A stretch of DNA of 64,000 nt from a virus. The notes under the pieces were generated by a model. It made no database searches, was not told the origin of the DNA, and was given only the letters and a program-made list of their open reading frames with translations. The DNA lies in IMG/VR virus record IMGVR_UViG_3300046535_001489, positions 6,715 to 70,714 of that record; one strand, written 5' to 3'. Position 1 is the stretch's first letter. Every line of letters starts with the position of its first letter. This document shows, piece by piece, positions 1 through 64,000 of this stretch. The position numbers were made by a program, and so were the translations under genes.

Positions 1-36
1 GCTTGTTAATCCCATCGTTGATGCCCTGAAAAAGTA

Positions 37-567
37 ATGGCTGCACATACACCTCCAGACCAGTTACTGCTAAACCTAACCCCTGCTCAAGTAGCCTATA
101 TGGCTGGGATATTTGATGGGGAAGGCTGTGTATTAATATCCCGAGTAAAGGAAAAAACAGCCTATCGAGTAGAATGTATGATCTCCAATACCGATCTAAC
201 TTTGCTGCAGACTATGCAGCTATGGTGTAATGGCATTGGATATATACGCGCAGGTAACTATAAAGCAGGACAAACACGACCATGCTATACGTGGCGAATG
301 AGTAGTCGCCGTGCTGCCTTATTTATGTCTATTATTAGACCATATTGTATTGTTAAAGCTAATCAAATAGATATAGCTATCCAGCTTAGCAATAGGATTA
401 GAGACTATGATGGCCGTAAGGTGCGGAAGCCAGGACAAACCAGAAATAAGGGAATTCCAGAAGAAGAGCTAGCCTTTAGAGACAACCTATTTTGCAGCTT
501 AAAGGAGCTACGTCGTGTCATTCCAACAGTATACCTTGGCACAAATGCGTGCCATGCTGCAAACTAA
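37..567 (+). CDS. Free-standing LAGLIDADG homing endonuclease
   Basis: AYMAGIFDGEGCV LAGLIDADG helix, then ISNTD..LL and IRPYCIVKANQ motifs. AT-richer than its neighbours. TAATG coupling to the upstream gene. Confidence 0.9.
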   Translation: MAAHTPPDQLLLNLTPAQVAYMAGIFDGEGCVLISRVKEKTAYRVECMISNTDLTLLQTMQLWCNGIGYIRAGNYKAGQTRPCYTWRMSSRRAALFMSIIRPYCIVKANQIDIAIQLSNRIRDYDGRKVRKPGQTRNKGIPEEELAFRDNLFCSLKELRRVIPTVYLGTNACHAAN

Positions 568-1222
568 GATTGAAAGTGTACCGTTCTGGGTTGATGCCGA
601 AGCCAATGATGCTATTAATGAGGCATTGTTGGTATGGAATAGTCTGACGGGGTATTGGAAGTCTACTCAGCCTATCACCACGACAGCAACCAACTGGGAC
701 TATACCCTCAACGGCACGATGGTGTTTGGGACGCGGGTAGAGTTTGATGGACACGGGCTGAGCCAGTCGTCTATGGCTGAGATGGATGCCGGAAAGCCAG
801 GGTGGCAGAGCCAAATGACCACTGATGGCGGGGATGTACCGACGACTCCGCAGATTTGGTTTCCACTGAGCATTGATGTGATTGGGATATGGCCTGCTGA
901 TGCGATTGGGGGGCATACGCTGACAGTGGACGGGATTGCTGCGACTCCGGTGCTGCTGGCTGGAACAGACTATATTCAGATCGGGGCAGAGGAGTTCAAC
1001 GCGATTTTGGGGTATGCGCTGCATGTGTTGGCGCTGAAGGAGGGCGGGGAGCGGTTCGCTGCAACAATGCCGTTGTTTAAGGACTTTTTGATGCAGGCTG
1101 CTGAGGAGAATGACCAGCTGGCGACGAGTTCATACTTTAGGCAGTTTGTTGGCATCGACATGGGTCGGCAAGAGAAACCGACGCATGGGACGCCTAATGA
1201 CTATGCGAAGTTGGCACAATGA
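515..1222 (+). CDS. Head-tail adaptor / tail tubular protein A-like
   Basis: N-terminal helix (EANDAINEAL), beta core, IGIWP motif and C-terminal helices typical of podophage adaptor rings. Position upstream of the nozzle gene. Confidence 0.6.
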   Translation: MSFQQYTLAQMRAMLQTKIESVPFWVDAEANDAINEALLVWNSLTGYWKSTQPITTTATNWDYTLNGTMVFGTRVEFDGHGLSQSSMAEMDAGKPGWQSQMTTDGGDVPTTPQIWFPLSIDVIGIWPADAIGGHTLTVDGIAATPVLLAGTDYIQIGAEEFNAILGYALHVLALKEGGERFAATMPLFKDFLMQAAEENDQLATSSYFRQFVGIDMGRQEKPTHGTPNDYAKLAQ

Positions 1223-1872
1223 GTATTAGTGACATCCAACTGCTGACTCAGATGCAATACACCATGATCGAGCCCGTTGATGGGGGGCTCTCGTGGCAGT
1301 CTGGGCTGTGGACAGCGCAGGAAGTGCTGAATTACCTCAATCAGCGCCAGAATAGGTTCCTTAAAGACACCCAAATGCAGATTGGGTTGGCAATGATTCC
1401 GGCTGCTGCGGGCACTCTCCAATACGACCTGCCAGATGATTGGATTACCACTGTAAGAGTGGTATGGATCAGTTCAGATAGGGCTACGAGGGAATTAATT
1501 CGGTCGAATGCCTGGGAAGCCGACAATGGAATTCCCTCGTGGACGTATGTTGCTGGAGCCCCGATTATTTATATTGATGTTGATACGCCTGTGCTGACGA
1601 TTAAGGTGGCCCCGCTGCCAGATGAGGATGGTACGATTCAAGTTCAGTATGTACCGTTGGCTGGGTTGTTGACTGGGCAGAATATTACTCCGCTTGGCGA
1701 ACCCTTTACGCTGCCGGATGAGTTTGTGCCGTATGTGAAGTATGGTGCGCTGGCAGATATGTGGAGTAAGGTTGGGCGAGGCATGGACCCTGAACGGGCA
1801 GCGTATTGTCAGGATCGCTACATGATGGGGGTGGAGATTGGGAAGATGATGTTGATGGGGTGGAAGAAGTAA
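1219..1872 (+). CDS. Second adaptor / tail tubular protein A-like paralogue
   Basis: WT..EVLNYLNQ..., YDLPDD, IKVAPLP and LPDEFVPYVKYGALA pattern of adaptor rings. ATGA overlap with the previous gene. Confidence 0.65.
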   Translation: MSISDIQLLTQMQYTMIEPVDGGLSWQSGLWTAQEVLNYLNQRQNRFLKDTQMQIGLAMIPAAAGTLQYDLPDDWITTVRVVWISSDRATRELIRSNAWEADNGIPSWTYVAGAPIIYIDVDTPVLTIKVAPLPDEDGTIQVQYVPLAGLLTGQNITPLGEPFTLPDEFVPYVKYGALADMWSKVGRGMDPERAAYCQDRYMMGVEIGKMMLMGWKK

Positions 1873-2759
1873 TGCCTATTAAGCCTATCATGCCGAGTAT
1901 TCCGACTCCTCCTCAGTCTGGAGACGCCCCATTTGGCTCAACAGATATGCCAGGGTCTGCCCCAAATGCGGCAGATCCCTATATTGAGGGGCTATTGGGT
2001 TTCTTAGGCGTTGGCCCGGATACACATGCTAATAGAGGCGGGCAGCTCTTAAACATGTTATCCCCGGCTATTCTTAAAGGGCTGGGATTAGCAGCGTCAG
2101 GAATTGCAGTAGGAGGGGGTACAGCACTCCCGGCACTAAAAGCTCATGGGGCTGACTTAATTGAACAGCTATTGCAGGCTAAAACGCTTGAAAAAGAAAG
2201 TTTGGGGATACCCCTCAGGGGCAATAAATTTAATCCTCCTGGATACGACCCCACTGTCCCACTGCCGGATACCATGCAACAAGCCCTTGTATACGCCCAG
2301 AAACGCTGGCCGAGGTTATTTGGGCATGTAACAAAAATTACTGATGTGGATGCTATACATCAGCTAGGTAGTGGCCAGAATACTCTAGGGTTAACACGAG
2401 AAACTCAGCCAGGGTCGCTCACAGGGCCACTGCAGCTATCCCCATCTGTTCATGCCCGCAATAACGCAGACCCAGCTAATACTGTTGGCCATGAGTTATT
2501 GCACGTAGCAGATCGTCTTGCTATTCCAAATATGCAAGAAAAATATCAGCAATCAAATGCGCTGTTTGGGGGATATGATGCAAATAGTTATGAAGTAAGG
2601 GCGCGTAATCAGGGGGCAAATATGGCTAAAGAGATGCAGCTAAATCAGCAGCTTGAGCCAAATACGCCAAACTCTAGGGCAGGACAGACTCTTATGCGAA
2701 AAAATAGAATAGCAGAAGCTCAGGCTGACGCTATTCGCCGTAAGGAGTTGCTGCCGTAA
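1872..2759 (+). CDS. Putative virion-associated protein with a zincin metallopeptidase motif
   Basis: Start moved to ATG 1872 (TAATG coupling). Pro-rich N-terminus; HELLH (HExxH) followed by YEVRARN. Confidence 0.6.
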   Translation: MPIKPIMPSIPTPPQSGDAPFGSTDMPGSAPNAADPYIEGLLGFLGVGPDTHANRGGQLLNMLSPAILKGLGLAASGIAVGGGTALPALKAHGADLIEQLLQAKTLEKESLGIPLRGNKFNPPGYDPTVPLPDTMQQALVYAQKRWPRLFGHVTKITDVDAIHQLGSGQNTLGLTRETQPGSLTGPLQLSPSVHARNNADPANTVGHELLHVADRLAIPNMQEKYQQSNALFGGYDANSYEVRARNQGANMAKEMQLNQQLEPNTPNSRAGQTLMRKNRIAEAQADAIRRKELLP

Positions 2760-5700
2760 TGGCTCAAGAAAGTAAATCGACCCTCCCTGTTACAGCTTCG
2801 GATTTCAAAGCTCCGTTCCAGACGGCGGTGACGCGCTATGGGGTTGAAGGTCTCAACATCACTGACGCCATCGACTTTGTAAAACCCAATGAGATGACGC
2901 GGATGGTGAATGTCACTCATAGGGTAGATGGGGGTGTGGAGCCGAGGCCGGGGCTGACTGCACTGGCAACAGGCGGGACGAACCACCATAGCATTAGGCT
3001 GCTCGACGGGCATGGAGTGTATGACCCCAATACCATCCATGGTGTCGATACGACGGTTATGGTTGGGCAGGCTGGGGCGCTTACGCAAGTTGATACGGGG
3101 TATTCTGGTGAGCCGTTGAGCCTTGTTCCCTTCCATCCTGTGCTCAACGGCGTGCCCTGGATGTACATCGGCGACACTGAACAGATGTCAAAGGTGCGAG
3201 AGGATGGGACGGTGCTGCAGGTGGGCATGGTGCCGCCTGGGCTGATTGCTACGACAGTTCTCGGCACGCTCAACAAAACCCCCATCGCCAACTTCCTCAC
3301 GGATGGCACTGCAGCAGCATCGTGGGCCGCAACAGCTGGTAAGAGCATCCCTGATAGCCTTAATGGGAGCATTGTTGCGACGGCTAATCCTACAGTCACT
3401 GGATTCTTTCCAGGGCCGGGAGGCGGTGCTACGCCAGTTAACTTTGGCTTTGGGTTGCCTACTGGCACGGCAATGGGGCAGGGGAGCGCACAGGATTTTT
3501 GGAATCTTTGGGGGGTAGCTGCGGGGAGAGATTTGAGCGTCGTTGGCGCTGAGCCGATGACCGACGACGACTACATCCATGTCTGGATACGGATGCAGAA
3601 CACTGCAGCGGTGAAGGAGATCCGCATCTACTTTGTCGTCAGTGCAAGCTTTGACCCAACGAAGTTGCCGGGGCAGGCTCCAACGACTGGTGGGGTGGTA
3701 CCAAATGCTGACGCCTATTGGGTGAGTATTCAGCCCCCAGACCTTTCGGGGGCGCTGAACGCGATTCGATTGGCTCCCGATGCGGCGTTGGCGCATTTTA
3801 ATCAGCAAATTCTAGATGCTGCAGCTGCAGGAGCACCGCTGGTGAGTGGGTCGCAACCGGTGATTCCAGTGATTGCTACGGGACCGGGTTCCGGCACATG
3901 GAATGAATATGCTTCAGTTGGGTTGCCGCTGCGACGGGGGGATTTTCAGCGCATTGGAGCCACCGCTGGACGAGACTGGAGCACCATCACAGGCATTATC
4001 ATCTATGCTGTAGGGTCGAAAGGGACAGGGTTTAGTAACATCGGATTCCAGCTCGCTGATATGTATGCTATGGGCGGCAGCGGGCCAGATAGCGGCGATG
4101 CCACGAGTACCCCGTATGATTATGTCTATACCCATTATGATTTATGGACGGGAGCTGAGAGCAACCCACAGCCGGGGGTAGATGCTGAAGATGATTTGAG
4201 TAATTCAGTGCCCATTGACGCGTTGCGGCGCAGCATCGTTGTCACACCAGGGGAGAGTTATCATAGCGCGCATGTGGTGCAGAGGTTCTATCGGCGGGGC
4301 GGGACGCTGCCGACGGATTGGTTTTTCGTAGGGCAGAACACAGCTGACGGAGCGGCGTTTATTGATACCATCACTGACACTGAAGCAGTGGCGGCTGGCA
4401 GTGTCGAAACTGACAACGACATGCCGGTATCTACAGTAGACCCTGATGGCGTCACGATTCTCCATCAGCCGCTGAGTTCTCTGTGGGGGCCTGTGGAAGG
4501 GTTTCTCATGGGGTGTGGCGACCCATACCGGCCAGGGTTTATTTACTTCAGCAAGCCGGGGAACCCTGATAGTTGGCCTCCGCAGAACCGCACTGAGGTG
4601 TGTTCGTCGTCGGAGCAATTGCTGCAGGGGGTGATGTATGGCGGGCAGGCGTTTGTGTTTAGTCAGGAACAAATGTATGCGCTGTATCCTAATCTGAGTG
4701 GCGATGTACCTGGGGTCACGTCACTCGTCACCCAATGCAAGAAAGGACTCGTCAATGGCTGCAGGTGGGGCGCGGCTGTGGGTATTGGTGGCATTGTTTT
4801 TATTGCGAATGATGGTATTTATCGTACAACGGGCGGTCCTCCGGAGTGGTTGAGTAAGAAGATTGATCCGCTGTTCAGGGGGCAGAGTAAGAATGGCATG
4901 CTGCCAATTGATTTCGACCAGCCGACGAAGCTGCGGATTGAAATCTACCAGAATGAGCTGTATTTTCTCTATCGAGATAGTAACAACGACACCCAATGTT
5001 TAGTCTATAGTCTCATCTATCAGTTCTGGCGGCAGTATAATTCGACCAAGCCTATTTCTTGCATGTATGCAGTGGAAGGGTCGTCAACGGATGTGCTGCA
5101 GGTAGGAGGCGGAGCTGGAGACGAATGGACGTTTGGTGGTGTTAGCGATGATGGGAATTCCATTGCCTGCAGCATGCGGGGTGGGGCGATTTTCTTCGAC
5201 CACCCGCGTGAAGAGAAGCGGCTCGGGGATCAGATTATCGATATGGATTCTGATGGGGTAACGATTACTCTGCAGAATTACTATAACTACGAAACAGTTG
5301 TGCCAGATCCGATTGCGTTGCCAACGTCGTCGGATCGCGGGCGGGTAGTATCTGATTCGTTCGGCCAGACTCCAGTGCGAGTGATTAATATCTCATCTGA
5401 TTTGAGTTGGTCGTCGGCTACGAATACTCCAAAAGTATTCTATCTCGGGACGTCAGCGATTATTGAGCCGGACCTCACGAAGGATCGCGTCACGCAGTGG
5501 GATGACCTTGGACAAGGTGATGAGGTTTATCTAACTGGCATTACTCTCGACGTAGACACTGGCGGCGAAGATAAAGGCGTAGTGTTTGAGGTCGATTATC
5601 AAGGAGTAATATCGACTGCCTACACTGCAGTAGTCAATGCTAATGGGCGGCATAAGGTTCGGTTCAGTTGGCCAGCCGTGCAGGCGAACATGGTGCGGAT

Positions 5701-6742
5701 TCGCCCTGTGGACCCAGACTGCCGCTTCTGGATTCTCTACCAGGCGCAGTGGATTCATCAGCCTGAGCCGCCTCGGATTGCTGCGTGGGATTCTTACTTC
5801 GAGAATGGATGGGATCAGTATTACACTGGGCTCGATCTGTACTGCGACACGTTTGGCCGCGATAAAACTATTGCGGTGTATGTCGATGAGGTGCTGGTTA
5901 AGACTGAGACGATTAATACTAATGGCAGGTTGGTCAGACACATTACCCTCCCGTGGGGCAGGGGCCATGTCTTCCATTTCATTGCAACTGATAGCAATGA
6001 AGGGTTGCTCTATGGGCATCGTTGGCAGCTAGACCCTGAGCCGAGCGAGCAGACAAACTGGAATCAGAACTTTACCATCGAGGGCACAGAGGCAGGGAAG
6101 TATCTGAAGGCTATTGTATTTCAGTGTGACACCTTCGGGCAGGATAAGACAGTCACTGTCGAATGTGATGGGGTTGTCGTTGAAATTCTGACGATTAACA
6201 CCAATGGCCGAAAGGTTGTGCAGAAAGCCTTCCCGCAGCATTATGGGAATGTGTTTAGGGTGTATCCGACCGATGATAAGTTGAGTCGGTTGTATACACT
6301 CTGGTGGGTGTTTGACCAGGAGCCTCTGGCACTAGACCGCTGGGAGACGCAAGAGATTGACCATCGGATTGCTGGGTGGCATTATCCCACATATGGAAGT
6401 ATTACCGTGCGGAGTGCTTCGGATGTTACGCTTGTGGTGACGGCATATAACCAAATCGGTGAGCCGACGGTGCGGTCATATGTTATCCCGGCAACGAATG
6501 GGCTAAAGCAGAAATGCTTCGTACCGTTCCAGGCAGTAAAGGGGATTTTGTTCAAGTATGTATTGACATCTGATGATCCATTTTGGCTCTACCGAGAAGA
6601 GTCAGTGATGATGGTAAGGGTGTGGGGGACAAGTAATACAGAAGCTGTACATGTGTTTGGCAATGATGACATTGATGCCACGAGGGTGATGACGAAGCCA
6701 TCGTTGGCTGCGGCAAGGAGTGGTGGGGGAACTGGTGCCTAA
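2759..6742 (+). CDS. Tail nozzle / tail tubular protein B-like (P22 gp10-like) with extra beta domains
   Basis: 1327 aa and beta-rich. IYFSKPGNPDSWP and FIANDGIY...LSKKIDPLF propeller motifs. Follows the adaptors. Confidence 0.7.
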   Translation: MAQESKSTLPVTASDFKAPFQTAVTRYGVEGLNITDAIDFVKPNEMTRMVNVTHRVDGGVEPRPGLTALATGGTNHHSIRLLDGHGVYDPNTIHGVDTTVMVGQAGALTQVDTGYSGEPLSLVPFHPVLNGVPWMYIGDTEQMSKVREDGTVLQVGMVPPGLIATTVLGTLNKTPIANFLTDGTAAASWAATAGKSIPDSLNGSIVATANPTVTGFFPGPGGGATPVNFGFGLPTGTAMGQGSAQDFWNLWGVAAGRDLSVVGAEPMTDDDYIHVWIRMQNTAAVKEIRIYFVVSASFDPTKLPGQAPTTGGVVPNADAYWVSIQPPDLSGALNAIRLAPDAALAHFNQQILDAAAAGAPLVSGSQPVIPVIATGPGSGTWNEYASVGLPLRRGDFQRIGATAGRDWSTITGIIIYAVGSKGTGFSNIGFQLADMYAMGGSGPDSGDATSTPYDYVYTHYDLWTGAESNPQPGVDAEDDLSNSVPIDALRRSIVVTPGESYHSAHVVQRFYRRGGTLPTDWFFVGQNTADGAAFIDTITDTEAVAAGSVETDNDMPVSTVDPDGVTILHQPLSSLWGPVEGFLMGCGDPYRPGFIYFSKPGNPDSWPPQNRTEVCSSSEQLLQGVMYGGQAFVFSQEQMYALYPNLSGDVPGVTSLVTQCKKGLVNGCRWGAAVGIGGIVFIANDGIYRTTGGPPEWLSKKIDPLFRGQSKNGMLPIDFDQPTKLRIEIYQNELYFLYRDSNNDTQCLVYSLIYQFWRQYNSTKPISCMYAVEGSSTDVLQVGGGAGDEWTFGGVSDDGNSIACSMRGGAIFFDHPREEKRLGDQIIDMDSDGVTITLQNYYNYETVVPDPIALPTSSDRGRVVSDSFGQTPVRVINISSDLSWSSATNTPKVFYLGTSAIIEPDLTKDRVTQWDDLGQGDEVYLTGITLDVDTGGEDKGVVFEVDYQGVISTAYTAVVNANGRHKVRFSWPAVQANMVRIRPVDPDCRFWILYQAQWIHQPEPPRIAAWDSYFENGWDQYYTGLDLYCDTFGRDKTIAVYVDEVLVKTETINTNGRLVRHITLPWGRGHVFHFIATDSNEGLLYGHRWQLDPEPSEQTNWNQNFTIEGTEAGKYLKAIVFQCDTFGQDKTVTVECDGVVVEILTINTNGRKVVQKAFPQHYGNVFRVYPTDDKLSRLYTLWWVFDQEPLALDRWETQEIDHRIAGWHYPTYGSITVRSASDVTLVVTAYNQIGEPTVRSYVIPATNGLKQKCFVPFQAVKGILFKYVLTSDDPFWLYREESVMMVRVWGTSNTEAVHVFGNDDIDATRVMTKPSLAAARSGGGTGA

Positions 6743-7409
6743 TCAGAGGACGCCAAGGTATCCACACGTCGCAGAAGTCAAGGATGTCCCCACCCAAAAC
6801 TCCCTGCGCCTCGCCTGGGACCAGCTACGGAATCAGAATGATGTCGTGACAGCAGCTAACGATACCATTGCTGCCCTGACAGCACGAATTGCTACGTTGG
6901 AAGCTATTGCTACTCATAGTATTGGGACGACTGCAGCAACGACTGCGGCGATTGCGACTGGTACCGATACAGGTGGCGGTGGAGGAGGCGGGGGTGGTGG
7001 AACAGACGATGGCGGGTTGGGCGCTGCAGGGTGTGCGAATGCTGGGGCGACTGGGCATGTGCCTGCTGGGACGATGCTCTCGTTGGACACTGCTGGGATG
7101 ATTGTGTGCGGGACAGCCCACGAGTTTTCATCGCTGCTGCTGCCGGTGGTAGACCAACCGACACGGGATGCGAATGTGCTGGAGCTGCTGGGCAGGATGA
7201 TTTATCATCTGCAGCTGGCAGGGTTTGCAGCAGGGAAGCAACGAAACCCCTCGGGGCTGGTGAGCACCGATAAGCTCACGGTGCAGCAGGGGACAACGTG
7301 GTGGGCATATGATGTGTTCTCGCTGGTACCGTTTGACCAGCCGCTGAGCACTCAGATGATTCCGGTGGGCGGGGCGAATACAGTAGCTGACGGCGGAATT
7401 CCAGACTAA
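6720..7409 (+). CDS. Tail-associated protein (coiled coil, Gly linker, globular C-terminal domain)
   Basis: Heptad stretch IAALTARIATLE and a poly-Gly linker. Position after the nozzle gene. Confidence 0.45.
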   Translation: MVGELVPNQRTPRYPHVAEVKDVPTQNSLRLAWDQLRNQNDVVTAANDTIAALTARIATLEAIATHSIGTTAATTAAIATGTDTGGGGGGGGGGTDDGGLGAAGCANAGATGHVPAGTMLSLDTAGMIVCGTAHEFSSLLLPVVDQPTRDANVLELLGRMIYHLQLAGFAAGKQRNPSGLVSTDKLTVQQGTTWWAYDVFSLVPFDQPLSTQMIPVGGANTVADGGIPD

Positions 7410-7423
7410 TTGGGGTTAATAGC

Positions 7424-7633
7424 ATGAAAAGTTGGGCGAAGTCGAGGACGGTATGGGTGGCGATTGGGCAGGCGGTGGTGGGAGTTCTGCTGGCGGTGAT
7501 TTCTGCTGACCCGGCACTGCAACAGGTTGGATGGGTTGCTGCGGCAAAGTCGGTGCTGGATATTGTGCTCCGGGCGATGACAACGGTAGCTATCAGCCCT
7601 ACCCCTCCACCTACCCTAGAAGTCAAAGGTTGA
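7424..7633 (+). CDS. Holin-like small membrane protein
   Basis: 69 aa, KSWAKSRTVW start, two hydrophobic helices, LRAMTT end. Confidence 0.6.
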   Translation: MKSWAKSRTVWVAIGQAVVGVLLAVISADPALQQVGWVAAAKSVLDIVLRAMTTVAISPTPPPTLEVKG

Positions 7634-7661
7634 CCTCGTTGCTCGTTGCAGGGGATACTTA

Positions 7662-8039
7662 ATGGGAAATGTGAGAGTTCGTCAACTGCCCGTGGAGGAG
7701 TGGGAAAGGCTACGTGGGTTGCCCATTGCTGCAAGAACCATGCCAGACCCTGAGCGAAGCTTCATTCTTGTGGCTGAGGATGAAGGCGAGATTGTTGGGA
7801 CATGGGGGGTTGTGTTTGCTCCAGTGCTAGAGGGGTTTTGGGTCGCTCCTGCCTACCGTAAGAAATCTGCTGCTGCCAAGATGTGGTTTCTCATGAAGCA
7901 GACGCTAACGAATTGGGTAATACCACAGGCTCTTACACTCGTGCAGACTGAAGATGTCGCAGACTTAGCTGAACATGCTGGGTTCGAACCCCTTGATGGT
8001 ATCCTCTATTCCCTTAACCTACCTATGAGTATTAAATAA
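7662..8039 (+). CDS. GNAT-fold protein (podophage gp13-like position)
   Basis: ILVAEDEGEIVG and LEGFWVAPAYRKK acetyltransferase motifs. Lies immediately before the ejection proteins. Confidence 0.7.
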   Translation: MGNVRVRQLPVEEWERLRGLPIAARTMPDPERSFILVAEDEGEIVGTWGVVFAPVLEGFWVAPAYRKKSAAAKMWFLMKQTLTNWVIPQALTLVQTEDVADLAEHAGFEPLDGILYSLNLPMSIK

Positions 8040-8710
8040 TGCCAGCGATTCCTTTAATAGTAATGGGAGCTTCGGCGGCTGCTGGAGCCTACTCTGCCCA
8101 TAAACAGGCAAGTATCGCGAATGATTCAGTGGGGTTGCAAAAGTCCTTGCTTGACCGCCAGAGTGCCCTAGCGAATAGAATGGGGAGCCTTGGGGAAGGG
8201 CAGATTTCTAACTCGAAGCCTGCGCTGGATGCGGCGATGAAGCATTACTTGACGTTGGCACAGGGTGGACGGGGGGAGATTAACTCGCTGCTGGCTCCAG
8301 ACAGAGCAGCTGTAAATGAGACTGCTCGGGGGACAGCAAGGGGCATTGAAGCCCATATGGCTCCTGGTGGGCAGCGTGACCAAGCCATTGCTGATATGAA
8401 TCGCCAGCGACAGGGGCAGCTGGGATTGATGCCTATGCAGGCACGTACGGATGCTATGGGGAAATTGGCGGCGCTGGGTGGGCAGGGGATGGACAGAGGG
8501 TATAACTTTATGTCTGGGGCTGCTGGGGCGCTTGGGGGGCAGACAGCTGGGATTAATTCGATGTTCAATACCCAGATGGCGGGGCAGCAAGGGTGGAATC
8601 AGTTTGGGGCTGATATGTTCAAGACCTATGGGCCGTATTTGATGGGTATGGGGCAGAAGAAATCTAGCAACGACATGCCTGGACCGTGGGCTGGGGGGTA
8701 TAAGTTCTAA
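8039..8710 (+). CDS. Internal virion / DNA ejection protein (small)
   Basis: Ala/Gly/Gln/Met-rich helical protein with a hydrophobic N-terminus. Canonical position. Confidence 0.6.
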   Translation: MPAIPLIVMGASAAAGAYSAHKQASIANDSVGLQKSLLDRQSALANRMGSLGEGQISNSKPALDAAMKHYLTLAQGGRGEINSLLAPDRAAVNETARGTARGIEAHMAPGGQRDQAIADMNRQRQGQLGLMPMQARTDAMGKLAALGGQGMDRGYNFMSGAAGALGGQTAGINSMFNTQMAGQQGWNQFGADMFKTYGPYLMGMGQKKSSNDMPGPWAGGYKF

Positions 8711-10488
8711 TGCCTGTCGGTGGATTCGGGCTAGGCTTCAGTGGTGCCCTTGCTGACTACATGGGCCAAGAGCGAGCGAGGAATCGCCAGCTGGAAGATC
8801 AGCAAACTGATTACCAGATGGAGTTGATTAAGTCGCTGGCGGCGAGGCCGGATATTAATGAGCGCCATGAGATTATGGGTCAGGCGATTCATGATTTGAT
8901 GTCGTTGAGTCAGGCGAAGGGCGGGAAGGGTAAGCAGTCGAAGGGCATGGCTGGCATGATGGGGCAGCATGATTTGCCTATTAGCCAGTTTTTGAGTGGG
9001 CTGATTAGCGGTGCGAGGCCAATGGTTGGGCCGACGCAGCAGCCGAATCCTGAGTTGCCGTCTGAGACGACTGGTTCGGCACTGCAGCGCACCCCAGATG
9101 CGGGGGCTCCTACTCCTATGCCACATGCTCCTGCACCGACGGGCGGTGCATCTATTCTTAATGCTCCAGTATCGATGCCTCCGCAGCCTGTAAGTGGCCC
9201 CCCTGAAGGTGTGAGGCTCATCGAGGCTGGCAGAGGCATGCAAGCTCAGGCTGCTATTAATCCTCCGCCGCCTGTGAGGATGCAGGAGCTGCCGAGTGAG
9301 AAGCAGCCCTATTTCATTAGCCCCGAGGAGCGCGCAGGGCGGGCAGGAGACATCAAGCGCACTGAAACCTCCAAGACCCGCGCTCAAGATGTTCAAGATC
9401 GTATGCAGGAGGGACAGCAAATCGGGCTGTCTGGCGCGGAGCTGCGGGATTATGCAGCGACAGGACGCATTCCAACGAGCAGACCAACAGCAGATATTCA
9501 GAACTTTGAGTATGCGAAGGCACAAGGAGCTACTACTCCGCCGCAGCAGCCCCTTTCGGCAGGAGCTACTGGAGCTGCACCGGTAGCACCAATGCCAACC
9601 GCACCCCCAACGCCAACATCTCTTAGAGACTATCAGCAGCAGAAAGCTAATGATAAAAAGCCTGTTGTTAAGGCTCCTGTTGTGGCTCAGCCGCCAACGA
9701 CTACGCCGATTAAAAACTACGAGTATGCCGTGAAGCAAGGGTTCAAAGGCACCTTTGAGCAATGGCAGAAGGAGCAGGCGAATAATAAAATTGTGCAGCC
9801 GCGTGCTGCTGGAGCTGGGGGAGGTGGAACCCTCACCCCAGATGCTGTAGAAATGGCTGCTCAGAGCGTTGCGAAGGGTGGACCGATGCCTGCGCTGGGG
9901 ATGGGTGGGGGCCAGATGCGCTCTCAGATTCTCAACCGGGCAGCGGCGATTTATAAAGGTCTCGATTTGGCTAGCCAAACAGCAGCCTATAAAGCTAATG
10001 TCTCATCGCTGAATAAGCTGCAGCCCCAGGCTGATGCGCTGGAGGCGTTTTCTAATACTGCAGGAAAGAACCTCCAGCAGTTCCTTCAGCAAGCCCAGAA
10101 GATTGTCAGTACTAACTCTCCACTTGTTAACACTCCGCTACGGGCTATTAGTGCTAATGTCTTCGGCGATCCGAATATGGCTGCGTTCAATGCAGCGCGC
10201 ACCGTTGTGCTCCCAGAGTTTGCGAGGATTATTGCTAATCCCAACATGACCGGGGCACTTTCGGATAGCGCACGGCGAGAGATCGAAGGCATCTTGAATG
10301 GGAATGCTACACTCTCGCAAATCACTAGTGTAACAAATATTCTCATGCAGGATGCGGCTAATCGGAGATCCTCTACGCAAGAACAGATTAGAGATATTAA
10401 GAGTAGGATATCGGCTGCACCGGGGTCTGGGGGCGGTGGGCCGTCTAGCCCCGAGCAAGAACTCATGAACTTCCTGAAGGGTAAATAA
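8710..10488 (+). CDS. Internal virion / DNA ejection protein (medium)
   Basis: Pro/Gln low-complexity sequence, repeated N(F/Y)EYA..QG motif and a helical C-terminus with GALSDS.R. Confidence 0.6.
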   Translation: MPVGGFGLGFSGALADYMGQERARNRQLEDQQTDYQMELIKSLAARPDINERHEIMGQAIHDLMSLSQAKGGKGKQSKGMAGMMGQHDLPISQFLSGLISGARPMVGPTQQPNPELPSETTGSALQRTPDAGAPTPMPHAPAPTGGASILNAPVSMPPQPVSGPPEGVRLIEAGRGMQAQAAINPPPPVRMQELPSEKQPYFISPEERAGRAGDIKRTETSKTRAQDVQDRMQEGQQIGLSGAELRDYAATGRIPTSRPTADIQNFEYAKAQGATTPPQQPLSAGATGAAPVAPMPTAPPTPTSLRDYQQQKANDKKPVVKAPVVAQPPTTTPIKNYEYAVKQGFKGTFEQWQKEQANNKIVQPRAAGAGGGGTLTPDAVEMAAQSVAKGGPMPALGMGGGQMRSQILNRAAAIYKGLDLASQTAAYKANVSSLNKLQPQADALEAFSNTAGKNLQQFLQQAQKIVSTNSPLVNTPLRAISANVFGDPNMAAFNAARTVVLPEFARIIANPNMTGALSDSARREIEGILNGNATLSQITSVTNILMQDAANRRSSTQEQIRDIKSRISAAPGSGGGGPSSPEQELMNFLKGK

Positions 10489-12413
10489 TGGCTGACGGAC
10501 CTTTGGATTTGAATCCGGATCGGGTGAGTCAGCTGCTGCATGCGGAGGCGCAGGGGCAGATTCCAGAGCCATGGAAGCCTGTACTGGAGAAGTTGCGAGC
10601 GAGTGGGACGTTGCCGCCTGCGTTGCCGGGGGGTAGTCAGTTGTGGGGCGGTCAGCTGGCGAGCGGGAAGGCTACGAGTGCGTATAAGCCAGAGATTCCT
10701 CCCCCGCCAACTATGAGCCGATTGGGGAGTGCGGCGGCTGAGATTCCAGGGGCTGTGGATGCTGCAAAGTCGGGGATGAAGACGGTCGGGAAGGCTGCGC
10801 TCGATACGATGGCTGACCCAGAGGCGTTGGCATCGACAGCTGGAGGAATAATCGGGGGTGCTGTCGGTAATGCTCCGGGGGCATTTATTGGGGCTGGAAT
10901 GGGTGGGGCAGCAGTAGCGGGAGTGCGTGAGCATCTGGCTGCTACGAGAGAGAACCGCCCTGAGAGCATTGCTCCTGCCGCATCGAGTTTTGTGACGGGG
11001 GCAGCGGCTGAGGGGGCTGGACGGGCGTTGCCACGAATATTTAGCAGCGAGATGACCCCAATGGGAGCGAAAGTTGCTGGCCAGCTCGGCGACAAGGCGA
11101 TGATCCCTGACCTTGTGAATTCGCCAGGGTGGGATTTTGCCCGCAACGTGGCACGCGAGGGGTTTCTGGGCCGGGGTAAGATGTTGGGACGTGAGCAGGA
11201 AAACGCAGGGACGATGCTGGGGAAGGTGACACAGAGGGCTGAGAGGGAGTTGCCGCCGCTTCAGATACCCAAAGTACAGCCAATGTTGAATCCCGATAAG
11301 ACGATGGCTGGGCGCGAAGCTCAAGACCAACTGCGGGATCAATTCGTCACGAAAACCGGCGAAGGTAAAGACCTCTATAGAACTTTCATGGGGCAACACG
11401 GAAACACTCCAATCCAAACCGGCCCTACCTCAGCAACACCACTGAGGAATCTCCACGCTGAACGTAGTGCAGCACTCGAAGATGCTCGGGCTGCTGCAGG
11501 GTCTAATGACTATAAATCCCAAATGGAGGCAATGAGGAGGGTTCATAGAATTTCGGATATGATTGATGCGGCTGACCCTGCGCTGGCAGCGAGATATAAT
11601 GATATTTCTAGGCAGTATGGACAGATTATGGAGCAGTTCGATAATCCGGTTGTGCGAAGCTTACGGGAGAAGGTGCCAGCTGAGAATCTCGTTGATGTCA
11701 TGCTGCATCCTGATAAGTTGAATACGTTTGCTCCGTTTAGGGAGAACACTACAGTAACGGGGAGGTCTATCCCTGCTCATCAGTCAGTTAGCCAAGAAGA
11801 TGCAGTACATATGGTACGGGCTGCGCTTGGGGAAGATAAATTCAGGCAACTCCGTGCTGATACTATTATGCAAATGGGCCAAGCTGCCCGGTCGAGTGAA
11901 CATGGAACCATTGAAGGACTCCAAGGCCGTGAACTCGTCGGTCAGCTAAAAAAGCTCCCACCGGGGGTGCAAACCGCCCTCTTCGGGCCGGGAACTTCTC
12001 AGGCATTAAATGATATTGCTGAGGTCACAGCGCACACGCAGCGAACCCGCAGTGGAACTGGAGCACTGTGGATTGTCATGCGCCAGCCGTCGGAAATGCT
12101 GAAGGTTGGGGGTGGAGTGATGGGGGCGGCAGGGTTAGCAGCAGGGTCGGGCTATAAAACCGGCCACGAAGACCTTGGGTTGACAACTGCCGGGGCTATT
12201 CTGCTGTCGCCGCTGGTGCTGTCAAATATCTTGAGAAGCTCCACCGCCACGAAGCTATTCGTCCGAGCTATCGGTTCGCAGCCAACCGTAAAGGCTAAAA
12301 TCCTCCAGCGGCTCGCCACTCAAATCCCAGCTGAGGCTATTCGGGAGCAGACTCCCTATGCCGATGGCGGAAATGATTTAGGTAATGGACTCCCCAACCC
12401 CCCAGGACAATAA
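10488..12413 (+). CDS. Internal virion / DNA ejection protein (large)
   Basis: Gly/Ala-rich membrane-like segments (GGIIGGAVG...GAGMGGAA) in a long helical body. Third gene of the ejection cluster. Confidence 0.6.
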   Translation: MADGPLDLNPDRVSQLLHAEAQGQIPEPWKPVLEKLRASGTLPPALPGGSQLWGGQLASGKATSAYKPEIPPPPTMSRLGSAAAEIPGAVDAAKSGMKTVGKAALDTMADPEALASTAGGIIGGAVGNAPGAFIGAGMGGAAVAGVREHLAATRENRPESIAPAASSFVTGAAAEGAGRALPRIFSSEMTPMGAKVAGQLGDKAMIPDLVNSPGWDFARNVAREGFLGRGKMLGREQENAGTMLGKVTQRAERELPPLQIPKVQPMLNPDKTMAGREAQDQLRDQFVTKTGEGKDLYRTFMGQHGNTPIQTGPTSATPLRNLHAERSAALEDARAAAGSNDYKSQMEAMRRVHRISDMIDAADPALAARYNDISRQYGQIMEQFDNPVVRSLREKVPAENLVDVMLHPDKLNTFAPFRENTTVTGRSIPAHQSVSQEDAVHMVRAALGEDKFRQLRADTIMQMGQAARSSEHGTIEGLQGRELVGQLKKLPPGVQTALFGPGTSQALNDIAEVTAHTQRTRSGTGALWIVMRQPSEMLKVGGGVMGAAGLAAGSGYKTGHEDLGLTTAGAILLSPLVLSNILRSSTATKLFVRAIGSQPTVKAKILQRLATQIPAEAIREQTPYADGGNDLGNGLPNPPGQ

Positions 12414-12414
12414 C

Positions 12415-12744
12415 ATGGAAAACGCCGTTCCGTTTTCTCTCTTTTACCAAGAGATGCAGAATTTGCGGGCTGCAATGCTGGAAATGCACAAGAGCCAGCG
12501 TGCGGCTATTGAGGAGGGGTTTGAGAACCTAGGGGCAAAGCTAGAGGCCCACGAGAAGGAAGATTTGGTCGTGGCTAATCGAGTGTTGCTCATTGAGGAG
12601 CGCCAGAGGGTTGATAAGGAGCTGAAGATTGAAGCCCTCGACAAAGCCAACCGGCGTAGCACCCTTATTAGCTCAGTGGTAGCTGTTGGCGTCACCATTG
12701 CTTTCAAAGCCCTCGATTGGTTTCGCGCTAGCCCTCTTCACTAA
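12415..12744 (+). CDS. Coiled-coil protein with a C-terminal transmembrane helix (possibly lysis-associated)
   Basis: Heptads followed by LISSVVAVGVTIAF. Start at ATG 12415 after AGGA. Confidence 0.5.
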   Translation: MENAVPFSLFYQEMQNLRAAMLEMHKSQRAAIEEGFENLGAKLEAHEKEDLVVANRVLLIEERQRVDKELKIEALDKANRRSTLISSVVAVGVTIAFKALDWFRASPLH

Positions 12745-12812
12745 CCCCAAAAGGATACTATGGATGAGATGATAGTTGGCATTGCTTTTGCAGCAGTGAG
12801 TGGCGAAGCTCC

Positions 12813-13226
12813 ATGAATGACATTGAGGAGGGCGATGCGCTGCCGGTGCTGCGGGTGGTCACAGCGAGAGACTGTGGCGACTGCGGAGTGTGCTGCCTAG
12901 CGATGATTTTGGGATATAGCTATGAGGATATCTTTGCAGTGGCTGTTGGGGTCACGCAGAATGTCGAGGTTCACACCGCTGGCATGTGGATTCGGCAGAT
13001 TGTGAAGATTGCTGAGATTCTTGGGGTGACGCTGCATCGACGCAGGAAGTGGGATTTGGAGACGAGCTGCGGGATTCTCAGCCTCCACAACACCAAACGA
13101 AACCTCGGGCATGTCGTGGTGCTGAAGAATGGCATGATTTTTGATGTGGATGGGACGGTGTGGGAGGCATCGGTGTATCTTGAGAACTCGGCCTATGCTG
13201 TGAAGTCGCTGTTAACCTTAACATAA
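12813..13226 (+). CDS. C39-like cysteine peptidase
   Basis: DCGVCCLAMILG...HVVVLKNG.IFD gives a Cys-His-Asp arrangement. Confidence 0.7.
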   Translation: MNDIEEGDALPVLRVVTARDCGDCGVCCLAMILGYSYEDIFAVAVGVTQNVEVHTAGMWIRQIVKIAEILGVTLHRRRKWDLETSCGILSLHNTKRNLGHVVVLKNGMIFDVDGTVWEASVYLENSAYAVKSLLTLT

Positions 13227-13234
13227 AGGATTCT

Positions 13235-13972
13235 ATGGCCCTTGAACCGCTGTTGCTTGTGCCGGATAGTCACCATCCGTATGCTGATATGAAGGCGTGG
13301 GGGTTGATGTTGAAGGTAGGGAGGGCGCTCAAGCCGCAGCATATTTACTGCATTGGAGATTTGCTGGACTTTTATAGCGTGAGCAGCTACAGCAAAGATC
13401 CAGCGCGTAAAGCGAGCCTCGGGGCTGAAGTTGCTGCTGGAAATGAAGCAATGGATGCGCTCGACGCCTTGAAGGCGAAGCATAAGACCTTTATAGCGGG
13501 TAATCATGAGGACCGGCTGCAGCGGCACCTGCAGGATAAAGATCCACAGCTGTTGGAGTTTGTGGATGTAGCTAAGCTGCTGAGGTTAAAGGAGAGGGGA
13601 TGGAAATATGTTCCTTATCGTAGCCATTGCAAGCTTGGGAAGCTTAATCTTACTCACGATGTGGGTAATGCAGGGCGCTTCTCAACCTATAAAGCTCTTG
13701 ATACCTTTCAGCATAGTGTGGTCACTGGCCACGCTCATCGGATGTCATATGTTGTCGAGGGGAATGCTGTAGGGGAAGTGAAGTTGAGCGCGCAGTTTGG
13801 GTGGCTGGGGGATGCCAGCAAAGTGGACTACATGCAGAAGATCAATGTGCTGAAGAACTGGGCGCTAGGGTTTGGCATTGGTTATTTTGACGCGGCCACT
13901 GGGATCGTGTATATGACCCCAGTGCCGATTGTGAATTACTCGTGTGTGGTGAATGGACGACTCTTTAAGTAA
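13235..13972 (+). CDS. Calcineurin-like metallophosphoesterase
   Basis: DSH, GDLLD, GNHE, THD and GHAH motifs. Confidence 0.9.
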   Translation: MALEPLLLVPDSHHPYADMKAWGLMLKVGRALKPQHIYCIGDLLDFYSVSSYSKDPARKASLGAEVAAGNEAMDALDALKAKHKTFIAGNHEDRLQRHLQDKDPQLLEFVDVAKLLRLKERGWKYVPYRSHCKLGKLNLTHDVGNAGRFSTYKALDTFQHSVVTGHAHRMSYVVEGNAVGEVKLSAQFGWLGDASKVDYMQKINVLKNWALGFGIGYFDAATGIVYMTPVPIVNYSCVVNGRLFK

Positions 13973-14190
13973 GCTATAAAGGGGTCAGGTTTAAGCCAGT
14001 TTTCAGCAAGCTGCGGACGGATATGATCCATAACAGCCTTATTTACAGACTCTAGTGTGCCGATTTCATGATCAAAGCAGTGGCCATAGGAGCACTGCTC
14101 AGATGCCCACCCAGGCATTCGGGGAGCAATGCGATAGAATCTACGGCGCTTACCGCATTCTTGGCAGAGTTTAATAGTGTATTTTTGCAT
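13936..14190 (-). CDS. Hypothetical zinc-ribbon protein (last gene of the minus arm)
   Basis: CQEC...CSYGH. Converges on and overlaps the phosphoesterase gene. Confidence 0.5.
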   Translation of the reverse strand: MQKYTIKLCQECGKRRRFYRIAPRMPGWASEQCSYGHCFDHEIGTLESVNKAVMDHIRPQLAENWLKPDPFIAYLKSRPFTTHE

Positions 14191-14225
14191 AGTGAGACTC
14201 TAACTGCCAATTCAGGCTTTCGCCT

Positions 14226-14516
14226 TCATTCTAAATAGTAACTGCACCACAGTCCAGCATACATTACCAGATCCATCCGGCTATCCTGAATTGACTCATT
14301 ATTGGGCTGCTTGCCTTTCGTAAGTAGCTCTTTTAATCTAGCGAGTTTGATTCCAATCATTACAGTAAATACAGTATCAATAGAACATCCCGCAACTGCT
14401 GCAGCCTCCTTAAAATTACTGTATGAATCGCTATCGGCAGCGTAGTCTGCATTCTTTTTGGCATGGAGTTCTCCCATCTGATATAGCAGAGCATCAAATT
14501 TCGGGTTAGCTGCCAT
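14226..14516 (-). CDS. Nucleotide-modification-associated domain protein (DUF1599/Nmad1-like)
   Basis: KKNADYA...NF...IKLARL...ESIQDSRMDLVMYA. GGAGGG RBS before ATG 14516. Confidence 0.75.
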   Translation of the reverse strand: MAANPKFDALLYQMGELHAKKNADYAADSDSYSNFKEAAAVAGCSIDTVFTVMIGIKLARLKELLTKGKQPNNESIQDSRMDLVMYAGLWCSYYLE

Positions 14517-15051
14517 AAAGCCCTCCAAATATACTCCTAAACTCATACTCCACATCAATCGGTGCTTGTGGCATGATGCGATACCTCGTATCGGGCTTCA
14601 CCAAATCCCACTCACTCACATCCCCCATCAACTGATGCGCTTCGATGCTAAGGGCCATCTGGTCAGCTTCGTGGACAGCTGGAGGCATTTCAGTTGGCAG
14701 CTCGAACTTCTGACAAATCACTGCCATGAGATCCTTCTCGCACTGACGGTAGGCGTGGAACTCAGGAAGGTGCTTCACTGGACGAGCCACATCAATGAGA
14801 TAAGCCTCTGAAGCATCATGGAGAAGGCCCCATAGGCAGATATGGTCAGGTTTGGCTTGGTCATGAAGTAGTAATGATACAAGTAATGAGTGCTGTGCCA
14901 CAGAATAGAAGTAACGAGTGTGGCCAGTGAAGCGGCACTGAAGGCTGAGGGCGTGGGCGATGTCGGCAATGGCGATATCCTCCGGTTTGGCATTGAGGGG
15001 GTAGACCTTTTTGCCTGAGTAAGTGTGCACCCAAGATGGGTCATGTGACAT
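14506..15051 (-). CDS. HD-domain 5'-deoxynucleotidase (YfdR/YfbR-like)
   Basis: DIAHALS.QCRFTGH, YSVAQHS, GLLHDASEAY..DV.RPVK and EAD...E motifs. Confidence 0.9.
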   Translation of the reverse strand: MSHDPSWVHTYSGKKVYPLNAKPEDIAIADIAHALSLQCRFTGHTRYFYSVAQHSLLVSLLLHDQAKPDHICLWGLLHDASEAYLIDVARPVKHLPEFHAYRQCEKDLMAVICQKFELPTEMPPAVHEADQMALSIEAHQLMGDVSEWDLVKPDTRYRIMPQAPIDVEYEFRSIFGGLYGS

Positions 15052-15052
15052 C

Positions 15053-15631
15053 TTAGTGCTCCCTAGGTACAGTAGGATCTGGAATATCAGTATTGACAAT
15101 CCTAATAGCCGGTGCCCGCCAGCAAGTTGGGCTTCCCCAGCGGCAGATGTTCACTGGCAACTCCTCATTACCTGGCTCACGAAATAGCCCCTCACCTTGG
15201 AAGTAGGTGGGCGAGAAGAAATTGAGAGGGAAGCATTCGAGCAGGGTGCAAGGTTCTGGGGTCCAGTTGTCAGCGTAGCTCAGCCACACGTCGATGTTGC
15301 CGACACGGTAGACCAGTTCCCACTCGACGCCATGATTGCCGCTCCGCTGTCCTAGGAGAGTCTGATGGCGGTCAAAGATAGGCTGTTGGCGACCATCGAT
15401 AGTAATAAGCACCACGGGCATCGAAGAAGGCGGCAAGTTGAAGTTAAACTGCTGGGTTTGTGTGAAGGTGACGCTCTCACCAGCTGCGAGGGTCACGGGA
15501 AACTGCCAATTGAGTGCTGCGCCTTCGTAAATATCCCATCCTGATGCCAAGCTCACATCCTGAACAGTAAACTGCTGTGCGCTTGCGAACGGTGCCAACA
15601 TCAACATCGCGATAACCAATAGTGTTCTCAT
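15053..15631 (-). CDS. Secreted beta-rich protein
   Basis: Sec signal MRTLLVIAMLMLAPFASA with an AxA cleavage site. GGAG RBS. Confidence 0.7.
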   Translation of the reverse strand: MRTLLVIAMLMLAPFASAQQFTVQDVSLASGWDIYEGAALNWQFPVTLAAGESVTFTQTQQFNFNLPPSSMPVVLITIDGRQQPIFDRHQTLLGQRSGNHGVEWELVYRVGNIDVWLSYADNWTPEPCTLLECFPLNFFSPTYFQGEGLFREPGNEELPVNICRWGSPTCWRAPAIRIVNTDIPDPTVPREH

Positions 15632-15870
15632 CGATTCTCCTTGGTAGCTGAATGGGTAACTTCGCTAATGTCTATGTAGACAATAGCAGCGGGTGGATAG
15701 AGTCTTCGCTCGGCCCAGATGCCGACTTTCATACAGCGTTCTGCTTCGGCTTCGGCGTCGTCGCGGGTGTCGAAGGGGCCGCGCTTGACGGTGTTCATGT
15801 CGATGTTGGCGAGGAGCCACCATTCGGCGAGGGTAGCTTGCATCTTTTTATTGCCTTGCTTGGGCATCAT
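15628..15870 (-). CDS. Hypothetical protein
   Basis: ATGA-coupled ORF containing GPFDTRDDAE. Confidence 0.55.
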   Translation of the reverse strand: MMPKQGNKKMQATLAEWWLLANIDMNTVKRGPFDTRDDAEAEAERCMKVGIWAERRLYPPAAIVYIDISEVTHSATKENR

Positions 15871-16061
15871 TGCATCTCCAGTGTAATGATTGTATGGATG
15901 AGTTGCAGCACAGCAAGGATTTCTTGGTTAGTTGCTGTCTCAGCCTTGAGAGTCCGCAGCACTCCCTCAGCTGTGTTAAACAAGTCAGTCACATCGTTTT
16001 CCATCTCTCTCCTTTGCATTCCACTAATTGTTTCAGACCAGAAGGCGTCGTTGTAGCTCAC
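15867..16061 (-). CDS. Hypothetical protein
   Basis: Coupled ORF in the operon. Confidence 0.5.
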   Translation of the reverse strand: MSYNDAFWSETISGMQRREMENDVTDLFNTAEGVLRTLKAETATNQEILAVLQLIHTIITLEMQ

Positions 16062-16282
16062 TGAGCTTCCCAGTAGGCATTGTTGCTCAAATAGCTACAT
16101 CCACACCAGCGTTGAATAGAGTTCGTATGCATCCCCCGCATCGCTGTTTGAGTGAGGTCCATGCGAGTGCAGTAGTCCCAGCTGCCGTCTGCTCGCTCCC
16201 AAACCTCATAGAGAAGGTGTTGAGGATAGTTTGGGCCATAGATATCGTCGCAGTGGCACCAGACGAGGTGTAGGTAGCTCAT
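16058..16282 (-). CDS. Hypothetical protein
   Basis: ATGA overlap with the polymerase stop codon. Confidence 0.45.
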   Translation of the reverse strand: MSYLHLVWCHCDDIYGPNYPQHLLYEVWERADGSWDYCTRMDLTQTAMRGMHTNSIQRWCGCSYLSNNAYWEAQ

Positions 16283-18207
16283 TTCATCTCTCCCCAGCAA
16301 ACTCCACGCTTACTCTCTGTTCCTATATGCAAGAATTGGCCCAACCCCCAGGAGGGGTCCAATGGCAGCTCCTCCACGGGCTTCTCCATTTCAAACTTCA
16401 TTGTCTCGTCGCAGTAGTCAGCTTGGTCGATCGGGCATTCGGCAAAGTTGCTATCGTGGATGAGTAGGCGTAGCCATTGGGCGATGGTGTCAGGGTAGTT
16501 GTAGTAGAGACGCTTCAGGGCCTTTTTGATGATAAAGGCTGCATCGCTTTGAGGACCGGCAGCAATGAGGCGCTTGGCATCGTCACCGTAATCCCAATCC
16601 CATTTGCCTTGCTTCTTGCTCCACGCCAGTACGCTGTAGAATCGCTGAATGTGCCCAAAGGAGTTTTTGTACACACAGCTTTTATCAACCTGTAAGCAGA
16701 GGCGCTCGTGCCACGCAGGGATTTCTGGGAAGACTTCGTAATAGTCTGCTCGCCCTCTAGCAGCATCCTTAATACGATGAAAGACTGTAGGATGCTGTTC
16801 ACTTAGCTCTTTAGGGCCAATGCGGTAATTGCTGCTATGAACTATGATCTTCGCCACAGTACGTTCATTCGGGTAGGTCTTCTTAATCTGCTTGAGGTAA
16901 GCCCCAAGGTCAGCATCACTCCACGCGAGGTTAGGGAGGTCAGCAGCTGTGAATCGGCCTTGCCTGTAGAGGTTATAAGCTGTCAAATAGCTGTGGACAT
17001 CGATGGCTGCAAGCCGGATGTAGTCTTTGCTGCCACAATGGTAGCCTACGAGCTTGGCTTCGATGCCGCTGAAGTCTCGTTCGATGAAGATGTGGCCCTG
17101 CTGAGCTACAAAAAGCATCTTCACGAGCTTCTGAATATCCGAATCGTCGCCACGAGGGATGTTCTGCAGATTAGGGCTGACCATACTAGAGCGGAGAGTG
17201 CTAGGGGTATGTCTAAAAATTCCCCTGACACGCCCATCGCGTCCAACAGGAAATCCACCAGCGATAGCGCCGGAAGCCACATCATACCACCCAATATAGC
17301 GCGAGCCGATGGTGCTAAGTTCACGTTCTTCTAAAACCCATTCGTAGAATTTGTGGTCGGGGTGACGGCCTATGAGTTTCGACACCGCCTTTTCATCGCA
17401 TGTAACTTTGCGGTCGGCCCCTTTGCCGGTGATGATGAGGGGGTGTTTGAAGTATTGTTGATAACGCTGTATCCCCTTTGTGCTAGCCTTAAACGGCTCC
17501 AGCCTAGCCCACCGCTTTTCACCTTCTACAACTTCGACGCTGGAGGCTCCAGCGCATCGATTTGTTTCTGTGCGAACTTCAATACCTTCGCTACATGGAT
17601 TGTTGCTTCGCTTTCGGGTAGCGGTATGTTTAGCTGTCCACTTGGCTCCACAAACGGAGCATGTGCGGGCCAGCTTCGATTTATAATGAGCCTTTTTTGG
17701 ATCTCTTTCCGCACATCTAGAGCATTCTTGATGTGAGACGGCTCCCAAGGTGATTTCCGTGAGTCCACTAACATCTGCTGGGGTTTTGACGTATCCATTG
17801 GGTGGAGAATAGACCCGAATAGCGTTTGGAACCACTGCTTCAATTTTAGCCCTAACTTCATGACGTTTCTCTATAAGTTGTTTGGACGATTCGACTCGGC
17901 GGGCGAGGTCAACGGGCATGCCTGCTCGGGTCATGGCTGAGAAGACTGGATCGAGTTCACAGATGAATTCGTTGTAGATGTTCCACATGCCGTGTTGCTT
18001 GAGGAGTTTCATGATGCCCCGAGCGTTTTGGCCTGCTGTGGAGGCATCTACGGCGTTGTAGTAGGCTGGGGAGCTGCCAGATTCATTCTTCCACATGCGC
18101 TGGCCGTGGCAGATGAAGGGGGTGACAAAGCCCAATGACTTCTTGAGGTCGCTGTTGAGGATATGCCACATATCCATGCCATCGTGGTTGGTGCCGTTAA
18201 TGATCAT
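16279..18207 (-). CDS. Family A DNA polymerase, C-terminal part (second half of the 3'-5' exonuclease plus the polymerase domain)
   Basis: HDGMDMWH and YNAVD (ExoIII); SPNLQNIPR; motif A DFSGIEAK; motif B RTVAKIIVHSSNY; motif C LIHDS. Confidence 0.92.
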   Translation of the reverse strand: MIINGTNHDGMDMWHILNSDLKKSLGFVTPFICHGQRMWKNESGSSPAYYNAVDASTAGQNARGIMKLLKQHGMWNIYNEFICELDPVFSAMTRAGMPVDLARRVESSKQLIEKRHEVRAKIEAVVPNAIRVYSPPNGYVKTPADVSGLTEITLGAVSHQECSRCAERDPKKAHYKSKLARTCSVCGAKWTAKHTATRKRSNNPCSEGIEVRTETNRCAGASSVEVVEGEKRWARLEPFKASTKGIQRYQQYFKHPLIITGKGADRKVTCDEKAVSKLIGRHPDHKFYEWVLEERELSTIGSRYIGWYDVASGAIAGGFPVGRDGRVRGIFRHTPSTLRSSMVSPNLQNIPRGDDSDIQKLVKMLFVAQQGHIFIERDFSGIEAKLVGYHCGSKDYIRLAAIDVHSYLTAYNLYRQGRFTAADLPNLAWSDADLGAYLKQIKKTYPNERTVAKIIVHSSNYRIGPKELSEQHPTVFHRIKDAARGRADYYEVFPEIPAWHERLCLQVDKSCVYKNSFGHIQRFYSVLAWSKKQGKWDWDYGDDAKRLIAAGPQSDAAFIIKKALKRLYYNYPDTIAQWLRLLIHDSNFAECPIDQADYCDETMKFEMEKPVEELPLDPSWGLGQFLHIGTESKRGVCWGEMK

Positions 18208-18326
18208 AATTGTTTTATCTTACGCATATGCCCACCACACTTAGTACACCGAGGTCCAGCTCCCCCTCCAGAAGGCCCTGCTAATGATTTAGTAACTATA
18301 GTCCCGCAATTATCGCATTTCCACAT
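18204..18326 (-). CDS. 40-aa zinc-ribbon micro-protein inserted inside the polymerase gene (not in the ORF track)
   Basis: Translates as MWKCDNCGTIVTKSLAGPSGGGAGPRCTKCGGHMRKIKQL*. TAATG overlap upstream and ATGA overlap downstream. Confidence 0.75.
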   Translation of the reverse strand: MWKCDNCGTIVTKSLAGPSGGGAGPRCTKCGGHMRKIKQL

Positions 18327-19258
18327 TATTTACTCGCCAATATCCTAGGAATATCATATGAACCATTCCACCACAGTTTATCACAAGGATGGCTCAAAAG
18401 TTTCTCATGAATTGAGTGATAAGGCCCACCCCAAGGGATAGACATACCTCTATAGTCCATGTAGCTATAACCACAACGCAAAATGATGTAATCGCTCCCA
18501 TCTTCAAGGTCTAGCTCCTCTTCGTCTGAGCCTTTTTGGGGGGTTTCGATATCTACTGAAAGAAATAAACTATTGTCTGCCATCCAAGCCTGCTCAAACT
18601 CGACAGCCCATGCCATAGCAGCCATAGGAGTAGGATCCAGCAGATAACTGCCTTCAATATATTCATAGCCGTCTCTTGCAATCTCCGTGCCGCGTTGGAT
18701 ATCGTGAATGAGGACTTGAGCCCAGGCGGTTTTTCCGCGCATGACAAAGCTAGGGTGTACCGTTGGCAGCACCCATGTTTTATACTTTGCACTCCAGAAC
18801 ACATAGCCCCGTGCGCCTTTGTGCTTTTTGGAGTCGAGGAGTCCTACGCCGTGTTGGTTGGCAAACTCAGGGATCAAACGACGAAACGCAGTAACACCCA
18901 AAGCAACAATACAGCGAGGCTGAAAGTCAGCAATACACCTGTCAAGGTTAGGGCTACAGTAATCAATAGCATCTTGAGCATAGGATTCACCGGCTAATTT
19001 GTTGTTTGGAGGCCTGCAGAAAAGCACGTTGGCAATTTTGAAGTCATCTCTATTTAGTCCTCCACGTTGCATCATGCGGTCGAGAGCTTGGCCAGCACGG
19101 CCTTGGAAGGGTAGGCCAACTGGCACCTCATCAGCCCCGAGAGCCTCACCTACTAAAAGTGTGCCGTTGGCTCCTGTACCACTCACTTCCATAAAGCCTA
19201 TGCCGTCGCCATAAAGACTACAGCCTCTGCAGGAATTGGGTTTGACTAGAAGGGGCAT
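18326..19258 (-). CDS. Family A DNA polymerase, N-terminal part: family-4 uracil-DNA glycosylase domain plus the first half of the 3'-5' exonuclease
   Basis: CRGC, VGEALG, PFQGRAG, NVLFCRPPNN and HPS (UDG-4). Then VDIET (ExoI) and WNGSYD (ExoII) just before the stop. Confidence 0.9.
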   Translation of the reverse strand: MPLLVKPNSCRGCSLYGDGIGFMEVSGTGANGTLLVGEALGADEVPVGLPFQGRAGQALDRMMQRGGLNRDDFKIANVLFCRPPNNKLAGESYAQDAIDYCSPNLDRCIADFQPRCIVALGVTAFRRLIPEFANQHGVGLLDSKKHKGARGYVFWSAKYKTWVLPTVHPSFVMRGKTAWAQVLIHDIQRGTEIARDGYEYIEGSYLLDPTPMAAMAWAVEFEQAWMADNSLFLSVDIETPQKGSDEEELDLEDGSDYIILRCGYSYMDYRGMSIPWGGPYHSIHEKLLSHPCDKLWWNGSYDIPRILASK

Positions 19259-19923
19259 TCGTCCTCAACATCCATATTTAGTACAGTGGGCTTCATTAGG
19301 TCTTTTATAGTATATAGCGTTTGATCTTGAGTTGTTTTCAATAGCTCATTCAACCATGCCATAGACTTTGGAACCGGAAGCTGCTGGATGTTCAATGGCT
19401 CAGGCACCTCCTCCGACAACTCCTTCAACACCACCTCATCAAGAGTATGCCCATATCTTGCACAAAGTTTGATATAGCGCCCAAGAGTTTTCTTGTGGCC
19501 TTTGTTGAGCAAACGAATAGGCTCGTCAGGTGCAGTGGCCTCTTTATGGGACACTCGTTCCTGTTTTCTGGACAGGATGGCGTGGGCGTGGCAGCTGAGG
19601 TCGAAGAAGCTGAGGGTTTCTTTGCAGTCTACTCCGGCACTAATGAGGACTTGGATGGGTTTCATGATACCTGGGATGTAGCCTTCACCGACGAGTTCGC
19701 CGCCGCCCACGTAGTTTCGTTCTCCAATCGCTGCCCGCTCAAAGAATGGCATAGAGGTGAGAAACTTGTCGGCAGTTGGGGTGTTGGTTTTGGCAAACCA
19801 CACATCAATATCCCCAGCTTTGTCATAATCCGCTACTGCTCCGCCTGCGATGAATATGGATGAGCAGCTACCAGTGCGCTTGAAAATGGTCTCGAAGGCT
19901 TCGGTTTGGTTGAGGATCTTCAT
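19246..19923 (-). CDS. Pol-beta superfamily nucleotidyltransferase (class II CCA/poly(A)-like head)
   Basis: FIAGGAVAD...GDIDVW and a later FDLS motif. Start reassigned to ATG 19923. Confidence 0.7.
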   Translation of the reverse strand: MKILNQTEAFETIFKRTGSCSSIFIAGGAVADYDKAGDIDVWFAKTNTPTADKFLTSMPFFERAAIGERNYVGGGELVGEGYIPGIMKPIQVLISAGVDCKETLSFFDLSCHAHAILSRKQERVSHKEATAPDEPIRLLNKGHKKTLGRYIKLCARYGHTLDEVVLKELSEEVPEPLNIQQLPVPKSMAWLNELLKTTQDQTLYTIKDLMKPTVLNMDVEDECPF

Positions 19924-20069
19924 CTCAGATTCCCTGTAATTGCTAGTACCAACAAAATAATCAACAGCAACGTCAATATACTCATCCCAGCAATCGGCTG
20001 GCCAATGTGAATAGCCCCGCCGCCCCCAAAAAGGAGGATAAGGATGAGTAGAAGGACTAGAATATTCAT
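19920..20069 (-). CDS. 49-aa two-helix membrane protein (DUF3309-like; not in the ORF track)
   Basis: Translates as MNILVLLLILILLFGGGGAIHIGQPIAGMSILTLLLIILLVLAITGNLR*. GGAG RBS and coupled at both ends. Confidence 0.65.
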   Translation of the reverse strand: MNILVLLLILILLFGGGGAIHIGQPIAGMSILTLLLIILLVLAITGNLR

Positions 20070-20272
20070 TTAGACTCTCCTTTGATGAAATAGGGTTCAT
20101 TGGGGTTAATTAGCCCAGCAGCAACATAGCGGGCATCGATGGTTACTTCAGGGCCTTGCAAAGTTCCTGCCGCTATCTGCCGTAGCCGTCGTCGGCGCTC
20201 CCGTTGGCTCTGGTGGGGGAGGTACTTATTGCCGCGTTGGGGTACGAGAATGCGGTTGTCGTTGAGTTTCAT
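20066..20272 (-). CDS. Hypothetical basic protein
   Basis: Coupled ORF with PHQSQRERRRRLRQ. Confidence 0.55.
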   Translation of the reverse strand: MKLNDNRILVPQRGNKYLPHQSQRERRRRLRQIAAGTLQGPEVTIDARYVAAGLINPNEPYFIKGESK

Positions 20273-20517
20273 TCGGTGTCCTTCTCATAAATAATAGCTA
20301 CTCTTTTGACAATATCATCATTACGTATGCCTTTACAGTCGTCGCAGACACCGCCAGCGTCGTTGATATCACCGACTAAAAGAATGCCAATGCTTGTGTC
20401 TAGTAGCATGCCAGGTTTAACTGGAGGAGGATCGTTCCTTGTTTCATATGTGATAAGACTAAAATCCCACCAAGATTTATTGACTTCTTGCCATTCTATT
20501 GTAGAGTTGAGTTTCAT
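20269..20517 (-). CDS. Hypothetical protein
   Basis: GGAGG RBS; LLVGDIN..GGVCDDC. Confidence 0.55.
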   Translation of the reverse strand: MKLNSTIEWQEVNKSWWDFSLITYETRNDPPPVKPGMLLDTSIGILLVGDINDAGGVCDDCKGIRNDDIVKRVAIIYEKDTE

Positions 20518-20650
20518 AGCTCCTCCAGTTCGTTCATAGCTTTTGATACTCGCTCCTGTAATTCTAAACCTCCAGTTTTCCAGCCTTGACCTGCATGGTA
20601 AATGTCGAGAAATTCGTAGATGTCGAGCAAAAGCTGCATCATATCAGTTT

Positions 20651-21277
20651 TCATGACAGCTCACACCCTTCTGTCGGGCAGCTACAACTCTTCATATAAT
20701 ACTCTTTTCTCTTTAACTGTCTGCATGCTCTACATTGCCGCTTTCCACTAGGATGCCAGTAGATATTATCTCCTACCAATTTATGGCCTCGTTGACATTC
20801 TGCTCTGGTAGGTCGTAAAGGTCTGGGGGCATCTACCGAAAGACCTTTATTAATGCGTCGTCTAATCGTCCATTCAGGAATATTGATATCTCTAGATAAT
20901 CTAGCTAAAGTAGTTGCAGTATCTTTATAGTTAACCCGTCGATTATGTCGTGTATTATTAGCTTGCTCTTCTCTAGTAGCCCAACGGCAATTTTCTGGGC
21001 CATAGGGGCCGTCGTTATCTATTCGTTCAATAGATAGACCGTTAGATGGCCCCATATCTTCATAGAAGGTTTTGAACGAATTAACCCATTCAGGACAAAT
21101 AGCTATACCGCGCCCTCCATAATGCTTATAATTGGTGCTCTTAGGACGGAGGCAACGGTCTTTCATTAGTTGCCAAATTCTATATTCACGGTATTCAGCT
21201 AATTTACTCACAGTTTTCAGCTCTACAGGAACAATGGCTCTTAAAGCATGCCGAACGGCACCGCACGTTGTCTTCAA
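20651..21277 (-). CDS. HNH homing endonuclease with a C-terminal Cys/His zinc motif
   Basis: W..MK.RC, YGGRGI.IC.EW, SIERIDNDGPYGPENCRWAT and C.RGH...RQCRAC. Start uncertain. Confidence 0.88.
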   Translation of the reverse strand: MKTTCGAVRHALRAIVPVELKTVSKLAEYREYRIWQLMKDRCLRPKSTNYKHYGGRGIAICPEWVNSFKTFYEDMGPSNGLSIERIDNDGPYGPENCRWATREEQANNTRHNRRVNYKDTATTLARLSRDINIPEWTIRRRINKGLSVDAPRPLRPTRAECQRGHKLVGDNIYWHPSGKRQCRACRQLKRKEYYMKSCSCPTEGCELS

Positions 21278-21545
21278 TAACTACTGCACTATTTGTACCA
21301 TCTGGATTAGGTTCACACTTCTTATGACAATTGCAGTTGTGATCAGGAACTTCTGGATTATGTACACAATTTGCTCCCGGCGCTGGCTCCTCGTGGTTGG
21401 GGTTGCCTTCTGGTGGCGAGGGAACGCTCTGAGCCATAGCCATTGGCATCATACAGGCAATGTAGCGAGATGGGGCCATAGCTAAACCGACTCCTGCAAA
21501 GAGGGTTGCTGAGATGACGAAGCCGCCGATGTGGTTAAGTTTCAT
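21204..21545 (-). CDS. Secreted or membrane-anchored Cys-rich small protein
   Basis: Hydrophobic N-terminus, then about 9 Cys in 55 aa. GGAG RBS. Confidence 0.6.
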   Translation of the reverse strand: MKLNHIGGFVISATLFAGVGLAMAPSRYIACMMPMAMAQSVPSPPEGNPNHEEPAPGANCVHNPEVPDHNCNCHKKCEPNPDGTNSAVVIEDNVRCRSACFKSHCSCRAENCE

Positions 21546-22267
21546 TAATTACTCCTCAACGCTGAAAGTGGGATGATCGTTGTTGCCCCTCGTCCATGGG
21601 GCAAAATCGCAATAGATTTCGCATAGCTTGCTCGCCCCTGGCAAAGCTGACAATTTTCGCATGTCGTTCTATGCCCCATTTCTGCTGAAGCAGGACAAGA
21701 TATCTCGTCAGTGAGTGGTTCTACCGAATCGCGAACTCTAAATGTTCGCCAGCCCATTTGCTGGGCTTTATCACGTTCAGCTGGGGTATCGACTGAAGCC
21801 ATTAGAAACTGCTGCAAGCTCTGGTCGCAATTTTGCCATTGATGAGTATAGCCTGTCCATGCAGATGCCTTAGTCGCCATATTTGCCCAAATAGCGGTTG
21901 GTATAGCTGCAGGGTCTCCATAGGCTCCCATACGGATACTGCGGTTATTCAAGGTGGTAACTGTAAAAGGTGGATAATTGCCTCGTTTGTAGGCTTTATA
22001 AACAGCTAATGGGCTATGGCTAACTGTGACGTAGCAACTGCGCTTTGTGTCAGCTGAGCCTCGGAATTTGCACGGCCCGCAGATGCTACTGTCGTCTCCA
22101 GTTTGAATAGCTTCCATGGGGTTTTTATCGGCCCGCAAAATCCATGTTTGGAGCATGTTGCCAGTTTTTGGGTTTTTACTGTGACGCTTTAGTCCAGTTA
22201 CGATACCAACAAGCGGAGCACCATCGAGTAGTGATGGCCCTTCGTAGAATACTGCACCGTTAGTCAT
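21545..22267 (-). CDS. Conserved Cys-rich phage protein (DUF7227/Gp88-like, possible Fe-S enzyme)
   Basis: NPKTG, SICGPC...CYV, RMGAYGDP, TGYTHQW, MASVD and CPAS...CENCQLC...HG. Confidence 0.6.
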   Translation of the reverse strand: MTNGAVFYEGPSLLDGAPLVGIVTGLKRHSKNPKTGNMLQTWILRADKNPMEAIQTGDDSSICGPCKFRGSADTKRSCYVTVSHSPLAVYKAYKRGNYPPFTVTTLNNRSIRMGAYGDPAAIPTAIWANMATKASAWTGYTHQWQNCDQSLQQFLMASVDTPAERDKAQQMGWRTFRVRDSVEPLTDEISCPASAEMGHRTTCENCQLCQGRASYAKSIAILPHGRGATTIIPLSALRSN

Positions 22268-22491
22268 TTCTCTCCCCTATAATCTTCCCACGTATCAATT
22301 CCATGGTCTGCCATGGCTTGGAGGCGTTCGTTGCGACTCAAGCGATGACGCGGACGGCCGATGTTCCAACCATCTTCTTGTGGCTCTTGTGGCTCTGCTA
22401 TCAATTCCCCTTTCGGGGGTCATTATTATACTCAGGGCAGTCCGTAGCATGCAGTTCACGTTCAATCCAGCTATAGCAAAATGTGCAATGT

Positions 22492-22698
22492 TTAGCCATC
22501 GTTATTAGTAATAGGTTTAATGCGAACTTTACCTCCGCATTCTGGGCATTGTAATGGAGTCCTATGAATACCCATACCTTTAGTGTCTTTATAGATCCAA
22601 CCACATTGAATGCAAATAGCATGACGTAGCCTTGCCTCTGCTGCAATAGCATCCTTAAAGGTCTTTTTGGACCCTGTAATCCACATATTATTGAACAA
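22492..22698 (-). CDS. Zinc-ribbon protein
   Basis: CIQCG...CPECGG. Confidence 0.5.
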   Translation of the reverse strand: MFNNMWITGSKKTFKDAIAAEARLRHAICIQCGWIYKDTKGMGIHRTPLQCPECGGKVRIKPITNNDG

Positions 22699-22921
22699 CC
22701 CCCGTCGGCATCAAATACATCGTCGCCCAGCTGCTTCCTTCATTCACAAACGCTGTCAACTCATCAGTGCTAAGCATCTGTCCCCTCATCTGCACTGCCA
22801 GCACTGTCAGCAGCCCACACACCGCCGTCGTTCTATTTGCTCCAACTTCCATTAAGGCATCCATAATGGCATTGTAGGCTGTTGCAGTGTCTTGGCTTGT
22901 CACAGCGGTCATTGTAATCAT
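22688..22921 (-). CDS. Hypothetical helical protein
   Basis: Coupled ORF. Confidence 0.55.
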   Translation of the reverse strand: MITMTAVTSQDTATAYNAIMDALMEVGANRTTAVCGLLTVLAVQMRGQMLSTDELTAFVNEGSSWATMYLMPTGVVQ

Positions 22922-23112
22922 TCAAACCTCGATTTTGGGCTGGTAAAAGTAATGCTACTTGGGCCGTCAATAGAATCAGCAAAGGCTGGAGTATCCCAAC
23001 AACGGGGGTCATCTTCAGGAATTTCTGTATATACTTTCCATTCGTCCTGTTTGTCGAAGGGGATTAAATACCAGTGGCTGGAGCAGTCCTGGTCAAGAAA
23101 GTAGCGCATCAA
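22918..23112 (-). CDS. Hypothetical protein
   Basis: RYFLDQDCSSHWYLIP phage-like motif. GAGG RBS. Confidence 0.6.
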   Translation of the reverse strand: MMRYFLDQDCSSHWYLIPFDKQDEWKVYTEIPEDDPRCWDTPAFADSIDGPSSITFTSPKSRFE

Positions 23113-23207
23113 AAATCATCCTCATTCCTATCTGCATAAAAGAAGCCTAGTGTGATGGCTGCAACCGCAACGACGATCAATACAGTATACGACATAAAAT
23201 CCTCCTT

Positions 23208-23301
23208 AAATAGTCAGATCACTGAAATACAGGAAGGCATCTACATTTAGCCTCAATATAGAAGGAATTCCCCCTCCCATACTTCAATCATCTGACTATT
23301 T
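23208..23301 (-). ncRNA. Candidate structured RNA (long G-U-rich stem capped by two small hairpins)
   Basis: AAATAGTCAGAT/ATCTGACTATTT plus 17 further pairs, 5 of them G-U, which form only on the minus strand. Confidence 0.55.
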
Positions 23302-23315
23302 AATCTCAAGAAAAA

Positions 23316-23388
23316 ACTACCTCAACCCCCTACAACACTTAATTGTGCATCGCCCTGCCTCGTGAACAGGGTAGAGAGCTGAGGTAGT
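23316..23388 (-). ncRNA. Candidate structured RNA (three-way junction)
   Basis: ACTACCTCA/TGAGGTAGT closing stem with internal CCCTG/CAGGG and GCAC/GTGT hairpins. Confidence 0.45.
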
Positions 23389-23469
23389 GATACTTTCAAT
23401 TCTGCTGTCCCCAGGCTGGCACCGGAGGGTGTTCTTACTGGTTTGTTAAGTTAATTCTATAGGCCTCCT

Positions 23470-24030
23470 TTAGGTTTTCTGCAGCCCAGACACCCAATAA
23501 GCAACACGCCCATTGGCGTAAATCTTCTTGCCGTCCTCATAGGGGTCAGGCAACCAGCTCTGAGGTTTGCCATCTTCGCCCACGGGGAAGTTTTTGGCCC
23601 CCTTTGTGGAGGTTTGGTCGTTCTTGTTGTAGGCTTCCCAGACCAATCCGAACTGGCAGGTGCGCCCCGAACATTGCCGCACAGCATTCTTATAGTCCTC
23701 ATTTGTCTGGGGACGCAAGTCCAACCCGCAGGCATGAATGAAATCGAGGATTTGATTACCCTCACGGTTGCTGTATTTCTTAGCTGAGAGTGTCGTGAAT
23801 CGGACCTTATAACCGCCATCAATGATTTCGAGCGGGTCAATCTTGATCTTCAGGTAATTCTGCTGCGTCTTCTGGAAGACTTCAGGGTCATCTCCTGCAG
23901 GAATCAGCGGCACCCGAGCGAAGTAACGACCTTCTGGTGGGGGACCAAAGTTCTTAGGTCCACCGTCTTCATATTTGTCGAACGAAATTTGATCCGGCTC
24001 AACGAGATCCATCTGTGCAACATCAGCCAT
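23470..24030 (-). CDS. Single-stranded DNA-binding protein (DUF669-like)
   Basis: PPEGRYFARV...NYLKIKI OB-fold pattern. GGAGG RBS. Follows the Sak4-like ATPase. Confidence 0.6.
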   Translation of the reverse strand: MADVAQMDLVEPDQISFDKYEDGGPKNFGPPPEGRYFARVPLIPAGDDPEVFQKTQQNYLKIKIDPLEIIDGGYKVRFTTLSAKKYSNREGNQILDFIHACGLDLRPQTNEDYKNAVRQCSGRTCQFGLVWEAYNKNDQTSTKGAKNFPVGEDGKPQSWLPDPYEDGKKIYANGRVAYWVSGLQKT

Positions 24031-24116
24031 TCTGCCTCCCGGTTTAATTGTAAACTGTCCTTGGGGGCCAATAGATAGAACCCCAATGTCTGCTGTAGTA
24101 AGTGTCCATTTCTCCA

Positions 24117-25001
24117 TTATTGATTAAGGCCAAGCCGCTTCATCATTGCGATTTTCGCGGCATCTTGCCTCTTCTCCAACAACTGCAAAACCTGTACCAA
24201 TGACGCTGGGGAGATTTTCGACGGCACCTTTGCAGTATCTCCGCCAGCCAACGGCACTCTCCCGTTACTCAACGCCTTCGCCATCCCCTTCGACTGCATC
24301 TCCACATGGCTATCTGTATAGAGGACATGTGTGGTGTCCTGATTTGGTAGCACCTCTGAGACGATTCTGAAGGTATACTGGAAACACCGTGGAAGCTCTC
24401 CAGTCAATGCCTTCCCCGCAGCCTGCGGACCAACAACTCCACCATTTGCGTCGTCTTCACCACGTCTGTCGCCTGCCGTCCACAGCACTGTGCCAGGAAG
24501 ACTTTGACTCTGGGTAGATTTCTCAAACACCTGCTGCTGAGCAACAGAATAGTGAGCCATGTTATTGGACCCAATCTTGACTTTTTCAGCTCCAACCTCC
24601 TTTCCTCCTGCTACGAAGCTAAATGATCCTCCTCCTCCAATATTGACACCGTTTGAGGATGCCTGTGACATCCAGAGCATCAGGTTGTCTGAGATAGATG
24701 TAAAGCCTTCGAAGGCATACATGGCAATGTCTGGATCAATCCCAGGCACCCACTTGCCATTAACGATTTTATCACCCTTCACAGCATGATCGAGCCATAC
24801 GAATACATCGCCAAATAGCGGTACAATCTCTATGATCTTCAAATCAATATGCGGCTTAATAACCTCCCATCCTCCTTTGTCGGCAGCATAGATGCGGGTG
24901 CGCTTTTTGAGGGTTTTAAAATAATGCTCAGCTAGCTCCCCTACCTGAGCAGTCTTCCCCGCTCCCGTGCTGCCGTAGAGAAGGATTGTCAAATCTGCCA
25001 T
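24117..25001 (-). CDS. Sak4-like AAA recombinase/annealase
   Basis: LLYGSTGAGKT Walker A; GPQAAGKALTGELP motif. Lies between the PD-(D/E)xK nuclease and the SSB. Confidence 0.75.
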   Translation of the reverse strand: MADLTILLYGSTGAGKTAQVGELAEHYFKTLKKRTRIYAADKGGWEVIKPHIDLKIIEIVPLFGDVFVWLDHAVKGDKIVNGKWVPGIDPDIAMYAFEGFTSISDNLMLWMSQASSNGVNIGGGGSFSFVAGGKEVGAEKVKIGSNNMAHYSVAQQQVFEKSTQSQSLPGTVLWTAGDRRGEDDANGGVVGPQAAGKALTGELPRCFQYTFRIVSEVLPNQDTTHVLYTDSHVEMQSKGMAKALSNGRVPLAGGDTAKVPSKISPASLVQVLQLLEKRQDAAKIAMMKRLGLNQ

Positions 25002-25189
25002 TACTTCTTCGCCTTTGCTGCTTTCTCCTTAGCGACGACCTTTTCCGCCTTCACGATGTCCTTCTCGATGTCCTTCTGCTCGCTCTCGAATTCCTTGAGG
25101 GTCACTTTCACTGCCCTAAAGAAATCATCCAACTCTGCCTTCAGCTCTCTCAACTCCACTTCCGCTGGTGTCAATTCTTTCTTTGCCAT
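25001..25189 (-). CDS. Small coiled-coil protein
   Basis: AAGGAG RBS; charged helix. Confidence 0.55.
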   Translation of the reverse strand: MAKKELTPAEVELRELKAELDDFFRAVKVTLKEFESEQKDIEKDIVKAEKVVAKEKAAKAKK

Positions 25190-25364
25190 TGTGCTCCTTT
25201 ATGCGAGATTGTCTACGGCTGCTTCGATGGCCTTGTCGGCTTCGTTCATTTTCGCTGTCACCTGATGCAAACACTCTGCCGTTTCCTTAGTTGTACGGAT
25301 TCCTCCTAGAAGTTGGTCGGCGTCGTAGAGTTCGTCGTGCGCTTTGTTGAGATATTCAATGACT

Positions 25365-25613
25365 TTATTCTTGTTCATCATCCTCCTCTTCTCCTTCGTA
25401 GTTGTTATCATCAGCTTCTCGTAACTCATCTATGAGAATGCAGGCAATGTCGAGTTCTTCGTCAGTGGCGATCATCGTAATGGCACGACAAAGAGCTAGA
25501 AGAATTAGCTCCTGGGATGCGTCGAATTCATCAAGGGTGCTAAGGACATCCCTAGCGCGTTCATCAATGATGTTGGAGTCGTAGCCGTAGCGGTCAGTGA
25601 GGGAACCGGCCAT
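25365..25613 (-). CDS. Acidic hypothetical protein
   Basis: Coupled ORF with an acidic tail. Confidence 0.5.
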   Translation of the reverse strand: MAGSLTDRYGYDSNIIDERARDVLSTLDEFDASQELILLALCRAITMIATDEELDIACILIDELREADDNNYEGEEEDDEQE

Positions 25614-25790
25614 CAGTGAACATCCACTTTCTTATATACTGCTTTAATAAATCTATCGTGGTCGAATTGATCGTTGTCGGCTGCTAGGGCTAAGGCTAGT
25701 CTAATCACCATATCATCATATCCAGCCAAAAACGATGTCTCTCGCAGGAATTTTGCTAGGAAATCGTAGTGGCGCTTTTGGAATAGTGAC

Positions 25791-26945
25791 TTACTTGACG
25801 ACATTTTCTGCTCCATCCTCGAACACCGGAAGTCTGCGTTTGTACTCTCCAGATGCCAACGGATCGGCCCCAACAGAGGGCACCCAGCAGAGATTCTTGA
25901 AGCTGCATTCGTAGCCAAAGCTCGGCTGGCATTTATTAAAATCCTGCCGAAACGCTCTGTCCAAAATCGAGGTCACTTCACCATCCGACGATGCCTGCTG
26001 CAAATTTCGTACCGCTTCAGCCACCTCGGCCTCCCGGATGAGCTGCTGGCGAAACCACGTCTGCGCGATGTCGTCGCGAGGCATGATTGGGCCGGTTTGG
26101 GGAAATTGGGCAATAATTATCTCAGACGGCATATTAGCGACCCAATCTCCTAGGTCATCGAATTCTTCAGCTACGGAGAATGCCTCCCATCCCTTTGAGC
26201 GTTGGTAGGTGTAGGAGTATTCTGGCATCATGCTGAATTGGCGGTTGACCCAGCCTTTCACGAAAATCGATCCCGGAGCACCTGTTTTCTTGTCCTTCCA
26301 GCCTTTGTTGAATCCTTGCACGAGCATTTGGTCTACACTGATGCCGAGCTGCTTAAGGGCATAGGCAGACGAGTGTAGCTGCGGTGACTTGGCCCAGTGG
26401 GCAATCCACTTAGGGGAGTCGTCCGAGGTGGTTTTGTAGTCGATGTAGACTACTTCACCGTTGAACTTTGAGCGGAGCAAGATGTCTTGGCGAAACCGAA
26501 ACCTATAAGTCGTTGCAGGAGTAGGATATCCTGGCCCCCAACCATGGATTTCTGGTTCAACAGTGTCCCAACTCCTCAACTTTTCACTTTCCACAACCTC
26601 ATACTCAGCCATCCAGCGGGGCCATACGGCTTTGACGAAGCCTCGGAGGTGCCCTTCAGCCAGTGCTGACCAGTCGCGAGCTAGGAAGGTAGCCATGCCG
26701 CTTTCGGTGGCGAGGCGGTAGCACTCTAGACGGGCTGCTACGTAGTCGATTTTGCCTTCTTTGGCTAGTAGCTCTAGATATTTGTGGATGAGATTGCCAT
26801 AGACTAAATCCCACCCCGCTTGAGCTGGCTCCAGACCAGTTCCGCCCCATTCGCTGCCATTATAGCGGGCACGTTCGCAGTGGGAATCTTGGTCACAGCG
26901 GCTAAAACTAAAGTAGCGTATTTCGCTCAAATCGCCGCCTCCCAC
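25791..26945 (-). CDS. PD-(D/E)xK exonuclease (Cas4/AddB-like)
   Basis: SFSR...C, YGNLIH, RQDIL, IDYKTT, QLHSSAY and a C-terminal C..C..C cluster. Exact start uncertain. Confidence 0.85.
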   Translation of the reverse strand: MGGGDLSEIRYFSFSRCDQDSHCERARYNGSEWGGTGLEPAQAGWDLVYGNLIHKYLELLAKEGKIDYVAARLECYRLATESGMATFLARDWSALAEGHLRGFVKAVWPRWMAEYEVVESEKLRSWDTVEPEIHGWGPGYPTPATTYRFRFRQDILLRSKFNGEVVYIDYKTTSDDSPKWIAHWAKSPQLHSSAYALKQLGISVDQMLVQGFNKGWKDKKTGAPGSIFVKGWVNRQFSMMPEYSYTYQRSKGWEAFSVAEEFDDLGDWVANMPSEIIIAQFPQTGPIMPRDDIAQTWFRQQLIREAEVAEAVRNLQQASSDGEVTSILDRAFRQDFNKCQPSFGYECSFKNLCWVPSVGADPLASGEYKRRLPVFEDGAENVVK

Positions 26946-27277
26946 GTATTATAGCTCCAATTAGCAGCCCATTTCCCGTTACTGGCATGATTCTTGCGCC
27001 CGAAGTAGCTCATCCATACCTCTTTCCTATCCTCACGGCTGAGCTTAGCAAACCTCATCACCTTCTCCAATGCAAGCTTCCTGCCGAGTTCTTTGTTGAA
27101 GTTGTCTTCAGCTGAGCACCAGGCAGTGGCGTGGAAAGTGTGGCCATCACCTACGGTTAAATGGCACATCGTAAAGCCTTTAACGATATGGCCAGCGTAG
27201 CTTGGGCCAGCTGTAGGCTTAAACTGCTCATGATTGAAGCTAAACTGAATCTTTCCAACCGGCGCATAGGCAATCAT
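26927..27277 (-). CDS. Gp49-like small phage protein
   Basis: TMCHL...ATAWCSAEDNFNKELGRKLAL motif. Confidence 0.55.
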   Translation of the reverse strand: MIAYAPVGKIQFSFNHEQFKPTAGPSYAGHIVKGFTMCHLTVGDGHTFHATAWCSAEDNFNKELGRKLALEKVMRFAKLSREDRKEVWMSYFGRKNHASNGKWAANWSYNTWEAAI

Positions 27278-27525
27278 CTCAAATCCTCCAATTCATTACT
27301 GCAAGTCGTTCTAATGATTCGGGTTACGTAACTTTCGCTTTTCTTTTGCATTGCTGCCACTGCTGCGGCTTTGTGGAATTCACAGTAGCCCTGGCCATCT
27401 TGGTGCCAGAGGGCTTTGCCATCACAGAGGCAGCAGATGCGCTGCTCGTAGCCTTTTGAGAAGCGGGGTTTGTCGATAAATCTGACATTGAAACCCCCAT
27501 AGTACCCATAGTTCAAACGTGCCAT
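27274..27525 (-). CDS. Zinc-finger hypothetical protein
   Basis: CCLC...YCEFH. GAGG RBS. Confidence 0.5.
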   Translation of the reverse strand: MARLNYGYYGGFNVRFIDKPRFSKGYEQRICCLCDGKALWHQDGQGYCEFHKAAAVAAMQKKSESYVTRIIRTTCSNELEDLR

Positions 27526-27562
27526 AGAACCTCGTATAAGTTAATCTAGGATGCGTTATAAA

Positions 27563-27796
27563 TTACAACTCGTCAGAACCGGTGTCAGCCTCATCTTCTG
27601 GCACTTCTCTGTCTAAAAGCACTAGGAGTGAGCAATAGCCTCTTAAGACTCTACCTTGCTGCTTAGCAGCCCTCACAGCTCCTGATACAGCTGCTGAGGG
27701 GCTTCCAGCATCAACTTCTCCTCTATAGGTTAGCGGAGGCTGAGTCATCGATTCCCATGTTACAGCATACTTCCATTTCATAATCGTCGTTTTCAT
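27563..27796 (-). CDS. Hypothetical protein
   Basis: GGAG RBS. Confidence 0.5.
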   Translation of the reverse strand: MKTTIMKWKYAVTWESMTQPPLTYRGEVDAGSPSAAVSGAVRAAKQQGRVLRGYCSLLVLLDREVPEDEADTGSDEL

Positions 27797-28102
27797 CTCC
27801 TATAAAGTTAAGAATTTCCGTAAACTTATCAGCTAGATAATACCCACTTCCCCACAGTTCCCGGCACTCTAGCCCTTCAATTATTAGATTTAGGTCGTAT
27901 CGTTGCAACTTAATCTTCATATCCAGCCCTCCTAAACGCATCCTGCAACAACCCATCCAGCCACATCCTCACCTCCACAACCTCCTTAGCCTCTCTGCCT
28001 GCTTGCTCTCCACAAACGGAGGAGCAGCAGAGCTGGAACTTCAGATACGGTTGGAATACCCTTCGACACACCATGCATGAACTCATCAATTAGGCTCCGC
28101 CA

Positions 28103-28163
28103 AATTGTTCATGTTCAATTGTTCAACTATATACCCAAGTAATAGTTGAACACCGTGAACAAT
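28103..28163. repeat. AT-rich inverted repeat built from TGTTCA units
   Basis: TGTTCA three times followed by TGAACA twice, with TGTTCAACTA/TAGTTGAACA arms. Directly downstream of the helicase gene. Confidence 0.5.
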
Positions 28164-28194
28164 CCTACGAATTCTTAGTAAATCGGGGCGCACT

Positions 28195-29061
28195 TCAGCC
28201 CCTCCCCGATTGTTCTTTTAGAGACTTTACTAGCCTCCGAGAGGTGCTGAGGCTTACCCCAAACTGTTCCATCACGGCTTTATATGCCTCCATCTTTGGA
28301 AGAGTGGTAGGCAGGGCATTGATAAAGCTCACCTTCTCGTCCTGTTGGTTATCCAGTGTCCACGAGCCATTATCCAGCTGAACAATAGGAATCTCCTCTG
28401 GGGCATCTGAGCGGGCTTCGATGTAGAGTGCGCTCTTGCTCATGTTAATCAAGGCATCCACAGCCCCAGCAAATCCCGTGCTGCCCCGAATGCTCCCTGG
28501 CCCCACTTCTCCCACCTGAGCCTTCTTCTTATGGGCAATATACATCAATGCTGCTGGCTGAGTGGCCTCAATAAAGGACGAGTGGATCTCTTCCATGATG
28601 TCACTTTTGTCCTCATTTCCTTTGTGCATTCGCCTAATCGTATCGATAACGACCAAAATAGGTGACACACTGTCCACTTCTAGCCTCAGCCACTGCTGAC
28701 AGGCCGGGTAGCGAATATCGAAGTTCTTCGGCAAATCCTTCATTTCGCGGTCGATAATGAAAATCTCGTGCCGTGCCACGTCGGATTTGATGAGGCTCAA
28801 GTAGCCGGTTTTCCACAAGCTGCGGGGGGTATCCAGCTGAACAATAAGCACCCTGCCATGAGTTTGAATAGGTAAATCCAAGAAATGGCTGATGGCTGGG
28901 TCGGCAATTGCCTCGCACAACCCTAAGCTTAACAACGACTTACCCACTTTAGGCGACCCGAAAAAGCTCATGCTACCGCCTACTGGAATCAGCCCTTTCC
29001 AGATCCATACCGAGTCGTCAACATCGAGTTTTTCGTAGTCGCAGATGGGGAGGGCGGGCAT
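28195..29061 (-). CDS. RepA-type (AAA_25) helicase with a C-terminal HTH
   Basis: WIWKGLIP, GSPKVGKS, VVIDT, IAHKKK and RGSTGFAGAVD; C-terminal QFGVSLSTSRR. Confidence 0.88.
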   Translation of the reverse strand: MPALPICDYEKLDVDDSVWIWKGLIPVGGSMSFFGSPKVGKSLLSLGLCEAIADPAISHFLDLPIQTHGRVLIVQLDTPRSLWKTGYLSLIKSDVARHEIFIIDREMKDLPKNFDIRYPACQQWLRLEVDSVSPILVVIDTIRRMHKGNEDKSDIMEEIHSSFIEATQPAALMYIAHKKKAQVGEVGPGSIRGSTGFAGAVDALINMSKSALYIEARSDAPEEIPIVQLDNGSWTLDNQQDEKVSFINALPTTLPKMEAYKAVMEQFGVSLSTSRRLVKSLKEQSGRG

Positions 29062-29223
29062 CTAAAATACCGTCATAGTGCCGTGAATTTGGCACTTATT
29101 ACAAACAGTACAAAACCGCTCTTGATAAAGATCCATTGTGCCCTCCTTTAACTTCCACGGTCCCCAATTATGAAATATCCAAAAATGCATATATCTCCTT
29201 TAAGCCGTTACTAAAGCAGGTAT

Positions 29224-29400
29224 CTAAAAGTCCATCTTGTCATGAATCCAATCAAGGTCTGATTGCATATCCTTAATCTGCGCTAAAAGGGGCTCGACAT
29301 CTTCCCATCTGCACCAAGCTCCGATTGGAGATTCTTCAATATCTATATTGTAATTATAATCTCCTACAATAACTACTTCTTCAATTTCGTATCGTTTCAT
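29224..29400 (-). CDS. Hypothetical protein
   Basis: MKRY...ESPIGAWCRWEDV, a common small phage motif. ATGA coupling. Confidence 0.55.
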   Translation of the reverse strand: MKRYEIEEVVIVGDYNYNIDIEESPIGAWCRWEDVEPLLAQIKDMQSDLDWIHDKMDF

Positions 29401-29999
29401 GCCACCACCAACACATTCACCGGCCACGCAATCCCCATCTCCCTCTTCGTCACACTCGCCCACGCCAGCGGCTTCGCAATCGTCTCCTCCAGCAGAAACA
29501 CAAACCCCTCAATCTCTGGTGACTCCTCTAGCTCAGCCTTGACTGAATCAAACAGCTCCTGGTCGGTAAATCCAGCCTTCGAGGTAATCTTCGTCTGCCC
29601 ACGATTCACAATCAACCCGCTGCCAGTCATAGGACTCACACATAGCATAAACGGCTCCTCGCATTGCATGGGGTTGCCTTTGATGTTTGGCCCAAAGGCT
29701 TCGTAAATGCCATCGTTGAGCTTGCCGCCGGGAGCGACCCGCTTAGCATTCACATAGGCAATATGCAGCAGCATATCTTCAGCTGGAAAAGTGTCAACGT
29801 CGAGCTGACATAGAGCAGCATCAGGGTCTGGGGGTGCTGGATACCATCGATATGGCAATCCTTTCTGCACTACCACTTGTACTCCATCTAGCTTAATCGT
29901 CAGCAATCCCTGCTTTTCTCTCATCCAGGCTGACTCAGGATTAATCTGAGGCACAGCCATGCCACTGGCATCCCTCACAAACAACGGTACGACTTTCAT
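29397..29999 (-). CDS. RNA ligase-like nucleotidyltransferase (DUF5565-like)
   Basis: MKVVPLFVR, TIKLDG (KxDG adenylation motif), DGIYEAFGP.I.GNP and IEGFVF. Confidence 0.65.
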   Translation of the reverse strand: MKVVPLFVRDASGMAVPQINPESAWMREKQGLLTIKLDGVQVVVQKGLPYRWYPAPPDPDAALCQLDVDTFPAEDMLLHIAYVNAKRVAPGGKLNDGIYEAFGPNIKGNPMQCEEPFMLCVSPMTGSGLIVNRGQTKITSKAGFTDQELFDSVKAELEESPEIEGFVFLLEETIAKPLAWASVTKREMGIAWPVNVLVVA

Positions 30000-30202
30000 T
30001 TTGAATGATACTCCTCAGAAATTGTAAATTCAGGACTGCTGCATAGGCCATTGCAGCCATGAGCACCCATCCAATTTTTCCAGCTATTTGGATGTAGAGC
30101 CTCAGATAATAGCTTAGATGGATGCCCGCAGCCTTTTGGGTCTATAAGCTCTACCCTAATGCCATCTTCCCGTATAATCATTGGCCATATTGCTTTTGGC
30201 AT
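29996..30202 (-). CDS. Hypothetical protein
   Basis: GCGHP...HGCNG.C. GGAG RBS. Confidence 0.55.
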   Translation of the reverse strand: MPKAIWPMIIREDGIRVELIDPKGCGHPSKLLSEALHPNSWKNWMGAHGCNGLCSSPEFTISEEYHSK

Positions 30203-30222
30203 GTTTAACTCCTGAAAAACTC

Positions 30223-30332
30223 TGACCCACCCCGTCCTAGATCCCCCACCTAGGATGCCTATGGCTTTCGCCTCATATCAACTTCACCCCCGAGGATAGT
30301 TTGTTGGCTATCTTGCTCGGCAGAGTGGGTCA
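30223..30332 (-). ncRNA. Candidate structured RNA (four-way junction with a GAAA tetraloop)
   Basis: TGACCCAC/GTGGGTCA closing stem enclosing three hairpins, including GGC-GAAA-GCC. Confidence 0.5.
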
Positions 30333-30337
30333 TTCTC

Positions 30338-30446
30338 TTTGATAGCCTACGAACCTGAGTCGCTGATTTGCACAGCATTAGGTATGGCTAACCCGGCCTT
30401 TCTAATCGGCCCATTCTCAGCAGTACGTCTACGGTAGGCTATCAAA
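30338..30446 (-). ncRNA. Candidate structured RNA with a T-loop-like hairpin
   Basis: 13-bp closing stem TTTGATAGCCTAC/GTAGGCTATCAAA; inner CTGAG/CTCAG, ATTAG/CTAAT and GCTG-TGCAAAT-CAGC. Confidence 0.5.
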
Positions 30447-30460
30447 CTTGTTAAAAATAG

Positions 30461-30515
30461 TGGACCGGCCTAGACTCGAACTAGGTTATTCCGGAAGACC
30501 CCACGGTCCCGGCCC
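30461..30515 (-). ncRNA. 55-nt tRNA-like RNA lacking an anticodon arm, with alanine identity elements
   Basis: GGGCCGG/CCGGTCC-A acceptor stem with G3-U70; GACC-GTGG-GGTC; T arm CCTAG-TTCGAGT-CTAGG. Confidence 0.7.
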
Positions 30516-31050
30516 AAATTAATCTGGCTCCCGTAAGAGCAATTGGGATTTTAGCCACCTGGATCACACCCTCATCTCTTCCTTACCTGTGGCTACGACG
30601 GTAGCAAAACTTTATCGACAGTTATGAATCACTACTGATGAGCTTTGATAGCTGACATACCACACAGCCATAGCCACATAAGCAGCTAGGCAAAGCGTGC
30701 TGCCGAGAATGAATTTAGTCATACACTCGTTCCTGTAATGAATTCGTAGTCGCCGGGGAACTTGAGGTTGTCGTTGGCTTCAATGAGCCACTCGTTGACA
30801 ATTTCATGGGCGTCAAATTCTCCTTCGCCTAGAGTATAGCCATAACTGGAGTCGTCAACAGGTACAATAAACTTCACAGTAACTTCAACTTTAGTCACAA
30901 TCATCCTCATAATCCCAATCGCTGGGCTTCGTTGGGGCCACGATAATCTTCTCATGGCAGGTGCAAGTGCAGCGAAATCGCTTGCCCCCAGCATCAAAGA
31001 GATGCTCCGGGCAGGAGTCGTGTTCGTTTGAATAACATAGACCGCTTAGT

Positions 31051-31434
31051 TTACTCATGTCGATTATCTCCTACTTCGTCACTAATTTGATACACACCAG
31101 CATCAACATCTCTAAGAGGATGGATACGCTTTCTCAATTCATGTAGCCTTTCAGCGTTCGACTTCGCTCCACCATAATACAAATACTCATCCAAGCTCAT
31201 CTGCAACGCATGTAGCTCAGCAATATCAAACCCCTTCTTGATGAGATGCAGCGCAGCTACATTCGCCTGGCGGAGCTTCCGGCGCTCAACACCAATCATT
31301 GCAGCAGCAGCACCTTCTTCAGAGGTGAATTCGTGGGCTTTGCCGGTAGCGTGGGCGGCTTGTCCACCTTTTCTGGATAATTCTTTGCGGCGGCTCTTTG
31401 AGGCGCTACCGAAACCTCTATCCTTCGTTGACAT
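31051..31434 (-). CDS. KGG-repeat (YciG/Con-10-like) stress protein with a C-terminal extension
   Basis: RGFGS...KELSRKGG.AAH..GKAHEFTSEE. GGAG RBS. Confidence 0.75.
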   Translation of the reverse strand: MSTKDRGFGSASKSRRKELSRKGGQAAHATGKAHEFTSEEGAAAAMIGVERRKLRQANVAALHLIKKGFDIAELHALQMSLDEYLYYGGAKSNAERLHELRKRIHPLRDVDAGVYQISDEVGDNRHE

Positions 31435-31762
31435 AGGGCAATTCTCCAATCCGCTTTTCACCAGATTCAACCGCCAAGTTAACTGCGTTAGCCCCGTAGG
31501 AAGCAATAATGCTTGTCCACGCTGCGTTTAGACCTAGTTCAATACCATATTGACGTTCAGCGGCAGCATTAAGATCCCTATACTTTCGTTCTTTTACGTG
31601 TTCGTCTTCATCAATACCACCTGAAAACCCATAGATGGAATTCATTTGGGATTCTAACTCTCCTCTCATTTTACGACACTCAGCGATTCGACGCTTGAAA
31701 TCAATGTAGATTTCATATATGGGGTTTGAAGCTGAACCGAAGCCACGGTCTTTAGTGCTCAT
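31418..31762 (-). CDS. Hypothetical protein sharing its first 12 aa with the downstream KGG gene
   Basis: MSTKDRGFGSAS followed by unrelated helical sequence. Confidence 0.55.
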   Translation of the reverse strand: MSTKDRGFGSASNPIYEIYIDFKRRIAECRKMRGELESQMNSIYGFSGGIDEDEHVKERKYRDLNAAAERQYGIELGLNAAWTSIIASYGANAVNLAVESGEKRIGELPYVNEG

Positions 31763-31864
31763 TATCGACCATTCCCGCATTTAGCACATCGAGAGTCTTC
31801 GTCTTTATTTAGCGCGCTACAAATAGAACAACGCCAAGCCCAGCTCATGAAAAATCTAATATAT

Positions 31865-32074
31865 TTAATCATTATGATACTCCCAGCTCCAATCTACAGC
31901 AGCATTTAAGTAGTCGTCAGTATTTTCTAAATACCATTTAAGCTGCCGCAGTATTCCTACCTGCGCCTCAAATGCAATTTTACTATTACCTATTAAGTTA
32001 CTATGAGGTGTATTCTCTACCCAAGCAATAAATTTATTGACTCTAGTAGAGTAATTGTTATCCTCAACATTCAT
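31865..32074 (-). CDS. Hypothetical protein (AT-rich)
   Basis: GGAG RBS. Confidence 0.45.
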   Translation of the reverse strand: MNVEDNNYSTRVNKFIAWVENTPHSNLIGNSKIAFEAQVGILRQLKWYLENTDDYLNAAVDWSWEYHND

Positions 32075-32158
32075 TTTAGATAATCTCCTGCCACGAATTA
32101 AAAAGCGGGGGCCTCACACCCCCTCGGAGGTTGACCTCTGACAACCTCTAAGCAGCAT

Positions 32159-32287
32159 TTTGTAGGAGATTGGCGTGTTGGTGAAGACGCCTGCGTTTTA
32201 CGTTGCCCACTGTGCTGCCTAACCATACTCATCTCAGCAGCTACACCCGCTCCGTATCGCTACACCGGGTAGGCTCTCTCCTACAAA
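32159..32287 (-). ncRNA. Candidate multibranch structured RNA
   Basis: TTTGTAGGAGA/TCTCCTACAAA closing stem with internal hairpins (ACCCG/CGGGT, GCTG/CAGC, GGCGT/ACGCC). Confidence 0.45.
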
Positions 32288-32290
32288 CTT

Positions 32291-32725
32291 TTAGAGCAAC
32301 TGCCCCCGCACGATGTTTGTATCGTCAGCAATGTAAAGGAACCCAGCCTTCGCGCCGCTCACGATATCCCTTACCTTCCCGAACTGCGACGTCATCTTCA
32401 CTACCGTAGCCGCACCATACTTCGATTCAAAGAAATCCCCAGGCTCGTGGGTTTCCTCAACCTCAGCAACCTCCACAATCTCCAACTCTCCATCACCGCT
32501 CACCCGGAGAACCGAACCAACCGGAAGCTCCGCGACCGTCGAATTGCCCGTCGTGAACGTATAGCCGACATCAATAGCACTCATCTGACCCTCCTCTTTA
32601 CCGATAAAGGCAGCTACATCAGCAGGATTGCTGGATGCTCTGCGCGTTGCAACGCTTTTGGAATATTCAGGATACTCATCTTCTTCGAGGTCGTCATACC
32701 ACATATATGCAGCTTGCATGTTCAT
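32291..32725 (-). CDS. Hypothetical protein
   Basis: Strong GGAGG RBS. Confidence 0.55.
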   Translation of the reverse strand: MNMQAAYMWYDDLEEDEYPEYSKSVATRRASSNPADVAAFIGKEEGQMSAIDVGYTFTTGNSTVAELPVGSVLRVSGDGELEIVEVAEVEETHEPGDFFESKYGAATVVKMTSQFGKVRDIVSGAKAGFLYIADDTNIVRGQLL

Positions 32726-32743
32726 TTAATCCTCCTGCAACTC

Positions 32744-33838
32744 CTATGCCGTCACCATCGTTCCGCGCCTCTCCAACCACGTCAGATGAGCTGGATTGTG
32801 GCACGCAACTATCGGACATCCCATCGTTGTACACCTATGTTCCATGACTATGCCATTGACGACTTGGGTATCGATAACCGAGCCAAACTGCATGGTGGCA
32901 TAGTTATTGTCGTTTGTAGCCACTGCTGTTGTCTGCTTCGATGCAGTGGAATTCTTCGCTCCTGGCACATCAGCCAGCGCCGCCTCAATATCAGCAGCCA
33001 AATCCGCTACATCAGCTTCTCTACCCTCATACACCGCCAACGCATGCTCAAACCTCAACTTATCCACATACAACTCATGCAAATACTGCTCCTGCTTCAA
33101 ACTCTCCACAGCCTTTTTGCAATGCTCCTTTCTCACATGTTCTATTGCTCCCCAGTAGTCCTCCACTCCGGCAGTAATCATCAGTGCACACAGTGCTGTT
33201 CCAGTGCGCCCATGACCCCCATGGCATGCTATCACTGTTTTAGCTGGCAAAGCTTCCCATAAGTGCTGCCAGAAATCCAGCTCAACCGGGGGGATTCCCA
33301 TATCGGTCCAATCCAAGCTCAGCAATTGAGCAGTCATCACTTGGGGTTCGGGTTTGGGCACAAAGGATTCGAGCTTCTCCAACAGCGCCTTTGGCACTGT
33401 GCTAAGCGATCTTACAAACTTAGACGACGTATCACTCTTTGGCCGCACATTTCCAGCAAGGTCAATAATGAGATTCCACTGATCAGAATACTCCTTCAAC
33501 CCCTGCCAGCTCGAAGCATAGAGAGCTTTGCCTTCGTGCTCAAAGACAACTTTACTTCCAGTGTGGTCACAGGTTGGGCCAGAGATATAACCACTATTAC
33601 CACTATAACTATAACCATTCGGCCATTGATTATTTGACTGCGGCACATTTGCCCCACCCTGCCATCCACCCGCCGCTTTACTCCCTTTCTTCACCAACAT
33701 CGGTAGTTGTGTTGCCATACTCTCCTCTAGCATTTCTGCTTCTAGGTAATTCTGAATCTCATCCATTGAAGGGTCTAGGAATGCACGGCCCTTTGCAGCC
33801 TTAGCCACTTTCGCCTTCTTTTCGCGCCTACGCCCCAT
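32744..33838 (-). CDS. Protein-tyrosine / dual-specificity phosphatase-like protein
   Basis: WTDMGIP (WPD-loop equivalent), ACHGGHGRTG (CX5R) and AVESLKQEQYL (Q-loop). Start set at ATG 33838 after GAGG. Confidence 0.85.
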   Translation of the reverse strand: MGRRREKKAKVAKAAKGRAFLDPSMDEIQNYLEAEMLEESMATQLPMLVKKGSKAAGGWQGGANVPQSNNQWPNGYSYSGNSGYISGPTCDHTGSKVVFEHEGKALYASSWQGLKEYSDQWNLIIDLAGNVRPKSDTSSKFVRSLSTVPKALLEKLESFVPKPEPQVMTAQLLSLDWTDMGIPPVELDFWQHLWEALPAKTVIACHGGHGRTGTALCALMITAGVEDYWGAIEHVRKEHCKKAVESLKQEQYLHELYVDKLRFEHALAVYEGREADVADLAADIEAALADVPGAKNSTASKQTTAVATNDNNYATMQFGSVIDTQVVNGIVMEHRCTTMGCPIVACHNPAHLTWLERRGTMVTA

Positions 33839-33849
33839 TGAGAATAACC

Positions 33850-36063
33850 TCACTTTTTGACTACGAAAGGAAGTTGTTTGCCATCGTGCCATACAGCGGT
33901 GATAGTGAAGTTTGTGTCGTAATGTGCTGCGGTTGCGAGATAGCTTTCTACGATGTAGTTTACACCTTTTTCACTATTCGGATATGCCGGATAATACCCC
34001 CCAGCATCTGATGAATAGCTGCCTTCAGCTCCATAATCTTGCAGGGGCTTCAGAAACTCCTGCACATTCTCCACAGCAACCTGCACCGTTCTCGAAAAGT
34101 ACCCAATCTCCCCTACAGCAAACTGGAAATGCATGCTCACTATATTCCCGGACTGAGCTTCATATCTTACATGAATTTTAGTGACTTTGTGCTCTATGGG
34201 ATTGTAGACGATCTTTGAGAGCTTTGTTGGGCCACTTGGGTTATCTGGCTCAACAGCTAGAGGTTCTTCTTCTTTAGTATCCTCAATCTCCATTGGTTTA
34301 TCATCGATAATTTCAATGATGTCGTCGTCAGACTCATCACTATCATTAGAGTCTTCTTCAGGCAACTCACGGCTCATTCGCTCAGCAACCACAATCGGCT
34401 GCTGAAGCTTATACTGCTCCACAAGCTCAGCCGCTCGTGGATTCGTAAACTCCTTTGCTACCTGCAACGCTGCCCAACCTGCTTCGGCAATAATAGTTAG
34501 ATTCTGCTCAGCAGCATAGGTAAATGTCAGGTCGTCCCCAGTAAACTTATTCATCCACCAGCCGTTATTATGTGCTTGATTCACAGCTAGATTGAGCTTT
34601 TCTGTCATGGCTAGCACATTAGCATGTGTTGGCCAGCGAAGCATCTCCAAAATAGCCGTATCCAACTCAATCAATGCTGCTGTACACTTTCCCCACTCTT
34701 TACCACCATAACCCTGTGGCCACGAGTCATACACAAACGCTTCGTGGGCAATTTTTAGCATCTGCCGGGATGAGAAGAACTGTTTGAAGGAGAGCTGATA
34801 GATATTACTTCGTAGAGTTGTTGTTCCGCCCCCTCCAGGCCGATGCCTTGCTTCTCCATGAGCTGCAGCCAGTCCCATTCTCAGCATCACTGCAGCACTA
34901 ACCCCCAACCACACCCCATACCCATTGCTCATTGCAGGGGCATTGTGGAGCGCCACGAGCATCAGTTTGATGGCTTGGGCTCTCTCAGACCTATCGCTAT
35001 CACTAAAATCCAGCACCAACCCAATCCCCAAACCCCTCATCACCGCTTTAGGATCTGGAGGTCGAATGTCGGCTTTAGGCTCCTTCTCCAGCCATTCCCC
35101 AACCACTGGCATTCTCGATGTCATAATGGGGATTCGATTGAGCAGACAATGCACCCCATAGTGGGATATCACACTCCCGCCAAGATGCACCACAACTGTG
35201 CCTTGCCGAATCTCAGCTGTTTGGGATTCCCACAGCTGCAAGTCCCCCGAAGCCTCAAGAATCCTCTCCACCTGCACACGCTGAGGAATGTAGTCTCGCT
35301 CAATCCCAGCAATCTTAGGGCCTGCGCGGAGTTGGGTGAAGTGCCAACTATTCTTTCGCACTGCTTCAACATATGGTGAGCTATCCTCGCCCACCCCTGC
35401 AGCACGAATTACAGCTTCATCCAAATCCCCAAACGGCGCACCGATAAGTGGAAGCTCAATCGACTCATGCCCCGAAGTGGCCCCATCATGCCCTACACCT
35501 ACTGAAATTTTGTAGGGAGTAATAACTGCATTTGCAGTGGCTCCTTCGATCAGCGGGCACAGCAACACTTCAGCATGTGGATCTGCGGCTTGGGCTTCAT
35601 GAAAGATAGCTCGCAGAGCTTCTTTATCGTTTTTAGCCACAGGCCGGCTGTCAACAAAGCCATGCCGGGGTCGCTCGGGGCACGGTCTGGCGAAGTAGGG
35701 TGGAGAATATATATAAGGACTCGATGCCCCTACAATAATATCAATATCCCCCTCTTCACCGATGATATAGTAGGGTCTGGGCACAGTCAAACTACTCTTA
35801 TGGGCAAGAGTAATATACCCTCTAGACTTCTGCGTGCGAGGCTGCACGAATCCTCTATTCACCGCAGCTGTACGGCTATCAATACTCTCCCCAACTGCAA
35901 CGCATTCACTCTCCTCACATATATGATGAATCTCGCAAAACGGCTCCTTGCACAAAATACACAGAGGCTCGACTTTGACTTTCGGCACATCTCCCTCCAC
36001 TGCTGGCGAATTAGGCAGATACTTCTTCGAGAGTTGGGCTAGCGTTTGCGGGCTGAGAGCCAT
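33850..36063 (-). CDS. PEP-utiliser / PPDK-like phosphotransferase (degenerate ATP-grasp, His swivel, helical domain)
   Basis: FARPCP.RPRHGFVDSR, FTQLRAGP and GGSVISHYGVHC..NRIP (swivel His); GEARH, GYGGKEW and AHNNGWWMNKF. Confidence 0.6.
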   Translation of the reverse strand: MALSPQTLAQLSKKYLPNSPAVEGDVPKVKVEPLCILCKEPFCEIHHICEESECVAVGESIDSRTAAVNRGFVQPRTQKSRGYITLAHKSSLTVPRPYYIIGEEGDIDIIVGASSPYIYSPPYFARPCPERPRHGFVDSRPVAKNDKEALRAIFHEAQAADPHAEVLLCPLIEGATANAVITPYKISVGVGHDGATSGHESIELPLIGAPFGDLDEAVIRAAGVGEDSSPYVEAVRKNSWHFTQLRAGPKIAGIERDYIPQRVQVERILEASGDLQLWESQTAEIRQGTVVVHLGGSVISHYGVHCLLNRIPIMTSRMPVVGEWLEKEPKADIRPPDPKAVMRGLGIGLVLDFSDSDRSERAQAIKLMLVALHNAPAMSNGYGVWLGVSAAVMLRMGLAAAHGEARHRPGGGGTTTLRSNIYQLSFKQFFSSRQMLKIAHEAFVYDSWPQGYGGKEWGKCTAALIELDTAILEMLRWPTHANVLAMTEKLNLAVNQAHNNGWWMNKFTGDDLTFTYAAEQNLTIIAEAGWAALQVAKEFTNPRAAELVEQYKLQQPIVVAERMSRELPEEDSNDSDESDDDIIEIIDDKPMEIEDTKEEEPLAVEPDNPSGPTKLSKIVYNPIEHKVTKIHVRYEAQSGNIVSMHFQFAVGEIGYFSRTVQVAVENVQEFLKPLQDYGAEGSYSSDAGGYYPAYPNSEKGVNYIVESYLATAAHYDTNFTITAVWHDGKQLPFVVKK

Positions 36064-36430
36064 TAACTTTCTCCTTCTTCTTCAAATCCCTATGCTCAAT
36101 TTCCACATCCCAACCATTTTCACGGCACTGCTGAGCAATAATCTCCACAATCGCTACAGAACGATGTTTGCCGCCTTGGCAACCGATAGCAGCTGTGTAG
36201 AAACCAAGACTTAGCTGTGTCATAGCTTTATTGATAATCACCTGCGCCCCCGCGCACTTCGTCACAAATGCCTGGACATCAGAGTCAAGCCCATTGAGCT
36301 TTCGCAGCTTTGGATGCCGCCACGGGTTACGAACAGTTTTGCGGGCATCGTGGACTCTTGTGAAGCTGCTATTTGAGATTTTACCATTCTTGTAGGCAAA
36401 CGAAATGAGCTTGACTTTCTTCGCTTCCAT
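36011..36430 (-). CDS. Stand-alone RapZ C-terminal domain protein
   Basis: LISFAYKNG, DAR...RNPW..PKLRKLNGLD.DV and AIGCQGGKHRSVAIVE...IEHRDL. Confidence 0.85.
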   Translation of the reverse strand: MEAKKVKLISFAYKNGKISNSSFTRVHDARKTVRNPWRHPKLRKLNGLDSDVQAFVTKCAGAQVIINKAMTQLSLGFYTAAIGCQGGKHRSVAIVEIIAQQCRENGWDVEIEHRDLKKKEKVNGSQPANASPTLEEVSA

Positions 36431-36460
36431 TTTTACTCCTTTGTTATAAGGTAAATATCC

Positions 36461-36518
36461 AATACCCTTTAGTCAGCCCTCCACTACATTTGAGTGAAAG
36501 GGCTGAGTGAAAGGTATT
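36461..36518. other. Long imperfect hairpin (possible RNase III-type processing site)
   Basis: AATACCCTTTAGTCAGCCCT pairs imperfectly with AGGGCTGAGTGAAAGGTATT. Confidence 0.45.
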
Positions 36519-37029
36519 AAACGATAGTTGGCGGCACGAGCTTGTACGCTTTCAGCTCTTCTTCCCATTCATCTTGGAATCGTTTGAGATTAGAGATGGC
36601 GGCTTTGGCGTATGCTGGAGTGCCATACTGATCCTGAGTAGGAAAGGGGTATTTACCGACAGCCTTATTATGGTTCATGCTGTTGTTCCCCCAAAATAAC
36701 CCGCTCACGTCAACTCTAGTAACTTCAGGAAACAGCAGGTAGGTCTCATATTCAGTTTCATCACGCCAAGGATAATGCAGCTCCTTTTCAAACTTCCTTT
36801 TCGTGAGGGTCATCGTGTGTAGCCACCCCGAAAAACACCCAATCGTTCCACAAGCCGGGCCACGGGTGATGTCTTCGTTGACATCTGGAACAACCGATAG
36901 AATAAAATTCTCCATATACAATCGTTTCGGCTCAGCCCTCACCAATTCAATAAGCTCGTTAATAAGTTCGTAGCTGTTGGTTGCGCGGCTGTGGGGCGTC
37001 AAATCCCAGTGTCGTTCCATTGCTGTCAT
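36517..37029 (-). CDS. Hypothetical protein
   Basis: CGTIGCFSGW motif seen in small phage proteins. GGAG RBS. Confidence 0.6.
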   Translation of the reverse strand: MTAMERHWDLTPHSRATNSYELINELIELVRAEPKRLYMENFILSVVPDVNEDITRGPACGTIGCFSGWLHTMTLTKRKFEKELHYPWRDETEYETYLLFPEVTRVDVSGLFWGNNSMNHNKAVGKYPFPTQDQYGTPAYAKAAISNLKRFQDEWEEELKAYKLVPPTIV

Positions 37030-37048
37030 AACAGTCTCCTAATGAATT

Positions 37049-37348
37049 TTAGAGCTTCCCACCACGATTTTGAAATTCTGCAAGCAGTCCTAATGTATAG
37101 TAATCACAATGCCGATCCCTATACATTTGGTCATGCAGCAATGCAGCCATACTCAATCTCAACGGCGCACACTGCACTTCACTAAACACCCCTTGAGCAT
37201 CAAAGCACATTACTGGTCGATTGCCGTCCATCACTACGACATTTTGGCCTTTACTCTGAGCCACAAAGCGGCCTAGCTCGAAGCTTTTGGTTTTATCTTT
37301 GAGGCCTTGGATCTTGAGTTCACCCTGCATAATCTCTGCTCCCTTCAT
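37049..37348 (-). CDS. Hypothetical protein
   Basis: ORF in the early arm. Confidence 0.5.
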   Translation of the reverse strand: MKGAEIMQGELKIQGLKDKTKSFELGRFVAQSKGQNVVVMDGNRPVMCFDAQGVFSEVQCAPLRLSMAALLHDQMYRDRHCDYYTLGLLAEFQNRGGKL

Positions 37349-37462
37349 TATTAGCTAACTCAACTCATCTATTGCGAATAGTAAGCCCTATTGCCACAAA
37401 TACTAAAAGCCATGCCACAGCTGTCATAAGCATTGAGATGTTGATGATTGAGAAGGTCACCT

Positions 37463-37708
37463 TTAGTACCTCGCTACAAGATTAGGCACGTTTAGTAGTT
37501 GCTCAAAGTCCTTAAGAGCAGCATTAACTTCGTCTACGTGTCGTTGGTAGCCATCAATGACTTCTTGGCGCGTATTGCCACTTTGGCCGTATTGCCTTTT
37601 CATTTCGTCTGGTGTGCAGTTACGAAATGCAGCCTTTGCACGCTCTAAGTTATCACCGCGTCTTTCTTTGATGGCTTGAAGAATCAGATTGTAGGATTTT
37701 TTGGTCAT
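37463..37708 (-). CDS. Hypothetical protein
   Basis: GGAGG RBS; GDNLERAK.AF...YGQSG.TR motif. Confidence 0.6.
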   Translation of the reverse strand: MTKKSYNLILQAIKERRGDNLERAKAAFRNCTPDEMKRQYGQSGNTRQEVIDGYQRHVDEVNAALKDFEQLLNVPNLVARY

Positions 37709-37951
37709 CGCAGCCTCCTAATCTTCTTATAGAAATCCATGCAATCATCACACAAATAGTATGGATATTTCCACACAGCCCTGGCGATTTCACAGATGAC
37801 ACAGGTGATTTTGATGCTCATCTATGCACCCAGCAATCCTTGCAGAACCAATTACCGTTGGCTTGATAACGTCTGCATTGCCGCAACTGCCCACACACAC
37901 GACAAAAGTGCCGTTTAGCCTTTTTCTTAACCATTGTCAATACCCCGGTGG

Positions 37952-38140
37952 TTAGTTATTTTCTCGCATAGCCTTAAAAGCATCCGATGAGCAGTCACTA
38001 CAATGCCACAAAGGTTGCTTATGTTTACACCAACCACAAGTACGATGCCCCCTTGTTCCAGCCTTTAAGCAGTTAGCACGCTCCAAATCATCTAAACGTG
38101 GTTCATAACCTGTTAAATGAAAGAACTCAAACGTATTCAT
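37952..38140 (-). CDS. Small Cys-rich protein
   Basis: DDLERANC.KAG..GH..CGWC..H motif. Confidence 0.6.
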   Translation of the reverse strand: MNTFEFFHLTGYEPRLDDLERANCLKAGTRGHRTCGWCKHKQPLWHCSDCSSDAFKAMRENN

Positions 38141-38528
38141 CTTAACCCCCTAGTCAATACCCTCTAAGCTACCTTCCACCTTTGGTTATGGTTTTAATAG
38201 GAATACGCCTAACATGCCATTTATGCCACACAAGCAAAGCTAGACACTTAGGGCACCAAAATTGATGCTTAAAGCCCTGTAATTCTCTACTTGCTGGCAT
38301 TATCCGGCAAACACTACAAATAGGTGTATCCATATAATCCTTTGCCACAAAGCGGAAGGCAGGTTGGAAGAGATTAACTCTTCACCGCAGCCAACAACGC
38401 TCTCTGCTTCTTCGCCCCAACTCCCACACCCAATCTGCTATCCAGCACAGCCACCTTCTGAGAGGTAGAGAGTGAGTGCCAGTATTCGATTCGCTCAGCA
38501 GCTTCGATGCGGCGCATTTCTTTAGACT

Positions 38529-38726
38529 TCATTTAACCTCCTCTAGCGCATCCTTTGGCAATTCAAAGAACGGCAGCTTACCACCCCAACAACAGGCAAT
38601 GCCTCGTGGAGTGATACATCCGTAGGTTGGTCCGCTATATCGCTCAACAATCTCCCCTGCATTGAGGTCATCATCGAGCCAATGGCATTCTTCACGAACA
38701 ACGGGGCGAATGAGTCTGTATTTCAT
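38529..38726 (-). CDS. Hypothetical protein
   Basis: EECHWL...TYGCI...PFFELP. GGAG RBS. Confidence 0.6.
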   Translation of the reverse strand: MKYRLIRPVVREECHWLDDDLNAGEIVERYSGPTYGCITPRGIACCWGGKLPFFELPKDALEEVK

Positions 38727-38862
38727 GGCTCCTGTCTCCTTCCTCTCTCACGAATCTGTTCCCTCACCCATTGTGAAGTTACAGCGTCGGCTTCCTGGTT
38801 ATTGCGAAGTACTACATAAGCCACCACGAGTACCACAGCAAATCCGCCAATCATCCATGCCA

Positions 38863-39126
38863 CTATTTGACCTCCTTTAAACTGTCAGGAAGAAAAAGTA
38901 TATCTTCCACATTCATTTTCCAGCCATTGTCTTCACCAAGACGATAAGGGGCTACTTCTATATTACTTACGCCTTGTTCATCAAACACAGTCCCATCAAA
39001 GGCACAAGTATATAGATTCTGAGTTTTGTGGTAGTTAACCTCATCTAGGCTACCACATTCAGGACAGGTGAGCGGTTGGCCATGTGTAAACACCACCGCA
39101 TTTAGATGTTTAATATAAGTAAGCAT
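38863..39126 (-). CDS. Zinc-ribbon protein
   Basis: CPECG...C..D. Confidence 0.5.
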   Translation of the reverse strand: MLTYIKHLNAVVFTHGQPLTCPECGSLDEVNYHKTQNLYTCAFDGTVFDEQGVSNIEVAPYRLGEDNGWKMNVEDILFLPDSLKEVK

Positions 39127-39132
39127 CGAAAC

Positions 39133-39432
39133 CTACTGCAACCCCTTCGGTCCAGGTACCCAGTTAGCCTCTGGCATCTTTGGAGTAGACTCACACGCCA
39201 CTGTATCCTTCTCAGCATCCTCAGCCAACGAAGGGTCCACAGCCAGAATCCGCTCCTTTACTGACATCATCTTCTCTACAGATGTTCCAGCCAAGAAATC
39301 ATCAATATCAGCAGCTGCGGCTTTGAGAGCTGTTGACAATTCCTTTGTGGGTGGAATCCCTGTCACACCAAATGACACCAACAGAATGTCGAACAAATCA
39401 TGAACAACAGCATAGCGATTCACTTCAGACAT
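39133..39432 (-). CDS. Hypothetical protein
   Basis: GGAGG upstream. Confidence 0.55.
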   Translation of the reverse strand: MSEVNRYAVVHDLFDILLVSFGVTGIPPTKELSTALKAAAADIDDFLAGTSVEKMMSVKERILAVDPSLAEDAEKDTVACESTPKMPEANWVPGPKGLQ

Positions 39433-39483
39433 CTCTCAATCCTCCCTTATTTGATGTTGACTTCCACCACGAATTTAAAGGGT

Positions 39484-39580
39484 TGCCACAGGCAGGCGTC
39501 GAACCTACTAATAAGTATATTACGTAGGATAATATACTTATCAACACCAAAGGATTCCTACATCCTATTGTGTCTGTAGC
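39484..39580 (-). ncRNA. 97-nt tRNA-like RNA with elongated arms and complementary loops
   Basis: GCTACAG/CTGTGGC-A acceptor stem; T arm GTAGG-TTCGACG-CCTGC; 14-bp arm with loop TCCTACG; D-position arm loop GTAGGA. Confidence 0.65.
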
Positions 39581-39590
39581 ATAAACTTAG

Positions 39591-39664
39591 CTTTCTCAAT
39601 GGGACGCTGGAGCAGATTATATCAGGCTATTCCTGATTCAAGCTCCAACGCCCTATTCAAAAAG
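39591..39664 (-). ncRNA. Candidate long hairpin RNA
   Basis: GGGCGTTGGAGC/GCTCCAGCGTCC (two G-U pairs on the minus strand) and an apical ATCAGG/CCTGAT. Confidence 0.45.
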
Positions 39665-40268
39665 CGGCAGTTTTTGGTGCTGCGATAACTGCCAACGCCA
39701 TGCCGTTTAGGATACGGTCAAACTCTGCTGTTTTAACAATATATAATCTAAGCTCCGTTTAACCGACTACGGAGAAGGCTGAAGGCTATGTAGCGGTTAT
39801 TTGAGATACCACCTAAACTCTTCACGTTGGCTCAACCCGGTGGGCTATTCATCATTCACCCATTCTGCCTATTGGCCAGTTAAGGATAAATCTATACCAC
39901 ACACATGCTAAAAGCGGGCTTTCACTTAATAGCCCAATGTGCCAGCCTTTTGACGGCTCCCTATAATTATAGGGACGTATCTGGTCACCCACATTTATAT
40001 TATAGGCTGTCTTTCCAGCAGTCAGCCCGTAGGCGATGGAGTGGAGCATAAGACTCCTTTTAATTATTTGTGTTTATTCCAGCAAAAGGCACAACACTGC
40101 TTTATACGGTTTGGCTCGCCTCCAAAGAAGATACGTTTACACCACTGACAAATGATACTATCTGATAAATACATGGGCTATAAACCTACTTATCGTATCC
40201 CCGAATCTTCCTCAACTCCAGACACGCACGAATCAGTTGCTGTTGCAGATTGGACATAGGTGCTCCTT

Positions 40269-40763
40269 CTATCGCGTCACTGTAGTATTAAATCCCTTCT
40301 GGCTTGGCAATCCTTCTTTCCACTCCTTTTTCCTTACAGCAGGAAGTTCCCCAGGTGTCAATCCACTCGGCCCACCAATCGCTTCTCCTTTCATGTAGAA
40401 GATAGTCTTGTGTCTATCTTCCTTACCATCCTTTGTAGGTTGCAGCTTCCGCAGATTCTCAATTCTCTGCTCTGTATCCTGTCTATTGAAACAGTCAGCA
40501 CAACCATGAGCTTTCTTCAACACTGGAGGTTTCTTGACTGCCTCAATCGTTGCCACATTCGTCACAGGGTTGATAGTGAGAATCTCCTCTTTCGGGGGCC
40601 AGTAGCCGATGGTAATCTTACGGCTATCATGGAGCTTAATAGCCACACCACAAAATCCACACTCTACATGTGGACTACCATCAACAAACAGGGTATCTCC
40701 AATCTTCACAGTGCCTCGACTGCGGTTTAACATCTGACTAACTGGCATTAAATACGCCATCAT
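40269..40763 (-). CDS. Zinc-binding hypothetical protein
   Basis: CGFC...CADC. Confidence 0.55.
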   Translation of the reverse strand: MMAYLMPVSQMLNRSRGTVKIGDTLFVDGSPHVECGFCGVAIKLHDSRKITIGYWPPKEEILTINPVTNVATIEAVKKPPVLKKAHGCADCFNRQDTEQRIENLRKLQPTKDGKEDRHKTIFYMKGEAIGGPSGLTPGELPAVRKKEWKEGLPSQKGFNTTVTR

Positions 40764-41025
40764 AGCCCATCCCTTCCAGCATTGTTGAATGCTAGGTCCC
40801 TGTCAGCCTTAGTGTCGAAACTGCGAATGATGATATACGTTCCGTCGTCTTCGCAGCCGCAACAAAGCTGTATAGCAATGCAATACTTCCCATTGTGGTC
40901 TATCTTAATCATCGTCGCTACCTCCTTATCTAAACCAAAAGCTTAGATAAAGAGATGCTAGTCTTTTTCTACAGACATACGCTGTAGTGGCTAAAGACTA
41001 GCAAAACCCAGCGACGATGCCGACC

Positions 41026-41427
41026 TTACAGCGCGATGTTGTATTCCGAGGGTTTCGGCAGTGGTGCGTGCGTCCAGTTCAGAAACGCCAGCTTGATTTC
41101 AGGCAAGAGCCTGTCCAAAGCTTCTCTGCCGTCGGAATCCTCGGTGTTGGCGACCAGAATCGTCCGGCCGTCGTGACCTTCAACCCTAACAGGGTCAACG
41201 GCCAAAACCTCGGTGCCGTAGGATGTTGGAACGGCAACGCTGAAGTCTCCCCCAGCTTTCGCGAAGATGGGGAAGTCCAGGCAAAGCCCTGTCAGCGGTC
41301 CAATCAAGCTGACGTATGCCCGAAACTTCGGGGACTTCTCTGATGCTGTTTTCTTGGCGACAACGAATCTCACTTTCATTGTCGGGGCAGCATTCTCAAT
41401 CAACGGTGCTGAATAGTCTGTAGACAT
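41026..41427 (-). CDS. Hypothetical protein, possibly SpoVG/PC4-like nucleic-acid binding
   Basis: RAYVSL...DFPIF....FSVAVP beta pattern followed by a helix. Confidence 0.45.
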   Translation of the reverse strand: MSTDYSAPLIENAAPTMKVRFVVAKKTASEKSPKFRAYVSLIGPLTGLCLDFPIFAKAGGDFSVAVPTSYGTEVLAVDPVRVEGHDGRTILVANTEDSDGREALDRLLPEIKLAFLNWTHAPLPKPSEYNIAL

Positions 41428-41500
41428 TTCGTAACCTCTCTAGGCTATACGGTATGTTTATTGCTACTAGCTAACCCGTATCATTAGCAAGTAGTAGATT

Positions 41501-41791
41501 GATTATCAATCTAAAGCATAGGACAGTCGGAAGTTAGCGTTTACTTATACGATAACCATTCTTCGCCGTCGATAGTTACAGTTCTCGGTGCCTTAGCCAT
41601 CGCTTCTGCCTTGTTCAACGCAATCCTTGCAGACTTAAGCTTACGGTGAACGTCGGCAGCTTGCCAGATGGCCATTCCATCAGCAGGCAAGCTTTCGATA
41701 CTTGCTAATGCTGCATGGGCTTCGCTGAATCGTTCATCAATCTTTAGCATGTTGATGCTCCAAGACTGTCCTATCCTGTAGAGTGATAATC
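41501..41791. repeat. 28-bp inverted repeat flanking ORF 41541-41750
   Basis: 41501-41528 versus 41764-41791: 25 of 28 positions complementary. Confidence 0.75.
41541..41750 (-). CDS. Small early protein
   Basis: GGAG RBS. First clear ORF after the non-coding region. Confidence 0.55.
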   Translation of the reverse strand: MLKIDERFSEAHAALASIESLPADGMAIWQAADVHRKLKSARIALNKAEAMAKAPRTVTIDGEEWLSYK

Positions 41792-41794
41792 ATT

Positions 41795-41996
41795 CGATAG
41801 AACCCTTAAGAAAACCCTAAGGCAAGCCAGGTGAGGATTATCAACGTCTTGGCGCATGCTGTAGGTGTTCGCATAGCCTAAGACTTCTGAAGTCTTTATC
41901 TATGTCGGTCGTTACAGTGGCTTGAAGGTGTGTTGTATGTTCTCAGGCTAAAAGCCTATTCTGTCAACCTTAAGGGCTTTACTAAAGGTTCTATCG
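41795..41996. repeat. About 28-bp imperfect inverted repeat enclosing about 145 nt
   Basis: CGATAGAACCCTTAAGAAAACCCTAAGG versus CCTTAAGGGCTTTACTAAAGGTTCTATCG. Confidence 0.7.
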
Positions 41997-42502
41997 TTGC
42001 GCCATCAGGGCGTGTCCGTCTACTGCGGTATGCCTTGTCCCCGCTCCCTTAAGACCAAACCGGACGCTGTAGGCTGCCCTACGCTCTTTCCGTTGAACCT
42101 TCAAGGGTTGCTATTGGGTTAGTCTGCAACCGTTTCGCTGAGTTTTCAATGACCGCCCGACCGCTTTGCGCTTGACGACGGCCGACGGTCGGCAAATAAG
42201 CAGGCGGCTTGCCAAGTGTGCCAACCCGCAAAAAGCCTAGCAAATCCGCTGTTTTCGCCCTTTTGTTCGCTGCTCGAAGTCTGACTCGGGGCAGACAAAA
42301 GTTGCACAAGTCAGCTGACTACCGCCTTTTTCTACCTCAGCAGCAAGAATCGGCCAACTTTCGCGTCGTTTTCGCCCCCGGTAGTGGGTAGGTAGCCTGC
42401 TCTCGGCGATTGTGGCTCCAGCAGCCTGCTAGGTGCCTTGCAGGTGCCTTGTGGCGGTCGCTCGTGAGTCGAAAAAGGAGCATCGGCCGATAGCATCGCG
42501 TT

Positions 42503-42712
42503 TGGCAATAGCTATGCCAGTGTCCTGGATTGTAGACAGAGGGGTATCGGCGTAGTCTATCCGAGTCGGAATCCAGCAATCTGCTAAAGCTCGACTCAAG
42601 TAATCTGATAGCTGAGTTATCAACCCCATTGGCTCAACTATTGCATAGGCGACCTGGCATGGGGCTTGCATTAGCATAAACCGTGCCAAAGGACGATGGC
42701 ATGGCCCTTGCA
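42503..42712. promoter_or_regulatory. Cluster of sigma54-type (-24/-12) boxes on both strands
   Basis: TGGC-N9-GC at 42503(+), 42519(-), 42630(+), 42655(+), 42688(-) and 42697(+). Confidence 0.55.
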
Positions 42713-42825
42713 TGGCGGGCATTGTCGCGGGGGCGGCCGTCAGAGGCTGTGGAGGTGTACCGACTTCATTTTTCTTGCATTAAACTTACCTATATGGATG
42801 AGTTCGTTCGCGGCCTCTAATCTCT

Positions 42826-43449
42826 CTAAGTTGTTGACTCCTTTGACTTTGCCTTCGCTAGCTCCACAGCATAAAGTTCCTCCATGGTTTCGGGTTGCTT
42901 CGTTGGAGCAGGGTTGCGAGAAATGCCCATGTAGGATGATGTGGTGGCGTTCATGCCTGTAATACCATAGAGGGATTTGGATGTTTTGGGGTTTTTAACT
43001 GTTACATTTCCAGTCCACTTAAACTGCCCAGCTATTCCTGGGTCTCCTTCACCGCTGCTAGTGCTAAGTTTACAGCTATAATCCCATTCTGATTTAGTAG
43101 GAATTGATAATGGTTCAAAAGCCGGAGCAGCTTCGCCGACTTTGTGGAATACGGCTTCTTTGCGCTGGGCGATTAGCTTTTTCATTAGCCCGATATAGAT
43201 ACTTTGGATAAAGGCCGACGGATCAGCAGTATCATAGATACTAAGTTTACTCATAGATTCAACAGCTAAACAGTTATTAGTCAAATCTATTGCCCGCAAA
43301 TCGATATGGTTCATATGACCCATATAATGCCACGACAAGCCAATTTTATAGTTATTGCAATCAGGCTGAAGCTCTTTTATCACGTAGTCGATATAGTCTA
43401 CTGTTTTCTTCTGCGCCAAATTGTTCTCCTTAGTTGACAAAGTTTCCAT
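42826..43449 (-). CDS. Hypothetical protein
   Basis: 207-aa AT-rich ORF. Confidence 0.5.
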   Translation of the reverse strand: METLSTKENNLAQKKTVDYIDYVIKELQPDCNNYKIGLSWHYMGHMNHIDLRAIDLTNNCLAVESMSKLSIYDTADPSAFIQSIYIGLMKKLIAQRKEAVFHKVGEAAPAFEPLSIPTKSEWDYSCKLSTSSGEGDPGIAGQFKWTGNVTVKNPKTSKSLYGITGMNATTSSYMGISRNPAPTKQPETMEELYAVELAKAKSKESTT

Positions 43450-43454
43450 GATAG

Positions 43455-43483
43455 TTGACTAGATGCAGAAAGTATGCCATACT
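43455..43483 (+). promoter_or_regulatory. Putative sigma70 promoter for the packaging/late arm
   Basis: TTGACT-17 bp-CATACT with a TG extension. Confidence 0.5.
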
Positions 43484-43576
43484 TCATTCAATGCAACCCG
43501 CTCCCCTCCCGCCGCTCCTCCAGTCCCTCCCCTGGTGTGAATGTTGCCAGACGGCTGAGTGGGTTGCAGACCTTTG

Positions 43577-43846
43577 ATGCCTATCCCCATGTACCCAAAG
43601 GTACCCCATCCTTTGCCTACGGACCCTGCAAAGCCAGCCAAGGTGTATGTTTCGCCAGAAGTGGTAGCCAATGGCCAACCCGCAGCCGACGAACCGCGCT
43701 ATGGCTGCATCGGGGAAGACACGCTGCTGACAATGCACATTCCGCTGGTGGGGTACATTGTCATCCGCACCCATGGCCGCACCGCAGGCATCTGCACCTT
43801 CACCGAAGCCGAAATTGCCAATGGACAAGTTAATCCCAGAGATTGA
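43577..43846 (+). CDS. Hypothetical protein
   Basis: First plus-strand ORF after the promoter. Confidence 0.4.
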   Translation: MPIPMYPKVPHPLPTDPAKPAKVYVSPEVVANGQPAADEPRYGCIGEDTLLTMHIPLVGYIVIRTHGRTAGICTFTEAEIANGQVNPRD

Positions 43847-44339
43847 GGTGTTTGCAAGGCCCTTTGGGTATCTGCAATGGGTGTGCCCGAATTGCCATGA
43901 AATATTTGGGGCTAAACAAATCAGCGGTCGCACGGCTAGGATTGTCTGTAATCATTGTGCGCGAGTATATCGCTTGGGGCTGAGTTTCGGCAGAGGTAAT
44001 AACCTACCTGCCCCTTGGAACGCTAAGCTCGCGGGGCAGTGGAATGGCTACACAGCTAATCGACTTGGAGACCCCTTCCCGCCAAATGCTATTGCCCGCT
44101 TTAGAGGACGCCTCGACTGGCGCTGTCCTCAATGTGAGACAACGCAGTCTTCAGCTGTGGGCCGTGAGCTAATGGATGTTCGCTGCGGAGCTTGCAGCAA
44201 GATATTTTACCTTAGCGTCCTATTTTACAATAGCAAACCGGGTGCTATAGTTACCTGCCCGATAGACTGGAGCCCACCATTTGAGCCTACTGAAAGTCCT
44301 AGCAACCCCCTGGCTGCTGAGGCGGCTAGTCAAAGCTAA
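43821..44339 (+). CDS. Protein with two tandem zinc-ribbon repeats
   Basis: G.L.W.CP.C...C..C...Y.L pattern occurs twice. Confidence 0.6.
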   Translation: MDKLIPEIEVFARPFGYLQWVCPNCHEIFGAKQISGRTARIVCNHCARVYRLGLSFGRGNNLPAPWNAKLAGQWNGYTANRLGDPFPPNAIARFRGRLDWRCPQCETTQSSAVGRELMDVRCGACSKIFYLSVLFYNSKPGAIVTCPIDWSPPFEPTESPSNPLAAEAASQS

Positions 44340-44523
44340 TGAAAAAGCCGCTAACGCCCTCGAAGACATCGCCGCAGCCCTCAACACTGAGTTTGGCATC
44401 GTTAAATCGCCTAGCCAAGAAGCAGCAGACGACGACGACGACTACTCCGTCAGCACCGACCAAGACACCTACGAAAGAGAAGTGGGGCCAAGGCGGCGCT
44501 CTCGTCGTGACAGCGAAGAATAA
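44281..44523 (+). CDS. Hypothetical protein
   Basis: Helical then acidic. Overlaps both neighbours. Confidence 0.45.
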   Translation: MSLLKVLATPWLLRRLVKANEKAANALEDIAAALNTEFGIVKSPSQEAADDDDDYSVSTDQDTYEREVGPRRRSRRDSEE

Positions 44524-45121
44524 GCAGGCGCTCGACCAGGTGGAAGAAGCGATTGGTGGGAGGGCAGCATTTGTCGATACCATAGCTCTCGCGCCGCTGG
44601 ACAAAAAGCAAGAGCACTTTCTGAGACTGCTGTGCGACCCCATGAGGCAGACGGATAGCGTAGCGACGATAGCTAGAGATGCTGGGCTGCTGCCGACGCA
44701 GGTGATGAGTCTCTATAGGGAAGCCAGCTTTGCCAAGGCGCATGCTATCTCGATGGGGCAGCTGGCGGAGCGCATACCAGCTGTGGTGAAGGATCTTGCC
44801 GACAAAGCCCTCGATGAAGTGATTCAGTGCCCTGAGTGCCTTGGCGACGGTGCAGCTAGCGACATCGAAGCCTGCGAAAAGTGCCATGGGCGCGGCACCA
44901 TCATGCGCCAAGGCGATCTCGACCATAAAAAGGTGGCGCTGGAGCTGAGCGGGCTGCTGAAAAAGGGACCGGGGGTCAATGTGCAGGTGCAGCAGAATAA
45001 TATTACAGCACAATCGCCTGGGGGGTTCTTCAGTCGCTTCGTCAAATCCACTGATGCTGATGCCTATGCCGTGAATGTCGAGCCCATCGAAGCGGAGGTC
45101 GCCGCTGGCAAGGAAGATTGA
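44339..45121 (+). CDS. Probable terminase small subunit with a DnaJ-type zinc finger (true start probably further downstream)
   Basis: HTH-like SVATIARDAGL, CPECLGDG...CEKCHGRG and a VNVQVQQNN tail. Upstream of TerL. Confidence 0.55.
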   Translation: MKKPLTPSKTSPQPSTLSLASLNRLAKKQQTTTTTTPSAPTKTPTKEKWGQGGALVVTAKNKQALDQVEEAIGGRAAFVDTIALAPLDKKQEHFLRLLCDPMRQTDSVATIARDAGLLPTQVMSLYREASFAKAHAISMGQLAERIPAVVKDLADKALDEVIQCPECLGDGAASDIEACEKCHGRGTIMRQGDLDHKKVALELSGLLKKGPGVNVQVQQNNITAQSPGGFFSRFVKSTDADAYAVNVEPIEAEVAAGKED

Positions 45122-45278
45122 GGATCGCGAGTATAAGCGCATCCTTGAATTGAAGGCTATCGGCCTTACAGCGGCTGTCATTGCTGAACGCCTGGGGGTG
45201 TCGCGCAAGACAGTTCAGGTTTATTTACGCGCAAATCGTCTCAATTTGAAGCCCTACGAGGTGCCTTCAGGTGCGTAA
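45075..45278 (+). CDS. Small HTH DNA-binding protein
   Basis: GLTAAVIAERLGVSRKTVQVYL. Confidence 0.65.
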   Translation: MSSPSKRRSPLARKIEDREYKRILELKAIGLTAAVIAERLGVSRKTVQVYLRANRLNLKPYEVPSGA

Positions 45279-45726
45279 GAGAGACCCGAATAAAAAGATG
45301 TCTCCGCAGCGCCTGAAAAAACAGCGCGAATATAATGCAACTCATAAAGAAATGATGCTTGCATCTAAAAGAAAGTACGCTGAGAAATATAAAGAGGAAC
45401 TTAAAGTATATAAACGTGAGTGGGAGATAGCGAATAAGGATAAATTGAAGCCACACAAAGCTAAATATTATCTGAAAAAGACATATAACTTAACCCCTGA
45501 ACAGTTAGAGATTATGGTTCAAGCTCAGCAGGGAGTATGTGCTATATGTAAACAGCCAGAGCGCCAAAATACCCGGCTTTCGATTGACCATAATCATCAA
45601 ACAGGCAAGATTCGTGGTTTGTTATGCCGTAATTGTAATGCTGCTCTTGGAGCATTTAAGGATAATCCACTATATCTTCAGATTGCCATTGATTATTTAA
45701 ATTATCATGATAGTAGGGAGACCTAA
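45271..45726 (+). CDS. Endonuclease VII-family homing endonuclease
   Basis: Q.GVCAIC...LSIDHNHQTGKIRGLLCRNCN..LG.FKD. AT-rich. Confidence 0.9.
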   Translation: MRKRDPNKKMSPQRLKKQREYNATHKEMMLASKRKYAEKYKEELKVYKREWEIANKDKLKPHKAKYYLKKTYNLTPEQLEIMVQAQQGVCAICKQPERQNTRLSIDHNHQTGKIRGLLCRNCNAALGAFKDNPLYLQIAIDYLNYHDSRET

Positions 45727-45901
45727 GTTGCACTTAGGAGAGGAAGTAATCTCTATATTGAGTAGATGGATTGATTACGCTGAGCCTGAGCCTGAAATAT
45801 ACCGTGACTTTACGCACTTAGAGGTTGCCTATTTGCAGTTGGATCTACTTAAGGCTGTGGAAATGCTGAGACTTGCCGCTGGGCCAACGGTGGAGAGCTA
45901 G

Positions 45902-47170
45902 ATGTACCATCCCCAAATCGTGGCTCGACGCATGAGCAACATGGCAACAGTAATTAGAGGCTCAATTGACCCTAATTTCGACTTTAAGGAGTATTCGATA
46001 GCCGAAGTTGAGCAGCGATGCGGGGAGTTGGAGAAAATCTACGATCCTTTGAGCGGAAATCTCGTGCAGCCGCTCAACGCCGAGGCTGAAGCCTTCATTC
46101 GGCATGAAATCAACCGCTGCAAGGTCGATTTTCTCTATTGGGCGACTCGATATGCGAAATTGAAGTCGAAAGACGCTGAACTTATCAGACTTAACCCCAC
46201 AGCCGTCCAAAAACTGCTCATCGACAAGATCGGAGCCGCCGAATTAGCTGTTTTCACTGAAAAAACCGGCGATGGCATCCTGTTTCAAGTCCTGAAAGCT
46301 CGCCAGTTGGGGGTTTCGACTATTTCAGAGATGATCATAGCCCATCGGGTGTTCTTTTATGCCAATACGACGGCTCTAGTGGCTGCTGACGTCGATGACC
46401 ATACCCAGGGGCTCTATAATATGCTGCTGAGGGTGTTTGATAACCTTCCGTGGTGGATGAAGCCCCGCTCCGCTGACCCAAAGCGCGACTATCGAGTCAA
46501 AAACAAGCTCCTTTCCTTCGCCGACCAAGACTCCATCATCCAAATCGGCAGCAGCAAGAATCTCCAAGGCGGCGATTCGGGCCAGGAGAAGGGTTCGATG
46601 GGTACGGGGCAGACGTTGCCGCTGGTGCATCTCAGCGAGCTAGCGCTGTGGGAAAACCCATGGCAAATTGACGACGCCCTGATGCCCTCCATTCCCATGA
46701 GCAGCAGAACCTTTGCGATCTTTGAGTCTACTGCCAAAGGGCGCGGCAACTGGTGGCATGAGAGCTGGGAAGCGAGCAAAAAGGGGTTGGGGCGCAGACG
46801 GCCCGTTTTCATTCCGTGGTACACCGATCCAGACACATATAAGCTCCCGGCACCGAGCGATTGGTCGCCCTCAACAGCTGCCCTCAACCATGCCGACCGC
46901 GTGAAGGAGCTTTCGACTAAGTGGTTGCCTGCTTCGGTGCAATTGACCAAAAATCAGCTCTACTGGTGGGAAATCACCAAAGCCGATTACATCTCCAGAG
47001 GCGTGCTACACAAATTTCTCGCGGAATACACCGCAGACGACATGGAGAGCTTCCAGAACAGCACTGTGGGGGTGTTTCCTTCAGAGATGATTGATGACAT
47101 GCGCCAGAAGGCGGGGCGGATGCCGGTGTTGGTGGAGGTGAGGCCAAAGATGGAGTTGAGGAATGGCTAG
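45902..47170 (+). CDS. terL: Terminase large subunit, ATPase domain
   Basis: VLKARQLGVST (Walker A), VHLSELA (Walker B), FESTAKG (motif III) and FIPW. Confidence 0.9.
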   Translation: MYHPQIVARRMSNMATVIRGSIDPNFDFKEYSIAEVEQRCGELEKIYDPLSGNLVQPLNAEAEAFIRHEINRCKVDFLYWATRYAKLKSKDAELIRLNPTAVQKLLIDKIGAAELAVFTEKTGDGILFQVLKARQLGVSTISEMIIAHRVFFYANTTALVAADVDDHTQGLYNMLLRVFDNLPWWMKPRSADPKRDYRVKNKLLSFADQDSIIQIGSSKNLQGGDSGQEKGSMGTGQTLPLVHLSELALWENPWQIDDALMPSIPMSSRTFAIFESTAKGRGNWWHESWEASKKGLGRRRPVFIPWYTDPDTYKLPAPSDWSPSTAALNHADRVKELSTKWLPASVQLTKNQLYWWEITKADYISRGVLHKFLAEYTADDMESFQNSTVGVFPSEMIDDMRQKAGRMPVLVEVRPKMELRNG

Positions 47171-48014
47171 GGATGTTCGTAGCCTCATAGCTCCAGGAAT
47201 GGGCCTCCATGTCATTGAAGAAGTCAGCCGTTTTGAATCTGACTGGTGGAACGGTCGCCTCCTCATCTGGGAAGGCCCCGAACAAGGTGAAACCTATGCT
47301 ATTGGCGTCGATCCCGCTGAAGGCGCTGGCCAAGATCGTTCAGTCTGTGAAATCATCAAAGTTGGCAACCTCTACCACCCAGATGTCCAAGTCGCCGAAT
47401 TTGCCTGCGACTATCTTGATCCGATATACTTTGCAGACGTAGTGAACACCATTGGCCGCTTCTACAAAGACCCAGAGGGCACCGAAGCGTTTGCAACTAT
47501 AGAATTCAACGCCCCCTGCGGCGACACCATGATCTCCGACCTCTGCAACAGATTAAGTTATACCAATCAGTTTATTTGGAAAGCGTACGACAGGATCAAC
47601 AATGTCTACACGAACAAGTATGGTTGGAGTACTAATAAGGCTACTAGACCGAAAATCATTGCGCGGGGACTACATGCGTTTGGCGTGGGCGATCTGGTCG
47701 TCAACTCACCATTCGTTATCGATGAAATGGAAGATTTCGCGAGAGATCATTTTGTGGCTAAGGCTAAGGCGCGCCATGGAACGCACGATGATCGACTGAT
47801 GGCGCTGTTGATTGGATACTGGGGAGCCCACGACGATGAATTCCTCAATGGTGAAGATATCGGTGAGCAGCGGAGGATGCGGATTGCTGCGGGGGAGATT
47901 CAGCAGGAGATGATTAAGGAGGTTACAGCTAAGAAGAAGGCGGATTTTCAAAATACTGCTATTACCTACCGGCAGATGCAAGAGAGAGCGAATGAAATGT
48001 TTGAGATGGATTAA
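47163..48014 (+). CDS. terL: Terminase large subunit, RNase H-like nuclease domain (separate ORF)
   Basis: YAIGVDPAEG..QDRS, IEFN, YGWST...TRP and HDDRLMA. Has its own GGAG/GAGG RBS. Confidence 0.9.
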   Translation: MARDVRSLIAPGMGLHVIEEVSRFESDWWNGRLLIWEGPEQGETYAIGVDPAEGAGQDRSVCEIIKVGNLYHPDVQVAEFACDYLDPIYFADVVNTIGRFYKDPEGTEAFATIEFNAPCGDTMISDLCNRLSYTNQFIWKAYDRINNVYTNKYGWSTNKATRPKIIARGLHAFGVGDLVVNSPFVIDEMEDFARDHFVAKAKARHGTHDDRLMALLIGYWGAHDDEFLNGEDIGEQRRMRIAAGEIQQEMIKEVTAKKKADFQNTAITYRQMQERANEMFEMD

Positions 48015-48025
48015 GGAGCACAGAG

Positions 48026-48274
48026 ATGCAAATACAACTTTGGCAAGCAAAAAAATGGCCGTACCCTTGTGTCGCGAGTAGAACACTAGCTTATCATATC
48101 GGTCCCCTTTGTACAGAATGCAACGCTGCACGAAAGCGAATACAGAAAGCTGCGTGGCTTCTTGAGTACAATACGCATCAATGGGCTTTCTATGCGTATT
48201 GGTTACAAATACTATTATTGGTTGGGTTGTTTTCGCTCCCGTTGATCAAATACTTAGCTAAGGGGGGATTTTAA
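48026..48274 (+). CDS. Small membrane protein
   Basis: AAGGAG RBS; C-terminal hydrophobic helix. Confidence 0.45.
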   Translation: MQIQLWQAKKWPYPCVASRTLAYHIGPLCTECNAARKRIQKAAWLLEYNTHQWAFYAYWLQILLLVGLFSLPLIKYLAKGGF

Positions 48275-48654
48275 TGCAACTCAAGTTTAACCTGAGCGAT
48301 CAAGTGTACGAAGATTACGTCCTCCGATTCGGTGTCCAAGGCACCTACCAGCGCATGCGGAAAGTGCTGGAAGAAATGCAGGGGGTGGACCCAGCAGACC
48401 GCTACTTTATCGTAGCTGGCGACGACCGGCGTGCAGTAGAGAAAGTGTTTCAAACCACGATTGGAGATTCCAAGCAGCTTGCGAGGGCAGTGGAGCGCCT
48501 CAATGCTGTGAGCATCGAAGGCACCAAGATGGAGTTCACTTCTGAGGAGTTGGAGCGCATTCGAATGCAAGCCACCTTCCACGGAAAAGTATTCGAGCAG
48601 TTTCTCGAAGACATGGTCGCCGAAATCAAGGGCGAGTTTTTGAATAGGATTTAA
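48274..48654 (+). CDS. Hypothetical protein (possibly ribbon-helix-helix-like)
   Basis: Coupled ORF. Confidence 0.55.
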   Translation: MQLKFNLSDQVYEDYVLRFGVQGTYQRMRKVLEEMQGVDPADRYFIVAGDDRRAVEKVFQTTIGDSKQLARAVERLNAVSIEGTKMEFTSEELERIRMQATFHGKVFEQFLEDMVAEIKGEFLNRI

Positions 48655-48839
48655 TGATGGAAACAGAAACTTCGCCCCGCGATAAGTTCCGCTATCTCGT
48701 CACTTGCCCTTGTGGGCTGACGAGAGCTCTGCCAGCCGACATCCAACCTGGCGACCCCATCAGCCTCGTGGCGTGCTTGCGGTGTGGCTCTACACTGATT
48801 GGAACATTTAATGGCGAGGGAGTACTGACGCATGGATAA
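48654..48839 (+). CDS. Zinc-ribbon micro-protein
   Basis: CPCG...CLRCG. Confidence 0.5.
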   Translation: MMETETSPRDKFRYLVTCPCGLTRALPADIQPGDPISLVACLRCGSTLIGTFNGEGVLTHG

Positions 48840-49057
48840 TAAAAACGGTGCAGAAAATGTATGTCCGTCTTGCGGATATTGCCCGCATTGTGGTAGAGGT
48901 GGCTATCAAACTTATCCTTATCCCCACTGGCCTGATACTTATCCTACTGTACCTTGGTGGAGACCATATCCATTAGTCTGGAGCGATGTAAATACAACTA
49001 CTACTATAACAGTAGCAGATTCCTCCTCCCCAACCTTTGGCTTCACAGGGTTCAAAA

Positions 49058-49405
49058 ATGGTTAGATGGAACATCAGCTGCCCCGCTTGCGCTACTGTCA
49101 CCTACGATGTCGAATGCTCCATGTTTGCTATCCCTCAATGCAGCTGCGGCAGCGAACGCTTTCTGTCTAACCAAGGCATCGCTCCTAAGTCTAGGGTATT
49201 CCCCTTCGAAGCTCGGCATGTGTCGCCCGACGGCAAGCCGATGATCATCGAAAGCATGAAGCACCTCCGCGACGTCGAGCGCAGCCATGGGGTGGTCTTC
49301 AGTGCATTCAACAATAATGAAAATAATAGTGTCGATGCCACAAAAGGCGACCTGCCCCGTTATAGAGGCGAAGATGAAGATTTCAAGAGAGATCATAGGC
49401 GATAA
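49058..49405 (+). CDS. FmdB-like zinc-ribbon protein preceding the portal
   Basis: CPAC...CSCG and IIESMKHLR. A common pre-portal gene type. Confidence 0.55.
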   Translation: MVRWNISCPACATVTYDVECSMFAIPQCSCGSERFLSNQGIAPKSRVFPFEARHVSPDGKPMIIESMKHLRDVERSHGVVFSAFNNNENNSVDATKGDLPRYRGEDEDFKRDHRR

Positions 49406-51430
49406 ATGAGCGATAACATTTTCACAGTCGGTTCCACAGCCCCCGGCGACGACTACGAGCCGACACTCCTCAACTGGATTCAGGAGAGGGTGCTGGAGGG
49501 CGATGCCATCCTCCGCGACGAGCCAGCCTACGACGAAGTCGATAAAGCCATCAGTTACATCATGGGAGACCAGTTTCAGAGTAGCCGCCCCTCCGAACTG
49601 GCCAATTGCCCCGACAACCGACTCAAAAACATCCTCAACCAGACCGTAGCGGCGCTCACCGACATCCACCCGCTGTTTGGGTTCAAAACCTACAATCCCG
49701 CCTTCAAAGACCAAGAAAACACCCTCATGCACCTTTCGCAGGCATGGTGGGTCAATACCTTTGCTGATTTGAAGCTGGGGGATGTCATTAAATTCGCCGC
49801 TGGGGTGGGAACTGGCTATTGTGAGGTCGCATGGGATGCTTCGGCAGGAGGCGGAGCAGGGGATATCTCGCTAAGGGCTGTAGACCCCCGAGATGTACTG
49901 CCCATTCGCCCACAGCTCAATTCCTCCATCCAAGACTGGGGCGGAGTGATTGTCCGCACAGCGAAATCCCCAGAGGAGCTGAAGACTAGGTTTCCAGACA
50001 AAGCCCACACCATCATCGCTGACAACCAGCCCTCCATCGTTGCCCGCACCTGGAGCCGTGCTCGCCGCCTCATGTCCCGCATCATCAGCCCTGCAAGCCC
50101 AGTTGATGGCCTCAACGCTTCTAATTCTCGCAACATGCCCCGCCGCGTTGAGACTACTGAAGTCTACACCCTCTACCTCAAAGACTATCGGCTCTCTATC
50201 GACAACAACCCCCGCATCATGGGCGATCCGGCGACGACGTGGAGCTACACGGTGTATCCTGTAGGCTACGACCGCGTGCCCGATGGCTACGACGAAATGG
50301 GCCAACAGCAATACCGCCGCGCTAAGCTCGAAGACACCAAGCTCTATCCGCGTGGCCGCATGATCATCGCCACCAAGCGAGCAATTCTCTACGACGGCCC
50401 CAACCCCTACTGGCATGGGATGTTTCCAATTGCTAAGCTGAGCCTCGACCCATGGCCGTGGACGTTGCTTGGACTTGGGCTCGTTCATGACCTGATGCCC
50501 ATACAAGACGCGCTCAATGAGGTACTCAATGGATTCTTGGATCACGTTCGCAAGCTACTCAGACCTGCCGTTGTGGCTGATAAGAAATCAGTGGCCAACT
50601 CGATCTGGGACCGTATCGATTCTCGACTGCCTGGCATCAAGCTCAAAACCAACCAAGCCGCTGGAAAAGGCGTCGAATTCGTCAGCCCCGAGCCACTCCC
50701 GGCCTATACCTTCGAATTCCTCCAGTGGCTAACGACTGAGATGGACTACCTCAGCGGAGTAGGCAACCTCAACTCCCTAGCTCAGCTGCAGCAAGTACCG
50801 GGTGAAGATACCATCGAAAAGATGCAGGAAGCTCTGCAGCCAACGTTGAGGCTGAAGAGTCGTCTATTGGAGTATTTCCTCCGCGAAGTCGGAGAAATGG
50901 TCAAATGCAACTTCTTCCAGTTCTACAACCTCCCGCGCCGCGTGGCAATGCTTGGGGATGCTGGGATTGTCTTCAATGACTTCGACTTCGACCCCGGCAC
51001 GATGATTCCTGCTCTCGGAGCTAACGACGAAGGCTACGAGCCAGGACTCGATAAGCGCCTCAGCAGACCCCAGCGCGCCCAGTGGTTCCATAAGAACTTC
51101 ACCTTCCAGATCACTCCTAATAGCATGTTGGCTATTAGTCAGATGACGCGGAAGATGCTTTATATGCAGCTGCGTAAAGACATGCTTGTTGATAGGTGGA
51201 CATTGTACGATGTGTTGGAGGTTCCAAACGGTGGAGCACCCCCGCCAGGAACAGGACAGACAATTACAGATAAATTGATGGCTGAAATGATACTGTTCAT
51301 GCCGCCAGCGGCACCGCTAGGACGCCCAAACAGTAACGAACAGCCGCCGTCGCTCCAGCAGAAAACTGGAGAGGATGGAGTTCAACGCCAGACAATATCA
51401 ACCAGCGGCGCAGGAGGCGATAATCCATAA
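49406..51430 (+). CDS. Portal protein (P22-like)
   Basis: 674 aa; GTGY..V.WD, YPRGR, ILYDGPNPY..G.FP and GLVHDL.PIQD.LN. Lies between terminase and scaffold. Confidence 0.85.
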   Translation: MSDNIFTVGSTAPGDDYEPTLLNWIQERVLEGDAILRDEPAYDEVDKAISYIMGDQFQSSRPSELANCPDNRLKNILNQTVAALTDIHPLFGFKTYNPAFKDQENTLMHLSQAWWVNTFADLKLGDVIKFAAGVGTGYCEVAWDASAGGGAGDISLRAVDPRDVLPIRPQLNSSIQDWGGVIVRTAKSPEELKTRFPDKAHTIIADNQPSIVARTWSRARRLMSRIISPASPVDGLNASNSRNMPRRVETTEVYTLYLKDYRLSIDNNPRIMGDPATTWSYTVYPVGYDRVPDGYDEMGQQQYRRAKLEDTKLYPRGRMIIATKRAILYDGPNPYWHGMFPIAKLSLDPWPWTLLGLGLVHDLMPIQDALNEVLNGFLDHVRKLLRPAVVADKKSVANSIWDRIDSRLPGIKLKTNQAAGKGVEFVSPEPLPAYTFEFLQWLTTEMDYLSGVGNLNSLAQLQQVPGEDTIEKMQEALQPTLRLKSRLLEYFLREVGEMVKCNFFQFYNLPRRVAMLGDAGIVFNDFDFDPGTMIPALGANDEGYEPGLDKRLSRPQRAQWFHKNFTFQITPNSMLAISQMTRKMLYMQLRKDMLVDRWTLYDVLEVPNGGAPPPGTGQTITDKLMAEMILFMPPAAPLGRPNSNEQPPSLQQKTGEDGVQRQTISTSGAGGDNP

Positions 51431-51455
51431 TGTCATTTAAGGAAGTTATAATGGC

Positions 51456-51806
51456 ATGATCACCGTTAAAGCAACTCGTGAAGGGCTAGTAGGTGGTAAA
51501 ACGGCTAGTGGCTACGTTATCGATACAGTAGTCCCCTTCGTAGCCCTCCCATCCACCAAAGCTCTAGGCCACTTCGTACGCCTCAAACATGACAAATACA
51601 CCTGCTGCGCTATCGTCCTCGACGTTGGCCCCTGGAACGAGCACGATGATGCCTATGTCTTTGCAGGTAGGCGTCCAGCTGCTGAAACCCTCCCAGACGA
51701 GCGAGGCCGTACTACTAACAAAGCTGGCATCGACCTCAGCGAAAAAGTCTGGAAACTCCTCCATATGACAGGCAACGATCCTGTTAGCTGGGAGTTTATC
51801 GACTAA
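51456..51806 (+). CDS. Double-psi beta-barrel (RlpA-like) lytic transglycosylase / endolysin candidate
   Basis: KTASG...FVALP...VLDVGPW...GIDLS. Confidence 0.65.
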   Translation: MITVKATREGLVGGKTASGYVIDTVVPFVALPSTKALGHFVRLKHDKYTCCAIVLDVGPWNEHDDAYVFAGRRPAAETLPDERGRTTNKAGIDLSEKVWKLLHMTGNDPVSWEFID

Positions 51807-52126
51807 GTTGACAGCGTTCACAACCTTACTTAATACTTAATAGGATTTAATCCATGTCAGCAAAACTTCCTGAAAATCCCAAACCCAACACCACTCAAAC
51901 TTCCCTCCCCACTGGCAACCAGCACAACGACATGGGGAGCTTCAAAATCGTCCTCCCGCATGGCCCCAAGTTCAAAGACACCGAGAATACCTAATGCTCG
52001 ATAGAGAGCTGACGGTACGGCATGCGTTGTGGGCAGTGGTGGCGTGGGTGGCGCTTAAAGCGTACGTAGCCTACGCGCTCGTGTTTAAGATGTCAGAGTT
52101 TCTATCTCAAGCCGTGAGAGGTTGAT

Positions 52127-52306
52127 GTGCCTGCCCAGTATGACGCAATCAAAGAATCCCTCGTAAGCCAAGGTGTAGGCCGCTCCACCGACGACAAAGC
52201 CGTTAAGCGCAGCGCCGCCCGCATTTTCATCGCCAGAGGCAAAGGCGGCGACCGCAGTGACCGTGCCAAACGCCTCGCCGCTGACAGAACCCCGAAAGGA
52301 AGATAA
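52127..52306 (+). CDS. 59-aa basic protein (not in the ORF track)
   Basis: GTG start after GAGG; MPAQYDAIKESL...AARIFI. Confidence 0.5.
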   Translation: MPAQYDAIKESLVSQGVGRSTDDKAVKRSAARIFIARGKGGDRSDRAKRLAADRTPKGR

Positions 52307-52307
52307 C

Positions 52308-52379
52308 ATGCCCGAAGTCGAGATCAAGACCCCCTTCAAGGATGCCCTCGAAAAGTGCGTTGGCAAGAAAGATAGTTAA
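52308..52379 (+). CDS. 23-aa micro-protein MPEVEIKTPFKDALEKCVGKKDS
   Basis: AAGGA RBS. Shares a motif with ORF 58637-58852. Confidence 0.45.
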   Translation: MPEVEIKTPFKDALEKCVGKKDS

Positions 52380-52381
52380 GG

Positions 52382-52750
52382 ATGCCCTTCCCAGCTTCTA
52401 GTGCCCAAGGCCCCGCACCGCTTCCACCGCCGATGGCTGGTGCCGCCGCGCCTACTCCGCCCCAACCCTCAATGATGTCGCTTGCCGGAATGCAGAGCGG
52501 CCAGCAAATGGGGCAGGCGATGACTCCGGGGATGAGTCAGGTGAGTGAGTCGGCAGTGAGGATGTCGGCTGAGATCGACCAAGCCCTCAAGCTCCTCGCC
52601 CAAGCCATCCCCCAACTCGCCCCATGGGTCGAACAAGTCACTAACGAACTCCGCAACCAAGTCGGTCAGGCCCTCCAAGGTGGAGCAGTGCCAACCGACC
52701 CCTCAGCACAAGACAACAGCCGCTTCCCCGATGGCGCTGCGAGACTTTAG
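52382..52750 (+). CDS. Pro/Gln-rich head morphogenesis protein
   Basis: Low-complexity sequence plus a helix pair. Lies between portal and scaffold. Confidence 0.55.
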   Translation: MPFPASSAQGPAPLPPPMAGAAAPTPPQPSMMSLAGMQSGQQMGQAMTPGMSQVSESAVRMSAEIDQALKLLAQAIPQLAPWVEQVTNELRNQVGQALQGGAVPTDPSAQDNSRFPDGAARL

Positions 52751-52846
52751 TTAATCGGGAGCACCAATCGCAAGGTTCCCCTATAGCTGGCCTACCAATC
52801 CCGGTAGAGGCGTATAGTCCAAGGAGCTGGCTGCGTAGAGGTTCAC

Positions 52847-53602
52847 ATGGCAAAGAAAGACAACGAGGCGATCTATCAAGAGTTTCTGGCCGACCTAAAG
52901 AAAATCAACCCAAAGGTCGAGGAAATCTTGGACGACGCAACAAACGCCAAGCTGAAAGAGTCTGTTCTGGCGCGCTCCGAAATGTCCCGGCAAATGGATG
53001 CTCTGACCGCAGAGCGAGCAGAAGTTGCCGCATTCGTAGAGCAGGAAAAGACCAAAGTTCAAGGTTGGCAAGACTGGTATGGGAGCGTCACGAAAGACAT
53101 CAGCAACATTCAAACTGAACTCAAGTCCTACAAAGATGCCTACGGCGAACTCGATTCAACTTCCAAGCGACAAATCGCAGAAAGCCATGGTATGACTAAA
53201 GAAGACTTTGAGCGGAACCTCCAACAGCGCGATGTGGCAGCGATCAAATTCGTAGACGACCTCACAGACCTCAAGATAGATCACCGGGACAAGTTCAAGG
53301 AAAAGCTCGACACTAGCGCCGTCTACAAAATCGCTGGCGAAAAGAACCTCCCCTTGGACGTTGCCTACAACCTCTACATTGGAGATAAGCTCCAGAAGCT
53401 CAATGACGCCAACGTGGAAGCTCGAATCGCACAAGCGCGGACAGATGCCGTCGCGGAGTATGCTACCAAGCACAATCTCCCCGTCATCTCCAGCAACCCC
53501 GATTACGTTCATCCCCTTGATGTTAAGCAGCCTCTGACAAATCCCAATGAGCGAATCAACGCTGCCGTAGCGGACTACACCAAGCGGCAGTCTCAACGAT
53601 AA
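52847..53602 (+). CDS. Capsid scaffolding protein
   Basis: Charged coiled-coil protein immediately before the major capsid gene. Confidence 0.7.
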   Translation: MAKKDNEAIYQEFLADLKKINPKVEEILDDATNAKLKESVLARSEMSRQMDALTAERAEVAAFVEQEKTKVQGWQDWYGSVTKDISNIQTELKSYKDAYGELDSTSKRQIAESHGMTKEDFERNLQQRDVAAIKFVDDLTDLKIDHRDKFKEKLDTSAVYKIAGEKNLPLDVAYNLYIGDKLQKLNDANVEARIAQARTDAVAEYATKHNLPVISSNPDYVHPLDVKQPLTNPNERINAAVADYTKRQSQR

Positions 53603-53617
53603 GGACAATAGTAAGCT

Positions 53618-54667
53618 ATGGCAAACCTGTCAGGGTTCCTTGACGAACTCAATACGTCTACTCAGCGGCACATCGTGCCCGGTCTGGTAGACAACAACTT
53701 CAAGAACGACCCCCTCTTGGCGTACATGAAGAAAAACAACCTGGAGAAGTTCACTGGTGGAACCCAGATCCAGGAAAACCTCGTATATGCATCTCTGCCC
53801 AATGGCGGGGCGTACGCCGATGGTCAGACCGCCTCGATTGCGATTGTGCAGACCGAGACGGGTGCGAGCTTCATCCCGAAGAACTACTGGGTGCCTGTGG
53901 CGATCTCGAAGATCCAGGCTCAGGTGTTCAACAAGGGGCCGGAAGCGGTGTTTAGGTTGGTGGATAGTCGCCTTCAGAACGCGGCCTTGACGATGAGTGC
54001 CATCCTCGCGATTGCCCTCTACAATCAAGGTCAGACCTCTCCCCGTGTGCTTGAGCTGAACGGCCTCGCCGAAATGCTCAATGACGGCAGCAACAACAGC
54101 TGGACCGGAGCGGCTTACACGACCTACGGTACCCTGACCCGTGGTGGAACGATTGGCTCGGCCCTCAACAGCCCGATGACCTCCCCCACTGCCAACGTCG
54201 CCGGTCCTATCACCTACAAGATCCTTGAGGAAGGCTACAACACCGTCGTCATCGGTGACGAGTTCCCCAACCTCATGGTAACGACCAACCTCGGGATGTC
54301 CTACATCAAGGAGAAATTCCAGCCCCAGTGGCGCGTGGAGACTCAAGACCCCAAGATTGGGTTCAACGGCATCAAGTTCAATCAGGCCATGGTGATTCAG
54401 TCGCAGTATGCGCCAGGATCGCTGGGGGTCAACGATGCGAACTTGGGTAACTACCTTGCGCCCTCCAGCCAAGGCGAGACCCTCTTCTACCTCAACACCA
54501 AGTACTTCCGCATGTGGGTCACTGACGACCCGGAATTTGGGTTTGGCTTCACCGGCTTCAAGCCCGCGCAGGATAGCTTGACCGTTGCTGGACAGTATCT
54601 GTTCACGGGCAACGTCACCTGTCAGGCTCCGCGCCTCAGCCGCCAGCTCTACAACATCACTGGTTAA
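53618..54667 (+). CDS. Major capsid protein (HK97 fold)
   Basis: 349 aa; LVDN.F...PLL, GG..I, LNGL, GFNGIKF and LFYLNTKY. Strong codon bias. Confidence 0.85.
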   Translation: MANLSGFLDELNTSTQRHIVPGLVDNNFKNDPLLAYMKKNNLEKFTGGTQIQENLVYASLPNGGAYADGQTASIAIVQTETGASFIPKNYWVPVAISKIQAQVFNKGPEAVFRLVDSRLQNAALTMSAILAIALYNQGQTSPRVLELNGLAEMLNDGSNNSWTGAAYTTYGTLTRGGTIGSALNSPMTSPTANVAGPITYKILEEGYNTVVIGDEFPNLMVTTNLGMSYIKEKFQPQWRVETQDPKIGFNGIKFNQAMVIQSQYAPGSLGVNDANLGNYLAPSSQGETLFYLNTKYFRMWVTDDPEFGFGFTGFKPAQDSLTVAGQYLFTGNVTCQAPRLSRQLYNITG

Positions 54668-54737
54668 TTCTCTTTCAGGTAATCGAGGGGGTTCACCAGA
54701 AAGGTGGGCCTCCTCCTTCGCCAAAGGATTCTAAATT

Positions 54738-55292
54738 ATGGCATCTGCTACAGGTCGTTTTTTCCCCGTTCAGGTTATGCATCTTGGCCCTGTCGGGACG
54801 TTTGCTGGATTCAACGTAGCCACCCTCGGCGGCGACGGCACCGTTGCATCTGGCGATTCCGGCCCCTGGTTCGGCCAGCTCGGTCAGGTTGTAGAGGATT
54901 CGGGTAAGTGCTATCGCCTCGTGCAGTTTGATAATGGCACGGGTGATGTGGCGTCGGCGGCGGGTGGTGTGGCTCACTGGAAGACCCGTGCGAGTTTCAT
55001 CGTCACGAGCGACCAGACCGACGCGCAGGCTTCACTCAACAGTGTGGCTGGTGGGTTCCTTGGAATTCAGACTGATCAGTATTACTGCTTCATTCAGCTG
55101 GGTGGTACGCAGGCTGTTATCACTGACACAACCCAAGCGGCTGGTGTGGCACTCATTGCCAGCACGACTGACTTGACCCTCGTGGCCGGTTCGACCAATA
55201 CCAAGGGCAACCAGCTCATCTACGCCATCAGCTACGGCACCGTCACGACCACTTCCGTTACCGTCTTCTGGGTTTTCGGCAACCTCCTGTAA
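54738..55292 (+). CDS. Capsid decoration / cement protein
   Basis: GK.YRLVQ...YCFIQ.GG beta-tulip-like pattern directly after the capsid gene. Confidence 0.6.
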   Translation: MASATGRFFPVQVMHLGPVGTFAGFNVATLGGDGTVASGDSGPWFGQLGQVVEDSGKCYRLVQFDNGTGDVASAAGGVAHWKTRASFIVTSDQTDAQASLNSVAGGFLGIQTDQYYCFIQLGGTQAVITDTTQAAGVALIASTTDLTLVAGSTNTKGNQLIYAISYGTVTTTSVTVFWVFGNLL

Positions 55293-55346
55293 TCCTTTTT
55301 CGGTGTTAGGGGGCCTCTCGGGGTCTCCTAATGCCTGAGGTATCTC

Positions 55347-55829
55347 ATGGCATCTACAATGACACTTGCCGGGGACTGGATGGTTTCGCTCGGGAACCGT
55401 AGACAGACTTCCGGGACGGGTAATATTGGTACATATGTAACAAACGGCATTGCCGTTGCGGCGGCGCAGGTTGGCCTTGGCGTGCTTCAGAGCCTTGTAG
55501 TTGATCCTGCAGGCGGGTATACGTTTGAATGGGTCGCTTCGACGGGTAAGATTAAAGCCTACCTCGGCAGTGGCGCGCTCGCAGCTCATACTCACGACCT
55601 CAAAATCATCGGCGGGCAAGCAGCGGCTTCGACAGCGGCTACAGCCTACTACGCAACAGATATCTTCGGTAAGGAAGCTGTGACCAACAAAACAATTGCT
55701 GGTGCAGACTCCGCAACCAAAGGCGGCGTCGTGGCAGTTTCAGCAGGCAGCGCAGCCATAGGCACTGAAGTCACGAGCACGACAGCCCTTGCTGGCGTTA
55801 CCTTCAACTGGCGCGCTGTGGGGATCTAA
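55347..55829 (+). CDS. Minor virion protein (paralogue 1)
   Basis: G.Y.T.G, GY.F...STGKI.AY and F.WRA motifs. Confidence 0.6.
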   Translation: MASTMTLAGDWMVSLGNRRQTSGTGNIGTYVTNGIAVAAAQVGLGVLQSLVVDPAGGYTFEWVASTGKIKAYLGSGALAAHTHDLKIIGGQAAASTAATAYYATDIFGKEAVTNKTIAGADSATKGGVVAVSAGSAAIGTEVTSTTALAGVTFNWRAVGI

Positions 55830-55832
55830 CCC

Positions 55833-56309
55833 ATGGCGGCAACTATTACTCTACAACAGCTGCTCAACGTAGGCAGCGCAGAAGCTTCGTTGGGAACAGG
55901 TAATCTTGGTACTTATGCTACTGGCGGGGTCGCTGTAGCGGCAAACCTCTTTGGCCTCCCCCGGCTGGGAACCCTCCTTATTCAATCTTCAGGGGGGTAT
56001 GACTTCGGCTACAACTCCTCGACCGGCAAGATTCTCGCGTATGGGTCTGGTGGTGTCGGTGCCCACAGCCACGATTTGGCTATTATCGGTGCTCAGGCTG
56101 CAGGTAGTACAGCAATTACTGCTTACTACGCTACTGATATTTTCGGCAAAGAAGCAGCCACTGATAAGACCATCGCAGGCGTTGATTCAGCGACCAAAGG
56201 GGGCATCTCCGCAAATACTGTGCCAACTTCAGGGGCTATCGGAGCCGAAATCGACAACGCAACTGACCTCTCAGCCATAACCTTCAGCTGGCGTGCCTCG
56301 ACCTCTTAG
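55833..56309 (+). CDS. Minor virion protein (paralogue 2)
   Basis: Shares AYYATDIFGKEA.T.KTIAG.DSATKGG with the previous ORF. Confidence 0.6.
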   Translation: MAATITLQQLLNVGSAEASLGTGNLGTYATGGVAVAANLFGLPRLGTLLIQSSGGYDFGYNSSTGKILAYGSGGVGAHSHDLAIIGAQAAGSTAITAYYATDIFGKEAATDKTIAGVDSATKGGISANTVPTSGAIGAEIDNATDLSAITFSWRASTS

Positions 56310-57001
56310 TGTATACTAAAAGCATGTCAAATGGAGTTATCGGAGTCTCTGCCGCAGAGCAGGGACGGTTTACATCGTTTTGGGCCTCTAAAGATGCCAT
56401 GTGGAAGCCTGCTCAGTATATCGGAGCAACTGTCTATAGCTCCAACATCGCAGGCAACCGCAATGAAATCACCCAAGTTATGCTCGATAATGCAGCAGAC
56501 TGGGTGCTTTACCTAGACGACGACCATATTTTGCCCCAAGACGTTCTCCCACGCCTCCTAGCAGCAGACAAAGACGTCGTTTCAGCACTCTACACTCAAC
56601 GCCAGCCGCCTTTTGACCCCGTGCTGTTCGACTCTGAAGTCAAAGGTGGTGGGCACATCAGGAAATCCCTCAAAAACGGCGAGCATGGGCTCGTAAAGGT
56701 CTCAGCAGCGGGGGCAGGGTGTTTGTTGGTGAAGCGGAAGGTGATTGAAGCCCTCACCCCGCCCTACTGGACCCTCGGGCAAATTGATGCGGGCAGCTGG
56801 GGAGATGATTTGGACTTCTGCAACCGTGTCAGAGCAGCAGGCTTCGACATCTACTGCGATCTCGACACATCAATCGGCCACAGCATGACCGGAGTCGTCT
56901 GGCCGGCCTACGATGCCGCCAACGGCTGGGTCGCCAACTTCAGCCGCAACGCTCAAGACCCCCCAATCGCTCAATGGCTGATGCCGATGAGTAATATCTA
57001 A
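56309..57001 (+). CDS. Glycosyltransferase family 2 (GT-A)
   Basis: RN, VLYLDDD (DxD), DVVSALY, AGAGCLLVKR and GDDLDFC...GF.IY.D...GH. Confidence 0.85.
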   Translation: MYTKSMSNGVIGVSAAEQGRFTSFWASKDAMWKPAQYIGATVYSSNIAGNRNEITQVMLDNAADWVLYLDDDHILPQDVLPRLLAADKDVVSALYTQRQPPFDPVLFDSEVKGGGHIRKSLKNGEHGLVKVSAAGAGCLLVKRKVIEALTPPYWTLGQIDAGSWGDDLDFCNRVRAAGFDIYCDLDTSIGHSMTGVVWPAYDAANGWVANFSRNAQDPPIAQWLMPMSNI

Positions 57002-57933
57002 TGGCACACGGACAGGACACCTTTCTTGAAATCACACGGGCGCTAAGACTCTATGTGCCAGAATTGCCAATTACTCTTGCTCAGCAGTTCATTCGAGACC
57101 GATATCGTCGTATCCTCGACCGGCGCGATTGGTCCGCTACACGCCGAGAGGCAGAGTTCCTCCTGGCACCCGCAAAAACCACTGGGACTGTTCTGCTGGT
57201 TCGTGGAGCTAGCACAGTTGTCGGAACCGGCACAGCCTTCGATGTTAATGATGTTGGCAGACAATTCAAAGCAGGAATAGGATCGCCAGTCTATACCATC
57301 ACTGCTGTTAACGACGTTAGCCAGACGCTCACTCTCAACATGCCGCTGGGAGTGGCATCAGATGCTGCAGCAGGCTATTGGGTACTCGACGCCTACGTCA
57401 CCCCACCCGTAGACTTTCTTCAATTCCTCGTAGCTGCCAACCCTATCCAAGGCTGGCGACTGCGCTTTTGGGTCACAGCTGAGGAACTATCGGTGATGGA
57501 CCCCCAGCGCACCTTCATGGGGCAACCATATGTGCTTGCAGATCGCATGTTCTCCGATGGCGGATTGGGCCTCCCACAGTTTGAAGCGTGGCCATATGCT
57601 ACCACTGCCCAAACTATCTACTATATGTATCTTATCCGCCCCGCCGATTTGGTCTCGCCAACGGATATCCCAATTTGGCCTATTCGCACTGATGCCATCG
57701 TTGCTGGCGCTCTTGCCGATGTAGCACGGTGGCCGGGGACACGGGAGACGCCAAACCCCTATTTTACTAGGCCGGAGTATTGGAAAGCCTACGAGATGGA
57801 GTTTGAGGATAAGATGGTGGAGATTGAGCGGCGGGACGAGTCGATCTTTATGACGCAGTTGCAGATGTATCCCTACAATAACCTTCCATTTTCTCCGCTA
57901 TCTGCTTCGTGGATTCAGAGTCATGCAGTCTGA
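57001..57933 (+). CDS. Head-tail adaptor-like protein with an inserted beta domain
   Basis: FIRDRYRRI...W start, inserted GTV....STVVGTGT module, FEAWP and IVAGALAD. Confidence 0.6.
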   Translation: MAHGQDTFLEITRALRLYVPELPITLAQQFIRDRYRRILDRRDWSATRREAEFLLAPAKTTGTVLLVRGASTVVGTGTAFDVNDVGRQFKAGIGSPVYTITAVNDVSQTLTLNMPLGVASDAAAGYWVLDAYVTPPVDFLQFLVAANPIQGWRLRFWVTAEELSVMDPQRTFMGQPYVLADRMFSDGGLGLPQFEAWPYATTAQTIYYMYLIRPADLVSPTDIPIWPIRTDAIVAGALADVARWPGTRETPNPYFTRPEYWKAYEMEFEDKMVEIERRDESIFMTQLQMYPYNNLPFSPLSASWIQSHAV

Positions 57934-58588
57934 TCGCTCTATGAATAATACAGTGGCATGTAGGGCAGACAAAAGTTAAGTTATCTAGTTTGCCATTCCG
58001 CCAGTTTCCGTCTTTATGGTGTACATGTAAAACTTCAGGTATTTCATTAAAGCCACACCGAAAGCAAATAAACGGAATACTATTTTCTTGGCAGTAGAGT
58101 CTATAGCGTCTACTATGTGTATGTCGTCCCCCTTCTTCAGCCTTTAAAGATTCTTGTCTAATCCGCACGGCACTACATGGTTTACTGCAACAAATACGGG
58201 GATTTTTAGGGGTTGTATAAAATAATCTTTGGCATATAGGACAATTAACTTCTACAGGTTTCCTCCTAGCATTTCCTCCTCCCTGCTTTCCACACTTTTG
58301 CGAGCAGTAGCGGGAATTCGGTTTATTAGGTTTTACAATAAAATCTTGGCTGCATATAAGGCAGGCTCGTACTTTACGCTGTGCTTTTTCAAACGACCTA
58401 GCGCATGCCCTAGAACAGAACCGAGTTTTAGCTGCCGCTGGTTGAAATTGCTGGTTGCATAACTCACATACTTTGGGGTCTAATCTATAGAAGGCCCATT
58501 TACAAGAGTATGAGCAAAACTTAGGGTAATTTCTTTTACGGTTGGGCTTCAGATCTTCGTTACACTGCGGGCATTGTCTGTGCTGCAT
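57848..58588 (-). CDS. HNH homing endonuclease with repeated CxxC...CS..C zinc fingers, antisense in the late arm
   Basis: Four C..C...(F/Y)CS..C-type repeats, then CFRCG...LHVHHKDGNWRNGKLDNL..VCPTCH. Confidence 0.88.
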   Translation of the reverse strand: MQHRQCPQCNEDLKPNRKRNYPKFCSYSCKWAFYRLDPKVCELCNQQFQPAAAKTRFCSRACARSFEKAQRKVRACLICSQDFIVKPNKPNSRYCSQKCGKQGGGNARRKPVEVNCPICQRLFYTTPKNPRICCSKPCSAVRIRQESLKAEEGGRHTHSRRYRLYCQENSIPFICFRCGFNEIPEVLHVHHKDGNWRNGKLDNLTFVCPTCHCIIHRAIRLHDSESTKQIAEKMEGYCRDTSATAS

Positions 58589-58598
58589 AATGTCCTTA

Positions 58599-58627
58599 AG
58601 TTTACCAAATCTAGCAGCTATTGTCAA
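58599..58627 (-). promoter_or_regulatory. Sigma70 promoter of the HNH gene
   Basis: TTGACA-17 bp-TAAACT with a TG extension, followed by AAGGA and ATG. Confidence 0.65.
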
Positions 58628-58636
58628 GGTTAATAT

Positions 58637-58852
58637 ATGGATAGTTACAAAACGCCATTCGGGGACGCGGTTGATAGTTCGCCAGTTCCTCATAAGGGTT
58701 CCGGCAGCGGCTCCTACGACGCCTCTAGCATCCCCGACACTCCGAACCGCGACGGTGGGCTCATCCCTGAGCTGACCTTCGACACCCACTGGGGCGAGCC
58801 GAAAAATAGCGGCCCTGTGACGAAATCGCCCTTTAAGGACGCGATTAGTTAA
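58637..58852 (+). CDS. Small protein with K(T/S)PFxDA motifs at both ends
   Basis: YKTPFGDAV ... TKSPFKDAIS. Confidence 0.55.
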   Translation: MDSYKTPFGDAVDSSPVPHKGSGSGSYDASSIPDTPNRDGGLIPELTFDTHWGEPKNSGPVTKSPFKDAIS

Positions 58853-59048
58853 GTGACTGTCGATCTCATCTACTGGGACATGGCTCCGTGGACTCCGCCG
58901 CCTCCGGGAGTATTTGTAACTCTCGAAAATGCTGGGCTTGGGGATGCACGGGGACTAACTGTAGCTGCCCACCACGGTTCGCTTGGCGGCTGGCAGGGGC
59001 TATTTTACAAATGGGTTCCTATCCGTCAACTTCTAAATAAGGTTCAAC

Positions 59049-59393
59049 ATGGCATTGCAGTCTTTCGGGCTCGTTACAATCGCATCGGGCGGCACCCCAG
59101 TCCGCTGCACAGCTAATGCTGCCGTGCCTGCAGCCCGTGTAGGAGTGCAAAGCTTTATGGTGCAGGCAGCAGCTGCCAACGCAGGGATTGTGTATGTGGG
59201 GACGGCTGATATGGTCATTGCAACAGGAGTAGGGGTACTTGCTATTCTACCAAAACCTACTTCAGCCACTACCGGCCCTTTTCCTAGTATCTCGTTTAGC
59301 ATCATGGACGCCCCAGCTGGCATCAACCTCAATGAAATTTATATCGATGGTACAACAAACGACGCAGCGTATGTTAGTGCCTCTTCGCAGTAA
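59049..59393 (+). CDS. Small beta-rich virion protein
   Basis: QA...NAGIVYVG...INLNEIYIDG jelly-roll-like motif. Confidence 0.6.
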   Translation: MALQSFGLVTIASGGTPVRCTANAAVPAARVGVQSFMVQAAAANAGIVYVGTADMVIATGVGVLAILPKPTSATTGPFPSISFSIMDAPAGINLNEIYIDGTTNDAAYVSASSQ

Positions 59394-59412
59394 ACGTCAG
59401 GAATAAAATACT

Positions 59413-60432
59413 ATGGCTATCTCATCTGGATTTGTACAACTACCTGACGATTCAGGCAATGCTGGTAAGAAGGAAGATCATATAGTCCTTTCTGGAGGCA
59501 ACTATAGAGAGGTTGTATCTATTGGAGATCCGGACTCCACTGGCATTGCTAAAGTTGCTCCGGTTAGTGCTACACTTGGACTAGCTGTAGAGCCCAAAGC
59601 CCTAGCACCAGGAGCTTCGACAGCTGCTAAACAGCCAGCTCTAGGTACAGCCGGTACGGCCTCTGCAGATGTCATTTCAGTACAGGGTATTGCATCAATG
59701 ACCCCGCTACTGGCTACTGGAACTGGGTCTGCGGGCACAGCGGCAACTGGGGTTGTGACAGTTCAGGGCATTGCGAGCATGACAAAACTGCTTGTGACGC
59801 CAGATTCAGTCGCTCTACCAGCAAACCAGAGCGTTAACGTCGCGCAGATGAACGGCGTGACGACATCAATGGGGTCTGGCGCCAACGGCACAGGTGTGCA
59901 GCGTGTTACAGTTGCGACAGATGATGGCGTCCAGACTAAGCTATCGGCCCTTATTAATCCCGGCCTGAGCGTGGCGGTATCGGTAACGCGGCCTTCCAAC
60001 ACAACCGCATATGCGGCAAATGACGTGCTGGGGCCAACTGGTGGCGGAACGGCCGGTATTGACTTCAATCTTGCGGCTGTTTCGGCTTCGAACATTATGA
60101 TTACATCGGCGTCCTTGGAGCGAGATGTCTCGGCGTTGGTTTCTGGTGAGTCGAGTTATAATTTGTATTTATACAACATCACACCGCCAAGTGCGCTCGT
60201 AGATAATGACCCATTCGATTTGCCGTCGGGAGATCGCGCATCATTCTTGGGCGTCATCAACCTAGGAACTCCTGTCGATCAAGGCAGCACACTCTATATC
60301 GGTACGGACGGCATCAATAAGCAGGTCAAATTGGCGGGCACGCACATCTTCGGTTATCTGGTAACAGTTGGTGCCTACACCCCAGCTAGTGCAACTGTGC
60401 TCAAAGTCACGCTCAATGCTGTTCAACTATAA
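59413..60432 (+). CDS. Tail fibre / appendage protein
   Basis: Ala/Thr/Gly repeats (VQGIASMT twice) and a C-terminal TRPSNTTAYAANDV domain. Confidence 0.6.
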   Translation: MAISSGFVQLPDDSGNAGKKEDHIVLSGGNYREVVSIGDPDSTGIAKVAPVSATLGLAVEPKALAPGASTAAKQPALGTAGTASADVISVQGIASMTPLLATGTGSAGTAATGVVTVQGIASMTKLLVTPDSVALPANQSVNVAQMNGVTTSMGSGANGTGVQRVTVATDDGVQTKLSALINPGLSVAVSVTRPSNTTAYAANDVLGPTGGGTAGIDFNLAAVSASNIMITSASLERDVSALVSGESSYNLYLYNITPPSALVDNDPFDLPSGDRASFLGVINLGTPVDQGSTLYIGTDGINKQVKLAGTHIFGYLVTVGAYTPASATVLKVTLNAVQL

Positions 60433-62147
60433 TGCCTACACCAGCCCTTAATGCCGTATTGTTTCCTGCTCGTACTGGTGGAACTATCTTATATGCTCTG
60501 AATGATTTTGAGTTTGGTGTCAATGACGATCTTGTAACAGCAGCAGCTCTGACCGCCGCAGAGCAAGGTACAGGCTGGGTGTGGACACAGAGCCGTACAC
60601 CTCTCGGGCACACAAGAATTACAACAAGCGGCAACGACAACTTCACCTTATTGGCAAATGTCAATGGCCATTCCATTGCCACAACCGGCACGCGGCGGAT
60701 TAATTTCAACCTCACTGAAGCAGTATCAGATGGTTTAACGCCAGTATACGAAATGATTACGGCGCTTCCGCCAACTAATAATATTACGCGCCTAGTGGTA
60801 ACAGGCTTTGTAACATTTGGAGCTACCGCTGCCGGTTTTGTTAGTATGGATATCGTCTGGATTGGTGCTGGACCCTATCTTACGATGCAGTTGAATATCA
60901 ATGGATCTGGGACAGAGGGTAGCGGTGGAGAAGTCCATATCGAAACACAAGTCGATGGAGGCATGACTTACAAATCAACCTCTATTCCCGTTACTCTCGA
61001 TACGACGTATTGTTATGAGTTGTGCTTCGATGGCAACACAGGGGCAATGGCGCTCATTCTCCGAAGCGCCGATCAGTCAACGTTGATTGGTACGTCTGGT
61101 AAGATTTCCAACGATGTAACAGCATCCACTGTGACCTTTGCCCAATTAACCGACTATCTCAACCCAGAAGCCGGTTATATGTATTACGATAAGTTCTCCC
61201 GCGTATGGGGGACTGGGACGCCGTTTCCTTTGTTTCCCTTAACGGTGCCAACCCCAGCAAACATTACATTGGAGCAACTAATTGTCGATCAGTTGGTATT
61301 CGAATGGGACTCACTAGCGTTGGGGTTTACCGTTGAACGAAGCTCCGACGCTGGAAGTAACTGGACTACTCTGGTAACCAATGAAGAATCAGTAGATCTC
61401 GGATCAGGAACAGCTGGTCGCTATCGCTATGAAGACGATACAGTGGCGAATACTGTCACTTACCGCTATCGCGTGACCGCATTTATTGGGTCCGCGATGT
61501 CTGCGAGCGCAACAAGCGCAGACGTGACAGTGAACAACGGCAGCAGCCCTGTCGCCCAGGATGATTTCGAGAGCTACGTGCCCGCAAGCAATCTTGGGTC
61601 GGCCTCGTCGGCAGCGAATTGGGAGGCCATCAATGACAACGTAGTGGTCTATAATCCTCTGCTCGTTGGGCCAGCCAGTGTATATGGCGGCGGTGCGGGG
61701 GGCACGACAACCTCGATGGCAAAAAGCACGGCCACCTTTAGCGCGAATCATCGCAGCGAGGCAACTGCTGTAACATTGAGTGCTGGCAGCTTTTCCTTTG
61801 CAGCCCTAGGCGTCCGCTGCCAATCCGGAGCTGCAACCTTCTATGCATTCCTCGTAGACGGATCGAATTGGTATGTGATGGATTTTATTGCTGCTGTTCA
61901 GCACGTCATTACAAACGGTACATCAACAGTCAGCGACGGCGATTTGTTCGCCATTGAAGCATCCGGTGCGGGGTCATCAACACGTCTGAAAATTCAAAAA
62001 TTCCATAGCGGATCGTGGACCGATATCGCCACAAACATAGACCCCGGCACAAGCCATTATATCGACAATGGGGCACCAGGTGTAGGCGGATCGTCCGCGA
62101 ATGCCACCTTTGGTCGTGTCGATGACTGGAAAGGATTTGACCTGTGA
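60432..62147 (+). CDS. Receptor-binding / tail appendage protein (lectin-like, FN3, lectin-like)
   Basis: FN3 motif W...F.VERS.D....WT.L...Y.D..V...TYRYRV.A flanked by beta-sandwich regions. Confidence 0.6.
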   Translation: MPTPALNAVLFPARTGGTILYALNDFEFGVNDDLVTAAALTAAEQGTGWVWTQSRTPLGHTRITTSGNDNFTLLANVNGHSIATTGTRRINFNLTEAVSDGLTPVYEMITALPPTNNITRLVVTGFVTFGATAAGFVSMDIVWIGAGPYLTMQLNINGSGTEGSGGEVHIETQVDGGMTYKSTSIPVTLDTTYCYELCFDGNTGAMALILRSADQSTLIGTSGKISNDVTASTVTFAQLTDYLNPEAGYMYYDKFSRVWGTGTPFPLFPLTVPTPANITLEQLIVDQLVFEWDSLALGFTVERSSDAGSNWTTLVTNEESVDLGSGTAGRYRYEDDTVANTVTYRYRVTAFIGSAMSASATSADVTVNNGSSPVAQDDFESYVPASNLGSASSAANWEAINDNVVVYNPLLVGPASVYGGGAGGTTTSMAKSTATFSANHRSEATAVTLSAGSFSFAALGVRCQSGAATFYAFLVDGSNWYVMDFIAAVQHVITNGTSTVSDGDLFAIEASGAGSSTRLKIQKFHSGSWTDIATNIDPGTSHYIDNGAPGVGGSSANATFGRVDDWKGFDL

Positions 62148-62509
62148 AATTTGTTATAGCAATGCTATTTGTTATGCTGCCGCATATGGCCATTGCGGCC
62201 GATCTCAAAGTACAATGGCAGCAAAACGCCGCAAGTGAAGGCGTCGTGTCCTATAATGTCACCATCGATGCGCTGGCTCCGCTAGTGGTTCCAAATATCC
62301 TGAATACCACCTGTAACTGTATTCAGGTTCTCGCCGCCTTCTCAACGGGACCACATACTGTTAAGATTTCCGCAGTGGCACCACTCATCACAGGGATTGC
62401 TGTCGATGGCGTCACTCAGCCAGACCAGTTTGCTGAATCTGCACCAGCAACACTCACTTTCACCCTCAACCCTGGTGGACAGATCAAAAACGTCACAGTG
62501 AAGAAATAA
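62144..62509 (+). CDS. Secreted FN3-like protein
   Basis: Signal peptide ending AIA-A; W..N...V.SY.V...GPHTV..SA. Confidence 0.6.
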   Translation: MKFVIAMLFVMLPHMAIAADLKVQWQQNAASEGVVSYNVTIDALAPLVVPNILNTTCNCIQVLAAFSTGPHTVKISAVAPLITGIAVDGVTQPDQFAESAPATLTFTLNPGGQIKNVTVKK

Positions 62510-62515
62510 TTCATA

Positions 62516-62788
62516 GTGATGCTCAACTTCAAACCCTCTCCCCTAACGGCCTTCAGGCTCGTTCGTTTACTCATTCACAAAAAGGAGATTACTATGTCTG
62601 CAGAACTCGATGCTCTTTCCGCTGTCATTACCGCTGCGATTGCTGTGAACCAGTCTGCTGCGGCGCTTATTCCTCTTCTCGTGACGTCTAGCGCGGCGGA
62701 TAAAACGAAGATGTCCGAATTGGCCACTGCGCTCAGCGATGCTTCGCATGCTCTCGATACCGTTGTAAAAGATAATACCCCTGCGTAA
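62516..62788 (+). CDS. Small helical protein
   Basis: ELDAL...VN.SA..LI pattern. An internal AAGGAG RBS suggests a later start. Confidence 0.5.
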   Translation: MMLNFKPSPLTAFRLVRLLIHKKEITMSAELDALSAVITAAIAVNQSAAALIPLLVTSSAADKTKMSELATALSDASHALDTVVKDNTPA

Positions 62789-62797
62789 GGTCTAGGT

Positions 62798-62905
62798 ATG
62801 AACATCCTCTCCAAATGCTGCAGAGCTACCATAGAAAAGGTCGGCTGCTGTACTCGAATCTGTAGTCAGTGCAAGAAGGTGCTCGTTAAAGGGAGCTATG
62901 AGTAG
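62798..62905 (+). CDS. 35-aa Cys-rich micro-protein (not in the ORF track)
   Basis: Translates as MNILSKCCRATIEKVGCCTRICSQCKKVLVKGSYE*. Confidence 0.45.
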   Translation: MNILSKCCRATIEKVGCCTRICSQCKKVLVKGSYE

Positions 62906-64000
62906 TTTTCTGCAGATTTGGGAGGATGTCGTTCAACCTGCGCCGACTGTTATGGTGAACCCCGGCTTCCTTGTGCAGCCGGAGAATCTTATTTATCACG
63001 GATGCTTTCGGCTTCCATCCTACCCACCTGACCGCTACGACTTCCCCGGAAAGGGGATGTGTTATAACGCGGCGAACAATTCTCTGTTTTGTGTAGGGTT
63101 TGCCTCTGAAGAAGGCTGTGGGGAAATGACTATCCCTGTGCCTATTGCTGGAGCGCCTAACCAGAATGCCCTCAATAGGGCCATAGCTATTCAACATGTG
63201 CAAGACCCCAGTGAAGGCAGCTGGGGTTCGCTCGCGTATGGGGCGGGCATCAATATGGGCGGCTTGCTGATGTATGGCGGGCGGCTCATTGTTACGTATT
63301 TTAGAACCTACGATGCCACTGGCGATCAGCCCTTTTCACACTGGGCACGCAACCCAAACCTGAGCGCACCTGGAGCATACGTTGGGCCAGTGACGCTCGC
63401 TGTTACAGACTTAGTTAATAATGTAACCCCTCACGCTGGGATGGTGTCAGGGTATATGGGGGATATCGCCCCAGCATGGCAAGCAGCATTTGGTGGACCG
63501 TGCTTTACTGGGCAATCGGGATTGTCTATTATTACGCGGACATCGTTTGGGCCGGGAGCCTTTGCTTTTGATCCTGCAAATATTGGAACAGTCAATCCTG
63601 TCCCGACAACTCCACTTGTATTTTATCCATCGAATCATCAGTCGCTAGGAACATGGGGTAGTGAGGCTCCAAACGATCAATTTAACGGTACGATGCAGAC
63701 GGGCGGAATTGTTCAGCCAATTAATACCGGCAGCGTCCTATTTTTTGGCGTAATCGGCATTGGAGAGTATCATTATGGAAACGGTACTGCCGATCCATCT
63801 TTGAATGGCACGCTGGTGCCGGGGTATACGGATAGATATTATTGGTATGACCCTGCAGTGCCGACACCCGGAGACCATGCATATCCCTATGTGGGGCGAG
63901 TATGGGCATATCGTGCAGTAGACCTCGCAGAGGTTGCTGCAGGAACACGGAATGCATGGGATGCTTTGCCGTATGCTGTATGGACGTTGCATACTGATTT
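62898..64000 (+). CDS. Large beta-propeller-like protein, truncated at the window end (not in the ORF track)
   Basis: AAGGGAG RBS; open frame MSSFLQIWED...LVQPENLIYHGCFRLP...SGYMG...SFGP...VWAY..DL running to the window end. Confidence 0.7.
   Translation, partial: MSSFLQIWEDVVQPAPTVMVNPGFLVQPENLIYHGCFRLPSYPPDRYDFPGKGMCYNAANNSLFCVGFASEEGCGEMTIPVPIAGAPNQNALNRAIAIQHVQDPSEGSWGSLAYGAGINMGGLLMYGGRLIVTYFRTYDATGDQPFSHWARNPNLSAPGAYVGPVTLAVTDLVNNVTPHAGMVSGYMGDIAPAWQAAFGGPCFTGQSGLSIITRTSFGPGAFAFDPANIGTVNPVPTTPLVFYPSNHQSLGTWGSEAPNDQFNGTMQTGGIVQPINTGSVLFFGVIGIGEYHYGNGTADPSLNGTLVPGYTDRYYWYDPAVPTPGDHAYPYVGRVWAYRAVDLAEVAAGTRNAWDALPYAVWTLHTD

Follow-up and report, generated by a model that had tools for sequence, protein, structure and literature searches.

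How does a phage come to encode its DNA polymerase in two pieces, cut within the proofreading site and with a third gene seated between them? The question is posed by the window—the whole stretch of 64,000 nucleotides of phage DNA analyzed here—in which three ORFs follow one another on the minus strand. The first (18326..19258; 310 aa) encodes the N-half of the polymerase: a UDG-like domain and the ExoI and ExoII motifs, with the C-terminus WWNGSYDIPRILASK (...PRILASK) directly before the stop codon. The second, a 'micro-ORF' of 40 aa (18204..18326), reads MWKC..C-x19-C..C...KQL, and combines a CxxC-x19-CxxC pattern with a conserved GP-x-GGG-x-GPRC loop. The third (16279..18207; 642 aa) encodes the Pol-half, with the N-terminus MIINGTNHDGMDMWH (MIINGTNHDG): ExoIII, the family A polymerase domain, and an internal CxxC-x17-CxxC insertion, on the same strand. 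The three occupy separate frames, each ORF in the –1 frame of the preceding one, and they adjoin by overlaps: TAATG (18324..18328), in which the N-half TAA (18328-18326) and the micro-ORF ATG (18326-18324) have one base in common, and ATGA (18204..18207), in which the Pol-half ATG (18207-18205) overlaps the micro-ORF TGA (18206-18204). With a 121-nt, gene-bearing gap between its halves, the UDG-PolA is not encoded as one polypeptide here. The minus-strand coordinates agree with a preliminary description of the locus, which had reported both overlaps and an intact 40-aa CxxC-x19-CxxC ORF in the gap.

The reading that we favor, and consider likely, is that of a split polymerase with a passenger micro-gene, in which fission has recurred at one loop codon and the gap has exchanged small genes. 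Split phage polymerases as such are already known; what is unusual is that the cut falls within one active site, and that it recurs at one loop codon.

The junctions are not an assembly artefact, for identical contigs come from three runs, assigned to different studies. The contig from run X1 (1062 nt, covering 17727-18788) bridges both junctions; those from X2 (225 nt, 18253-18477) and X3 (151 nt, 18115-18265) bridge the TAATG and the ATGA junction, respectively; and all three show zero differences from the window. X1 may be the source sample of the phage genome, which is complete, 70.7 kb long with terminal repeats, and occurs in soil and rhizosphere runs. Nor does the polymerase gene look broken. 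Decay, or a sequencing error, with the micro-ORF as a chance frame, has the interruption itself in its favor and nothing further. Against it stand the identical contigs, the retention of all catalytic residues, and homologues of the micro-ORF at E 2e-9; the split, moreover, is common to relatives down to 70% identity. When the window is compared with L020, the closest relative with DNA among the matches listed (85% identical), dN/dS is 0.05 over the last 43 codons of the N-half and 0.08-0.09 over the Pol-half, with dS saturated, ratios that point to strong purifying selection on both flanks. Decay is refuted for practical purposes.

What has been divided can be read from the domains. The N-half matches the UDG domain of Pfam (PF03167, E 5.3e-23), and the family profile matches solved family-4 UDGs (E 1e-24), which makes its N-terminal domain family-4 UDG-like. 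The Pol-half matches DNA_pol_A (PF00476, E 7.4e-22) and phrog_17 (E 2e-36); its residues Y50, D54, D378, E383, K453, Y461, H584 and D585 do not vary across 20 sequences, and we take the last six to represent motifs A, B and C of family A polymerases. D-x-E, N-x3-D and Y-x3-D, presumably the ExoI, II and III motifs of a DEDDy 3'-5' exonuclease, are present in the split halves as well as in 101 continuous sequences, where D210, E212, N272, D276, Y334 and D338 (P0005 numbering) do not vary. ExoI (D236, E238; 18553-18545, minus strand) and ExoII (N298...D302; 18367-18353, minus strand) lie on the N-half, with all four residues invariant in nine of nine split N-halves; ExoIII (Y50...D54; 18060-18046, minus strand) lies on the Pol-half. 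Pfam returned no hit to an exonuclease domain, and the fold is backed instead by the AlphaFold model of the continuous homologue P0005 (pLDDT 92.9), which matches the whole Klenow fragment with a TM by target of 0.72-0.76, and matches Taq as well. In that model the cut corresponds to G284|A285, in a loop (283-290) that leads from helix 273-282 into strand 291-293; it is predicted to fall in a surface, solvent-exposed loop directly after the ExoII helix.

The polymerase is split, then, within its 3'-5' exonuclease domain, as the preliminary description had proposed, and the distribution of the motifs supports its further suggestion of a composite active site: since ExoI and ExoII are encoded on one ORF and ExoIII on another, the exonuclease site must be built from two chains. 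We envisage a UDG-PolA-type replicative polymerase made as two polypeptides, the N-half contributing the UDG-like domain and the ExoI/ExoII carboxylates, and the Pol-half the entire polymerase domain together with the ExoIII Tyr/Asp; the halves would come together again, without a covalent bond, as an enzyme whose proofreading site is composite. If so, the two-metal site itself is divided, carboxylates on one chain and Tyr/Asp on the other, and is kept so under strong selection—in effect, a proofreading polymerase in two pieces that nature has already designed. A prediction of the complex of N-half and Pol-half with the micro-protein as partner, run without controls, gave a score of 0.00 and a mark of 0.32, values that weigh neither for nor against an association.

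The three ORFs lie on one operon-like string. Overlapping stop/start contexts occur at 33 of the 62 long ORFs of this phage, and because this is its usual gene packing, the overlaps at the split reflect ordinary operon integration rather than a special device. No Shine-Dalgarno-like motif is present in the 25 nt upstream of the Pol-half, which is therefore probably translated by reinitiation, following termination of the micro-ORF.

Could a single, full-length polymerase be made by recoding, instead? Bypassing of the kind found in T4 gene 60 had been raised as an alternative, and its simplest prerequisites are present: AAA at 18331-18329, with TAA directly after it, and a matching in-frame AAA at 18216-18214, 112 nt on, in a Pol-half frame that has a TAA at 18222-18220. 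Bypass in gene 60 involves a take-off stem-loop, a short non-coding gap, and signals conserved in relatives, and here these fail. No stable take-off hairpin is found: of 200 shuffled versions, 198 fold better than the gap RNA itself (z +2.4), which has no Rfam match either. The gap is coding, and the protein it encodes is conserved elsewhere, free-standing. In L020 the gap is 355 nt long, with no landing codon and with TAA two codons ahead of the Pol-half ATG. Bypassing, finally, would lengthen by three residues a loop that does not vary in length among close homologues. The succession of –1 frames would suit two –1 frameshifts through the zinc ribbon, but neither junction has a slippery heptamer, and the micro-ORF frame has a TAA two codons ahead of its ATG. 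Recoding of either kind strikes us as very improbable. An intron or intein was considered also, and finds no support: 17700-18800 matches no Rfam family at E ≤ 1, and the insert is out of frame and contains a stop. At 121 nt, it is also too short for a group I or group II intron.

The continuous relatives show what the uncut protein looks like. Most of the 120 Pol-half matches listed are single proteins of 900-965 aa, with both UDG and PolA Pfam domains. Aligned across the cut, continuous ...PRILSQG|ITINGT... and phage ...PRILASK/MIINGT... are of equal length, no residue gained or lost; two ORFs, both under purifying selection, thus cover an uninterrupted homologue without loss, as expected of gene fission. 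The continuity of homologues across this point, for which the preliminary description had proposed an alignment, is upheld.

Nor is this phage alone in being cut here. Pol-halves P0001, P0003, P0025, P0086, L019 and L020 begin at one alignment column, P0004 begins 10 residues after it, and P0002 7 residues before; eight N-halves from the protein collection (P0121-P0128) end within one residue of the cut. Five of the split lineages (P0002, P0003, P0004, P0025/P0128 and P0086) are represented by gene-called proteins only. The split label must change four times on the Pol-half tree (57 rows), where starred branches force every change, and six times on the N-half tree (54 rows), where three changes are forced; a single clade of all split forms is rejected by the AU test (p 2.8e-42). 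These protein trees indicate that the same codon has been split in several separate lineages, although recombination that carries a short segment around the junction from one lineage to another, or re-fusions, could also produce such polyphyly. Searches for DNA of further split relatives brought continuous genes or nothing: an IMG/VR scan with a single protein gave no match, a genome scan found none, an IMG/VR profile scan found nine family loci, all nine continuous at the site, and the degenerate pattern 'M-x-I-N-G...WH[VI]LN' occurred in IMG/VR at two loci, where the gene is continuous and has a native Met. Further contigs, such as that of P0025, may lie among metagenome matches beyond those listed. 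A Met already stands at the site in distant continuous relatives (...AQMPING...). The loop codon may lend itself to repeated fission in that the loop is exposed and its first residue is Met or hydrophobic, which would place the site a single base change from a start codon.

The micro-gene is a different matter. Its product belongs to a rare family of small zinc-ribbon proteins, and its ORF is a genuine gene. Among 1.84 billion representatives it has two homologues only, P0165 and P0166 (61% identity; E 1.9e-9 and 7.4e-8), free-standing proteins of 50-53 aa, on contigs of ~2.1 kb; the family alignment has 19 invariant columns, the four Cys among them, and the protein probably binds zinc. This conservation agrees with the preliminary assessment that the gap holds an intact gene rather than decaying sequence, and that the insert is not a nuclease stands likewise, Pfam and PHROGs giving no nuclease family for the 40-aa ORF. 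Pfam zinc-ribbon hits are sub-threshold only. The AlphaFold model (pLDDT 77.6) has short beta strands, and in Foldseek it brought only generic zinc modules (best E 1.2); the ESM Atlas brought only unnamed small zinc-ribbon clusters (0.91). A word-based search for relatives had no match, and missed the protein itself, too; an IMG/VR scan found no relatives; and tblastn of the micro-protein and P0166 against 50,697 phage records gave no match, in a search whose low-complexity filter may mask the Gly run. Two matches in a GTDB genome scan proved to be generic zinc ribbons (a HemY-like C-terminus and a 66-aa ORF), and not relatives, and a match of profile A2 that continues past the TGA into Pol-half sequence was put down to a chance resemblance in Thr/Pro-rich sequence. 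The zinc-ribbon family may have a regular link with polymerase genes.

Is the micro-protein, then, a third subunit dedicated to the enzyme, or its regulator, clamping the new termini or gating the composite exonuclease site, and encoded in the gap so that it is synthesized in step with the halves? It is conserved and tightly coupled to both halves, and the Pol-half has no ribosome-binding motif of its own. A small gene 3' of the exonuclease subunit is also described in S-TIP37-like cyanophages and OM43 phages (PMC12695635 and PMC10580990). But overlap coupling is the default style of this genome; the phage has no copy of the micro-gene elsewhere; the micro-protein shows no kinship with the polymerase's own zinc-ribbon insertion (hhalign probability 0.5%); and L020 has the same cut without the micro-gene. 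We regard a dedicated subunit as unlikely.

L020 is the telling case. Its cut is identical, with the same last N-half and first Pol-half residues, and its gap holds a 119-aa ORF with ATGA overlaps at both ends. This gene belongs to phrog_9995 (E 7e-30), a family common in phages and present in 88 phage records, and is unrelated to the micro-ORF region (score 19, against a shuffle mean of 16.9 and maximum of 27). L019 carries other small ORFs, with a GTGA overlap, and its N-half lies beyond the contig end. Because L020 has the identical cut with an unrelated gene, the cut predates the micro-gene, which, on the same grounds, neither made the split nor is needed for it. The proposal that the 40-aa gene is a new kind of gene-splitting element does not survive this comparison, nor the cuts at the same codon in other lineages. 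It had been conceded that the proposal would fall if homologues were all split here regardless of the insert; several lineages are indeed split with other inserts, but not all homologues are split.

In the split-polymerase reading, the micro-gene would be cargo in the gap between the halves: after fission, the new intergenic point would become an ordinary phage gene boundary, and gain or exchange small genes by recombination. The first ~110 Pol-half codons form a patch (17878..18204, minus strand) with GC3 of 0.6-0.8, against 0.30-0.33 just upstream, the micro-gene itself having 0.30; and in the patch dS is 0.62, against 2.6-3.0 on either side, in a comparison of two sequences, the window and L020. 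From these two sequences, the change in GC3 and dS appears to mark a recombination boundary at the junction, and the young dS patch adjoining the junction shows that recombination of the kind that could move a junction segment between lineages does occur there. Repeats around the cassette are short, chance-level matches, and none bounds 18204-18328.

A sharp boundary of this sort is also what a mobile element might leave, and the gap could be the footprint of a site-specific, homing-type element that has repeatedly invaded the ExoII-ExoIII loop codon, with the zinc-ribbon ORF as its degraded or minimal cargo. The same codon has been hit in at least four lineages, and mobile elements do target this polymerase family: P0097 has an intein in ExoII, nine residues upstream of the cut (WWNG|C...HN|SYD); the pol domain of L007 is split by an Endonuclease VII gene; and the window itself has an HNH endonuclease gene at 20651-21277. 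Yet no nuclease motif or hit turned up for the micro-protein, the cassette has no terminal direct or inverted repeats and no second genomic copy, and the cargos of the window and L020 are unrelated. The residues that close the N-half vary with the lineage (K, ED, T, DE, D), a pattern better matched by separate events, or by long drift, than by a single cassette on the move; and where an exposed loop natively offers a Met or hydrophobic codon, the recurrence needs no targeting. A homing origin is doubtful, in our view. A bolder version of the favored reading has small chances, too: that the codon following the ExoII helix serves as a 'fission slot' under active renewal, into which small cassettes are recombined repeatedly, the zinc-ribbon micro-protein being one member of a class of passengers. 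The endonucleases and inteins that target the polymerase gene would possibly begin this recombination, and the passengers would ride there because the slot ensures expression at replication time and at the level of the polymerase; in its boldest form, the micro-protein would bind the reassembled enzyme and tune its proofreading.

If the split-polymerase reading is right, fission has struck a single loop codon in several lineages, and the resulting gaps, as in the window and L020, have filled with different genes. That would be a clear example of gene fission creating a new site of gene gain in phage genomes, and would furnish a small set of micro-proteins, expressed with the replisome, that are worth testing.

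Several split genes invite comparison. In the S-SBP1 and S-TIP37-like (clade B) T7-type cyanophages, a family A polymerase has undergone exo|pol fission, two adjacent genes equalling one uninterrupted relative (Czernecki et al. 2023, PMC10201439; PMC12695635). The two adjacent genes are common to that fission and ours, and the new termini of S-SBP1 are predicted to be solvent exposed; the S-TIP37-like phages, moreover, have a small gene, nblA, downstream of the exonuclease gene, comparable to the micro-gene here (PMC12695635). There, however, the cut falls between the exonuclease and polymerase domains, by a 1-nt frameshift that leaves overlapping ORFs, in one clade (PMC10201439), whereas here a UDG-PolA is cut between ExoII and ExoIII, with a 121-nt gene-bearing gap, in several lineages; the S-SBP1 arrangement is not the one found in this phage.

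The closest analogue of the window/L020 pair is gene 43 of the T4-like Aeromonas phages 25 and 44RR, split into 43A and 43B (Petrov et al. 2010, per PMC2988022). By the same account, gp43A/B of phage 25 co-purify and are active, which, with the S-SBP1 fission, is a precedent for phage polymerases that function when split; the split point is occupied by an untranslated spacer in 44RR and by a seg-type endonuclease gene in phage 25; and the insert is suggested to have invaded a gene already split (PMC2988022). Gene 43 encodes a family B enzyme, one insert is a homing endonuclease, and no recurrence across lineages is reported, whereas here neither cargo is a nuclease. The nrdA gene of phage Aeh1, split by mobE, is similar in that an essential enzyme has been cut, in a region critical to its function, and its two polypeptides come together again (PMC3045599, PMC2988022). 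The insert in Aeh1 is a free-standing homing endonuclease, and element-derived sequences aid assembly; here neither the 40-aa ORF nor the phrog_9995 cargo is a homing endonuclease of mobE or seg type, and nothing speaks for a role of the insert in assembly.

The OM43 phages MEP401 and MEP402, finally, have PolA in two ORFs with a small ORF between them, an arrangement conserved in related metagenomic genomes (PMC10580990). Their cut lies inside the polymerase domain (exo and N-terminal pol | C-terminal pol), and its authors leave the question of an intron open (PMC10580990); in the phage described here there is no intron, to the extent that Rfam and folding can show it.

The polymerase locus of this phage comprises three consecutive ORFs on the minus strand, in three different frames. 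The first, the N-half (18326..19258; 310 aa, ending ...WWNGSYDIPRILASK), carries a family-4 UDG-like domain. The second, the micro-ORF (18204..18326), specifies 40 aa (MWKCDNCG...PRCTKCGG...KQL) and has zinc-ribbon matches only, all below curated cut-offs (Pfam). The third, the Pol-half (16279..18207; 642 aa, beginning MIINGTNHDGMDMWH), carries a family A polymerase domain (Pfam) and belongs to phrog_17, DNA polymerase (PHROGs). N-half and micro-ORF overlap at TAATG, and micro-ORF and Pol-half at ATGA; these overlaps, the coordinates and the AAA codons of the preliminary description were all correct on re-reading. The window is part of a record of 70,714 bases with direct terminal repeats, rated complete. 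Words of the stretch are present in ten runs, each from a different study and labeled as soil or rhizosphere metagenomes, and contigs from four of these runs were compared with the window. A 1062-nt contig from run X1, possibly the source sample, spans 17727-18788, one of 225 nt from X2 spans the N-half/micro-ORF junction (18253-18477), and one of 151 nt from X3 the micro-ORF/Pol-half junction (18115-18265), each with zero differences. No joints or indels were reported in contigs of the four runs, and mis-assembly is excluded by the exact matches at both junctions.

Among the 120 listed relatives of the Pol-half, the majority are proteins of 896-978 aa with both UDG and PolA Pfam domains. Where these continuous UDG-PolA proteins read ...WWNSSYDVPRILSQG-ITINGTSHDG..., the window reads ...WWNGSYDIPRILASK* / MIINGTNHDG...; the cut entails no change in length, and a hydrophobic residue becomes the Met of the Pol-half. 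The polymerase is normally a single protein, from which the cut has removed nothing. Six residues (D210, E212, N272, D276, Y334 and D338 in P0005, a continuous homologue) are invariant in 101/101 continuous sequences, and match the patterns of DEDDy exonucleases: ExoI D-x-E, ExoII N-x3-D and ExoIII Y-x3-D. The counterparts of the first four (D236, E238, N298, D302) lie in the N-half and are invariant in nine split N-halves; those of the last two (Y50, D54) lie in the Pol-half and do not vary among 20 Pol-half or full-length sequences. Sequence profiles did not reach a solved exonuclease domain. The AlphaFold model of P0005 (pLDDT 92.9, pTM 0.85) aligns with the complete Klenow fragment over ~800 columns (TM by target 0.72-0.76), and places the cut, G284/A285, in a loop (283-290) that links the ExoII helix (273-282) to a strand (291-293). 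With ExoI and ExoII residues in one chain, ExoIII in the other, and the cut at this position, the split falls within the proofreading domain, whose active site would be composite, and the principal claim of the preliminary description holds. Elsewhere in the N-half (18329-19258, minus strand), C10, C13, C81 and C101 are invariant in 9/9 split N-halves, in agreement with the ligands of the iron-sulfur cluster in family-4 UDGs; the usual GEAPG motif is GEALG in the window.

The closest relative with DNA, the sister phage L020 (85% identity), has the same cut: its N-half ends ...PRILAAK and its Pol-half starts MIINGTNHDG. Its gap, 355 nt long, is occupied by an ORF of 119 aa that overlaps its neighbor at each side by ATGA, and has no similarity to the window's gap (local score 19 versus a shuffle mean of 16.9 and maximum of 27). 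This cargo is a full-length member of phrog_9995 (E 7e-30), a family of unknown function, with homologues in 88 phage records and none in the window's genome. In Rhizobium phage RHph_Y5A (L052) the homologue, at 3501-3860 and without annotation in GenBank, sits immediately upstream of the DNA polymerase gene and overlaps it by 2 nt, a hint that the association of this small family with polymerase genes may recur. L019, a further split relative, has different small ORFs ahead of its Pol-half, and here too the overlap is of 4 nt. For one of them (110-265, plus strand; 51 aa, Cys/His-rich) neither a Pfam match nor similarity to the window's micro-protein was detected; it may be another small metal-binding passenger. 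Since the cut is the same in L020 and the cargo unrelated, the split predates the divergence of the two phages, the cargo having been exchanged afterwards, and the micro-gene is not the cause of the split. What was observed is confirmed and its interpretation partly supported; the idea of a new type of gene-splitting element is not.

A phmmer search of 1.84 billion representatives with the micro-protein gave four matches at E <= 0.001. Two are full-length homologues with 61% identity (P0165, 53 aa, E 1.9e-9; P0166, 50 aa, E 7.4e-8), both singletons on contigs of ~2.1 kb; the others are partial zinc-knuckle matches in proteins of >1300 aa. Within the family 19/40 columns are invariant, including four Cys and a GP-x-GGG-x-GPRC loop, and we regard the micro-protein as a real protein. 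Its model (pLDDT 77.6) has short strands at both knuckles and no significant structural neighbor, the best E being 1.2 and the top matches all generic zinc modules. Searches that included Pfam and PHROGs placed it in no family, be it of nucleases, DNA-binding proteins or others. The micro-gene occurs only once in the phage genome. The Pol-half has its own CxxC-x17-CxxC insertion between its exonuclease and polymerase parts (17640-17730, minus strand; residues ~160-190), with Cys invariant across the polymerase family and no kinship to the micro-protein (hhalign probability 0.5%). Possibly the micro-protein is a dedicated polymerase subunit, made as it would be together with the polymerase, but the sister phage argues against this. 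Because L020 manages without the micro-gene, we conclude that the micro-protein is an independent, putative zinc-binding passenger of the replication module, dispensable for assembly.

Three proteins would be translated from one message. No Shine-Dalgarno-like motif occurs in the 25 nt before the Pol-half ATG (29/62 long phage ORFs have one), so that ribosomes finishing the micro-ORF probably go on to initiate the Pol-half; overlaps are the usual style of this genome (33/62 ORFs). The halves would then reassemble through what we infer to be a large interface, for which phage 25 gp43A/B and Aeh1 NrdA are experimental precedents (PMC2988022). Bypassing of the gene-60 type, entertained earlier because of the AAA codons, has no support: there is no hairpin (z +2.4; 198/200 shuffles fold at least as well) and L020 lacks the landing codon. 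Nor, for bypassing or double frameshifting, are there Rfam matches or slippery sites. The conserved gene in the gap is a further objection, as is, for double frameshifting, a stop that lies in the frame of the micro-ORF two codons ahead of its ATG.

The split recurs. Pol-halves start at exactly the window's column in the window itself (P0001), P0003 (70% identity), P0025 (57%), P0086 (37%), L020 (85%) and L019 (46%; GTG start codon); the called starts of P0002 (74%) and P0004 (63%) lie 7 residues earlier and 10 later. For P0002-P0004, P0025 and P0086 the split is read from gene-called proteins only. Eight of 44 N-half matches (P0121-P0128) terminate within one residue of the cut (...ILASK four times, ...LASED, ...ILAAT, ...ILADE, ...ILAD), and P0129 extends 28 residues beyond it. 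P0003 and P0123 are both on contigs of 66,573, and P0025 and P0128 on contigs of 59,019, and because of these same sizes are probably N-half/Pol-half pairs. Among 13 family loci whose DNA covers the junction, three are split (window, L020, L019) and ten continuous (L002-L010, L018). In a Pol-half tree of 57 rows (P0001-P0037 without P0038, 16 of P0039-P0101 and four locus translations; other matches omitted for speed, first 12 junction columns removed) the split label changes four times, all four forced by starred branches; in an independent N-half tree (54 rows) it changes six times, three of them forced. AU tests reject one clade of eight split rows (p 2.8e-42) and one of the six nearer split rows (p 9e-5), a group chosen after viewing the tree. 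On these trees, the same codon has been split in several lineages.

Split phage polymerases as such are already published. The S-SBP1/S-TIP37 exo/pol fission of T7-like cyanophages is described as the first in PolAs, with a 1-nt frameshift as its origin; many of these phages have nblA downstream of exo (PMC10201439, PMC12695635). In OM43 phages a small unknown ORF lies within the pol domain (PMC10580990), and T4-like phages 25 and 44RR share one gp43 split with different inserts (PMC2988022). In the main texts of open-access literature we found no report of ExoII-ExoIII fission, split UDG-PolA or one-codon recurrence. The split UDG-PolA is moderately interesting to polymerase biochemists, and as a case of sites of gene gain arising from gene fission.

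Why this codon? We propose three non-exclusive reasons: an exposed loop, a Met or near-start codon, and targeting by mobile elements. The cut site is an exposed loop in the model. In distant family members the residue there is often a native Met (...AQMPING...); in nearer ones it is I, V, L, A or T, and a start codon is mostly one base change away. Mobile elements that target the polymerase gene should raise recombination at the site. It is improbable that the gap is a homing cassette at a polymerase codon: recurrence of the split and the gene's load of mobile elements favor this, but there is no nuclease, no repeats bound the cassette, and N-half ends differ between lineages. P0097 (812 aa) has a canonical intein within the ExoII motif, placed nine residues ahead of the split codon; it begins with C after WWNG and ends with HN before SYD (C...HN/S), and the protein has a precomputed Pfam intein domain too. 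In L007 (2562-5680) a 154-aa Endonuclease VII-type gene (E 7.7e-20) separates polymerase pieces of 580 and 341 aa; at that site, a second hotspot in the polymerase domain (~Pol-half residue 307-314), the gap is 450 nt in L009 and 170 nt in L010. Among the more distant relatives P0130-P0158 (~420-540 aa), many N-terminal pieces end downstream of ExoIII or of the internal CxxC...CxxC insertion, frequently with a Lys/Pro-rich tail, so the family is fragmented at several further positions. The window also has a free-standing HNH endonuclease gene (20651-21277, minus strand; phrog_3377, E 1.3e-47; no Pfam match), on the strand of the polymerase operon and 1.4 kb ahead of its start, from which double-strand breaks and mosaicism in the polymerase genes of relatives may stem.

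Selection, and probably recombination, have left marks at the junction. Between window and L020, dS is 2.96 over the last 43 N-half codons, 0.62 over Pol-half codons 2-111 and 2.62 over codons 112-180, with dN/dS of 0.05, 0.09 and 0.08. The low ratios at both flanks show strong purifying selection on the split enzyme, and, the micro-ORF being a conserved gene, bear out the earlier view that the gap is not decay. A pseudogene or artefact is excluded by these ratios, the exact contigs and the catalytic residues kept in both halves. The younger patch abutting the junction points to recombination with a breakpoint there, in a comparison of two sequences only. GC3 is 0.33 in the last 30 N-half codons, 0.30 in the micro-ORF, 0.6-0.8 in the first ~100 Pol-half codons and 0.33 thereafter (median of 36 long ORFs, 0.56). 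Over the whole locus (16279-19258, minus strand) it alternates from 0.30 to 0.80 in blocks of ~100 codons, which suggests that the locus is a mosaic, assembled as phages of different codon usage recombined again and again.

Follow-up and report, generated by a model that had tools for sequence, protein, structure and literature searches.

The mini-tRNA and its surroundings

The window, by which we mean the whole 64,000-nt stretch of DNA that was analysed, comprises bases 6715-70714 of a 70,714-bp viral record that has direct terminal repeats and is rated complete. The phage comes from soil and is tailed, with a P22/SU10-type portal, a terminase and a major head protein; no close relative of it was found among GenBank phages. 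A long block of replication and recombination genes on the minus strand encodes a family A DNA polymerase, a PD-(D/E)XK exonuclease, a Sak4-like protein, an AAA_25 protein and a UDG. The same early block encodes a 139-aa protein (36011-36430, minus strand) that carries the C-terminal domain of RapZ (PF22740, E 4.5e-24), with which this RNase adaptor binds RNA. Neither an integrase family nor an smpB-like gene was seen among the 63 ORFs that we scanned with Pfam.

The mini-tRNA, 55 nt long (30461..30515, minus strand), lies between genes on the coding strand of an operon, and there is no sigma-70-like promoter nearby. Upstream, a 36-aa membrane-peptide ORF (30612..30722, minus strand; its homologue is at 732-842 of the related locus L003) marks the boundary of a variable slot. 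Two hairpins on the minus strand lie between this ORF and the mini-tRNA: a longer one in the leader (30552..30595) and a stable one with 5 bp and a UACG loop (30527..30540), which ends 11 nt before G1 and leaves a U at base -1. Downstream are two further structured stretches, which we call domain 2 (30338..30451, minus strand) and domain 3 (30218..30337, minus strand), then a 68-aa ORF and an RNA ligase gene (29397..29999, minus strand).

On the minus strand, positions 30515..30461 read GGGCCGGGACCGTGGGGTCTTCCGGAATAACCTAGTTCGAGTCTAGGCCGGTCCA, and because CTATTTTTA comes directly 3' of it, CCA is not encoded. The 5' strand of the acceptor stem (30515-30509) is adjoined by a hairpin, GACC/GUGG/GGUC, with 4 bp and a GUGG loop (30508-30497), and then by a single strand of 11 unpaired bases, UUCCGGAAUAA (30496-30486). 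The T arm (30485-30469) has 5 bp and the loop UUCGAGU, and its stem abuts the 3' strand of the acceptor (30468-30462), in which U70 is position 30464; A73 is position 30461. The 3' trailer CUAUUUUUA (30452..30460, minus strand), which reads CUA after A73, is kept beside the mini-tRNA in another haplotype of this phage (X5, see below). The acceptor stem thus has 7 bp including G3-U70, and only 23 nt stand between its first strand and the T arm, with no anticodon arm. This fold is both the minimum free energy (MFE) and the centroid structure, at -24.0 kcal/mol and 0.83 of the ensemble, and it persists when the whole 418-nt non-coding gap is folded. Its energy is unremarkable (z -1.41; 18 of 200 shuffled sequences fold equally well).

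The upper half of a canonical tRNA is present in full: a 7-bp acceptor stacked on a 5-bp T stem, a loop of the form UUCRANY and the G53-C61 pair. The rest of the cloverleaf, that is, a D arm and a 5-bp anticodon stem with a 7-nt loop, is absent. The alanine marks G1-C72, G2-C71, G3-U70 and A73 all lie on the acceptor/T helix, which accordingly has the sequence of a minihelix that alanyl-tRNA synthetase (AlaRS) would recognise. What the mini-tRNA retains is only the upper half of a tRNA, which accepts the amino acid; it is unable to decode.

As the original prediction had expected, no canonical tRNA is called at this site: ARAGORN found 0 tRNAs or tmRNAs in the 64,000-nt window or in the whole 70,714-bp genome. 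The sequence and fold it had proposed proved exact, and it was right that the anticodon arm is missing and that CCA is not encoded. Rfam gave nothing at gathering level for the locus, and its tRNA (RF00005), tmRNA and mascRNA models gave no match at E<=10 even when 101 nt alone were used as the query. Because tRNA finders miss such units, phage tRNA counts and the label 'tRNA-less' are incomplete. A strict descriptor of the top half (a perfect 7-bp acceptor, an abutting perfect 5-bp T stem and a TTCRANY loop) matches once in the genome, as compared to 0.07 matches expected from a first-order Markov simulation, in which one or more matches occurred in 11 of 200 genomes.

Searches by sequence returned little. 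A 25-mer of the mini-tRNA had 0 matches in viral contigs, blastn against GenBank phages gave just T-arm matches to tRNAs, and the flanking proteins, each searched singly in IMG/VR, brought up no close relatives. We found no second copy of the leader, the mini-tRNA or domain 2 in the genome or in the loci that we fetched. A search of prokaryotes with covariance model R1 gave nothing in 3 genomes at E<=1e-3 and nothing in 151 genomes from a single phylum at E<=1e-4. The sole match of an acceptor-plus-T-stem pattern, in contig L019, lies within a terminase-like coding region and was taken as chance.

A tRNA slot before an RNA ligase gene

The gene downstream encodes a 200-aa 5'-3' RNA ligase of the C12orf29/RLIG1 type with a KxDG motif, as judged by alignment, an AlphaFold model and Foldseek. 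The model has a pLDDT of 83, and its best Foldseek match is the C12orf29 5'-3' RNA ligase of Yasminevirus (9c6l/9c6m, E 4e-6, TMq 0.65). Members of the C12orf29 family are reported to ligate the halves of tRNA anticodon loops in vitro (PMC11071452).

When we compared 16 loci that encode relatives of this ligase, we found a full tRNA-Leu with an encoded CCA about 120-140 nt before the ligase start in three of them (L003, L004 and L013) and no tRNA in the 13 others. These three are the closest relatives having upstream sequence, with ligases 63%, 32% and 33% identical to that of the window, respectively, and L003 and L013 are syntenic with the window. The mini-tRNA occupies the slot where these three loci carry tRNA-Leu. 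The original prediction had named a full tRNA-Ala at this place in relatives as the finding that would speak for a recent deletion; a full tRNA is indeed there, but it is a tRNA-Leu, and beyond the T arm the mini-tRNA has no significant likeness to it. The comparison gave p 0.016 for L003 and about 0.5 for L004 and L013 (500 shuffles each). The stem letters of the first mini-tRNA hairpin are the same as those of the variable arm of the L004 tRNA-Leu. We also considered whether the leader or domain 2 derives from the relatives' tRNA-Leu and rejected this (p 0.38-0.96 for the leader and 0.18-0.45 for domain 2, 500 shuffles).

The relatives' tRNA-Leu, with anticodon UAA or CAA, stands directly before the ligase leader. 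A gene for a PTP-like phosphatase lies a few kb upstream of the ligase gene, in the same order in the window (29397-29999 and 32744-33892, minus strand) and in L013 (770-2008 and about 2995-3603). A tRNA-Leu or the mini-tRNA, a structured leader, a C12orf29-type ligase and a PTP-like phosphatase together make a candidate phage module for tRNA/RNA repair or counter-defence, which merits separate study as a candidate RNA-repair cassette. In L003, the ligase frame beyond residue ~164 continues into unrelated sequence resembling a metabolic enzyme (about 1780-2276), where the contig is probably a chimeric assembly.

Domain 3, the conserved structured leader before the 68-aa ORF and the ligase gene, is rich in G runs and 83-84% identical to positions 1151-1266/1268 of L003. 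Among its 34 consensus pairs, 3 have both bases exchanged, 5 have one exchanged and 0 are broken, and it has no Rfam match. The sole match of an 18-mer from domain 3, in contig L020, was put down to chance. L004 and L013 have a second version of the structured leader after their tRNA-Leu, with 19 pairs and 1 double change. Domain 2, an insertion/deletion of 114 nt with a perfect 13-bp closing stem (fold z -3.14), may be a small mobile or structured RNA cassette.

Using contigs from public soil and rhizosphere runs, we found that the mini-tRNA slot varies among near-identical strains. Haplotypes X2 and X3 match the window exactly over the part of the slot that they span, domain 2 included, and may come from the source sample or close to it. 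X5 lacks domain 2 (joint 30337/30452), so that its mini-tRNA, with one mismatch, stands 10 nt before domain 3. In the closely related haplotype X4, 65 nt whose bases are unread take the place of the 269 nt (30338-30606) that hold the mini-tRNA, with the joint at 30607, and for this reason the mini-tRNA may be dispensable.

The L039 homologue and look-alike units

To find related units, we scanned viral contigs with a motif that fixed GGG (G1-G3), G53, the T loop, C61 and UCCA (U70-A73) and left 12 of the 16 pairs free. The scan matched at least 122 loci; among the matches listed, 81 lie in tRNAs called by ARAGORN (mostly tRNA-Ala(UGC)) and 41 lie outside them. One match outside, a 52-nt unit in contig L039 (152-203), reads GGGCGCGCCCCGTGGGGGGTTCCGGTCGATGGTTCGAGTCCATCCGCGTCCA and folds into the same architecture as the mini-tRNA. 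On a covariance model built from the window mini-tRNA alone, it scores 48.1 bits over its full length (E 1.5e-10). Of the 16 pairs, 7 differ between the two units in both bases yet still pair, all 7 of them among the 12 that the pattern left free, and 0 are broken. The double changes fall at acceptor pairs 5 and 6, hairpin pairs 1 and 2, and T-stem pairs 1, 2 and 4. In contrast to these stems, the GUGG loop and the unpaired UUCCGG are identical at 10 of 10 bases. The alanine marks G1-C72, G2-C71, G3-U70 and A73 are present in both units; since the search pattern fixed GGG...UCCA, those of L039 were preset and the conservation of G3-U70 is not an independent result.

The original prediction fared well on two features, the small D-like hairpin with GG, which is conserved to the letter in its GUGG loop, and the alanine identity, with the proviso just given for L039. 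The compensatory changes that it had suggested looking for are there, seven pairs strong, but they leave aside G3-U70 itself, which the pattern held fixed.

The two phages otherwise have little in common. The L039 contig is 41,318 bp with 68.6% GC, as compared to 70.7 kb and about 50% GC for the window phage. In a tblastx comparison they share no match at E<=1e-5; therefore, the mini-tRNA is conserved independently of its neighbours. P0010, the gene downstream of the L039 unit, has no tblastn match in the window phage better than E 0.12. Each of the two carries one such unit and no ARAGORN tRNA. The L039 unit also lies within a replication/recombination block, after genes for an exonuclease, a Sak4-like protein and an SSB, and, as in the window, on the coding strand between genes. 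Immediately before it come a hairpin and then a U run, and a 7-bp hairpin lies 6 nt after its A73. Its fold energy is not better than that of shuffled sequences (z -1.00), and its fold is not kept in the MFE structure of its 168-nt GC-rich context. In that structure an upstream C-rich stretch pairs with the 5' half of the unit, which may be an alternative structure or a GC-rich artefact. The 7-base 5' acceptor strand of the L039 unit is repeated 48 nt upstream (L039 100-151 and L144 3114-3165).

The proposed family has a 7-bp acceptor, an adjoining 4-bp hairpin with a GUGG loop, a single strand of 8-11 nt led by UUCCGG, a 5-bp T arm and A73, in 52-55 nt. It has two clear members among the 122 matches listed for the pattern and 60 kb of two phage contigs. 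A 52-55-nt anticodon-less unit of alanine type conserved between unrelated phages was found neither in Rfam nor in the main texts covered by a full-text literature search. Because the same unit recurs, with matching stem changes, in a phage that is otherwise unrelated, the mini-tRNA is likely to be a working part. Judged by these comparisons, it is neither a chance fold nor a fresh deletion scar, and the L039 homologue with its compensatory changes is the decisive evidence. The best explanation is that the mini-tRNA would be a gene-like unit of a family that is not in Rfam.

Other anticodon-less units resemble the mini-tRNA less closely. In a phage tRNA array, L056 has a unit with an acceptor stem identical to that of the mini-tRNA, 7 nt after a tRNA-Val; the true tRNAs of this array also lack an encoded CCA. 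A further unit in the same array (G002, L149 14152-14217) has intact acceptor, D and T arms and only 14 nt in place of the anticodon arm and variable loop, and ARAGORN makes no call there. The 62-nt unit of L067 has a D arm but lacks an anticodon arm, and its acceptor equals that of a phage tRNA-Ala. In L108 (77-200, plus strand), an anticodon-less unit of 48 nt that has A3-U70 and encodes its CCA begins 4 nt after a gene resembling tRNA-Ala(GGC), and L110 (148-219, minus strand) has a 72-nt unit resembling a tmRNA reduced to its tRNA-like domain (TLD), with 29.9 bits on Rfam tmRNA. The Rfam mascRNA model matches L108 (32 bits), L056 (26.6 bits) and L039 (22.7 bits) weakly, its gathering score being 42.5. 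A fixed pairing of the mini-tRNA with an RNA ligase was considered and found unsupported: a ligase relative is present in 0 of 5 viral records with look-alikes, all of them incomplete.

Function and comparison with known systems

An acceptor/T helix of 12 bp, together with a T loop and its GG partner, is the minimal body for RNase P, RNase Z and the CCA-adding enzyme, and G3-U70 with A73 is the identity set of AlaRS. We tentatively favour, at a probability somewhat short of even, the reading that the mini-tRNA is a stand-alone, non-decoding tRNA mimic that is cut out by tRNA-processing enzymes and probably alanylated. The RNA would keep the coaxial acceptor/T-arm helix and the T loop, with nothing in place of the anticodon arm, and the 4-bp hairpin would stand in for the D arm, its GUGG loop supplying the two Gs that normally lock onto the T loop. 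It would be transcribed within the early/replication operon, cut at G1 by RNase P, trimmed after A73 by a 3' endonuclease or by exonucleases, and extended by the CCA-adding enzyme. Because it has G1-C72, G2-C71, G3-U70 and A73, the CCA-tailed RNA is a predicted AlaRS substrate. The released RNA would itself be the product, a mimic acting in trans by occupying a putative factor that reads the acceptor end or elbow of tRNA. We favour a mimic because the unit's conservation does not depend on its neighbours and extends to its loops, and because the unit keeps company with tRNA genes. Several observations speak against it: CCA is not encoded in the mini-tRNA, whereas it is in the tRNA-Leu of the three relatives; the L108 look-alike has A3-U70; the clear family members number just two; haplotype X4 may do without the unit; the fold energies of both units are no better than those of shuffled sequences; and the L039 fold is lost in its 168-nt context.

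A more specific proposal, which we regard as unlikely, is that the mini-tRNA is a minimal acceptor dedicated to alanine, a naturally occurring minihelix-Ala that comes with its own elbow. Matured, CCA-tailed and charged by the host, it would serve in trans as a decoy (for SmpB/tmRNA, EF-Tu, or defence nucleases or acetyltransferases that target the acceptor end) or as an alanine donor outside the ribosome, and would be a 55-nt cassette moving between unrelated phages. If the mini-tRNA is charged, it would represent a new viral interference with translation quality control or tRNA-directed defence.

The strongest rival, somewhat unlikely in our judgement, is that the mini-tRNA is a cutting mark only: RNase P and a 3' tRNA nuclease would split the polycistronic transcript, separating the message of the upstream small genes from the structured ligase leader, and the excised RNA would have no job of its own, as with the signals in t-elements and mascRNA. 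The position of the unit is consistent with this, inside an operon, on the coding strand and with no nearby sigma-70-like promoter, and so is its missing CCA; a true tRNA in the relatives' slot would yield the same cuts. In both phages the unit is closely flanked by stable structures, a hairpin on the upstream side and, downstream, domain 2 or 3 in the window and the 7-bp hairpin in L039; these would protect the new RNA ends after cutting. Such flanks fit pure processing as well as they fit a mimic. The weak mascRNA matches of L108, L056 and L039 point the same way, but the window mini-tRNA itself has none. There is one copy per genome, which is not a general punctuation system, and look-alikes occur within tRNA arrays, where the neighbouring tRNAs already give cuts. 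The identity of UUCCGG and GUGG across phages with no other detectable similarity exceeds the constraint known for cutting signals. If the mini-tRNA is only a cutting mark, phages reuse a minimal RNase P/Z substrate to shape their operon transcripts.

We consider it quite improbable that the mini-tRNA is an extreme kind of TLD-only tmRNA that binds SmpB and blocks trans-translation. The obvious counterpart is the TLD-only tmRNA of Mycobacterium phage DS6A (tmRNA Website tmID 11587; PMC4131195), which is likewise phage-encoded and non-decoding, has G3-U70, A73 and a T arm but no anticodon arm, ends in ...UCCACUA without CCA and lies in an intergenic gap among replication genes. A TLD-like molecule is reported to inhibit tmRNA strongly, perhaps by titrating SmpB (Hudson, Lau and Williams 2014, PMC4131195). 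The bases leading up to the T arm (UUCCGG... in the window, UUCCGGUCGA in L039) are loosely like the D-loop analogue of the Rfam tmRNA consensus. In a TLD, however, the D-loop analogue comes right after the acceptor strand and is followed by a P2 helix closed by non-Watson-Crick G-A pairs. The DS6A RNA follows this order in 83 nt; in contrast, the 55-nt mini-tRNA has its GUGG hairpin after the acceptor, on the wrong side of the D-loop-like stretch, and has neither P2 nor the G-A pairs at its base. As a positive control, the DS6A RNA scored 43.2 bits on Rfam tmRNA (RF00023), in the same search mode that gave the mini-tRNA nothing at E<=10, and the L110 unit also scored on that model; conversely, DS6A reached only 18.6 bits on the mini-tRNA's own covariance model. 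Because it has no P2, a hairpin at the site of the D-loop analogue and no Rfam tmRNA score, we do not file the mini-tRNA as a tmRNA, and the resemblance to the tmRNA tRNA-like domain in the original prediction is not supported as family membership. The mini-tRNA may still act in a tmRNA-like way.

It is very improbable that the mini-tRNA is a decaying, functionless leftover of a tRNA gene that suffered an internal deletion in a former tRNA slot. This would agree with the full tRNA-Leu in the slot of 3 of 3 relatives with upstream sequence, with the lack of any ARAGORN tRNA in the window phage, with the flux of the slot in X4 and X5, and with the stem letters shared by the first hairpin and the L004 variable arm. 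The same reduced architecture, with 7 compensatory pairs, in the unrelated phage of L039 argues against a recent-deletion remnant, because a deletion scar would not be conserved in this way. In addition, neither the T loop nor any of the 16 pairs is damaged, beyond the T arm the unit does not significantly resemble the tRNA-Leu of the relatives, and the interior differs from that of a tRNA-Ala or tRNA-Leu minus its middle.

Least probable, and hardly credible to us, is a branched intrinsic terminator (a closing helix and a U run) or a DNA-level structure such as an origin element of the replication module: a U5 run kept in X5 does begin 4 nt after the closing helix and both family members sit in replication/recombination modules, but L039 has no U run after its unit, a terminator scan did not flag the site, and the canonical T loop with its 7+5 bp geometry is tRNA-specific and needless for either role. 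An attP site matching the 3' end of a host tRNA or tmRNA was dropped, since it would not include the 5' acceptor strand, and no integrase or recombinase family is present among the 63 ORFs scanned.

Known examples of tRNA mimics unable to decode include tmRNA, those of plant viruses and a few processing signals. Among processing signals, mascRNA/MEN-beta (RF01684) and plant mitochondrial t-elements share with the mini-tRNA a reduced tRNA shape in a longer transcript and are likewise predicted RNase P/RNase Z substrates; in both the window and L039 such a shape stands on the coding strand between genes. In contrast to the mini-tRNA, mascRNA and t-elements are eukaryotic or organellar, and the mini-tRNA has no match to RF01684.

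Among decoding RNAs, the acceptor end of the mini-tRNA recurs in true phage tRNA-Ala(UGC) genes such as L030 and L094. L030 matches it at 13 of 14 bases (GGGCUGG/CCGGUCC-A, as compared to GGGCCGG/CCGGUCC-A in the mini-tRNA), and the T loop is UUCGAGU in both. Unlike the mini-tRNA, these genes have a full cloverleaf with an anticodon and an encoded CCA.

The synthetic minihelix-Ala and microhelix-Ala share with the mini-tRNA the acceptor/T-arm helix, G3-U70, A73 and the absence of an anticodon; Francklyn and Schimmel are said to have found in 1989 that minihelices with G3-U70 are charged by AlaRS. Those RNAs are laboratory constructs with a CCA end, whereas the mini-tRNA is natural and has a D-arm substitute, a conserved UUCCGG and no encoded CCA. 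If it is charged, the mini-tRNA would be the first counterpart of the classic minihelix-Ala to be found in nature.

What the first reader, a model, noticed from the sequence alone, without database searches (positions are those of the whole stretch)
39484..39580. tRNA-shaped RNA with a 14-bp arm, a CUA-centred loop and an internal kissing loop
Seen on the minus strand: a 7-bp acceptor stem plus A, a TTCGA T arm, an extended D-position arm with loop GTAGGA, and a 14-bp arm with the 7-nt loop TCCTACG. GTAGGA and TCCTAC are exactly complementary (6 bp). As in the 30461 mimic, the arm follows the acceptor stem with no U8/9 linker. The CUA is at the anticodon position, but the arm length and C33 argue against decoding. 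Inference: a second, compact tRNA mimic of a type I do not recognise.
Basis: partly seen in the sequence, partly recalled or inferred. Interest (0 to 1): 0.72.

Follow-up and report, generated by a model that had tools for sequence, protein, structure and literature searches.

The report
Orphan tRNA-shaped RNA in soil phage
A 97-base stretch between two early genes of an uncultured soil phage folds into a very stable tRNA look-alike that cannot decode. It most likely marks a cutting site for the host's tRNA-trimming enzymes, but no relatives or RNA data exist to prove it.

Summary
On the minus strand, 39580..39484 folds into a linker-free four-arm cloverleaf (MFE -40.8 kcal/mol, z -6.96). It has a 7-bp acceptor stem plus A, a canonical 5-bp T arm with loop UUCGACG, a 12-layer D-position arm (loop GUAGGA) and a 14-bp arm (loop UCCUACG). 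The two loops are exactly complementary (chance about 6e-4).

It is not a tRNA. ARAGORN and Rfam find nothing. C33, C37 and the 14-bp stem exclude decoding, and TAG is an ordinary stop in this phage.

The host is a complete 70.7-kb DTR podophage from soil with no canonical tRNA gene. It has exactly two acceptor/T-arm modules, this one and 30462-30515, against 0.2 expected.

No homologue was found anywhere I could reach. Covariation and expression are therefore untested.

Best reading (about 0.4): a t-element-like RNase P/Z processing signal in an early transcript that also releases a stable non-decoding tRNA mimic. The purpose of the complementary loops is open. In the tRNA-like stacking they cannot kiss within one molecule.

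I class it as a new variant of a known kind, of moderate interest.

The parts
39484..39580 (-). whole 97-nt tRNA-shaped element (5' end at 39580, discriminator A at 39484)
   Evidence: own covariance model scores 119.1 bits on the minus strand against 29.3 on the plus strand
39574..39580 (-). acceptor stem 5' strand GCUACAG, preceded by U at -1 (39581)
39485..39491 (-). acceptor stem 3' strand CUGUGGC. A73-equivalent at 39484 is followed by ACC, so no CCA is encoded
39492..39508 (-). T arm GUAGG-UUCGACG-CCUGC (5 bp, 7-nt loop, G53-C61, U54...A58)
39544..39573 (-). D-position arm: 4 bp, 3x3 internal loop (AAU/UUG), 5 bp; loop GUAGGA at 39561-39556
39509..39543 (-). 14-bp A+U-rich arm with 7-nt loop UCCUACG (39529-39523); CUA at loop positions 3-5
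39590..39665 (-). long imperfect hairpin (about 29 paired layers) directly upstream of the element
39616..39624 (-). TGATATAAT, the only TGNTATAAT in the 64-kb window on either strand; lies 35 nt before the element, inside the apical part of the upstream hairpin
   Evidence: not listed by the two-hexamer promoter scan
39133..39448 (-). downstream SD AAGGGAGG (39448-39441) and orphan 99-aa ORF (ATG 39432, stop UAG 39135-39133 in context CAG-UAG-GUU)

Best explanation
This is a phage-encoded, non-decoding tRNA-like RNA module in an early, leftward transcript.

Its top half is a 7-bp acceptor stem stacked on a 5-bp T stem, with a canonical T loop, U at -1 and A at the discriminator position. That is the shape bacterial RNase P reads, and it is also read by RNase Z, 3' trimming enzymes and the CCA-adding enzyme. 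I infer that host RNase P cuts between 39581 and 39580, and that a 3' enzyme cuts near 39484.

The element would then act like a plant-mitochondrial t-element. It separates what lies upstream (a long protective hairpin, or a short leader from the TGATATAAT promoter-like site) from the mRNA of the 99-aa ORF. It also releases a very stable RNA of about 97 nt.

Shown: the fold, its strand, its tRNA-like top half, its non-tRNA bottom half, and its position between co-oriented genes.

Inferred: transcription, the two cuts, and any role of the released RNA.
For: - The fold is far beyond chance and is strand-specific.
- The 12-bp acceptor/T stack plus a UUCGA T loop occurs only twice in the genome, against 0.2 expected.
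- The genome has no canonical tRNA, so these are not by-products of a tRNA cluster.
- The element lies in a 419-nt gap between co-oriented small early ORFs. This gap is one of the two most structured of the 22 gaps tested (z -7.5).
- U is at -1 and A at 73.
[quoted passage not shown] They also state that it processes phage M3 RNA, phage C4 antisense RNA and mRNAs.
- The abstract of PMC1920247 defines t-elements as tRNA-like structures at mRNA 5' or 3' ends that most likely direct RNase Z and/or RNase P.
- Earlier AI notes of this scan describe tRNA top-half mimics in other phages. These are leads only and do not count as support.
Against: - No homologue exists in anything I could search, so there is no covariation and no proof of selection.
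- There is no evidence on RNA ends.
- A mere cutting signal does not need a perfect 14-bp arm, a 12-layer arm or two exactly complementary loops. Those features remain unexplained.
- The element lacks nucleotides 8-9 and a D loop that could reach the T loop, so the tRNA elbow that RNase P's specificity domain contacts may be incomplete.
- CCA is not encoded: the 3' side reads A-ACC.
- The host and its RNase P type are unknown.
Confidence: 0.4

Rival explanations
1. C4-like regulatory RNA. The element is cut from the leader, and its exposed loops then act as short antisense sequences on phage (or host) mRNAs. For example, the anti-SD-like loop UCCUACG could pair with GUAGG at a ribosome-binding site.
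For: - Architecture resembles C4: a closing stem plus hairpins with exposed loops, in the leader of the operon it might regulate. In C4, RNase P makes the 5' end and loops a' and b' bind the target so that the RBS is occluded (passages of PMC5320573).
- CCUAC is complementary to GUAGG spanning the UAG stop of the 99-aa ORF. That sequence is also the likely weak SD of the next ORF.
- The best loop-to-start-region duplexes are -13.4 kcal/mol, against a mean of -5.8 and sd 2.1 over 113 start regions. They lie at 21545-22267 and 25791-26945 and share AUACGUGGGA.
Against: - There is no Rfam C4 hit, even at E<=10.
- The match at the adjacent gene is only 5 bp. GUAGG context occurs at 3 of 28 TAG stops, so it is not enriched.
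- The -13.4 duplexes use two stem nucleotides and a G.U pair, and they are the top of 226 tests.
- There are no homologues in which loop and target could co-vary.
Confidence: 0.15
2. Decoy or sponge. The released tRNA look-alike binds a host factor that recognises the tRNA top half, such as a tRNA-targeting defence nuclease, a modification or CCA-adding enzyme, or RNase P itself. The rigid bottom half keeps it out of translation.
For: - The top half is canonical while the anticodon region is deliberately non-canonical.
- It lies in the hypervariable early region, among orphan genes. By general knowledge, phage counter-defence genes usually sit in such regions.
- A second mimic lies in the same genome.
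Against: - No partner was identified. PADLOC (0 of 10 neighbours) and Pfam show no tRNA enzyme, Ro60 or nuclease nearby.
- A loop displaced by nine extra base pairs is a poor bait for anticodon nucleases.
- This reading is purely inferential.
Confidence: 0.13
3. Self-pairing switch or multimer. The two complementary loops pair in one of two ways. (a) Within one molecule, in the alternative junction stacking (acceptor on D arm, long arm on T arm), which would hide the tRNA-like top half. (b) Between molecules, giving dimers or head-to-tail chains, as in phi29 pRNA or the ornate phage RNAs.
For: - Exact 6-bp loop-loop complementarity, p about 6e-4. It is extendable to 8 bp (AUGUAGGA/UCCUACGU, one U.G) if two stem pairs open.
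- Duplex energy is -6.7 kcal/mol.
- The two arms are of similar length, 12 layers and 14 bp.
- The junction has no unpaired bases and so can stack either way.
- The second mimic carries the palindrome UUCCGGAA at the equivalent position.
- Natural RNA self-association through kissing loops is documented for pRNAs (abstract of PMC4201828) and for GOLLD/ROOL (abstract of 10.1101/2024.12.08.627333).
Against: - I had no tool for pseudoknots or RNA 3D modelling.
- There are no homologues to test loop covariation.
- The repeats UAGGA/UAGGA and AUCCU/AUCCU inside the element could have produced the complementarity as a by-product.
- No phi29-type packaging system is present: this phage has a classical large terminase.
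Confidence: 0.12
4. No RNA function. The element would be a recent chance palindrome cluster, a decayed tRNA gene, or a DNA-level site such as a protein-binding or cruciform-forming inverted repeat.
For: - It is a singleton. The flanking 99-aa ORF is also an orphan, and the whole early region is not conserved in relatives.
- The 14-bp arm is a near-perfect DNA palindrome.
Against: - There is a strong strand asymmetry: -40.8 against -24.0 kcal/mol, with three G.U pairs.
- The T-loop consensus is complete and the stem lengths are exactly 7+5.
- All four arms are intact with no junction slack, which is unlike decay.
- Removing any arm does not give a canonical tRNA. ARAGORN at 80% threshold gives only a forced 'tRNA-Ser' with mismatched stems.
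Confidence: 0.12
5. A working amber suppressor (or a stop-codon-directed RNA) that lets the 99-aa ORF read through its UAG into the in-frame 87-aa ORF.
For: - CUA sits at the anticodon position.
- The very next ORF ends in UAG with context G-UAG-G, complementary to C33-C37 of the loop. It is in frame with the following ORF through that single UAG.
Against: - C33 and C37 stand where tRNAs have U33 and a purine at 37. The 14-bp stem adds about 25 A, so the anticodon and the acceptor end cannot span the ribosome (established tRNA geometry).
- TAG is a common stop here.
- The only relative of the second ORF is a free-standing 78-aa protein that starts at that ORF's own Met. No protein spans both halves. 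The search returned 4 hits in 1.84 billion representatives: the query's own ORF1, that 78-aa protein, and two long repetitive proteins.
- GUAGG also serves as the SD of the second ORF.
Confidence: 0.03

Closest known systems
t-elements of plant mitochondria (tRNA-like processing signals; Forner et al. 2007, PMC1920247, abstract read)
   Same: A tRNA-like fold that is not a tRNA, placed between genes of a polycistronic transcript and read by RNase P and/or RNase Z to make mRNA ends.
   Different: - Different genetic system: here a bacteriophage with a bacterial host.
- Cleavage is not shown here.
- This element has two long, perfectly paired extra arms with complementary loops.
Acceptor/T-arm model hairpin substrates of bacterial RNase P (passages of PMC11143913)
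   Same: A 7+5-bp coaxial acceptor/T stack with a T loop is sufficient for correct cleavage by E. coli RNase P RNA.
   Different: - Those are synthetic minimal hairpins.
- Here two additional arms are inserted at a four-way junction, and no CCA is encoded.
C4 antisense RNA of phages P1/P7 (Rfam RF01695, number recalled; passages of PMC5320573)
   Same: - A phage RNA cut out of the leader of its own operon by RNase P.
- A closing stem with hairpins whose loops carry the specificity.
   Different: - No sequence or structure match to the Rfam model.
- C4 has no T arm.
- C4 loops match a downstream RBS over two sites. Here only a 5-bp match was found, and the two loops match each other.
Stable tRNA-like RNAs of phage tRNA clusters (T4 species 1 and 2; T5/BF23 RNA2). 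Recalled, and named in an earlier AI note
   Same: Phage-encoded, tRNA-sized, tRNA-like RNAs that do not decode and have no known function.
   Different: - Those lie within tRNA gene clusters, whereas this phage has no tRNA gene at all.
- Sequence relatedness could not be tested.
MALAT1/mascRNA arrangement (recalled)
   Same: A stabilising structure directly upstream of a tRNA-like element, so that RNase P cleavage creates a protected 3' end and frees a small tRNA-like RNA.
   Different: - That is a eukaryotic nuclear lncRNA with a triple helix rather than a hairpin.
- Here it is only an analogy for the long hairpin 39665-39590 that ends 9 nt before the element.
Bacterial Y RNA YrlA tRNA-like domain (recalled)
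   Same: A non-decoding tRNA mimic with a long helix in place of the anticodon stem.
   Different: - In YrlA the RNA ends lie in the long helix and the acceptor is closed, so it is circularly permuted relative to this element.
- No Rfam hit.
- No Ro60/TROVE protein among the 80 ORFs scanned with Pfam.

Membership tests
canonical tRNA | 7-bp acceptor stem, 5-bp T stem, 7-nt T loop with UUCRA, G53-C61 | tested here: met
canonical tRNA | two-nucleotide linker 8-9, 3-4-bp D stem with a 7-11-nt loop carrying G18G19, and a variable region | tested here: not met
   There are no unpaired junction bases. The D-position arm is 4 bp + 3x3 loop + 5 bp with a 6-nt loop.
canonical tRNA | 5-bp anticodon stem; loop with U33 and a purine at 37 | tested here: not met
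   The stem is 14 bp and the loop UCCUACG has C33 and C37.
canonical tRNA | recognised by ARAGORN or Rfam tRNA models | tested here: not met
   0 genes, also with introns allowed. No tRNA-type Rfam hit at E<=10. Only a forced class-II call with mismatched stems at the 80% threshold.
t-element-like tRNA processing signal / RNase P substrate | coaxial acceptor/T stack of 12 bp with a T loop | tested here: met
t-element-like tRNA processing signal / RNase P substrate | lies between co-transcribed genes, in their sense | tested here: met
   It lies in the gap 39433-39851 between minus-strand ORFs. The fold is specific to the minus strand. Co-transcription itself is inferred.
t-element-like tRNA processing signal / RNase P substrate | RNA ends map to the element's 5' and/or 3' border | not testable with these tools
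   No RNA run holds the locus. The laid runs are DNA contigs.
t-element-like tRNA processing signal / RNase P substrate | fold kept by compensatory changes in relatives | tested here: inconclusive
   No homologue was found in 169 loci, 19 whole related records, IMG/VR pattern scans or GTDB genomes.
C4 antisense RNA | match to the Rfam covariance model | tested here: not met
   (E<=10, 39200-39900)
C4 antisense RNA | two loops complementary to the RBS region of a downstream gene of the same operon | tested here: inconclusive
   Only CCUAC/GUAGG (5 bp) at the ORF1 stop / ORF2 SD. See also the duplex scan.
tmRNA | tRNA-like domain made from the RNA's two ends, plus a tag reading frame | tested here: not met
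   ARAGORN finds no tmRNA. The acceptor closes within 97 nt.
bacterial Y RNA (YrlA) | Rfam match, termini in the long helix, and a Ro60/Rsr partner | tested here: not met
   No Rfam hit. The termini are in the acceptor stem. No TROVE domain in 80 ORFs.
phi29-type pRNA | Rfam match and a phi29-like packaging system | tested here: not met
   No Rfam hit. The phage has a classical large terminase and an SU10/P22-type portal.

The most novel reading that the evidence does not exclude
The element is a two-state or self-assembling tRNA mimic. The linker-free four-way junction lets it alternate between two forms. In the open form, acceptor stacks on T arm and it is read by RNase P, the CCA enzyme or other tRNA-binding factors. 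In the other form, the 6-8-bp GUAGGA/UCCUAC pairing either clamps the two long arms side by side and hides the tRNA face, or links molecules head to tail into dimers or chains that display rows of tRNA top halves. That would be a natural tRNA-shaped RNA whose activity is gated or multiplied by a programmed kissing interaction, which is not described for any phage RNA I know of.
Probability: 0.12. Interest if true: 0.75.

Novelty: new variant of a known kind. Interest (0 to 1): 0.5.

Why it matters
Phages are known to carry tRNAs and a few unexplained tRNA-like stable RNAs. This phage has no tRNA gene at all, yet it carries two separate copies of the tRNA top half.

If the element is cut by RNase P/Z, it extends the 'tRNA punctuation' principle of organelles to transcripts of a tailed phage. 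It would also give a simple, testable rule for finding processing sites in uncultured phage genomes.

If the complementary loops are functional, it would be a compact natural example of a tRNA mimic gated or multimerised by a kissing interaction. That would be of interest for RNA structure and RNA nanotechnology.

At present it is one sequence with no relatives, so its weight is limited.

Tried and rejected
Homologues of the element: none found.
- blastn-short of 39440-39700 found only two 13-nt chance matches (E 3.2) in 80 IMG/VR loci and nothing in all 160 loci.
- Single-sequence covariance model R1 over 99 sources found only the element itself, its reverse strand and one true tRNA-Gln at E 3.9. 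Over 70 further sources it found 0. Over whole related virus records it found 0 of 19, with one locus not held.
- Loop/T-loop pattern in IMG/VR gave 8 stretches, none of which fits the model.
- Top-half pattern allowing C or U at position 3 gave 15 stretches with 16 matches. All have GCCACAG and are 73-91 nt. The 3 whose ARAGORN rows I saw are tRNA-Leu, tRNA-Phe and tRNA-Leu, and none has the long arms.
- The exact 22-nt 3' part gave 0 matches in GTDB genomes.

Neighbouring proteins as handles:
- The 737-aa protein gave no IMG/VR match.
- The 99-aa ORF matches only itself.
- The 164-aa ORF has three relatives (51-55% identity), on NCBI contigs that I could not fetch.
- Terminase relatives are many: 749 at E<=1e-10. 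The closest (68-81% identity) are in collections I could not read. The IMG/VR and metagenome loci lack the early-region genes.

Expression and natural variation:
- No RNA holder is listed among the 10 runs.
- Laying 4 DNA runs gave only identical short contigs. One 449-nt contig of X2 covers 39425-39873 with 0 differences. There is therefore no natural variation to read.

Other ideas checked:
In phage contigs the same stem serves several identities, so it says nothing firm about identity or host.
- Read-through fusion of the two downstream ORFs: not supported.
- Enrichment of G-UAG-G stop contexts: 3 of 28, not enriched.
- Repeats and operators: no repeated motif links the element to other sites. 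The 21-nt, 76% match to 40957-40977 is within chance for 8 kb.
- CsrA-type GGA hairpin and ribosome standby site: considered from the sequence only and not tested.
- Earlier notes of this scan on this genome or on this sequence: none.
- Supplementary tables of PMC10690425 (candidate structured RNAs of IMG/VR) might list this locus. Supplements were closed, so I did not see them.

Full report
**What the window is.** The window is bases 6715-70714 of a 70,714-bp virus record with direct terminal repeats, rated complete. Gene content is that of a tailed phage:
- large terminase, portal and major head protein;
- SU10-type portal and adaptor domains;
- family A DNA polymerase, UDG-like protein, PD-(D/E)XK nuclease and AAA primase/helicase-like protein.

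Cultured relatives are very distant. The best portal match is 26% identity, to two Tunturiibacter phages. Short identical pieces of the locus occur in soil and rhizosphere DNA runs. TAG ends 28 of 113 greedy ORFs (TAA 59, TGA 26), so the standard code is in use. ARAGORN finds no tRNA or tmRNA in the window or in the remaining 6.8 kb.

**The observation.** Read on the minus strand from 39580 to 39484, the 97 nt are:
- GCUACAG (acceptor 5' strand);
- ACAC / AAU / AGGAU-GUAGGA-AUCCU / UUG / GUGU (D-position arm);
- UGAUAAGUAUAUUA-UCCUACG-UAAUAUACUUAUUA (14-bp arm);
- GUAGG-UUCGACG-CCUGC (T arm);
- CUGUGGC (acceptor 3' strand), then A.

The junction is a perfect four-way junction.

ViennaRNA returns this cloverleaf as MFE and centroid at -40.8 kcal/mol. 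Shuffles average -20.7, giving z -6.96, and 0 of 200 fold as well. The fold survives in 256-nt and 419-nt contexts. Twenty suboptimal structures lie within 3 kcal/mol; the twelve lowest, the ones printed, differ only by single pairs at helix ends.

The plus-strand transcript would reach only -24.0 kcal/mol. Three of the 35 pairs are G.U. My covariance model scores 119 bits on the minus strand against 29 on the plus strand. The structure therefore belongs to an RNA in the sense of the surrounding genes.

**Is the tRNA likeness more than chance?** I wrote a scanner for a 5-bp stem closing a 7-nt loop that begins UUCRA, followed at once by seven bases that pair with a heptamer 30-200 nt upstream (later 7-200 nt).
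- In the whole genome it finds this element and one other, 30462-30515 on the same strand.
- Two hundred composition-preserving shuffles gave 0.205 hits on average. At least two hits occurred in 3 of 200, and at least two hits of 100 nt or less in 0 of 200.
- In 1.06 Mb of related phage DNA it gave six hits. One is a real tRNA-Gln; the others are 113-150 nt and G+C-rich.

The T loop has U54, U55, C56, G57 and A58, and the stem ends in G53-C61. Acceptor plus T stem make the 12-bp stack of a tRNA. U precedes the first base and A follows the last pair. The top half is thus a faithful tRNA top half.

**Why it is not a tRNA.**
- There are no nucleotides 8-9 and no variable region.
- The D-position arm is about 12 layers long with a 6-nt loop.
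- The 'anticodon' stem has 14 pairs.
- Its loop has C at 33 and C at 37.
- Rfam gives nothing at gathering score in the window. At E<=10 in 39200-39900 it gives six chance-level hits, none of them to a tRNA, tmRNA, C4, Y RNA or pRNA model.
- ARAGORN with introns allowed finds nothing. At 80% threshold it forces a 'tRNA-Ser' with mismatched acceptor and anticodon stems.

One coincidence deserved a test. The ORF that follows the element (39432-39133, 99 aa) ends in UAG in the context G-UAG-G, which is complementary to C33-C37 of the loop. It is also in frame with the next ORF (39126-38863) through that single UAG. A profile-free HMMER search of the read-through product against 1.84 billion representatives returned four proteins: the query's own ORF1, two long repetitive proteins, and one 78-aa protein that matches only the second half and starts at that ORF's own Met. 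G-UAG-G occurs at 3 of 28 TAG stops, and GUAGG is also the plausible SD of the second ORF. Read-through is not supported.

**Context.** The element lies in a 419-nt gap between small minus-strand ORFs of the early region. Of 22 gaps of 90 nt or more in that region, this one and 40764-41025 are by far the most structured (z -7.5 and -7.6 with 40 shuffles each).
- Directly upstream, at 39665-39590, is a long imperfect hairpin of about 29 paired layers. It ends 9 nt before the element.
- Its apical part holds TGATATAAT (39624-39616), the only TGNTATAAT in the 64-kb window on either strand. About two would be expected by chance, so this is only a hint of a promoter. The two-hexamer scan did not list it.
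- Downstream, 35 nt separate the element from the SD AAGGGAGG. In the MFE, part of the SD pairs with CCCUU next to the element's 3' end.

No neighbour has a PHROG, Pfam or PADLOC match that points to tRNA biology. The nearest notable protein is a RapZ C-terminal-domain protein 3 kb away.

**Relatives.** The terminase has hundreds of relatives, so the phage belongs to a large uncultured family. However, the early region is not conserved. Among 160 fetched loci only one (L004) keeps even the RapZ-C-like gene. No search found a second copy of the element:
- blastn;
- covariance model over 169 sources;
- 19 whole related records;
- two IMG/VR pattern scans;
- one exact scan of GTDB genomes.

The 99-aa ORF is an orphan. 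The closest phages (68-81% terminase identity) and three relatives of the 164-aa neighbour sit in collections I could not read. DNA runs that hold the locus show no variant, and none of the listed runs is RNA. Conservation, covariation and expression are therefore all untested.

**Mechanism.** The best-supported reading uses what is firmly known about the top half.
[quoted passage not shown] It also processes phage M3 RNA, the phage C4 antisense RNA and some mRNAs (passages of PMC11143913).
- In plant mitochondria, tRNA-like 't-elements' at mRNA ends most likely direct RNase P and/or RNase Z (abstract of PMC1920247).

I therefore propose that this element is a processing signal in an early transcript. 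RNase P would cut between 39581 and 39580. A 3' enzyme would cut near 39484 and free the mRNA of the 99-aa ORF. A stable 97-nt RNA would be released. If transcription reads in from upstream, the cut would leave the upstream RNA ending in the long hairpin, an arrangement recalling MALAT1/mascRNA (recalled). Earlier AI notes of this scan report tRNA top-half mimics in other phages and read them the same way. I used them as leads only. I give this reading 0.4.

**What it does not explain.** It does not explain the bottom half: a perfect 14-bp arm, an arm of similar length, and two loops that are exact complements. The probability is 5.8e-4 for one pair of loops and 1.7e-3 for any of the three pairs. 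The duplex energy is -6.7 kcal/mol. The pairing is extendable to 8 bp if two stem pairs open.

Geometry gives a constraint, which is inference. In the tRNA-like stacking (acceptor on T), the other two arms are coaxial and point away from each other, so the loops can pair only between molecules. In the alternative stacking the two arms lie side by side and could pair within one molecule, but then the tRNA-like stack is lost.

This leaves three interesting rivals:
- a C4-like antisense RNA whose loops act on mRNAs (weak candidate sites only);
- a decoy for a tRNA-binding host factor;
- a self-pairing switch or multimer.

The second mimic at 30462-30515 carries the palindrome UUCCGGAA where its anticodon arm would be. 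That fits the multimer idea but proves nothing.

**Verdict.** This is a real, statistically solid, strand-specific tRNA-shaped RNA fold that is not a tRNA and matches no described family I could test. By its top half it belongs with tRNA-like processing signals and phage tRNA-like stable RNAs. Its linker-free junction, long arms and complementary loops make it a new variant. Because it is a singleton without RNA data, function rests on inference.

Noticed in passing
window 30462-30515 (minus): Second acceptor/T-arm module, 54 nt: GGGCCGG, a 4-bp hairpin, single-stranded UUCCGGAAUAA (containing the palindrome UUCCGGAA), T arm CCUAG-UUCGAGU-CUAGG, then CCGGUCC-A. In the MFE register the acceptor has G3.U70 with A73, which is the alanine identity pair (recalled). 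A 6-bp alternative register also exists. It is followed by CUAUUUUU. It lies in a 516-nt gap upstream of a weak RNA-ligase-like ORF (29397-29999).
   Followed up: partly
window 40913-41025 (minus): Three-way junction: an 11-bp closing stem with 11- and 16-bp hairpins. It sequesters the SD AAGGAGG and the AUG of a 50-aa ORF (40912-40760). The gap 40764-41025 has z -6.1 to -7.6.
   Followed up: partly
window 39133-39135 and 38863-39432 (minus): The 99-aa ORF stops at UAG in the context G-UAG-G (complementary to CCUAC of the element's loop) and is in frame with the next 87-aa zinc-ribbon-like ORF. The only relative of the second ORF is free-standing, so read-through is not supported.
   Followed up: yes
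window 36011-36430 (minus): 139-aa protein consisting of a RapZ C-terminal (RNA-binding) domain only (PF22740, E 4.5e-24). It is the only early-region gene also found in a related phage record (L004, 36% identity).
   Followed up: partly
window 32744-33892 and 29397-29999 (minus): A 382-aa protein with a dual-specificity/PTP phosphatase motif region, and a 200-aa ORF with a weak N-terminal RNA-ligase PHROG match. Together with the RapZ-C protein these are possible RNA-end or RNA-handling genes in the same leftward cluster.
   Followed up: no
window 41497-41528 / 41764-41795: A 32-nt inverted repeat (88% complementary) flanks a 69-aa ORF (41541-41750). The gap 41428-41540 folds with z -3.4.
   Followed up: no
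window 21545-22267 and 25791-26945 start regions (minus): Both start regions contain AUACGUGGGA, which can pair with UCCUACGUA of the element (9 bp with one G.U, -13.4 kcal/mol). In the second case the motif follows TATAAT.
   Followed up: no
window 37-567 (plus): Weak LAGLIDADG homing-endonuclease match (E 6.7e-4, below the Pfam cut-off) in a 176-aa ORF ahead of the SU10-type adaptor genes.
   Followed up: no
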